Source of the DNA: Abditibacteriaceae bacterium
GTDB lineage: Bacteria; Armatimonadota; Abditibacteriia; Abditibacteriales; Abditibacteriaceae
Assembly (NCBI GenBank): GCA_031372065.1
Contig: JANMKN010000352.1
Location: forward strand, 1 to 30,436
Length of the DNA stretch: 30,436 nucleotides
Reading direction: 5' to 3'
Numbering within the stretch: the first letter of the stretch is position 1; the number at the start of each line of letters is the position of its first letter. The notes below the pieces were generated by a model that saw only the letters and a program-made list of their open reading frames with translations, had not been told where the DNA came from and ran no database searches. The translations under genes were made by a program, and so were the position numbers. Shown here one piece after another: positions 1 to 30,436 of the stretch.

Positions 1-51
1 ATTTGCGCGATTCATCGCCAAACTTACGGCCCGGTGCGCGCCGTGTTGCAA

Positions 52-1272
52 TCAATTACGCCGCGCGGAAAAAGCTAAAACGGGCAGCAAAAAGAGAAAC
101 GACAGCGCCACAATGACCGCTGAAGCGGGCAAATCCATTAGAAACGAAAGATGTAAGCCGAAGACAACGGGCACAGCGCCGAAAAACAAAGTGGCAGGCC
201 ACACTTGCCGCATTCTTTGCGCCAGCAAAAGCGAAGTCACCGCAGGAATAATCAGCATGGTCGTCGCCATCAAAACGCCGGTGGCGCGAATCGAGAACGA
301 AATCACTACACCGATGGTGAGATACAACAAAAAATCCCAACGTGTGGCGTTGTAGCCCATTGTAGAAGCGGCATCGCGATCAAAGGAAACCAGCAAAAAT
401 TCTTTGCTAAACAAGGTGTGAATGACGGCGACAACCGCGAAAATACCGAGCATTTGCATGGTTTCCTCTGGCGCGATGGTTAAAATATCGCCTTGCAAAA
501 GTTTCAGCATATGCGTTTCGCCTTGAGCGCTTTTAGCGATACACAATATAGCCATAGCGCCCGCCACAGAATACACAATGCCGATAATGCTTTCCGACGG
601 CACACGCCGTGGCGACCAGCGCACGGCAAACATTGTCACGCCGACAACCACTAAAAGCATGGCACCCCAGATTGGCGAAAAGCCCAGCCACAAGCCAACC
701 GCTATGCCCGCCGATGACAGTTCGGCCAGCGCCACACCAACGAAAACGATGCGCTTCAAAACTACATACACACCCAAAAACGAACACATCAGCGCCACTA
801 AAATTCCCGCAAATAAAGCGTGACGCAGAAAATCAATTTGAAAGGTGTGGCCCAAATCGAACCAGCCGATAGTGTGTCCATCGGGCGCCGAAAACTCTGT
901 CTCAGTAAACGTTTGCATCGACGTTGGAGGCGTAGTTGTTTGTGTTGGCGCGACAGAGTTGGCCGAATTACTGCCAGCAGGCACGTCGGCGATAGGCAAA
1001 TCTTCGACGTTGGTCGCTTTGGTTGGCGCGCCTATTGGTGCCACTTTCGGCGTGCTAACGGTTGTTGTAACGGATTTTGGCGTTGCTACTGCTGTCGGCT
1101 TTGGCGCGGGTTTTAGCGTAGCTGTTGGCGCCGTTTTAGGCGGCGCGGTTTTCGATGTGACGGGCGTTGGTATCACATCTTCGATGGGTAAATCTTCGAC
1201 GTTTTTTTGCGCTAATGACGGCAACACCAACAAACAGAGCAAGGCCAGCGGCGCGAATTTTTTAGAGGACAA
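52..1272 (-). CDS. Metal (Zn/Mn) ABC transporter permease, ZnuB/ABC-3 family, with an atypical signal peptide and ~120-aa Pro/Thr/Ala/Lys-rich N-terminal extension
   Basis: C-terminal ~260 aa show ABC-3 hallmarks (CSFLGVYVVLKRIVFVGVALAELSSAGIA, LQGDILTI, FLLVSFDRDAA, IPAVTS). TTG start follows GAGGGAG and overlaps the ATPase stop by 11 bp. Confidence 0.92.
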   Translation of the reverse strand: MSSKKFAPLALLCLLVLPSLAQKNVEDLPIEDVIPTPVTSKTAPPKTAPTATLKPAPKPTAVATPKSVTTTVSTPKVAPIGAPTKATNVEDLPIADVPAGSNSANSVAPTQTTTPPTSMQTFTETEFSAPDGHTIGWFDLGHTFQIDFLRHALFAGILVALMCSFLGVYVVLKRIVFVGVALAELSSAGIAVGLWLGFSPIWGAMLLVVVGVTMFAVRWSPRRVPSESIIGIVYSVAGAMAILCIAKSAQGETHMLKLLQGDILTIAPEETMQMLGIFAVVAVIHTLFSKEFLLVSFDRDAASTMGYNATRWDFLLYLTIGVVISFSIRATGVLMATTMLIIPAVTSLLLAQRMRQVWPATLFFGAVPVVFGLHLSFLMDLPASAVIVALSFLFLLPVLAFSARRN

Positions 1273-2014
1273 CTTTCACTCCCTCAATCTCAACCACGCG
1301 TAGCGGCACGCCGTAAAGTTTTTCCAAAAACGACGATTGCAAAACCTCTTCGACAGGCGCCGTTTGAAAGGTGCCGTGGTTGATAATGCCGATTTCCAGC
1401 GCGTGATTGGCAACCGTATTCAGCGAATGGCTCACCATCACAACCGCCATGTGATGCCGCGCGTGCAGTTCATCAATCAAAGTCATAATGGCACGCTCGG
1501 CAACGATGTCAAGATCGTTGGTATGTTCGTCCAAAACCAAAACCTGCGGGTCGCAAACCAAAGCCCGCGCGATGAGAGTGCGCTGCTTCTGACCACCCGA
1601 TAAATCACGATACAAGCGCTCGGCGTGCGCCGCGATGCCAGTTTCTTCGAGCGATTCCAAAGCGTGTTGCACATCGGCAGGCGCGGGCCGTTTCAATGCA
1701 CCGATTTGCCCGTAGCGGCCCATTAAAACCACATCCAAAACCGTAAACGGAAACAATTCTTCGACAGTTTGCAATTGTGGCACATAACCAAAGCGAAGTT
1801 TCGGAGCGCGTGTCACCTGCCCGGTTTTAGGCGCAATTAAGCCCAATAAGCCGCGCAAGAGTGTGGTCTTCCCGGCGCCGTTGGCGCCGACGATTGCTAA
1901 GTAATCGCCGGCGCGCAGCACAAAAGAAACGTTTTGCAAAATAGGTTTCTTGCCGTAACCGAGCGCCACCGATTCAAAGCGCAGCAGTTCTTGTTTTTCA
2001 GCCATGATTTTCAT
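1262..2014 (-). CDS. Metal ABC transporter ATP-binding protein (ZnuC/MntA-like)
   Basis: Walker A GANGAGKTT, Q-loop YVPQ, signature LSGGQKQR, Walker B VLVLDE, H-loop VSH. Start is 2014 or 2005. Confidence 0.95.
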   Translation of the reverse strand: MKIMAEKQELLRFESVALGYGKKPILQNVSFVLRAGDYLAIVGANGAGKTTLLRGLLGLIAPKTGQVTRAPKLRFGYVPQLQTVEELFPFTVLDVVLMGRYGQIGALKRPAPADVQHALESLEETGIAAHAERLYRDLSGGQKQRTLIARALVCDPQVLVLDEHTNDLDIVAERAIMTLIDELHARHHMAVVMVSHSLNTVANHALEIGIINHGTFQTAPVEEVLQSSFLEKLYGVPLRVVEIEGVKVVL

Positions 2015-2035
2015 TCCAGCGGCATAAAATTGCTT

Positions 2036-2944
2036 CTATTGGCTGAGTGCCTGCTTAGTTTTGTCCACCATCATGTCAATGAGATCGAAATAGGTTTTGG
2101 TGCCCATCGCGCCCACTGAATATGGCGAAACCACATATTTCACGCCGATAGTGCGCGACACCAAGTCGGGATATTTAGTGGGAAAAATGGACTCGATCAC
2201 CAGAGCTTTCACGCCGTCTTTTTTCATGCCGCTCATCAGGTTATTGACGTGCGCCGCTGACGGCGGAAGACCCGGTTTTGGCTCCAACGTGCCGTAAAGA
2301 TTCAAACCAAAACGACGCAAAAAATATTCGTAATCTTCGTGGTAAGTCACCACCGGTTTACCGGCATAGGGCGCCATTTCTTTTTTCCAGCCTTCCATGT
2401 GCCCGTCAATGTCCTTGTAAAAATCGGCCAGTTGGCTGCGATAATAATCGGCGTTAGCAGCATCTACGCGAATGAGGCCCTTGACGATGTTGCGCGCCAC
2501 AAATTTCGCGTAAATCGGATCATAAAAATAATGCGGGTTGCCATCGGGATGCACATCGCCGCTGGCGCCGGTAATGCTCGAATTGGGTCTGTCCAAAACG
2601 GGAATACCTTCTGAAGCGTCTATATAAGCGTTGCCGCCTTTGTTCAGTTTGGTGTTGCCTGCGGCGTTCATCAGCGCGTCCATCCACACGTCCAAACCCA
2701 ACCCCGAACGCACTAATAAATCAGCTTTGGCAATGCGCTGCACCAGGCTGGGGCGAGGTTCAACGCGGTGATAATCGTTGTTCGGTAGCGCGATGACATC
2801 AACATGAACTTTGTTGCCGCCCACTTCGCGCGCAATGGCGCCGAGTTCGGGCACCGAGGCCACGATGTCGGTTGCCGCGTGTGCGGCTTTGAAAGAAGGC
2901 GCGAAAAACAGCGCCGCCAGCAAAAAAACTTTGATTCGTTTCAT
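2036..2944 (-). CDS. Metal ABC transporter substrate-binding protein (ZnuA/TroA cluster A-I)
   Basis: Signal peptide ending AAHA; metal-ligand motifs DYHRVEP, GDVHPDGNPHYF, YHEDYEY; EPKPGLPPSAAH. Confidence 0.95.
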   Translation of the reverse strand: MKRIKVFLLAALFFAPSFKAAHAATDIVASVPELGAIAREVGGNKVHVDVIALPNNDYHRVEPRPSLVQRIAKADLLVRSGLGLDVWMDALMNAAGNTKLNKGGNAYIDASEGIPVLDRPNSSITGASGDVHPDGNPHYFYDPIYAKFVARNIVKGLIRVDAANADYYRSQLADFYKDIDGHMEGWKKEMAPYAGKPVVTYHEDYEYFLRRFGLNLYGTLEPKPGLPPSAAHVNNLMSGMKKDGVKALVIESIFPTKYPDLVSRTIGVKYVVSPYSVGAMGTKTYFDLIDMMVDKTKQALSQ

Positions 2945-2949
2945 GATTT

Positions 2950-4365
2950 CTACTCCAAATTATGAGTGTGCGGGCCGATGCCCGCCGTGAATTGCAAGCG
3001 CAATTCGTTGTATGACTGCGCGCCACGCTGCCCGTGCGTGCCCATCAAGCGCAAATAAAATTGCTCGGTGAATTGTTTGGTGTAAATCAGCGACGAAGCG
3101 TTTTCACGCACGCCCGGCGCTTGCGGAAAACCGGAATTTTCGTAAAGCAAACCAACGTCGTTGAATTTATCCAAGCGATAATTCACCAAGCCATAATAGC
3201 CATCGGCGCTCTTGGTCAACAAACCGCCGAAGGGCTTGTATTTGAAATACTCGCTGCGCAAGAGCAAGCGCTTGTTGTCCTGTAAATAACGGCGATACGT
3301 CAAATCCGCGCCATACAATTTCACGCGTCCGACAGAATTCGCGCCGTTGTCCAACCCCAAAGTCGAAGGCCCCTGTGCATAAGAAAATCCGCCGTCTAAT
3401 TCCGCTTTTTCGCCCAAAGGACGCCCGATCCACACGCGCCCGTTATAAAAGCGATCATTAAATCCGGCACCCGTTCCGTGCGGCACTTCACCAAAGAACG
3501 GATCGCCCGGATTGCTCGCATTGATTTGTGTTGACGAACCTTGGCCGGTGAAAGAGCCAAAGCTGGCACGCACAAAATTTTTGCCCTTCAGCGGTAGCAG
3601 ATAATGCAAATTCACGCCATCGCCGACCAAGGCTTCGGGCGACACTAAATTTTGAATCGGCAACAACTGGCGAGGGTAAAGCCACGAGTGATTGTGCGTT
3701 TCGCCTGTGCGTCCAAATGGCGCGAACTTGCGGCCCACATTCAGACTCAGGCCCTTTTTCAAACCCAAAAAGGTCAAATAACCTTCTTCAATTTGAAACG
3801 GTTCGTCTTCCGCAGGCGCCGCCGTGATAAACGTGTCAACCTTGATGCCCGGATAAACATAGCCCTGAATGGCTAATTCACCTTCGTCCAAGTTCAAGCG
3901 TCGCCTTGCAGCATCACGCTTATCCGAACCAAACAAACCTTTCGCTTGCAAAATAAAACTGATGTCAGGCAACAGCAGATAATTGCGACTGCCCGTGCCC
4001 GAAGGCTGCGCTCCGCCGCTATTTGTGTTTGGGGCCTCCAATGGCGGCGGCGTTTCGGTAGTCGCTGGGGAAGGTATTACCGAAGGTGCGCCACCGTTCT
4101 TCTTTTTCAAGTCTTCGACATCTTTAAGCAGCTTTTCCCAAATGGCGCGCGGCACCATAATCATCTCGCCGCTGGCAACGGAATTACTTGGCGCTTTTGG
4201 CACAGAAGGTGTGGCAGCTTTTGAAGGCGTAGCCGCATCAATCGGCAAATCTTCGATGTTTTGCGCGAAAGTTTGTGCCGCAGACATCAGCAACGCGCCG
4301 CTTAAAACAGTCGTGGTCATTCCAAAGGCTCTTTTTTTCTTCACTTCGATTTTTCGTCCAGTCAC
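2950..4365 (-). CDS. Putative outer-membrane beta-barrel/porin-like metal uptake protein with His-containing C-terminal tail
   Basis: GTG start after AAAAGGAG; signal peptide; PDISFI..., IEEGY, VGRKFAPFGRTGETHNHSW; alternating beta-strand pattern; ends IGPHTHNLE. First gene of the ABC operon. Confidence 0.72.
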   Translation of the reverse strand: MTGRKIEVKKKRAFGMTTTVLSGALLMSAAQTFAQNIEDLPIDAATPSKAATPSVPKAPSNSVASGEMIMVPRAIWEKLLKDVEDLKKKNGGAPSVIPSPATTETPPPLEAPNTNSGGAQPSGTGSRNYLLLPDISFILQAKGLFGSDKRDAARRRLNLDEGELAIQGYVYPGIKVDTFITAAPAEDEPFQIEEGYLTFLGLKKGLSLNVGRKFAPFGRTGETHNHSWLYPRQLLPIQNLVSPEALVGDGVNLHYLLPLKGKNFVRASFGSFTGQGSSTQINASNPGDPFFGEVPHGTGAGFNDRFYNGRVWIGRPLGEKAELDGGFSYAQGPSTLGLDNGANSVGRVKLYGADLTYRRYLQDNKRLLLRSEYFKYKPFGGLLTKSADGYYGLVNYRLDKFNDVGLLYENSGFPQAPGVRENASSLIYTKQFTEQFYLRLMGTHGQRGAQSYNELRLQFTAGIGPHTHNLE

Positions 4366-4381
4366 GTCCCTCTCCTTTTTA

Positions 4382-4405
4382 TTGATAAAACGATTGCATT
4401 TTCAA
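4382..4405. promoter_or_regulatory. Candidate Fur/Zur operator upstream of the porin-ABC operon
   Basis: AT-rich imperfect palindrome TTGATAAAA-cgattgc-ATTTTCAA just upstream of the RBS. Confidence 0.4.
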
Positions 4406-4433
4406 GAGTTTGGCAAAAAATTAGCACGCTTCT

Positions 4434-5237
4434 TTAATGGCCGTGTGCAAATAAAAACGTCATGCCGTAAGCGAAAACAAAGCCTATTACCGTGGCAATG
4501 GTAATCAGCAAACCTTCGTCTTCGAAGTGCGCTTCGGGCAGTAAATCGCAAGCGCCGACATAGAGAAAACTGCCGCCCGCCACGCCCAATAAAAAGCCGC
4601 TCATGGCTTCATTAACCGGCAAAACCGCATACGAAAGTGCGCCCCATACGATAAAAGAAGCCGTTAGCGCCGTCGAAATCCAAATCTGTCGGCGCGGCGT
4701 GCCAAAGCGCAACAAAAGCGCGCCCAAACTGATGCCAACGGCCACTTGATGCAGCACCAGAGCGCCGATAACCAGGCCGCCCGCAATTTGTGACACGCTA
4801 AAAGCTGCTGCGGTGATCAGCCCGTCTATAAAATTGTGTAGCCCGATGCCAAGCAAAGTGGTCGTGGCGTGCGTGTGAACGTGCCCCACCACATGATCGA
4901 AATGATCTACCGGATTTTCGTGATGCACGTTGCAGCTTTGATGACTTTTTTGGCGCTGCACACGGCACGAATTAAAATGAGTGCAGCGCTCCACCACATA
5001 AAGCAGCATGAAACCAAGTCCGGCGCCAGTGAGGGCATGGGAACCAGCTTTTTTCAAGCCTTCGGGCAACAATTCAAACAGCGAAGTCGCCAGCATCATG
5101 CCAGCAGAAAAACCAATAACAATCGCAATGCGATTGACCGAGAGCCACGTCCGCGCCGCCGACGGCAAAGCCGAGCCGAAAACCAGCGACGCGGCAGCCA
5201 ACAACGCAAAAAATGTGGATGAGACAACTTCAGGCAT
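4434..5237 (-). CDS. ZIP (ZupT/GufA-type) divalent metal transporter
   Basis: GFSAGMMLATSLFELLPE, His-rich loop (HHENPVDHFDHVVGHVHTH), LHNFIDG, LHQVAVG, AGGSFLYVGACDLLPEAH. Confidence 0.93.
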   Translation of the reverse strand: MPEVVSSTFFALLAAASLVFGSALPSAARTWLSVNRIAIVIGFSAGMMLATSLFELLPEGLKKAGSHALTGAGLGFMLLYVVERCTHFNSCRVQRQKSHQSCNVHHENPVDHFDHVVGHVHTHATTTLLGIGLHNFIDGLITAAAFSVSQIAGGLVIGALVLHQVAVGISLGALLLRFGTPRRQIWISTALTASFIVWGALSYAVLPVNEAMSGFLLGVAGGSFLYVGACDLLPEAHFEDEGLLITIATVIGFVFAYGMTFLFAHGH

Positions 5238-5242
5238 GGCGA

Positions 5243-5264
5243 TATTGAAAACTTGTTACCAATA
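5243..5264. promoter_or_regulatory. Candidate Fur/Zur operator directly upstream of the ZIP gene
   Basis: Imperfect palindrome TATTGAAAAC-TT-GTTACCAATA, 5 bp from the start codon. Confidence 0.45.
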
Positions 5265-5352
5265 AGCAACTATAACGAGGGACGGCGTGAAGCGCAAGAG
5301 CGAAGGCCAATTGTTGTAAAAATAGCCGCTAAGCTGCGCTTCGCAAAACAGC

Positions 5353-5392
5353 AAGAAAACGACGCTATTTACTAAAATAGCGTCGTTTTCTT
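5353..5392. terminator. Intrinsic terminator downstream of the Fur-family gene
   Basis: Perfect 18-bp stem AAGAAAACGACGCTATTT / AAATAGCGTCGTTTTCTT with a 4-nt loop. Confidence 0.75.
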
Positions 5393-5423
5393 CAAATGCA
5401 ATTCGCGTAACGTAGTTTTGCGG

Positions 5424-5840
5424 TTATTTCTTGTGGGATTTGCTTTTTGTCGCACAATCGGGGCACAGGCCGTAAATGGTCAGTTCGTGATCGTCGACGA
5501 TAAAACCGCCCGCGATGGGTTGGCCTTTGGGAAAATGCACCGGGCACACGTTAATATCGAAAACTTGCTCGCATTTGCGGCACTGAAAATGTTCGTGATG
5601 GCCGAGGCCGGTTTCTTCGTAGCGCGTGTCGCCGGTGGGCAAAACCACGCTTTGAATGCGTTCGGCTTCCTGTAAAAGTTTGACAGTTCGGTAAACTGTA
5701 GCGATGCCAAGGCGCGGAAAAAGAATGCAGGCGCGCTCGTGGATTTCCGGCACCGAAAGCGGCCCGTTTGCCACTTCGATGACCTGAAAAATCGCCTCAC
5801 GCTGGCGCGTTTGACGCTGTCCGAGTTGGGTGGAATCCAT
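5424..5840 (-). CDS. Fur-family transcriptional regulator, probably Zur
   Basis: RQTRQREAI, GIATVYRTVKLL, HHEHFQCRKC, GLCPDC; lies next to ZIP and ZnuABC-like genes. Confidence 0.92.
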   Translation of the reverse strand: MDSTQLGQRQTRQREAIFQVIEVANGPLSVPEIHERACILFPRLGIATVYRTVKLLQEAERIQSVVLPTGDTRYEETGLGHHEHFQCRKCEQVFDINVCPVHFPKGQPIAGGFIVDDHELTIYGLCPDCATKSKSHKK

Positions 5841-5856
5841 AAGGCAATTATATTCT

Positions 5857-5896
5857 TATTGATAGGCTGTTTCAACAATGAAAACCATTTCAAATC
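5857..5896. promoter_or_regulatory. Candidate tandem Fur/Zur boxes in the fur / glutaminyl cyclase divergent region
   Basis: TATTGATAGGCTGTTTCAACA followed by ATGAAAACCATTTCAAA. Confidence 0.35.
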
Positions 5897-6783
5897 AATC
5901 GAGAACTCAATCGGGTGCGCTGCAAAAGCGCGATAAATTGGCCGCCAAAAGCGCCAAATGGCCGCTTTTGCTGGCGTTTTTGGCCTTAAGCGGAGCCGGT
6001 TGGAATGTTTTGCGCACCAGTTCGGCGCCGCTTGCGCCAACTGTCACGCAAACCACCACACAAACAATCGCGCCGGTTTACGCGCAAAAACTGGGCTGGA
6101 AAGTGGTCGGCATTTACCCGCACGATGCCAAGGCGTTTACGCAAGGTTTGCAATGGCACGACGGCGGTTTTTATGAAGGCACCGGACTCGAAGGCCAGTC
6201 GCAATTGCGCCGCGTGGAATTTCCATCGGGCCACGTTTCAAAACAGCGCGACTTGCCCAAAGAAGTTTTCGGCGAAGGCATTACTTTGGCGGGCGACAAG
6301 ATTTATCAACTGACGTGGCAAACGCATATCGGCTACGTTTATGACCGCGCCTCATTCAAGTTACTCAGCCAATTTACTTATGCCAACGAAGGCTGGGGCT
6401 TGACTTACGACGGCCAAAATCTCGTTCAAAGCGACGGCAGCGACAATCTCACTTATCTTGACCCGCAAAATTTAACGCCGGTGCGTCAACTGCCGGTAAC
6501 GATGAACGGCCAGCCGGTAAAAAACCTCAACGAACTGGAATGGATTAACGGCGAAATTTGGGCGAATCTCTGGCAAACCGACAAAGTTGTGCGCATTAAT
6601 CCAGAGACGGGACAAGTAAATAGTTATTTCGATTTCACCGATTTACTGCCCGATAAAATGCGCACCGGCAACGAAGATGTATTAAATGGCATCGCTTACG
6701 ACGCGGATAAAAAACGCTTGTTTTTAACTGGCAAGCAGTGGCCGAAATTGTTTGAAATCAAAATCATTGACGGCACCACTTAA
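5878..6783 (+). CDS. Glutaminyl-peptide cyclotransferase (type I, plant/bacterial beta-propeller QC) with N-terminal membrane anchor
   Basis: YPHDAKAFTQGL, YEGTGLEG, FGEGIT, QLTWQ, EGWGLT, SDGS, LNELE, ANLWQ, VLNGIAYD, TGKQWP. Exact start uncertain. Confidence 0.93.
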   Translation: MKTISNQSRTQSGALQKRDKLAAKSAKWPLLLAFLALSGAGWNVLRTSSAPLAPTVTQTTTQTIAPVYAQKLGWKVVGIYPHDAKAFTQGLQWHDGGFYEGTGLEGQSQLRRVEFPSGHVSKQRDLPKEVFGEGITLAGDKIYQLTWQTHIGYVYDRASFKLLSQFTYANEGWGLTYDGQNLVQSDGSDNLTYLDPQNLTPVRQLPVTMNGQPVKNLNELEWINGEIWANLWQTDKVVRINPETGQVNSYFDFTDLLPDKMRTGNEDVLNGIAYDADKKRLFLTGKQWPKLFEIKIIDGTT

Positions 6784-6815
6784 TTGATTTTTAATTTTGA
6801 TTTTCTGATTATCTT

Positions 6816-7292
6816 GTGAGCATTTTTCACTTCGACGACCATTCGCTGCGCCATCTTGCCAACAGCATCAATCCGCTGTTGGTAATGGTATTTTTCACCG
6901 CATTTTTTGTGCGCTTTCGCCACGACAAAACTTTTCGCGCCGCCGAGTTTTTTGGGCGCGCTTTGTTGTCGCTGCTGGTTGCTTTTGGCCTCGGACGCCT
7001 CAACGCCGAATTGAAAATCTGGCCCGGCTTGCCGCTCGATCCGGGCCACTACGAATTTCCCAGCGGCCATATGTGCTTCGCGGTCAGCATAGCCGTTTCA
7101 TTGGTATTTTTACAGCGACGTTTTTTATTTTTTGTCGTGCCGCTACTGCTTTTCTACGGCGCACTGATTATCTTTTTGAAATTTCACGGCTGGACAGATG
7201 TCATCGGCGCGTGGCTTCTCATGGCGCCCTTAGCATGGCTGATTCATAAAGGCGCAAAGCCCAAATTGAAGTCCGGAATTGAAGTGGAATGA
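6816..7292 (+). CDS. PAP2-family membrane phosphatase-like protein
   Basis: FPSGH motif, C-terminal FHGWTDVIGAW motif, several TM segments; the first KxxxxxxRP motif is degenerate. Confidence 0.75.
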   Translation: MSIFHFDDHSLRHLANSINPLLVMVFFTAFFVRFRHDKTFRAAEFFGRALLSLLVAFGLGRLNAELKIWPGLPLDPGHYEFPSGHMCFAVSIAVSLVFLQRRFLFFVVPLLLFYGALIIFLKFHGWTDVIGAWLLMAPLAWLIHKGAKPKLKSGIEVE

Positions 7293-7301
7293 ATTACAGG
7301 C

Positions 7302-7581
7302 TATTTCAAAAGTCCAAGAACTGAGAAAATCCTCTTCAAAGTGGGCGCAAGCCACATGGCATGGAGTTAAGGGAATTTTGAAGGTATTCGGAGCCAAAGA
7401 GTATTGTCATCCTGAGCCTGCGAAGGATCTCTGCAAAATAGGTTCAGTCACGCAGATATCCTTCGCAGGCTCAGGATGACAATACTCCCCTTTTCACTGG
7501 ATTCCTAACGTGTAAAAAGCTCTACTTACCCCTTAACTCCATGCCATTGGGCGCAAGCCCCGCTCTTGGACTTCTGAAATA
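7302..7581. mobile_element. Nested non-autonomous inverted-repeat elements (MITE/REP-like), three concentric IR pairs
   Basis: Outer IR 7302-7319/7564-7581 (17/18). Middle IR ATGGCATGGAGTTAAGGG 7356-7373/7530-7547 (18/18), flanked by direct repeat TGGGCGCAAGCC at 7342-7353 and 7548-7559. Inner IR 7399-7434/7452-7487 (35/36). Confidence 0.8.
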
Positions 7582-7628
7582 AGTTATCGGAAAACATACT
7601 ACACCAATCAAAATTTAGCGAATCTACG

Positions 7629-8378
7629 CTAATCAATTTTCATCACACCTGTAGATTCTGCGGTCATTTCCAACCAACGGTCTATCAATAAAGGCGCATA
7701 GAGATGAGACACAAGGCCATAGCAACCTAACGAATGCCCTTCATTCACTTCAATTAATAAAGTGCGCCCCTCTTTCGTGACACCCCAATCCATCGAACAA
7801 CCAATAGGCCGCTGAGTCCATTCCTGCATAGCCTTTTCGACTACATTGAAATCAGCCGCAGCACGAAAATCGCCGTAATAATGACGGAATCCTACCAGTT
7901 CACCACGATGCACAAAGCCGCGAAATTCGCCCACAAATTCTACCGCTTGCGACCACCAAACGATTTGCTCGTTGGGCAAATGCGAGGTTTGAATTAAATC
8001 GCGAAACGCAGCGATGACGTGACCGTTGAAAATTTTCGATTGCCCTGCTGGTGGCTTGATAAATAAGGGGCCGCACTCATCGGCGAATTTGCGGCGCGCC
8101 TCGCCCAGCGTGCAAAGCCCAAAGTCGCGGCCCGCGTAAGTTTTAACTTCTGGAGGAATCGGTTCCAAAGCTGGAATTTCGCAACCCAAGCGTTGCAAAG
8201 CGCGATGCACAGTTGGTATTCCTGCGACAACAGGTGTGCGCGGTGTCAGTGCTAAATCTTCAATCTCCACCGCGCTAAAAAATTCAATTTCACAACCGCG
8301 ACCTGCCAAGCCGCGCCAAGCGGTATAAGCGCTGTCATTGCGGAATTCGCCATCCAATTTTTCAATGTAGGCTTTCAT
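7629..8378 (-). CDS. ATP-grasp domain protein (R2K / DUF4343-like)
   Basis: PLFIKP, GEFRGFVHRGELVG, MDWGVT...TLLIEVNEGHSLGCYG. ATG at 8378 (ORF track opens at TTG 8384). Confidence 0.75.
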   Translation of the reverse strand: MKAYIEKLDGEFRNDSAYTAWRGLAGRGCEIEFFSAVEIEDLALTPRTPVVAGIPTVHRALQRLGCEIPALEPIPPEVKTYAGRDFGLCTLGEARRKFADECGPLFIKPPAGQSKIFNGHVIAAFRDLIQTSHLPNEQIVWWSQAVEFVGEFRGFVHRGELVGFRHYYGDFRAAADFNVVEKAMQEWTQRPIGCSMDWGVTKEGRTLLIEVNEGHSLGCYGLVSHLYAPLLIDRWLEMTAESTGVMKID

Positions 8379-8386
8379 AGTCAACC

Positions 8387-10411
8387 CTACTCTGCTACCA
8401 CTTGGATGTTTTCGACTTTGCCTTGCAATGGATTAGGCGCCTCGTAATCGCCGACAGCGGTTTGCGCGTCTTGGCCGATGCTTAGTTCGTCCATCGGTTG
8501 CACCGAAATCAGGCCTGGCGCTTGGCCTTGCGCGACAAGTTTGCCATTGACAGATAACTTCATCGCGCCGTCTTTTTCGAGGCGCGCTTCGAGCGAAAAT
8601 TTGCCTGCAACGGTTTCGGGCGAAATGATAGAAAACAGCTTTTCATTTTGGCGCACGCTGAAAAGCGGCTTGCCATTTTGCAAGTGCAAAGCGTAGCCGT
8701 GCTTTTGCCCGCCTTGCGCTAAAATCACGCCGTTTTTATTTTGTGTCGTCACATCGCAGCGAATGATCAACGCTTTATTGGCGATGCGCGGCGAAGCGAT
8801 TTTCAAGGCCGGTTTCGGGCGTTCGGCAACCATGCAGCGCTCGGCCCACGCTTGCCAATCGGCGCTCATTTTTTGAGCGCGAGCCGGTTCGCGCGCGGCT
8901 AAATCGTTGAGTTCGACGGGGTCTTTTGCGAGGTCATAAAGTTCCCACGGTTTGTCATGCAGCGCCACTAATTTCCAATCGCCTTCGCGCACCATGCGGT
9001 TGCCTTCGTGTTCGATGCACACTAAGCGGCTTTGTGTTTTTTGGCCTTGCAAAACCGGCAGCAAACTTTGGCCCTCGTGCGGCAGAATACTCACGCCGTT
9101 GCGCTCTTTGGGATAAGTCGCGTGGCTTATTTGCAAAAGTGTTGGCATGAAATCGGTGATGTATCCCACTTGATTTGTTGTCGCAAATTCTTTGCTTTTC
9201 ATGCCTTGCGGCCAATGTGCAATCAGCGGCGTGCGGATGCCGCCTTCGTGATTGTAATGCTTATAAAGTCGCCACGGCGTGTTGCTGACATTGGCCCAAC
9301 CGCTGCCGTAACTGACGTAACTCTGCGGGCCGCCAACAGTTTTCAGGTCGTCACCTTTATGCAAAATATTGAGAGTTGAATCCACTTGGTCAAAGCCCCA
9401 AGGGTCCCATTCAGCACAGGCGCCATTATCGCTGAGGAAGAAAATCGCGGTATTTTCAAACTGGCCACTGGCTTTCAGATAATCAATCACGCGCCCGATA
9501 TTTTGATCCATAATGTCAATCATCGCAGCGTAAACGGCCATTCGGCGCGCAAGGTCGGCGCGCCTGTCAGCGGGAATTTCATTCCACGCCGGAACCACTT
9601 TATCGGCCCAGCCGGTTTGCTTGTTGAAGCGATTTGGCGGCAACGCTTCGCGTGGCGAAAGCGGCGTGTTTTCCGAAATAAGTTTCAATTTTTTCTGCCG
9701 CATCAAACGCTCGGCGCGCATGGCGTCCCAGCCTTTTTCAAGATACATTTTTTCGTATTTGGCGATGACGTTTTCCGGCGCGTGCAAAGGAAAATGTGGC
9801 GCGTTGAAAGCCAAATACATAAACCACGGCTGGCCCGATTGTTGGCCGTCTTTCAAAAAATCCAGCGCGTAATCGCCAAAAACGTTTGTGGCATAAAACT
9901 CATCTTTTTTGTAGGCGCGTTTGGGATGTTCTTGCGGCCAGCGCGTGAAAAATGGTTCTTCCTGCCAGCAGCTATTGAAGCCGCCGAGCATTCCATAAAA
10001 CTCATCGAAACCGCGTTCTGTCGGCTTGCTTTTCTCACTCAAATGCCACTTGCCGACCATATACGTTTTGTAGCCGGCGGGCCGCAAAACTTCGGGCAAA
10101 GTGGCCGCGTAAGCGGGCAATACGCCGTTCATAGCGGGAAAGCCTGCCTGATGCGGATGCAAGCCGGTCAAAAGCGAAGCGCGCGTGGGACAGCAGCGCG
10201 CCGAGTTATAGAACTGGGTAAAGCGCAGGCCGGTTTTGGCTAAATTGTCCAAGTTCGGCGTGCTGATTTCGCTGCCATAACAGCCGATGTCAGACCAGCC
10301 CAAATCATCGGCCAAAATCAGCAGAATGTTGGGTTTTGTCATAGGCGCCGCCATTCCATTTACTAACAAAAACATCATGCCCAACAAGGAGAAAAACCAT
10401 TTCTGCATCAT
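8387..10411 (-). CDS. Arylsulfatase (Cys-type) with C-terminal LamG/ConA-like beta-sandwich
   Basis: PNILLILADDLGWSD, CCPTRASLLTG, GKWH, APHFPLHAP, SDNG, EGGIRTP. Signal peptide from ATG 10411, just after the upstream stop. Confidence 0.93.
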   Translation of the reverse strand: MMQKWFFSLLGMMFLLVNGMAAPMTKPNILLILADDLGWSDIGCYGSEISTPNLDNLAKTGLRFTQFYNSARCCPTRASLLTGLHPHQAGFPAMNGVLPAYAATLPEVLRPAGYKTYMVGKWHLSEKSKPTERGFDEFYGMLGGFNSCWQEEPFFTRWPQEHPKRAYKKDEFYATNVFGDYALDFLKDGQQSGQPWFMYLAFNAPHFPLHAPENVIAKYEKMYLEKGWDAMRAERLMRQKKLKLISENTPLSPREALPPNRFNKQTGWADKVVPAWNEIPADRRADLARRMAVYAAMIDIMDQNIGRVIDYLKASGQFENTAIFFLSDNGACAEWDPWGFDQVDSTLNILHKGDDLKTVGGPQSYVSYGSGWANVSNTPWRLYKHYNHEGGIRTPLIAHWPQGMKSKEFATTNQVGYITDFMPTLLQISHATYPKERNGVSILPHEGQSLLPVLQGQKTQSRLVCIEHEGNRMVREGDWKLVALHDKPWELYDLAKDPVELNDLAAREPARAQKMSADWQAWAERCMVAERPKPALKIASPRIANKALIIRCDVTTQNKNGVILAQGGQKHGYALHLQNGKPLFSVRQNEKLFSIISPETVAGKFSLEARLEKDGAMKLSVNGKLVAQGQAPGLISVQPMDELSIGQDAQTAVGDYEAPNPLQGKVENIQVVAE

Positions 10412-10412
10412 T

Positions 10413-11789
10413 TTAATTGTTCGTTTTCTTCGGCGCTTTTTTGTCTGCCAGTGGCCAATTCGGGTCGTCAACGTGCGCTTGATTCATCAATTCTTTGGCT
10501 TTTTGCACCAATTCGGGATGCGCCGCCGCGAGGTTTTTGGTTTCGCCGGCGTCGGTTTTCAAATCGTAAATTTCAATCGGCTTGGACGGGCCATTTTTGA
10601 CGGCTTTCCAATCGTCCCAGCGCACGGCTTGCAAACTGGCGGCTTCATGCAATTCCCAATAAAAATACGGGCGTTTGGGCGCCGCGTCGCCTTTGAGAAA
10701 AGAAACCAACGAATAGCCGTCGGTTTTGTAGTCAGCAGGCACGGGTGCGTTTGCCAGTTCCACGGCTGTCGGCAGAAAATCCCAAAAGGCCCACGGCTCA
10801 TCGCTGACGCGCCCAGCGGGAATTTGGCCCGGCCAGCGCGAAATCGCGGCTTGGCGCAAGCCACCTTCGTATAACTCGCGCTTGTAACCGCGCAAGCCGT
10901 TGGAGGCTTGCTCGAACAATTTTCCCAGTTCGGAATTGGGCGCGAAGGACGAGCCATTATCGCCCGCCATAATGACCAAAGTTTTTTCATCTATTTTCAA
11001 TTCTTTGAGCAAATCCAGCAAGCGCCCCAAATCGCTGTCGAGGCGCGTCACTTGGGCAGCGTAGGCTTTTTGCGTGGGCGTCCACGGCTTGTCTTTATAG
11101 ACGCCATAATCGTCAATTTCGTGATTTCCGTGCGGCAAAGTGATAGCGTAAAACAAGAAAAACGGCTTGTCTTTTTGGCCGCGCACCCATTGTAAAACGT
11201 CGTCTTCAATAAGGTTTTGCGCGTAAGTTTTCCCGACGCCAAGGCCATCGTTGCCGGGTAAATCGAAACGCGTGGCGTCGTTATAAAGATACGTTGGAAA
11301 ATACGAATGGGCATGGCGCTGGCAGTTGTAACCGAAAAAATGATCGAAGCCTTTGTTAAGCGGGCTGCCGGTTGTATCGAACATTCCCATGCCCCATTTG
11401 CCCATGACACTGGTGGCATAACCGGCTTTTTGCAAAATCTGCGCGACTGTTATAGTTTCGCCGGGCAAAGGAAGTTGTCCTTCGGCCCCAATTTCCCGGT
11501 TGGCGCGAATCGGCGAGTGTCCGGTATGCAAACCCGTCATCAGCGAAGCGCGACTGGGCGCGCAAACCGTGGTGCCGCAGTAGGCCTGCGTGTAGCGCGT
11601 GCCTTCGCGTGCCATGCGATCAAGATTCGGCGTTTGAATTAGCTTCTGCCCGTAAGCGCCTACATCGCCCATCGCCAAGTCATCACTGAGCATGAAAATG
11701 ATGTTGGGCTTTTCGATTTTCGGTGCGGCCATAGCTGTGGCTCCCATCAAAAACGTCAGAAACAACAGGAAAAAACGGGGATTTGGCAT
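10413..11789 (-). CDS. Arylsulfatase (Cys-type), secreted
   Basis: [40 protein letters not shown]; signal peptide. Confidence 0.95.
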
Positions 11790-11819
11790 AGTGAAGTCAG
11801 TTTAGCCATCCACACTTAG

Positions 11820-11859
11820 CAAAACACAGGGCCAAGAATGAACTTGGCCCTGTGTTTTG
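11820..11859. terminator. Intrinsic terminator after the 11877-12233 gene
   Basis: 17-bp stem CAAAACACAGGGCCAAG / CTTGGCCCTGTGTTTTG with a 6-nt loop. Confidence 0.75.
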
Positions 11860-11876
11860 GGAAATCGAAAGCGAAT

Positions 11877-12233
11877 TTACGCGGCTTTCTTTTTTGGAGG
11901 GTTGTTTTTGCGATATTCCATCGCTTTGGCTTTGAGTTCGTCCAAAGTCATGCCAAGCGCCTTGGCGACGGCTTCATTGTAGGCATCGGCGGCGTCTTTG
12001 ACACCTTTTTTCTGGTCGTCGGTCAACGGCTTGCCGATGATTTTTTCCAACATTTGCGGCTGAAGCAGCATCACGCGGGCGTTGCCTTTTTTGCCTTTGC
12101 CGGCTTTTTTGTCGCCCTTGGCGGCCAGCAAAACTTTGCCATCCGTTTTGCTCGTCGCGGCTTGCGCGCTCATCAAATTACCGGCACCCAAAACCACAGC
12201 CAGAGCCGTCCCGATCATCCATTTGCTTTTCAT
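11877..12233 (-). CDS. Small secreted Lys-rich helical protein with an LTXXQ-like motif
   Basis: AAGGAG RBS, signal peptide ending AQA, motif PLTDDQKK. Confidence 0.75.
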   Translation of the reverse strand: MKSKWMIGTALAVVLGAGNLMSAQAATSKTDGKVLLAAKGDKKAGKGKKGNARVMLLQPQMLEKIIGKPLTDDQKKGVKDAADAYNEAVAKALGMTLDELKAKAMEYRKNNPPKKKAA

Positions 12234-12289
12234 GTGCGTTCTCCTTTTATTGCCAAACCGCGCCTTGGCGCGGGGTTGGTTGAACAGTT

Positions 12290-12709
12290 TTACGACTTCC
12301 TATTTTGTCCCTTGTGTTGCAAAGCGCGCTGCTTTTTTAGGGCGCCCATCATCGCTTCCAGTTTTTGGCGTTGTGCGCTTGTCAACACGTTGCGCACGGC
12401 GGCCATACGGTCAGCCACAATCACCTGATGACGCGCTTTTTTCTGGTCGGGCGTGAAAGTCTTGTTGCCATGCAGCGTTTTGAGATCGGCTTGCGATTTT
12501 TTCCAAATCGCTTCAATCTTCGCGGTCTGCGCGGCACTTAGACCCAGTTGCTTGATGATTTGCTTCATCCGGCCTTGTTTTTGTCCGGCTTTGGGTGCTT
12601 TCGCCGCCGGTTTAGCGGGCGCGGCTTGCAAAGACGGAGCAATCAGGCAAAATGTCAGGCCGCTCGCCAGTAACACGCGGGAAATGCTTCTCAACTTCAT
12701 GTTTTTCAT
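12290..12709 (-). CDS. Spy/CpxP-like periplasmic protein (LTXXQ motifs)
   Basis: Signal peptide from ATG 12709 (or 12700); QLGLSAAQ, FTPDQ, VLTSAQRQK; divergent from a CpxR-like regulator. Confidence 0.75.
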   Translation of the reverse strand: MKNMKLRSISRVLLASGLTFCLIAPSLQAAPAKPAAKAPKAGQKQGRMKQIIKQLGLSAAQTAKIEAIWKKSQADLKTLHGNKTFTPDQKKARHQVIVADRMAAVRNVLTSAQRQKLEAMMGALKKQRALQHKGQNRKS

Positions 12710-12824
12710 GGGAACACTTTTTATTTTCGCATGGTTTGACAGATAAAGCAGCGCCAAGTCGGTAAAATCTACACCGTCTCTTTGTAAAGTTTCTGTCAAG
12801 CGAAAGCGGGCCGAGGTTTCTCTT

Positions 12825-13541
12825 ATGCAACGAATTTTGTTGGTTGACGATGACCGCGAATTGTGCGATTTGGTAGCGCAGTATTTGACGATTGAAAACT
12901 TTCACGTCGAGACTGCGCATGACGCCAACAACGGAACAGAGCGCGCTTTAACGGGGAACTACGATTTCGTGATTTTGGATGTCAATTTGCCGGGCGGCAG
13001 CGGCTTCGATGTGCTGCGGCGCGTGCGCGCGGGCAAAGGCAACGTAGCGCAAGTGCCGGTTTTGATGCTGACCGCGCGGCGTCAGGAAACAGATCGCGTC
13101 GTCGGCTTGGAACTGGGCGCCGATGATTATCTGGCGAAGCCGTTTTCGTCACGCGAATTGGCGGCGCGCATTCGCGCCATTTTGCGCCGCGCGCAGGCCG
13201 CGCCCGTTTTGCCAAATGAAAAAGTTATCGTGGGCGATGTCGAACTCAATCCGGCCACGCGCAAAGTGCATTGTGAAGACTCCTATATCGAATTGACCGC
13301 CATCGAATTCGATTTGCTGCGTCTTTTGCTCGAACGCGCGGGCGAAGTCGTGACGCGCGAAGATATTTCGCAGCACGTTTTTGAGCGTTCGCTGCTGCGC
13401 AATGAACGCGGCATTGATATGCACATCAGCAACGTGCGCAAAAAACTGGGACGGCACGCAAACGGCAACGAACGAATCCAAACCGTGCGCAGCATCGGCT
13501 ACGTTTACGAGGCGACAGGAGCCTCATCGAAAGTAACTTAG
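12825..13541 (+). CDS. OmpR/PhoB-family response regulator, CpxR-like
   Basis: ILLVDDD, ILDVNLP, MLTAR, GADDYLAKPF; wHTH with IDMHISNVRKKL and TVRSIGY. Confidence 0.95.
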   Translation: MQRILLVDDDRELCDLVAQYLTIENFHVETAHDANNGTERALTGNYDFVILDVNLPGGSGFDVLRRVRAGKGNVAQVPVLMLTARRQETDRVVGLELGADDYLAKPFSSRELAARIRAILRRAQAAPVLPNEKVIVGDVELNPATRKVHCEDSYIELTAIEFDLLRLLLERAGEVVTREDISQHVFERSLLRNERGIDMHISNVRKKLGRHANGNERIQTVRSIGYVYEATGASSKVT

Positions 13542-13545
13542 AATA

Positions 13546-14895
13546 ATGGCTAATCCGCTTCGCGATTTATTTTTCGGCACTGTCGCCCCCAAGAAAGAAC
13601 TGGTTGAGGCGATCACGCCGCGCCGCACTTTTGATGATGTCATTCTGCCGCTGTCCACGCGCCGCGCGCTGGATTTTGCGCTCTCGCAAATCAAAAAACA
13701 CGACCTAATTTTTCATCAATGGGGCCTTGGCGAACGCCATTCGACAGGGCGCGGGCTCGCTTTCAACTTCGCCGGGCCGCCGGGCACCGGAAAAACCATC
13801 TGCGCCGAAGCGATTGCCAACGCGCTCGGCAAAAAACTGCTGGTTGTGCGCTACAGCGAAGTCGAAAGTTTGTGGGCAGGCGAAACCAGCAAAAACGTCG
13901 CAGCAGTTTTTCGCGCCGCCGCCGAACACGATGCGGTTTTGTTTTTCGACGAAGCCGATGCCATCGCCAGTCGCCGTTTTTCATCGGTTACGCAAGGCTA
14001 TCAGCGCGAAGCCAACGCGGTTGTCAACGTTTTGCTCAAAGAACTCGAAGAATTCGACGGCGCGACCATTTTCGCCACCAATTTAGCGGCGAATTTCGAC
14101 CCGGCGTTTGAGCGGCGCATTCGCACCCATATTTTGTTTGAAATGCCCGGCGCGCCCGAACGCGCCGAAATTTGGAAAGTGCAACTACACGCGCGCAAAA
14201 CGCCGCTTGCCGACGATGTAGATTTTGCAGAATTGGGCGAAAAATTCACCGCCAGCGGCGGCGATATCAAAAACGCGGTTCTCAAAGCCGCGCAAATGGC
14301 AACTACCGAACCGGGTGACGACGACGACAAGCAAATCCATCAACGCCATTTTGAAGCGGGAATGCAAGATGTCATAGCCGCCAAAAAAGTGATGGATCAA
14401 ACGCTGTTTGCCGAAGGCGACGGCTCGGCGATGCCCAACGGTTTAGGCGGCTTTTTCGATTCGTTTGCGCGCACACAGGAAGGCCAAAGCGAACAAATCG
14501 AAGCGCTGACACGGCGCCTCGGCGAAACCGAACGCGCCACACGCGCTTTGCCCGGCATCGTTGAGCGTTTTGATGATGCCGCGCGCACCGCGCAAAACCA
14601 ATTGCGCGCCGATTTAACGGTGCAAGTTGGCGAACTATCGGGCCAACTTTCCGGCATCGCGCAAGAAGCGCAAAACGCCGCAGGCGAAAACAGCGCCATG
14701 CGCGAAACATTAGGCGCGCAATTGCGCGAGCATCAAACCAAACTCGACGACTTATTTACGCGCTTGCAAAGCGAACGCGAAGCACAAAACACCAATACCG
14801 CGCAATGGAAAACGCAAATTCTTATCGCATGGGGCATCGGCGGCGCTGCTTTAATTGCGGCTGTGGCCGCTTTAGCGCTGGCTTTGCGCGGGTGA
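13546..14895 (+). CDS. AAA+ ATPase with C-terminal coiled coil and terminal transmembrane helix
   Basis: Walker A GPPGTGKT, Walker B LFFDEAD, ATN...DPAFERR; helical ~120-aa tail ending ILIAWGIGGAALIAAVAALALALRG. Confidence 0.9.
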   Translation: MANPLRDLFFGTVAPKKELVEAITPRRTFDDVILPLSTRRALDFALSQIKKHDLIFHQWGLGERHSTGRGLAFNFAGPPGTGKTICAEAIANALGKKLLVVRYSEVESLWAGETSKNVAAVFRAAAEHDAVLFFDEADAIASRRFSSVTQGYQREANAVVNVLLKELEEFDGATIFATNLAANFDPAFERRIRTHILFEMPGAPERAEIWKVQLHARKTPLADDVDFAELGEKFTASGGDIKNAVLKAAQMATTEPGDDDDKQIHQRHFEAGMQDVIAAKKVMDQTLFAEGDGSAMPNGLGGFFDSFARTQEGQSEQIEALTRRLGETERATRALPGIVERFDDAARTAQNQLRADLTVQVGELSGQLSGIAQEAQNAAGENSAMRETLGAQLREHQTKLDDLFTRLQSEREAQNTNTAQWKTQILIAWGIGGAALIAAVAALALALRG

Positions 14896-15010
14896 ATTAA
14901 TCGAAACAACCAAAAAGCAACTGCACTGGGACGAAAAACTGCGACCGGCGCGTTGGCACGATGAGGAAGAATTTCAATCTGGTGTGCATTTCTATAGCGC
15001 CTTATTGCCT

Positions 15011-15044
15011 GCGAATGAATTCTTATGGCCGCGAATTCATTCGC
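15011..15044. repeat. REP-like hairpin
   Basis: GCGAATGAATTC / GAATTCATTCGC perfect 12-bp stem with a 10-nt loop in intergenic DNA. Confidence 0.45.
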
Positions 15045-15110
15045 CGTTGCCGTTGTCTACGCACTTTATCCATCGGATACTGTTTCTCAACCCCCTTTAG
15101 TGAAATTGCC

Positions 15111-17438
15111 ATGAAAATTTGGATTTTATTGGTGCTGCTTATGTCCACCACACCGCTTTTAGCGGCCACTGCCGAAAAACTGTCGCCCGAACGCAGGACG
15201 CAAGTGGCGGCGATGCTTGACGACAAACCTGCCGGGCCGGGGCGCCCGATTGAAGACCGCGCCTTTTGGGAGAATTTCGCGGGCCAAAGCGCGTGGAAAG
15301 CGCTGATTCCGCGCGCCGAAAAATTGCTGGCCTCGCCATTGCCCGCGCAACCGGACGAGTTGTATTTGGAATTTTCGCGCAATGGCAATCGCACCAACTG
15401 GCAAAAAGTGGCGTTTGAGCGGCGCGGGCGTTTGGCGCCGCTCGTTTTGGCCGAATGTCTGGAAAACAAAGGCCGTTTTTTGCCCGCTATCGAACAATTG
15501 ATTGCCGCTTTTAGCGCCGAAACCTCGTGGCTTTATCCGGCACACGACGCCAAACTCGAAAACTTTCAGGGCAAAACCATTGATATTGATCTCGGCTCGT
15601 CGGCGCTGGGCTGGAATTTGTCCATGACCGATTATTTGCTCGGCGAAAAACTCGCGCCCGCCTCGCGCCAATTATTGCGCGATGGCGTCCGAAAACACAT
15701 TCTCGACCCGTATAAAGCGATGATTCGCGGGCAGCGCGATTTGAATTGGTGGATGGTCGGCACCAACAATTGGAATGCGGTTTGTCTGGCGGGCGTGACT
15801 GGCGCCGGACTGATTGAACTGCCCAGCAAAAGCGAACGCGCGGAATTTATCGTGGCGGGCGAAAATTACGCGCGGCATTTTCTGGCCGGTTTCACGCCCG
15901 ACGGCTATTGCAGCGAAGGTTTGGGCTATTGGAATTACGGTTTTGGGCACTATGTTTTGCTATCCGAGGCCATTCGCGGTGCCACGAAGGGCAAAATTGA
16001 TTTATTGACGGCGCCGAAGGCCCAAATGCCCGCGCGCTTTGCCACGCGCATCGAAATTATCAACGGCGTGGCGCCCGCTTTCGCCGATTGTGCCGTCTTT
16101 GCAAAACCCTCCGCGCCGCTGATGGCTTTTCTCAACGCGCATCTGAAATTGGCGAACGGCTACGATGTCGTTTTGCCCGAACAAACTTTCAGCACGCTCT
16201 TTGAGGCGATGATTTACAACAACGCCAAAGGCACGCTCGCCAACACAGCGACAAGGCCACTACGCGACTTTTTCGACACTGCGGGCATTCTCATTTCGCG
16301 TCCGACCAATACCAATGGCTTCGCTGTCGCTCTCAAAGGCGGGCACAACAACGAGCATCACAACCACAACGATCTCGGTTCTTACGTTGTGGTGCGCGGC
16401 GAGCGGCCCGTTTTGCTTGATCCGGGCGGCGAGGTTTACACGGCGCGCACTTTTAGCGCGCGGCGCTACGATAGCAAGTTGCTCAATTCGTTCGGCCACG
16501 CCGTTCCAATTGTCGCGGGCCAATTGCAAAAAGAAGGCGCGCAATCGCAAGCGAAGGTTTTGAAAAGCGATTTCAACGACGCGCAGGACACGCTGCAACT
16601 CGATATTTCATCGGCTTATCGCGTGCCGGAATTGAAAACACTGACGCGCACCTTCGATTATTCGCGAATCGGACAAGGCGCGTTAAATGTCACCGATCAC
16701 GTTGTCTTTTCGCAGCCGAAAACGTTCGGGACGGCGCTGATTACGCTTGGTTCGTGGCAAAAGCAAGCCGATGGCAGCCTTTTAATTTTCGATGTGGACG
16801 AAGCCCTGCGCGTCGAAATTGACGCTGGAGGCCGCGCTTTTTCCCTTGATGCCGAAGAAATCAAAGAAGACGCCGCCGTGCGCCCGACGCGCCTTGGCAT
16901 CAATTTCCAAGAGCCGATCACAGACGCCACAATTACCGTCAAAATCACGCCTTTTAACGTGCCCGATAACGATAAATCGCCGCTGCGCAACGGCGCTTTC
17001 GAGTTTGGCTCGCTGGGTTGGGAGCTGCCCAAAAACGGCATGGGCGCGCTTTCGACAGAGCGATTTTCCAGCGGCACAACTTCGCTCAAAATCAGCGACG
17101 CCGATAAAAATCTCGGCTCTAATGTCACCTCGTCGCGCATTTCATTGCAAGGCGGCAAGAAATATATTTTGCGTGGCAAAGCCTTTCACCTGAGCGGCCA
17201 AAGCATCGGTCTTTACCTGAAGTTTTACGACGCCAATCGCCAAATGCTGAACGCCTCCGACAACGGCAACATCGCGCCCCTCGGCAACACGCCGACCAAA
17301 GCTGGCGAGTGGCAAACCTTCGCGCTGCCCTTTCAAACTCCAGGCGCGACCACCAACGCGCAATTGTGGATTCACTCCTTCAACGGCGCGCAAAGCGAAG
17401 TATTTTTGGATGACATGGAAATTGTCGAAACGGACTAA
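15111..17438 (+). CDS. Heparinase II/III-like polysaccharide lyase with C-terminal CBM4/9-like domain
   Basis: Signal peptide from ATG 15111; NNWNAVC, DGYCSEGLGYWNYGF, KGGHNNEHHNHNDLGSY, SFGHAVP; C-terminal LRNGAFE...FLDDMEI. Confidence 0.82.
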   Translation: MKIWILLVLLMSTTPLLAATAEKLSPERRTQVAAMLDDKPAGPGRPIEDRAFWENFAGQSAWKALIPRAEKLLASPLPAQPDELYLEFSRNGNRTNWQKVAFERRGRLAPLVLAECLENKGRFLPAIEQLIAAFSAETSWLYPAHDAKLENFQGKTIDIDLGSSALGWNLSMTDYLLGEKLAPASRQLLRDGVRKHILDPYKAMIRGQRDLNWWMVGTNNWNAVCLAGVTGAGLIELPSKSERAEFIVAGENYARHFLAGFTPDGYCSEGLGYWNYGFGHYVLLSEAIRGATKGKIDLLTAPKAQMPARFATRIEIINGVAPAFADCAVFAKPSAPLMAFLNAHLKLANGYDVVLPEQTFSTLFEAMIYNNAKGTLANTATRPLRDFFDTAGILISRPTNTNGFAVALKGGHNNEHHNHNDLGSYVVVRGERPVLLDPGGEVYTARTFSARRYDSKLLNSFGHAVPIVAGQLQKEGAQSQAKVLKSDFNDAQDTLQLDISSAYRVPELKTLTRTFDYSRIGQGALNVTDHVVFSQPKTFGTALITLGSWQKQADGSLLIFDVDEALRVEIDAGGRAFSLDAEEIKEDAAVRPTRLGINFQEPITDATITVKITPFNVPDNDKSPLRNGAFEFGSLGWELPKNGMGALSTERFSSGTTSLKISDADKNLGSNVTSSRISLQGGKKYILRGKAFHLSGQSIGLYLKFYDANRQMLNASDNGNIAPLGNTPTKAGEWQTFALPFQTPGATTNAQLWIHSFNGAQSEVFLDDMEIVETD

Positions 17439-20039
17439 ATGAAACCAACGATTTTTCTTTTGACTGCCGTATTGACGACAAGCGCTTTTGCCCAAAGTGA
17501 GGCGCGCTTTCCGTGGGTTATGCCGTGGGATGATGCCACCAAAAACGCGGCGGATGTGTCGTTTCTTAATCCGGCGCCGCTGACAAATAAGCAGCGCATC
17601 AGCGTGCGCGATGGGCATTTTTTTGATGCCACAAATCGCCGCGTGCGCTTTATGGGCACCGGCACCAGCGCGGGCGCGAATTTTCCCTCGAAAGAAGACG
17701 CGCCGAAAATCGCGGCGCGTTTGCACAAGCTGGGCTTTAACATTATTCGTTTGCATCACATGGACGCGACCTGGGCCAATCCGGGCATTTTTCAGGGCGA
17801 TGATAAGCGCGAAACCATTTCGCCCGACAGTTTGGACAAGCTGGATTTTTTCGTGGCCGCACTCAAGAAAAACGGCATCTACGTTGATTTGAATTTGCAC
17901 GTTTCGTGGGCGCCCAGCACACAAGCGGGCTTTCCCGATACCGATAAAATCCCTGACCTCGGCAAGCAAATTTCGTATTTTGAAAAACGCTCAATTGAGC
18001 ATCAAAAAAACTACGCCAAGCAGTTTTTGACGCACGTTAATCCCTACACCAAATTGAAATGGGCTGACGATCCGGCTATTGCGCTAATTGAAATCACCAA
18101 CGAAGACACGCTTTTTGGTGAGGCGTTTACCGGCAGTTTGCAAACTTTGCCACCGTATTACCGCGATCAATTGCAAGGCCAGTGGAACGGTTTTTTAAAA
18201 GCGAAATACCCCTCAACCGAAGCGCTTTTAAAAGCGTGGTCAGGCGCCAAAGAACTCGGCCCGAATTTATTGCAAAACGCGCAATTTGCCGCTGACGGCG
18301 ACAAGTGGACTTTTGAAAAACAAAACGGCCAATACGAAACGAAATTTGAAACTGCCGAAGGCGGGCCAACCGGCAAAGCGCTGCATCTTTCGGTCACGGA
18401 ACTTGCCGACCAAACGTGGAAGCATCAAGTTCATCAAAACGGCCTGAACTTTGAAGACGGCGCAGTTTATACGCTGCAATTTTGGGCGAAATCTGACAAA
18501 AACCGCACTTTGCCGCTTTATTTGGGCTACGACAAAGAGCCGTGGAATCATGTCGGCGAAGGCGGACGCGTGGCGCTGACAACGTCGTGGCAAAAGTTTA
18601 CGCGCGTGATTTCAGCGAACAATCCGCTGCCCGATCACAACCGTTTGTCGTTTCAAATCGGCGAGCAATTGGGCGATATTTGGCTGGCCGATTTATCGCT
18701 GCGAAAAGGCATCGTTGTCGAACTGGCGCCCGATCAAAAACTCGAAGACGGCACCATTGCTTTGGCTATCGGCGGCAACACGCCGCAAGGCCGCGACGCC
18801 ATTGATTTTCTGCTGGGCGTCGAACGCGATTTTTCGCTCCTGATGCGCGATTATATTCAGAAAGATTTGGGCGCTAAATCACCCGTCGCGTGTTCGCAGG
18901 CATGGCTCGGCGGTTTGGGCGGCGTGCTGCGCGAATCGCGCATGGATTGGGTGGATATGCACGCGTATTGGCAGCATCCCAATTTCCCCAATAAGCCGTG
19001 GGACAGCAGCGATTGGACAATTGATAACACCGCGATGGTGCGCGAATACAAAGGCGGCACTATTCCGCAGTTGGCGATGCACCGCATCGAAGGCAAGCCG
19101 TTTACCGTCACCGAATACAACCATCCGGCGCCCAATGATTACGCGGGCGAAACCATGCCTCTCATTGCCTCTTATGCCGCATGGCAAGATTGGGATGGCC
19201 TATTTCTATTCGATTATCATTCGAGCAGCGACGGCTGGGATGCCGATAAAATTACCGGTTATTTCGCTTCGGCCAGCGACCCCAATAAAATGGCGGCGTT
19301 GCCCGCTGCATCGCTGATTTTCTTGGGTGGATTGATTTCGCCCGTCGAGCGCAAAAGCACGCTGATTGTGCCGCGCAGCAGCGTGACCGAAGCAATTGCC
19401 AAAAGCAGCCTGTCGAATTTTTGGGATAGCAACATGGGCCGCTTGTGGGCGCAAAACGGCGCCACGCGTAGCGATTGGCTGCAAAGCAAAATGGCGGTTC
19501 GCCTTGTTGATGGCAACGCGCCGCTTGGCATTGAACGGCAGTTTTTGTCTTCGTCTGAAGCGCTCGAATGGCACACCGACGCGCCGGAAAATTCACTTTT
19601 CACCCTAAAAAGCGACAAGGTCAAGGGCGCAATTGGCTTTTTGGGCGGGCAATGGGTTGATTTGGGCGGTTTTGTGGTGCAAATGGAGAAAACGCCGCGT
19701 AATTTCGCCACTATCATGCTTACGCCGCGCGATGATAAGCCAGTTGCTAAATCGAAATCGCTGTTGCTGACAGCCTTGGCCGATATTGAAAACAACGGCA
19801 TGAAATGGAACGAAGCGCGCACCAGCGTCGGAACCAATTGGGGCACAGGGCCGACAATGGCGCAAGACATTCCGGCGCAAATTATCGTGCGCACCGAGGC
19901 CAAAAAAGTCACAGTTTATGCGCTGGATGGCAGCGGCAAGCGGGCGCAAACGGTGCCGTCGCAAATCGTCAACGGCCAACTTCGTTTTCGCATCGGGGCG
20001 CAGTTTCAAACCATCTGGTATGAAATCGAAGCGGGTTAG
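17439..20039 (+). CDS. GH5/clan-A-like glycoside hydrolase with an inserted CBM4/9-like domain
   Basis: Signal peptide; GFNIIRLHHMD, NLH, HVNPYT, EITNED (acid/base), DMHAYW, VTEYNHP (nucleophile); insert NLLQNAQF...WLADLSL. Confidence 0.78.
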   Translation: MKPTIFLLTAVLTTSAFAQSEARFPWVMPWDDATKNAADVSFLNPAPLTNKQRISVRDGHFFDATNRRVRFMGTGTSAGANFPSKEDAPKIAARLHKLGFNIIRLHHMDATWANPGIFQGDDKRETISPDSLDKLDFFVAALKKNGIYVDLNLHVSWAPSTQAGFPDTDKIPDLGKQISYFEKRSIEHQKNYAKQFLTHVNPYTKLKWADDPAIALIEITNEDTLFGEAFTGSLQTLPPYYRDQLQGQWNGFLKAKYPSTEALLKAWSGAKELGPNLLQNAQFAADGDKWTFEKQNGQYETKFETAEGGPTGKALHLSVTELADQTWKHQVHQNGLNFEDGAVYTLQFWAKSDKNRTLPLYLGYDKEPWNHVGEGGRVALTTSWQKFTRVISANNPLPDHNRLSFQIGEQLGDIWLADLSLRKGIVVELAPDQKLEDGTIALAIGGNTPQGRDAIDFLLGVERDFSLLMRDYIQKDLGAKSPVACSQAWLGGLGGVLRESRMDWVDMHAYWQHPNFPNKPWDSSDWTIDNTAMVREYKGGTIPQLAMHRIEGKPFTVTEYNHPAPNDYAGETMPLIASYAAWQDWDGLFLFDYHSSSDGWDADKITGYFASASDPNKMAALPAASLIFLGGLISPVERKSTLIVPRSSVTEAIAKSSLSNFWDSNMGRLWAQNGATRSDWLQSKMAVRLVDGNAPLGIERQFLSSSEALEWHTDAPENSLFTLKSDKVKGAIGFLGGQWVDLGGFVVQMEKTPRNFATIMLTPRDDKPVAKSKSLLLTALADIENNGMKWNEARTSVGTNWGTGPTMAQDIPAQIIVRTEAKKVTVYALDGSGKRAQTVPSQIVNGQLRFRIGAQFQTIWYEIEAG

Positions 20040-20084
20040 TCTGTCGGCAACCAAGACCGCACGACGCTTGTCCATAAAGTTGCC

Positions 20085-21122
20085 ATGAAAATTTTCTCTG
20101 CCTTTTCGCCCGCGCTGGTGTTTGTAGTTTTGAGCGCGGTTTCCCTGTCGTCATCCAGCAACGGCGCACAAAAATCACGCCTCAAAATTATGAAACACAC
20201 TTTTACCAACCCGATTTTGCATAACGGCGCCGATCCGTGGGTGACCAAACAGGACAACGCGTATTACTATTGCGGCGCGGATGGTGGCGCGATTTTCGTT
20301 GGCAAATCGGCAACGCTGCAAACCATCGGCTCCAACACCAAAAACGTCTGGTTCCCGCCGAAAAAAACGGCGTATTCACACGAACTGTGGGCGCCGGAGC
20401 TACATTTTTTGCAAGGCAAATGGTTTATTTATCTCGCCGCCGATGACGGCAAAAACGAAAACCATCTGATGTATGTTTTACGCGCCAAAACCGACGATGC
20501 ACAAGGCACCTACGAAATGATGGGCGCTTTGGATACGGGCATCCAAACCCCAAAAGGCCATCAAAAACGCTGGGCTATTGACGGCACAATTTTGGAGTTA
20601 AACGGCAAGCTGTATTTCATCTGGTCGGGCTGGCAGGGCACAGAAAACGTCGCGCAAAATTTATATATCGCGCCGATGAGCAATCCATGGACAATTTCCG
20701 GCCCGCGCGTTTTGATTTCCAAACCGGAACTGCCGTGGGAACTCAACGGCAAGCCCTTTATCAACGAAGGCGCGGAAGTTTTGCAGCGCAACGGCAAAAC
20801 CTTCGTGATTTATTCGGCCAGCGGCTCGTGGACGGATGATTATTGCTTGGGCCAACTGACTTTATTTGGCGATAATCCGCTTGATGCCAAAAGCTGGAAA
20901 AAGCATCCCAAAGCCGTTTTTGCCAAGACTAAGGAGGTTTTCGGCCCCGGTCACGCGTCTTTTGTGAACGACGGCAAGCGCGATTGGATTATCTATCATA
21001 GCGCGAAATTTTCCGGCGCGGGTTGGAATCGCGATGTGCGAATGCAACCGTTTACATGGAATGCCGATGGCTCGCCGCATTTTGGTGCGCCGCTCTCGCC
21101 GAAAACGCCGATTGAATATTAA
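20085..21122 (+). CDS. Glycoside hydrolase family 43 (arabinofuranosidase-like)
   Basis: NPI..GADPW, LWAPELH, WAIDGT, INEGAE, FGPGHASF, IIYH. Confidence 0.92.
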   Translation: MKIFSAFSPALVFVVLSAVSLSSSSNGAQKSRLKIMKHTFTNPILHNGADPWVTKQDNAYYYCGADGGAIFVGKSATLQTIGSNTKNVWFPPKKTAYSHELWAPELHFLQGKWFIYLAADDGKNENHLMYVLRAKTDDAQGTYEMMGALDTGIQTPKGHQKRWAIDGTILELNGKLYFIWSGWQGTENVAQNLYIAPMSNPWTISGPRVLISKPELPWELNGKPFINEGAEVLQRNGKTFVIYSASGSWTDDYCLGQLTLFGDNPLDAKSWKKHPKAVFAKTKEVFGPGHASFVNDGKRDWIIYHSAKFSGAGWNRDVRMQPFTWNADGSPHFGAPLSPKTPIEY

Positions 21123-21126
21123 ACGC

Positions 21127-21163
21127 AAAAAAGGCCTGCACGAAAATTCGTGCAGGCCTTTTT
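21127..21163. terminator. Bidirectional intrinsic terminator between convergent genes
   Basis: AAAAAA-GGCCTGCACGAA-aa-TTCGTGCAGGCC-TTTTT. Confidence 0.85.
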
Positions 21164-21178
21164 ATTCAAAAACGAGCC

Positions 21179-21910
21179 TTAGTTACCGGGCCGTCCGCCG
21201 CCGGGAGCGCCGCCTTGACCACCTTGACCGCCACCATTTCCGCCGCCACGTCCGCCACCAAAGCCACCACGCCCATAGGGGCTATCCGTAAACACTTGCC
21301 CTAATCCACCAATCAAATTGGTTTCTTGGCCCAGCACGCCTAAGACCACCAACGTGGTTTCCAATTTGGGCTGCGTGGTGTATTTGTAAGTCACATCGAA
21401 TTTTTCGAGTTTTTCTTTCTTTTTGTTTTGATAAGCCGCAACCGCATCGCGGAAGGTCTTCAGTTCAGTCGTGAACGCTTCAGGCTGAAAAGCGGGGTCG
21501 GTCAATTTCTGCGCCAGTTGGCGTTCCATTTCTTGCAAACTCGCCAAACCTTCGGTGTCAACCTTCATCATGTCAATCACAGCATCTTGCAACGCGGCAT
21601 CGCCATAACCTGCGGCTGTCAAGGCTTGGCGCACCCAATCGGTGCGCTCTTTTTCGCGCTGCTGCATGAACTGCGCCCGACGCGCTTCCATCTGCGCACG
21701 CTGTTCGGGCGTCATGTTTTGCCCGCGTTGCTGCTGAAATTGTGCCTGCTGCGCCGGCGTGAGGTTGTCGCGACGCTCGCGATTGTCTTGGCGCTGAACT
21801 TGGCGATCTGCCCGATCTCGCTGGGCCTGCGCCATGTGCATACCAAATGTCATGTTGAAAACGGCCCCACAACTCAACAGGGCCAAATTCCGCTTCGTGC
21901 TGTTCTTCAT
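21179..21910 (-). CDS. Secreted Gln/Arg-rich helical protein with LTXXQ-like motifs and a Gly-rich C-terminus
   Basis: AAGGAG RBS before ATG 21910; signal peptide ending AQA; NLTPAQQ, NMTPEQR; tail GRGGFGGGRGGGNGGGQGG. Confidence 0.78.
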   Translation of the reverse strand: MKNSTKRNLALLSCGAVFNMTFGMHMAQAQRDRADRQVQRQDNRERRDNLTPAQQAQFQQQRGQNMTPEQRAQMEARRAQFMQQREKERTDWVRQALTAAGYGDAALQDAVIDMMKVDTEGLASLQEMERQLAQKLTDPAFQPEAFTTELKTFRDAVAAYQNKKKEKLEKFDVTYKYTTQPKLETTLVVLGVLGQETNLIGGLGQVFTDSPYGRGGFGGGRGGGNGGGQGGQGGAPGGGRPGN

Positions 21911-21941
21911 AATTTTCTCCTTGTGTCTTCCAATGTCAGAT

Positions 21942-22649
21942 TTAATAAGCGCAGTAAGTCGCGTTGCCGCCACTGGGTGAATTTACTCCGCCGTTGCAAT
22001 TTGCGACAACAGAACCGTCTAAAACTTTAGTAGGCAATAACCACTTCACGTGTCCATCAGCAAAAATGTAATTGCCACCTTCCAAATGGCGACGCGGGCC
22101 AATTGTGCCTTGCGGTTTGCTAACGCTGTAGGCCGCCGCACTGGAGGCTGTTCCTGCCGAAGCATCACCCAGCATAACCACATTGGCCTGACGTTCAACT
22201 TGAGCATCAGCTAATGTGCCACTTCCAAGATTGAAATTGTAGGCATAATCCGTAAAATTGGGTAAAATCGCCCGATCTTCAAGCTTGGCAGTTGTCGGCC
22301 CCAGCACAACCGTGGCGCTATCGCTGGGACATTGCAGTAGCTGTTCGCTTTTCAAATATGGCTGAATGGTGTAGGCCCAACCAGTTAGTGGTTGGCTGGC
22401 TACAGCGCGCCCATCCGCAGGAAAAGTGTCGTCGTAATCCTGCATATATTGCTTGATGCCCAATCCCAATTGCTTGACTTGCGAAGAGCAACTGGACTTG
22501 CGCGCATTTTCACGGGCACGGGCAAAAACCGGAAACAAAATCGCAGCGAGAAGCGCTATTATCGCTATGACGACAAGCAATTCTATCAGCGTGAACGCAC
22601 TGTTCACTTGTCCGCGATGGGCATTCTTTCGTGTGAGTTGAAGTTTCAT
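21942..22649 (-). CDS. Prepilin-type N-terminal cleavage/methylation, DUF1559 / H-X9-DG protein
   Basis: [37 protein letters not shown]...[28 protein letters not shown]. Likely ATG 22649. Confidence 0.92.
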
Positions 22650-23028
22650 ACATTCTTCTTTAAATCCGCATTTTGCTCTGAGCCAACGTTTTCGGCGTTT
22701 TACACCTACCCGTTTTGCAGATTGCATAGAGTAGAACAAATCTCAGTTGCTTTGATGGTTAAGACAGAGAAAATCTCTGGTAAAGAATCGTTAGTTTCGC
22801 GCACCACAACCCTTTTTCTTGGCTTCTTTGAATTTTGCTAACAGTTCTTTACCAATGTCTAACCCACGCGCGGCTCTTTACAGGCGATATTAAAGTGTCG
22901 GAAGAATGGGATTTGGAATTGCAACATATTTGGCTCGCCCCATAAACGGTTGTATTATAAAAGGCCCCAAAAGGGCGCGGGTGTGTTTTAATTTGAAAAG
23001 GACACTTACCTTGACTGCGGATTACCTT

Positions 23029-23733
23029 ATGACAACTGCACGCCTTTTGATGGTAGATGACGATGTCGAATTGGTCGAACTGGTTGGCGAATATCTGCGT
23101 CGCGAAGGTTTCGAAGTGGACACTGTTCACGACGGCGAATCAGGTGTGAGCAAAACGTTGGCTGGCTCTTACGACATGATTATATTGGATGTAATGCTGC
23201 CCGGCATTGGCGGTTTTGAAGTGCTGCGGCGCATCCGCACGACTTCAGCCGTTCCGGTGGTCATGCTCACAGCGCGCGGCGATGAATTAGATCGTGTGCT
23301 GGGTTTGGAAACCGGCGCCGATGATTATCTGGCGAAACCGTTTTCCTCGCGCGAACTGGTGGCTCGCATTCGCGCTGTCTTGCGGCGCGGCGAAACAAAA
23401 GCCGCAAACTCTGCGGCCAGTGCCGTGCTGAAAGTGGGAAATGTAGAACTCGAAGCCGCCGCCCGCGCAGTGCGCAAAGGCGGTCAACTTGTCGAACTCA
23501 CCGCCGCTGAATTCGATTTACTCGATTTGCTGATGCGTTCGGCTGGAGAAGTAGTTTCGCGCGAAGACATCGCCCGCAAAGTTTTGGATCGCCTGCTTTT
23601 GCCAATGGATCGTAGCATTGATGTTCACGTTTCCAATTTGCGCAAAAAACTTGGCTCCGCGCCAGACGGCAGCGAATATATCAAGACTGTGCGCAGCGTC
23701 GGCTATATTTTCGCCCGCCCTTCTGTCGGTTGA
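23029..23733 (+). CDS. OmpR/PhoB-family response regulator, CpxR-like
   Basis: LMVDDD, ILDVMLP, MLTARGDELDRVLGLE, IDVHVSNLRKKL, TVRSVGY. ATG 23029. Confidence 0.95.
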   Translation: MTTARLLMVDDDVELVELVGEYLRREGFEVDTVHDGESGVSKTLAGSYDMIILDVMLPGIGGFEVLRRIRTTSAVPVVMLTARGDELDRVLGLETGADDYLAKPFSSRELVARIRAVLRRGETKAANSAASAVLKVGNVELEAAARAVRKGGQLVELTAAEFDLLDLLMRSAGEVVSREDIARKVLDRLLLPMDRSIDVHVSNLRKKLGSAPDGSEYIKTVRSVGYIFARPSVG

Positions 23734-23786
23734 AATTTGGAACGTGGCCTGCCTGCTGCTACCTGCTGACCACTGCCCACCGAATC

Positions 23787-25223
23787 ATGCGCAGTTTGTT
23801 TTTCAAAATTTTGGTTTGGTTTTGGCTTTCCAATGTTCTGCTGGTTTCCCTGTCCGTGGGCTATTTCATGGCGACCAACGACGCGCGTCAACGCCAAAAC
23901 ATCCAAGCGATGCGGCGGAGGGGACGCAGTTCTTTGGGCGCGGCCTTGGATTTAACAGCACAGAATGCCGCGTTTCTTTACGAAACCGAAGGCAAAAAAA
24001 GCCTTGCCGAATTTATCGCCCAAACACAGGAAGTTACGGGGCTGACTTTATGGCTTTTTCGTATTCGAGGCGCGGAAGTGAGCGAACTCAGCGGCCAATC
24101 GGTGCCGAATACGACGCGCAAAGCTGCCTTGAAAGTTTTGGAATCGGAAGACATTGAACGCATCCCGGAAGGCGATTTTCTCTATACCGCGCGTCCGGCG
24201 ATTTCCTTTAATGGTGAAGCGTATATTATCGTTTCCAAGGGTCGCGACTTCTTCGGCGGTATGCCGGGCCAAGGCCCGCGCCCACAAGACTCGCTTTTGC
24301 AAAATATCTGGTCGCAGTTACCGACTTCCTTTCCGCAGGCACTGATTTTTCTGGGCGGCGCTGGCGTAGTTTGTTATGCGCTGGCTTTTTACTTTGCCTC
24401 GCCCGTAAAAAATCTGCGGCAAGCCACGAATTTGTTGGCGGAAGGCGATTTAAGCGTGCGTGTCGGCCCGAAAATGGGGCGACGCCGCGACGAATTAGCA
24501 GATTTGGGACGCGATTTTGACCGCATGGCCGAGCGTCTGCAAATTCTTATGGTGTCGCAGCGCCGCTTGTTGGGCGATATTTCCCACGAATTACGTTCAC
24601 CTTTGGCGCGCATGAACGTCGCCTTGGAATTAGCCGAGCAAACCGCAAACGACGACACGCAGATTTATTTGCAACGCATTTATCGGGAATCGGGGCGCTT
24701 AAACGAACTCATCGGCCAATTATTGGCCTTAGCGCGCCTTGAAAGCGGCGATACCAAAGACCGCGAAACGCCCGTGAATTTGAGCGAACTCATCGAAGAA
24801 GTGGCTCATGACGCCGATTTCGAGGCGAAAAGCAACAAGTGTGGCGTAGTAATAACGCACAACGACGACGCACAAACCATCGGCAATATTGAACTGTTGC
24901 GCAGTGCCATCGAAAACGTGGTGCGCAACGCGATTCGCTATACGGGCGAGGCAACTCAAGTCGAAATCGAGCAACGCCAGAAAAACGGCGAAGCCTTAAT
25001 CCGCGTGCGCGATCACGGACCGGGCGTGCCCGAAGAAGCCTTGAGCGAGCTTTTTCGCCCCTTTTATCGCGTGGCACCGGCGCGCGATAGACAAAGCGGC
25101 GGCGTGGGCCTCGGTTTAGCCATCGCCGAGCGCGCTATCAAAGCGCACGGCGGCTCAATTTCGGCCTCCAACGCCTCCGGCGGCGGTTTATTAGTCGAAT
25201 TTCGCCTGCCGTTGAATCAATAA
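23787..25223 (+). CDS. HAMP-domain sensor histidine kinase, CpxA-like
   Basis: Two TM segments, HAMP (RRDELADLGRDFDRMAE), H-box DISHELRSPL, ENVVRNAIRY, DHGPG, FRPFYR, GVGLGL. Confidence 0.95.
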   Translation: MRSLFFKILVWFWLSNVLLVSLSVGYFMATNDARQRQNIQAMRRRGRSSLGAALDLTAQNAAFLYETEGKKSLAEFIAQTQEVTGLTLWLFRIRGAEVSELSGQSVPNTTRKAALKVLESEDIERIPEGDFLYTARPAISFNGEAYIIVSKGRDFFGGMPGQGPRPQDSLLQNIWSQLPTSFPQALIFLGGAGVVCYALAFYFASPVKNLRQATNLLAEGDLSVRVGPKMGRRRDELADLGRDFDRMAERLQILMVSQRRLLGDISHELRSPLARMNVALELAEQTANDDTQIYLQRIYRESGRLNELIGQLLALARLESGDTKDRETPVNLSELIEEVAHDADFEAKSNKCGVVITHNDDAQTIGNIELLRSAIENVVRNAIRYTGEATQVEIEQRQKNGEALIRVRDHGPGVPEEALSELFRPFYRVAPARDRQSGGVGLGLAIAERAIKAHGGSISASNASGGGLLVEFRLPLNQ

Positions 25224-25239
25224 TCAGCGCTGGTTTATC

Positions 25240-25407
25240 TCCGAAAGTTGATTTCCGCATCGCAAATCGGTTTTGGGAGAGTCTGAAAATCGATTTGCGA
25301 TACGGAAATCACTTTTGGGAGAGTCGGAAAATCGATTTCCGATACGGAAATCAACTTTAGGAGAGCCGAAAAACCGATTTCCGTAGCGGAAATCACTTTT
25401 TGGCGAC
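25240..25407. repeat. Tandem array of four 42-bp palindromic units
   Basis: Units at 25240, 25282, 25324 and 25366; core GATTTCCG-N3-CGGAAATC (with variants) inside A-rich/T-rich arms; exact 42-bp period. Confidence 0.9.
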
Positions 25408-25482
25408 AGAAAATCTTGCGCCGCGCCTTGTCGTAACCGAAAATTGAACTATCTAAAAACGCAGGTTAAAAGGGAGATGCCG

Positions 25483-26313
25483 ATGTCCACAGCCGTTCAG
25501 ACTTTGCCGGATTTGCACGAAGATTACGCCCTCACGCCCACTCAAATCGAGACTTATCGCGAAAAAGGCCACGTCCATTTGCCCGCCGTGCTTTCGGCAG
25601 AGGAATTGGCCGCTTTCCGGCCCATCCTCAATCACGCCGCCGACGCTTACAACACCGAAAAGCGTCCGATGGAAGAGCGCGACACTTATGGCAAAGCGTT
25701 TTTGCAAATCATGAATTTGTGGACAAAAGACGAAGCCGTGCGCCGCTACGTTTTCGCGCGGCGCTTCGCCAAAATCGCCGCCGAACTGATGGGTGTGGAC
25801 GGCGTGCGTTTGTATCACGACCAAGCGCTTTTCAAAGAGCCTTTTGGCGGCCCAACGCCGTGGCATCAAGATCAGTATTATTGGCCGCTCGGCACCGACA
25901 ACACCATTACCATGTGGATGCCGCTGGTGGATGTGCCCGACGAAGTGGGCACCTTAACTTTCGCCACCGGCTCACGCGAAGCCGGTTTTTTGGGCGATTT
26001 TGAAATCAGCGACGAATCGGACGCGATTTTTGAGGTTCTGGTGCGCGAAAAAGGGATGCAACTGCATAATTACGGCGGCATGAAAGCGGGCGATGTGTCA
26101 TTTCATTCCGGCTGGACACTGCACGGCGCGCCGGGCAATCCGACGCCCAATATGCGCGAAGTAATGACGATTATTTACTTTCCCGATGGCATCAAAGTCA
26201 CCGATCCGGGCGATAATCCGCATCGCAACAACGATTTGCGCACTTGGCTGCCCGGCCTCAAACCCGGCGATTTCGCCGCGAGCGAATTGAATCCCCTGCT
26301 CTACAAAAAGTAA
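25483..26313 (+). CDS. Phytanoyl-CoA dioxygenase (PhyH) family Fe(II)/2-oxoglutarate oxygenase
   Basis: RLYHDQALFKEP, TPWHQD, MKAGDVSFHSGWTLHGA...R; AAGGGAG RBS before ATG 25483. Confidence 0.92.
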   Translation: MSTAVQTLPDLHEDYALTPTQIETYREKGHVHLPAVLSAEELAAFRPILNHAADAYNTEKRPMEERDTYGKAFLQIMNLWTKDEAVRRYVFARRFAKIAAELMGVDGVRLYHDQALFKEPFGGPTPWHQDQYYWPLGTDNTITMWMPLVDVPDEVGTLTFATGSREAGFLGDFEISDESDAIFEVLVREKGMQLHNYGGMKAGDVSFHSGWTLHGAPGNPTPNMREVMTIIYFPDGIKVTDPGDNPHRNNDLRTWLPGLKPGDFAASELNPLLYKK

Positions 26314-26317
26314 TCCC

Positions 26318-26998
26318 ATGAAAAATGCAAACTTTCGCGGAATCGCCCTTGTCGCGGTGCTTTTCGCTGCTTTTCTGCCCGGTTGTGGCGGCGGAAGCTC
26401 CAACGGCGTGCCGAGCACCTGCGATCTGGCTTCGTTCACGCCCAATTATGCGGATTCATCCAATTTACGCCATTGGAATGGCTTTCCGCTGCGCGTTTTT
26501 CTCGGCCCGGCCAATCAATCCACCATTGATTTAACTTTGCGCGGCTTCGATCAATGGGTCAGCGCCACCGGGGGCCGCGTGGATTATGTTTTGGTGAATA
26601 ATGCCGCCAACGCCGATGTAACGGTGGCGTTCGACATCAATAACGGCGGCCCGCAATTGGGCTTGACGACGGTGACATTTTCGGGCAAAACGATTGCGCA
26701 AGCGGAGATCGAATTCTTCTTTGTGCCGTTCAATCAGCCCAATGCCGCGCGCATTAATCAAATCACTGCCGCGCACGAATTCGGTCACGCTCTGGGTTTG
26801 AGCTTGCATAGCCCCGTTGATACTGATCTGATGGCAGCGCAAACCGATGGCACCAATACGCAAATCAGCACGCGCGATTTGAACACCTTGCTAACCGCTT
26901 ATTGCAACACCTTCCCTCAACGCCTCAGCACATCCGGCCCAGTAAAATTGCCCAGCGGCCCGTTGGAAAAATTCACCATTGGCACGACGAAGAAATAG
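26318..26998 (+). CDS. Matrixin/M10-like zinc metalloprotease lipoprotein
   Basis: Lipobox FLPG-C; zinc motif HEFGHALGLSLH followed by Met-turn DLM. Confidence 0.85.
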   Translation: MKNANFRGIALVAVLFAAFLPGCGGGSSNGVPSTCDLASFTPNYADSSNLRHWNGFPLRVFLGPANQSTIDLTLRGFDQWVSATGGRVDYVLVNNAANADVTVAFDINNGGPQLGLTTVTFSGKTIAQAEIEFFFVPFNQPNAARINQITAAHEFGHALGLSLHSPVDTDLMAAQTDGTNTQISTRDLNTLLTAYCNTFPQRLSTSGPVKLPSGPLEKFTIGTTKK

Positions 26999-27044
26999 AA
27001 ACACCACAGGGATTCCACGGTTTGTGGAATCCCTGTGGTGTTTC
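26998..27044. terminator. Bidirectional terminator hairpin filling the gap between convergent stops
   Basis: Perfect 21-bp stem GAAACACCACAGGGATTCCAC / GTGGAATCCCTGTGGTGTTTC with loop GGTTT. Confidence 0.8.
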
Positions 27045-27894
27045 ATTTCCAATTCTCCAAGCCCAATAACTTGCGGCCAAGTGGGGAAAGTTCGGCGGCG
27101 GGATATTTTTTCTCGCGGTCTTTATACCATTCGGGAATTTCGCGTTCCCAGCCATCGGGCGGGCGCTGTTCGCGAAAACAAGCGACGCGGGCTTGGCGTT
27201 CGGCTTCGTCATCGCGGGCCGGATACATCGTGAGATATTGTGCCAAACGCGGCGTTTTGCCTTCATTTCGTCCGTTGCCGTGCGCCAAAAGATTGTTCCA
27301 GATGACTAAATCGCCCGCTTTCATCGGAATCGGCGTAACTTCCATGCCTTCGGGCAAGCGTGATAAATCAGGCGCACGCGGATTGCGATCTGCGGGCTGC
27401 TTTTCAATCCAGTCGGCCAGATTTTTATGAAAACCCGGCACGCAGCAAAAGCCGCCCATTGTTTCGTCGGTATCGGTCAGTGCCAACACGCCCTGAACAA
27501 AAAGCGGGCCGTCCAGCGGCTGGGATGTGTCTTTGTCCCAATGCACAAAACCGCGATCATCGAAGCCGGGAAAGCGTTCATCAAGCGGCGGTTTCATACC
27601 GGCTCTGTCCATCGAAACCCATAGTTCATCGGTGCCGTAAATATCCGCAAAAGCGCCATAGACACGCGGATTTTCGCGGTTCTTCCACAACGCTGGATGC
27701 TGATGCAAATGCACAATCGCATGATTGCGGCGGCGCGTGTCATACCACGTTGGCGGGTCATCGGGCTGCATTTCTAAAAAGTCAAAAACCGCCGCAATAA
27801 CCGCGTCGAGATTTTCCTGCGGCACCGCGCCCGGCACCACAAGATAACCAGTGTCATCAAAAAACTGCAAATCGTCAGGGGTAAGAACGTGCAT
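27043..27894 (-). CDS. Phytanoyl-CoA dioxygenase (PhyH) family protein
   Basis: FFDDTGYLVV, LWVSMDR, VHWD, QGVLAL, GGFCCVPGFH, AGDLVIWNNLLAHGN...PRLAQY. Confidence 0.9.
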   Translation of the reverse strand: MHVLTPDDLQFFDDTGYLVVPGAVPQENLDAVIAAVFDFLEMQPDDPPTWYDTRRRNHAIVHLHQHPALWKNRENPRVYGAFADIYGTDELWVSMDRAGMKPPLDERFPGFDDRGFVHWDKDTSQPLDGPLFVQGVLALTDTDETMGGFCCVPGFHKNLADWIEKQPADRNPRAPDLSRLPEGMEVTPIPMKAGDLVIWNNLLAHGNGRNEGKTPRLAQYLTMYPARDDEAERQARVACFREQRPPDGWEREIPEWYKDREKKYPAAELSPLGRKLLGLENWK

Positions 27895-27955
27895 AAACTC
27901 TATTCTATCGAAGGCAGTCGGTGTTTGTTATGTGCCCACTTTCTTTCGCGAATGG

Positions 27956-27984
27956 TTGCCGCGTTTTAGTCGTCCCGCTATACT
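27956..27984 (+). promoter_or_regulatory. Sigma70-type promoter for rpsB-tsf
   Basis: TTGCCG (27956-27961), 17-bp spacer, TATACT (27979-27984). Confidence 0.7.
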
Positions 27985-28013
27985 GGGCGAGGTTTTAATC
28001 CCAGTTGTTAATT

Positions 28014-28097
28014 GGCACCCCGGCACCTTTGGGTCGCGCTGAAATTTTTCAGCAGCGCGTTCTGGTCGGGGGAAGGCCAACCCAAAGGAGACAACTC
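28014..28097 (+). promoter_or_regulatory. Putative rpsB (S2) autoregulatory leader RNA
   Basis: CCTTTGGGT (28026-28034) pairs with ACCCAAAGG (28080-28088), covering part of the SD; two internal hairpins; loop GGGGG can pair with CCCC at 28018-28021. Confidence 0.65.
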
Positions 28098-29066
28098 ATG
28101 CCGGTAAGTTCTATGAAGGAACTGCTCGAAGCGGGCGTTCACTTCGGACATCACACGCGCAAGTGGAACCCCAAAATGAAGGCGTATATTTACGGGGCGC
28201 GCAACGACATCCACATCATTGACCTGCACAAAACGCGCAAGAAACTCGAAGAAGCGTATGAACAGGTTCGCTTGATGGCTTTCAACGGCCATAAATTCCT
28301 CTTTGTCGGCACCAAAAAGCAAGCACAAGATTCCATCAAGGAATCGGCTGAAGCCTGCGGGCAGTTTTATGTCAACTCGCGCTGGCTGGGCGGAATGCTG
28401 ACCAACTGGCCGACCATTCAAACGCGTATTGACCGTTTGAATGCTCTCGACAAAATGATCGAGAACGGCACCATGGAAAAGCTGACCAAAAAAGAATCGG
28501 CGCGCCTGATGGAAGAACGCCAGAAATTGGAAACGATTCTTGGCGGCATTCGCAATATGCATGGTCTGCCCGATTGCATCATCATCGTTGACTGCAAAAA
28601 AGAACATCTGGCTATCAAAGAAGCGCACCGTTTGGAGATTCCTCTGGTCGCCGTGGTGGACACCAACTGTGATCCCGATGAAATTGATCATGTCATTCCC
28701 GGCAACGACGACGCGATTCGTTCCGTGAAACTGATGGCCTCACAAATGGCTGAAGCGATCAACGAAGGCCGTGGCATGGCACAATCGGCCATTGAGCAGC
28801 GCGCCGAAGCCGCCATGCACGGCATGGCCGCCGGCGCGGTTCATATCGGCGAAGGCGGACGCATCGAATACGCTGGTGCGCCGAATGTCGAAATGCCGCC
28901 TGTTGATACGGGCGAAGGCGACTCGAACGAGGACTTGGATACCATTGCAGGCATGATGACCAACGCCAGCAATAACGACGACAAATCATTCGACGCCGCG
29001 ATGAGCAGCATCGAAAATGAACAAGCCGCCGCCGCGATGAAACCGGCGGAGGGAAGTTTGGGCTGA
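28098..29066 (+). CDS. rpsB: 30S ribosomal protein S2 with a long acidic C-terminal extension
   Basis: [63 protein letters not shown]. Confidence 0.98.
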
Positions 29067-29077
29067 AGCCCAGTTTT

Positions 29078-29148
29078 GAGTTGAGAATGAATAGTTTTGA
29101 GTTAATAAGGAAAATCTGCTTTAACTCAAAACTATTCACTCTCAACTC
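29078..29148. repeat. Heptamer-built long hairpin between rpsB and tsf
   Basis: 28-bp arms 29078-29105 / 29121-29148 (27/28), made of ~7-nt units (AGTTTTG, AGTTGAG, AATGAAT). Confidence 0.8.
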
Positions 29149-29162
29149 TCCGAAGGAGAAAG

Positions 29163-29762
29163 ATGGCAAGCATTAATGCAGCGGACGTGAAAAAACTGCG
29201 CGATATGACCAATGCCGGCATGATGGACTGCAAAAAAGCCCTCGTCGATGCCGGTGGCGATTTTGATAAAGCCGCAACCATTTTACGCGAAAAAGGCATC
29301 GCTTCGGCGGCGAAAAAAGCGGACCGTTCGGCCAGCGAAGGCGTAATCGGCGTTTACATCCATACCGATGGCAAACAGGCCGCTTTGGTCGAAGTGAACT
29401 GCGAAACCGACTTCGTGGCGCGCACCGACGCCTTCAAAGAACTGGCACGCGAATTGGCGATGCAAGTCGTGGCGCTGCGTCCGCAATATGTGCGGCGCGA
29501 AGAAGTGCCGGAAAACGTTATCGAAGCCGAAAAAGATATTTATCGCAAACAAGCGGCGGGCGAAGGAAAACCCGCCGCGATTCTCGATAAAATCGCCGAA
29601 GGACGCCTGAACAAGTTTTATTCGCAGGTTTGCCTGATGGAACAGCCGTTTATCAAAGACGACAAGCAAACCATTGATCAATTTGTCAAAGAAGCGATGG
29701 CTAAACTTGGGGAAAACATCCAAGTTGGTCGCATGGTTCGCTATAAAATCGGCGAAAACTAA
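29163..29762 (+). CDS. tsf: Elongation factor Ts (short, 199-aa form)
   Basis: VKKLRDMTNAGMMDCKKAL, EVNCETDFVA, LMEQPFIKD; GAAGGAG RBS; follows rpsB. Confidence 0.98.
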   Translation: MASINAADVKKLRDMTNAGMMDCKKALVDAGGDFDKAATILREKGIASAAKKADRSASEGVIGVYIHTDGKQAALVEVNCETDFVARTDAFKELARELAMQVVALRPQYVRREEVPENVIEAEKDIYRKQAAGEGKPAAILDKIAEGRLNKFYSQVCLMEQPFIKDDKQTIDQFVKEAMAKLGENIQVGRMVRYKIGEN

Positions 29763-29763
29763 A

Positions 29764-29893
29764 CAGTGGTTAGTGATCGGTGCGCCGTGGTCAGATTTTT
29801 AGTTGACGTATCGTCCTTATCAACGTAAAATAACCCTTCGCCAATGTGGTTTTCTGATCACCGATCACCGATCACTGACCACTAACCACCGAA
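29764..29893. repeat. Inverted clusters of heptamer repeats flanking a promoter
   Basis: Left arm CAGTGGT-TAGTGAT-CGGTGCG-CCGTGGT-CAGA; right arm CTGAT-CACCGAT-CACCGAT-CACTGAC-CACTAAC-CACCGAA. Confidence 0.75.
29803..29831 (+). promoter_or_regulatory. Sigma70-type promoter for tRNA-Leu
   Basis: TTGACG (29803-29808), 17-bp spacer, TAAAAT (29826-29831). Confidence 0.7.
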
Positions 29894-29895
29894 AT

Positions 29896-29979
29896 GCCGC
29901 TGTGGCGGAATTGGCAGACGCGCTGGACTCAAAATCCAGTTCCCGTAAGGGAGTGTCGGTTCGACCCCGACCGGCGGCA
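29896..29979 (+). tRNA. tRNA-Leu(CAA), CCA end not encoded
   Basis: Acceptor GCCGCTG/CGGCGGC, D-arm GGCGGAATTGGCAGACGC, anticodon stem CTGGA/TCCAG with loop CTCAAAA, long variable arm, T-loop GGTTCGACC, discriminator A. Confidence 0.96.
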
Positions 29980-29990
29980 TAAATACAACA

Positions 29991-30037
29991 AACAAAAGCC
30001 CCTGTTCTGGAAACCAGAGAACAGGGGCTTTTGTTTT
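29991..30037 (+). terminator. Intrinsic terminator after tRNA-Leu
   Basis: 18-bp stem AACAAAAGCCCCTGTTCT / AGAACAGGGGCTTTTGTT followed by Ts. Confidence 0.85.
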
Positions 30038-30068
30038 CTCAGTCAGGCCATAAAACCGAAGAGGCACG

Positions 30069-30205
30069 CTGAAAAGTCGCTTATAGCGACTCAAACTCCA
30101 TCCAGCTTCACCCAAAAGGGGAAGAGATACGCTCGTAAAAGTCAAAATTAGACTCCTAAAGCGTAATCTCTCCCTTTCTGGGCAGGATTAGGCGGGGCTT
30201 TTCAG
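30069..30205. repeat. Degenerate palindromic intergenic element
   Basis: CCCAAAAGGGGAAGAGATACGCT pairs imperfectly with AGCGTAATCTCTCCCTTTCTGGG; outer CTGAAAAG/CTTTTCAG. Confidence 0.5.
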
Positions 30206-30212
30206 ACTGATT

Positions 30213-30436
30213 CTAAAAAATTAGCGCCTTGGCCGTGACTTTGAAGGGATCAACAGGCTCCCAGCCGATGCGGATTTCCCAATGTAGATGCGCACCCGTG
30301 ACAAAACCAGTCGCGCCGACTTTGCCAATGAGTTGACCGCGTTTCACCACGTCGCCTTCATGCACCAAAATTTTACTTTGATGATAATACAGTGAAAAGA
30401 CGTTGCAACCGTGATCAATTACGGTGCAGTTGCCGC
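30213..30436 (-). CDS. M23-family metallopeptidase, 3' end only (runs off the window; not in the ORF track)
   Basis: Manual translation: GNCTVIDHGCNVFSLYYHQSKILVHEGDVVKRGQLIGKVGATGFVTGAHLHWEIRIGWEPVDPFKVTAKALIF*, with the M23 HxH motif. Confidence 0.92.
   Translation of the reverse strand, partial: GNCTVIDHGCNVFSLYYHQSKILVHEGDVVKRGQLIGKVGATGFVTGAHLHWEIRIGWEPVDPFKVTAKALIF

Follow-up and report, generated by a model that had tools for sequence, protein, structure and literature searches.

A short acidic motif is shared by the outer-membrane porin-like protein and the inner-membrane ZnuB-like permease of a metal-import operon in an Abditibacteriaceae bacterium. Within this genome it is confined to those two proteins, it is conserved among their relatives, and in other operons it is exchanged on both proteins together for polyproline, alongside a change in a groove of the operon's ZnuA-like metal-binding protein. 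Complex modelling predicts that the permease peptide binds this groove, and we infer that the porin copy uses it too. It is probable, in our judgement, that the motif-tipped arms of both membranes dock in the basic groove of the ZnuA-like protein, and so capture and hand over one and the same carrier.

The operon lies in the window, the whole stretch of 30,436 nucleotides that was analysed, and the coordinates given here are on its minus strand. Its three core proteins are the same as those of the ZnuABC, AztABC and PsaBCA importers (PF01297, PF00005, PF00950): a soluble periplasmic ZnuA-like metal-binding protein, the predicted partner of the motif (2036..2944, the 278 mature residues at 2039-2872; PF01297, 177.8 bits against a cut-off of 29), a ZnuC-like, AztA/MntA-like ABC ATPase (1262..2005; PF00005, 91.6 bits) and a ZnuB-like permease of 406 amino acids (52..1272; PF00950 on residues 145-401, 176.7 bits). 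A PF01297 protein with His ligands, an ABC-3 permease and an ATPase in one operon make this a ZnuABC-type (cluster A-I) importer, and the candidate metal-ligand residues H35, H108, H114 and H178 are present in 53 of 53 ZnuA sequences. The NCBIfam equivalogs all scored below their cut-offs (AztC 114/350, ZnuA 67/268, AztB 116/280, ZnuB 70/284, AztA 175/220), and the metal carried is likely to be zinc. What sets the operon apart from those importers is that its permease combines a signal peptide with a lengthy tether bearing the motif, and that a co-encoded porin shares this motif. The permease tether, about 126 periplasmic residues between the signal peptide and the core, is predicted to be disordered (AF2 pLDDT 43-64 by block). 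The modelled core of nine long helices matches E. coli ZnuB, which is a nine-helix dimer (PMC12236471).

The porin-like protein (2950..4365; 471 amino acids, AF2 model pLDDT 86.7) comprises, from the N- to the C-terminus, a signal peptide, the motif, a tether, a coiled-coil-like helix, a linker, a beta-barrel and a His tail. It had no match in a Pfam and NCBIfam scan, and no solved relative in a PDB sequence search. The AF2 model and fold search place it in the porin superfamily (Omp32/OprP-like), with a plug-less barrel of porin size (mature 100-429, 2977..3966) whose closest folds are Omp32, VhChiP, OmpT and OprP (Foldseek E 1e-10 to 1e-8, TMq ~0.5). It resembles Omp32, VhChiP, OmpT and OprP/OprO in barrel fold, at an identity of 7-13%, but differs from them in its motif-tipped arm and in an invariant C-terminal GPHxH tail. 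That tail, GPHTHNLE (2953..2976), in which G430, P431, H432 and H434 are invariant across the 102 sequences of alignment A1, may hold metal, and the modelled periplasmic helix (mature 39-56, 4096..4149) is likely an oligomerising coiled coil. Neighbours of the porin in the atlas carry the automatic name 'zinc-regulated TonB-dependent outer membrane receptor family', and one cluster is 22% Porin_O_P. Identity as a TonB-dependent receptor, which would call for 22 strands and a folded N-terminal plug, was rejected, as the barrel has about 330 residues and lacks a plug, the N-terminal region is modelled as disordered bar one helix, and there was no TBDT among the 45 fold matches listed.

The motif was noticed in a sequence-only reading of the window, and the three copies that it described were confirmed, all on the minus strand: NVEDLPIEDV at the permease tip (1174-1203, in the region 1168..1203, NVEDLPIEDVIP), which is the copy modelled on the ZnuA-like protein, NVEDLPIADV in mid-tether (982..1011), and the candidate docking motif NIEDLPIDA of the porin (4234-4260; NIEDLPID at 4237..4260), which starts one residue past the predicted mature N-terminal Gln. 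That reading was also right that two copies sit after A|Q sites behind hydrophobic N-termini (cleavage being read by eye), that the adjoining linkers are rich in Pro, Thr, Ala and Ser (63-74%), and that the copies differ at synonymous positions, pairs of them using different codons for 3 of 9, 3 of 6 and 2 of 6 identical residues. Its pattern was drawn too narrowly, the consensus being [QTDA]N[PIV]EDx[PDE][IL]xD[ED]xxP. As a conserved island, often repeated, in a disordered and fast-changing region, it has the sequence character of a short linear motif, and a second copy recurs in many permease homologues.

The reading had proposed a genome-wide search, and both a six-frame pattern and a PSSM confined the motif to the porin and the permease. 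N[VI]EDLPI occurs three times in the six frames of the 6,144,282-base genome, each time within the operon. The PSSM, trained on 28 motif copies from relatives only and scored against 48,269 stop-to-stop frames, gave the first ranks to the three operon copies (34.8, 32.6 and 21.9), ahead of unrelated frames at 21.8 and 20.8; being a shorter variant (EDLPID), the porin copy stands barely above this background. A loose DNA pattern, EDxP[ILFMV]xD, is found in 1-11 places per genome, operon-less genomes included, and is too weak to show restriction in relatives. When a motif profile was run against 1.84 billion representatives there were seven matches, six of them from this porin or permease family. 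A PDB search with the profile gave no meaningful match, and a plasmid search no match. The genome and profile searches rule out a proteome-wide secretion tag as the role of the acidic motif.

Conservation in orthologues, a further check that had been suggested, was borne out for both proteins. On both counts, restriction and conservation, the reading's interpretation withstood refutation and is supported. N[PIV]EDxP[IL]xD is on the porin and the permease alike in 16 of 16 porin-bearing family-f1 genomes; one motif among them is degenerate and one is in broken frames. Of the 88 signal-bearing top porin homologues 72 match strictly, of 56 permeases whose extensions are long 39 carry the motif, and none of 120 ZnuA homologues has it. 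Homologues of the porin and of ZnuA are also encoded by the cultured Abditibacterium utsteinense. Among 56 operons, a table that omits G017 and G002 (broken frames), the tips were acidic on both proteins in 14 (10 scored automatically, 4 by eye), polyproline on both in 13, polyproline on the porin only in 4 and neither in 25, with no mixed acidic/polyproline operon. L137, a locus without ZnuA or permease, was left aside in the analysis. The polyproline-tipped pairs belong to other Armatimonadota. Since 25 of the 56 operons do without tethers, the arms are accessory. Polyproline patterns are not specific, with about ten further in-frame matches in G054; in G103 the two operon genes are the only open in-frame matches.

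The ZnuA positions that differ between the motif classes cluster on helix 118-135 (2468..2521; I120, Y121, K123, F124, R127, K131), the groove predicted from class-specific columns and the model interface, and this helix was written down as the docking site from lineage covariation before modelling. Once L138, L114 and L125 had been dropped from the column counts for frame errors, a basic residue at position 131 (K/R) was found in 14/14 acidic-class ZnuA proteins and 0/39 others, R145 was likewise in 14/14 of the acidic class, and Y127 with L131 in 12/12 of the polyproline class; in whole-protein net charge the classes overlap. In fresh metagenome loci, after removal of duplicates and three previously seen loci, the acidic porin motif was present in 8/8 with the basic-groove signature and 0/24 without it. 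Another of these loci, L233, combines H127/L131 with the lack of a polyproline tip. In the ZnuA tree the motif classes form clades, so that the covariation amounts to two to three independent events and the motif could be predicted from any marker of those clades.

The ZnuA-like protein had been put forward as a possible partner of the motif, and complex prediction for the permease tip peptide, run alongside controls, agreed, placing the peptide at the pre-marked site. The score was 0.74 and that of the best of three controls 0.00. The pass mark is one that 116 of 157 solved pairs attain, as do 2 of 215 mismatched ones, figures that hold only approximately with our own alignments. Contacts shared between runs were at least 62% and partner pLDDT at least 60. 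In the model the peptide sits between helix 118-135 and ZnuA residues 145-152 (2417..2440; R145, L148, A149, Y152), the second wall of the predicted groove from the model and the columns, and its side of the interface comprises residues 3-5, 9-11 and 13-14, with Ile9 on I120, K123, F124, R127 and Y152, and Glu5 near R127, K131 and R145. The 18-residue model interface holds 5 of the 23 class-specific ZnuA columns (Fisher p=0.01, a value not independent of the alignment). Helix 264-274, the other half of the prior guess, fell outside it and gained no support as a docking site.

These observations suggest a mechanism in which porin and permease would each extend a proline-rich disordered arm tipped with the acidic motif. 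The groove would lie on the back of ZnuA, so that the metal cleft could stay free, and with one groove per carrier the arms would compete and relay, not bridge. With 1-4 motif copies per chain, in a dimer, the permease could raise the local concentration of carrier at the pump, and metal would pass from porin to carrier to ZnuBC, driven by ATP. As to the broader proposition, that the shared motif couples the two membranes and that such a code arose at least twice in Armatimonadota, pairing acidic EDxPIxD to a basic groove and polyproline to a Tyr-Leu groove, we lean slightly towards it.

It might be argued that the motif is an acidic Glu/Asp tip that chelates metal, gathering periplasmic cations with no protein partner. 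Its most conserved positions are E, D and D, 23 of 39 acidic-motif permease tethers have at least three His, and tandem motif repeats occur among relatives. However, conservation extends to the Pro and to the hydrophobic [IL], the motif is without His or Cys, and in 13 operons the equivalent tip is polyproline, which is unable to chelate; taken with the change of the ZnuA groove along with the motif and the passed complex prediction, this makes chelation very unlikely. Slightly less improbable is docking elsewhere, on the barrel or coiled coil of the porin, on the surface of the permease or on some periplasmic protein encoded elsewhere; in the porin version the permease copy would displace the porin's own and form a direct inter-membrane link. 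The nearest folds do include porins with periplasmic N-terminal segments (VhChiP, OmpM1), and sites that exist only in oligomers are invisible to monomer models, but the motif region is of low confidence in both single-chain models (first blocks at 62 and 64), in which no self-docking of the motif was seen on either protein, and it is on ZnuA that a site is predicted with confidence, the charge covariation there being in agreement.

Just as unlikely as docking elsewhere, we believe, is that recruitment of ZnuA falls to the permease arm alone, with no relay, the porin copy being an evolutionary source or a stability or processing tip; as a source, it would mean that the arm is the 5' end copied within the operon. 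The four operons with a tip on the porin alone would fit an arm that arose on the porin and was copied afterwards, most tips start at the post-cleavage Gln and a glutaminyl cyclase gene adjoins the operon, and some genomes have a degenerate porin copy. Against this, nearly all family members keep the porin copy despite turnover of the linker, mid-tether copies cannot act as processing signals, and the H/Y127-L131 groove is in place even where the porin alone has a tip, an argument for binding of ZnuA by the porin tip on its own.

The proposed relay by two arms has partial precedents. The TonB box is a short N-terminal linear motif with which an outer-membrane transporter engages a periplasmic partner, whereas here the barrel is plug-less, the partner is predicted to be a solute-binding protein instead of TonB, and an inner-membrane permease shares the motif. 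In MlaA-MlaC-MlaD and LolCDE-LolA-LolB a soluble carrier alternates between docking stations on the outer and inner membranes, but these are folded surfaces and the cargo is lipid or lipoprotein; here both stations would share one linear motif on flexible arms, and the carrier would be one for metal. In the maltose importer, the P2 loop of MalF, a periplasmic permease extension, has affinity for the binding protein (Kd 7-22 uM) and aids its recruitment (PMC6906923), and the likeness to it would be a works-like resemblance only. P2 folds as an Ig-like domain and is confined to the permease, while the tether here is predicted to be disordered and the motif, a linear one of about 10 residues, is repeated on it and occurs also on an outer-membrane channel. 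The MalE-MalF fusion in Bdellovibrio was grouped with P2 as a close system. In the openly accessible literature, judged mostly by listings, we found no description of a porin/permease system with a shared motif.

The coupling of porins and binding proteins to ABC pumps is usually ascribed to free diffusion, and the operon would offer a concrete counter-example. If the mechanism is true, it extends the small set of short linear motifs known from bacteria by a periplasmic one, gives a role to an unnamed porin family that has been mislabelled TonB-dependent, and hints at a way for members of this bacterial family to obtain metal when it is scarce. Polyproline would then be a natural second motif-groove pair, and orthogonal pairs of this kind could become periplasmic docking tags.

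The cluster is headed by a gene for a Fur-family regulator (5424..5840; PF01475), also upstream in G002 and G003, and includes one for a ZIP-family metal transporter (4434..5237; PF02535), also upstream in G001, G002 and G003. Before the porin gene is an imperfect palindrome (4382..4405, strand not given), with similar sites in G001 and G002; it may be a Fur/Zur-family operator, albeit a weak candidate because the loose pattern has 75 genome matches. Relatives carry a leader resembling CruR, a type that has been described for copper.

An ordinary metal ABC importer of cluster A-I, together with a porin, forms the core of the operon. The minus strand carries fur, a Fur-family gene (5424-5840), and zip (4434-5237), as well as the gene of an unnamed outer-membrane protein (2950-4365) and znuA-like (2036-2944), znuC-like (1262-2005) and znuB-like permease (52-1272) genes. 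The outer-membrane protein and the permease share a conserved acidic motif, N[VI]EDLPI, on arms that are predicted to be disordered, and the type of motif switches between lineages. The three copies that the sequence-only reading had placed in the permease extension (1174-1203 and 982-1011) and at the mature porin N-terminus (4234-4260) were all borne out, and a six-frame search of the genome returned no other match. The copies also differ synonymously, as had been claimed, i.e., identical residues differ in codon at 3/9, 3/6 and 2/6. A PSSM derived from 28 copies found in relatives put the three at the top of 48,269 frames, the porin copy (21.9) standing marginally above unrelated matches at 21.8 and 20.8.

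The porin is encoded in 15 of 26 further family genomes, and all 16 porin-bearing genomes, this one included, have the motif on both proteins, the porin copy being degenerate in one (G006) and the permease in broken frames in another (G017). Of the 99 best porin homologues, 88 have a signal-like start, and 72 of these match strictly; by eye, the remaining 16 comprise nine variants, six truncated gene calls and one without the motif, and at ranks 100-120 it occurs in just 1/16. Extensions of at least 50 residues are present in 56/102 permease homologues; the acidic motif (1-4 copies) is on 39 of them, polyproline on 14 (one has both) and neither on four, and the acidic motif is absent from ZnuA homologues (0/120). 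A signal-plus-motif profile, which is short and of little reach, so that it limits other carriers without excluding them, gave seven matches among 1.84 billion representatives, six of them this porin or permease family and the seventh a repetitive 3085-residue protein.

From a 102-row alignment, AF2 models the mature outer-membrane protein with a low-confidence N-terminal arm, a helix (39-56), another disordered stretch as linker and a barrel (100-429). Because the barrel is plug-less and its nearest folds are Omp32, VhChiP, OmpT and OprP, the modelled protein is a porin, and the TonB-dependent receptor suggested by automatic names was rejected on the same grounds. Past the last barrel strand is a GPHxH tail (2953-2976), invariant across the porin family and a candidate metal-holding element. 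One homologue (L144, G288:C40) has an additional folded-looking N-terminal domain ahead of a coiled coil. The permease model combines a nine-helix core with a disordered extension of ~120 residues. E. coli ZnuB likewise has nine helices, its TM4 and TM5 being separated by a periplasmic helix and its coupling helix being cytoplasmic (PMC12236471), and from this topology we infer that the N-terminus, hence the arm, is periplasmic, which would account for the permease's added signal peptide. Acidic-motif tethers contain at least three His in 23/39 permeases, with His-rich stretches between motif and membrane in, e.g., homologues L050, L051, L054, P0134 and P0169; the tether studied here has two His only.

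The porin was found in 91/401 Armatimonadota genomes, and of the 56 operons compared, in a selection that favoured better matches, 14 belong to the family and 42 lie outside it. The acidic motif is on both proteins in 14/56 (ten by script, three where it sits further along the arm or past an N gap, and one with a degenerate porin copy), a polyproline tip directly follows both signal peptides in 13/56, a polyproline porin accompanies an armless permease in 4/56 (the porin-only group), and 25/56 have neither tip; none of the 56 mixes the types. In the ZnuA tree, the acidic and polyproline classes each form a clade of their own (both 100/99); with midpoint rooting, the polyproline clade is sister to the porin-only group rather than to the acidic class. 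Since the tip classes form clades, the pattern counts as 2-3 independent events rather than 56. Genomes of the polyproline class also have many polyproline stretches outside the operon.

The sequence-only reading had proposed that the motif recruits a common partner, such as the ZnuA-like protein, to both membranes. Class-specific ZnuA columns group on helix 118-133 and on 264-274, and both were recorded as the predicted docking site ahead of complex modelling. The complex prediction suggested by that reading, made for the single pair of ZnuA (119 rows) and permease residues 1-30 (43 rows), favoured the pairing, with a score of 0.74 against 0.00 for the best control, at least 62% contact agreement between runs and partner pLDDT of at least 60; the score mark is reached by 116/157 solved complexes and 2/215 mismatched pairs, counts that are approximate for the alignments used here. 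The modelled interface comprises ZnuA residues 91, 120-121, 123-124, 127, 130-131, 134, 145, 148-149, 152, 170 and 186-189 and peptide residues 3-5, 9-11 and 13-14, i.e., the motif itself; it bears out the forecast on helix 118-133, while 264-274 lies outside it. That the score was obtained from a memorised structure seems unlikely, since we are not aware of any solved complex of the kind and the motif profile had no meaningful match in the PDB. Subject to confounding by kinship throughout, K/R131 is found in 14/14 acidic-class proteins against 0/39 others, R145 in 14/14 of the acidic class, Y127 with L131 in 12/12 of the polyproline class and H/Y127 with L131 in 4/4 of the porin-only group, and in fresh metagenome loci the basic signature is accompanied by an acidic porin tip in 8/8 with an intact front, no tip being present where a signature is lacking (0/24). 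In two fresh-locus permeases missed by script, the motif sits further along the arm, and L233 is an exception, with the H127/L131 signature and no polyproline tip.

The permease motif is thus predicted to bind a basic groove of ZnuA, which, going by the general fold, would lie on the rear of the two lobes next to the linker helix, so that the metal cleft would stay free. The porin motif would probably bind the same groove, in which case the two arms would compete for one site: the carrier would be kept close to the porin exit and loaded there, after which the multivalent permease arms would capture it and bring it to ZnuBC. We regard this mechanism, with arms on both membranes sharing a ZnuA carrier, as reasonably probable, and place more confidence in the modelled permease-ZnuA contact alone. 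The nearest recruitment precedent is the P2 loop of MalF, which binds MalE but is folded and on the permease only (PMC6906923). No linear motif shared by porin and permease was found in the open literature, judged mostly from listings; the importer core is of known kind, and the proposed coupling by a shared motif is apparently the new, undescribed part.

The transported metal is probably zinc, given the ZIP and Fur-family neighbours and the His ligands; the operon proteins fall short of zinc equivalog cut-offs. A further reason for caution over its identity is that NikR-like and CbiM/NikM-like genes, noted by eye, follow the operon in G005 (L029:11629-13238). Upstream of the porin, 42 of the 56 loci examined have a CruR/DUF2946-like leader ORF with CxxC...R[AGS]PP, the R[AGS]PP being C-terminal (e.g., L028:5079-5477, L029:5059-5436, L032:5212-5709 and L041:2592-2975). 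Its resemblance to CruR, a copper-responsive uORF (PMC9426467), likewise tells against a firm zinc assignment, and suggests that in Armatimonadota a ZnuABC-type operon is controlled by metal-sensing ribosome stalling. The leader was not found in this genome, G001 or G003, where zip precedes the porin, with fur as well in this genome and G003.

Before the porin gene, an imperfect palindrome (TTGAAAATGCAATCGTTTTATCAA, read on the minus strand; 4382-4405), similar in G001 and G002, could be an operator for the neighbouring Fur-family protein, and fur is separated from zip by an 18-pair hairpin (5353-5392) that is terminator-like on the minus strand. Divergent from fur is a plus-strand glutaminyl cyclase gene (5878-6783). 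Gln is the predicted first residue after cleavage of both motif-tipped proteins, so both may be pyroglutamylated. Farther on, nested inverted repeats seen by eye between genes (about 7315-7370 with 7490-7549, plus 7406-7461) resemble, over 7308-7549, a small non-autonomous mobile element.
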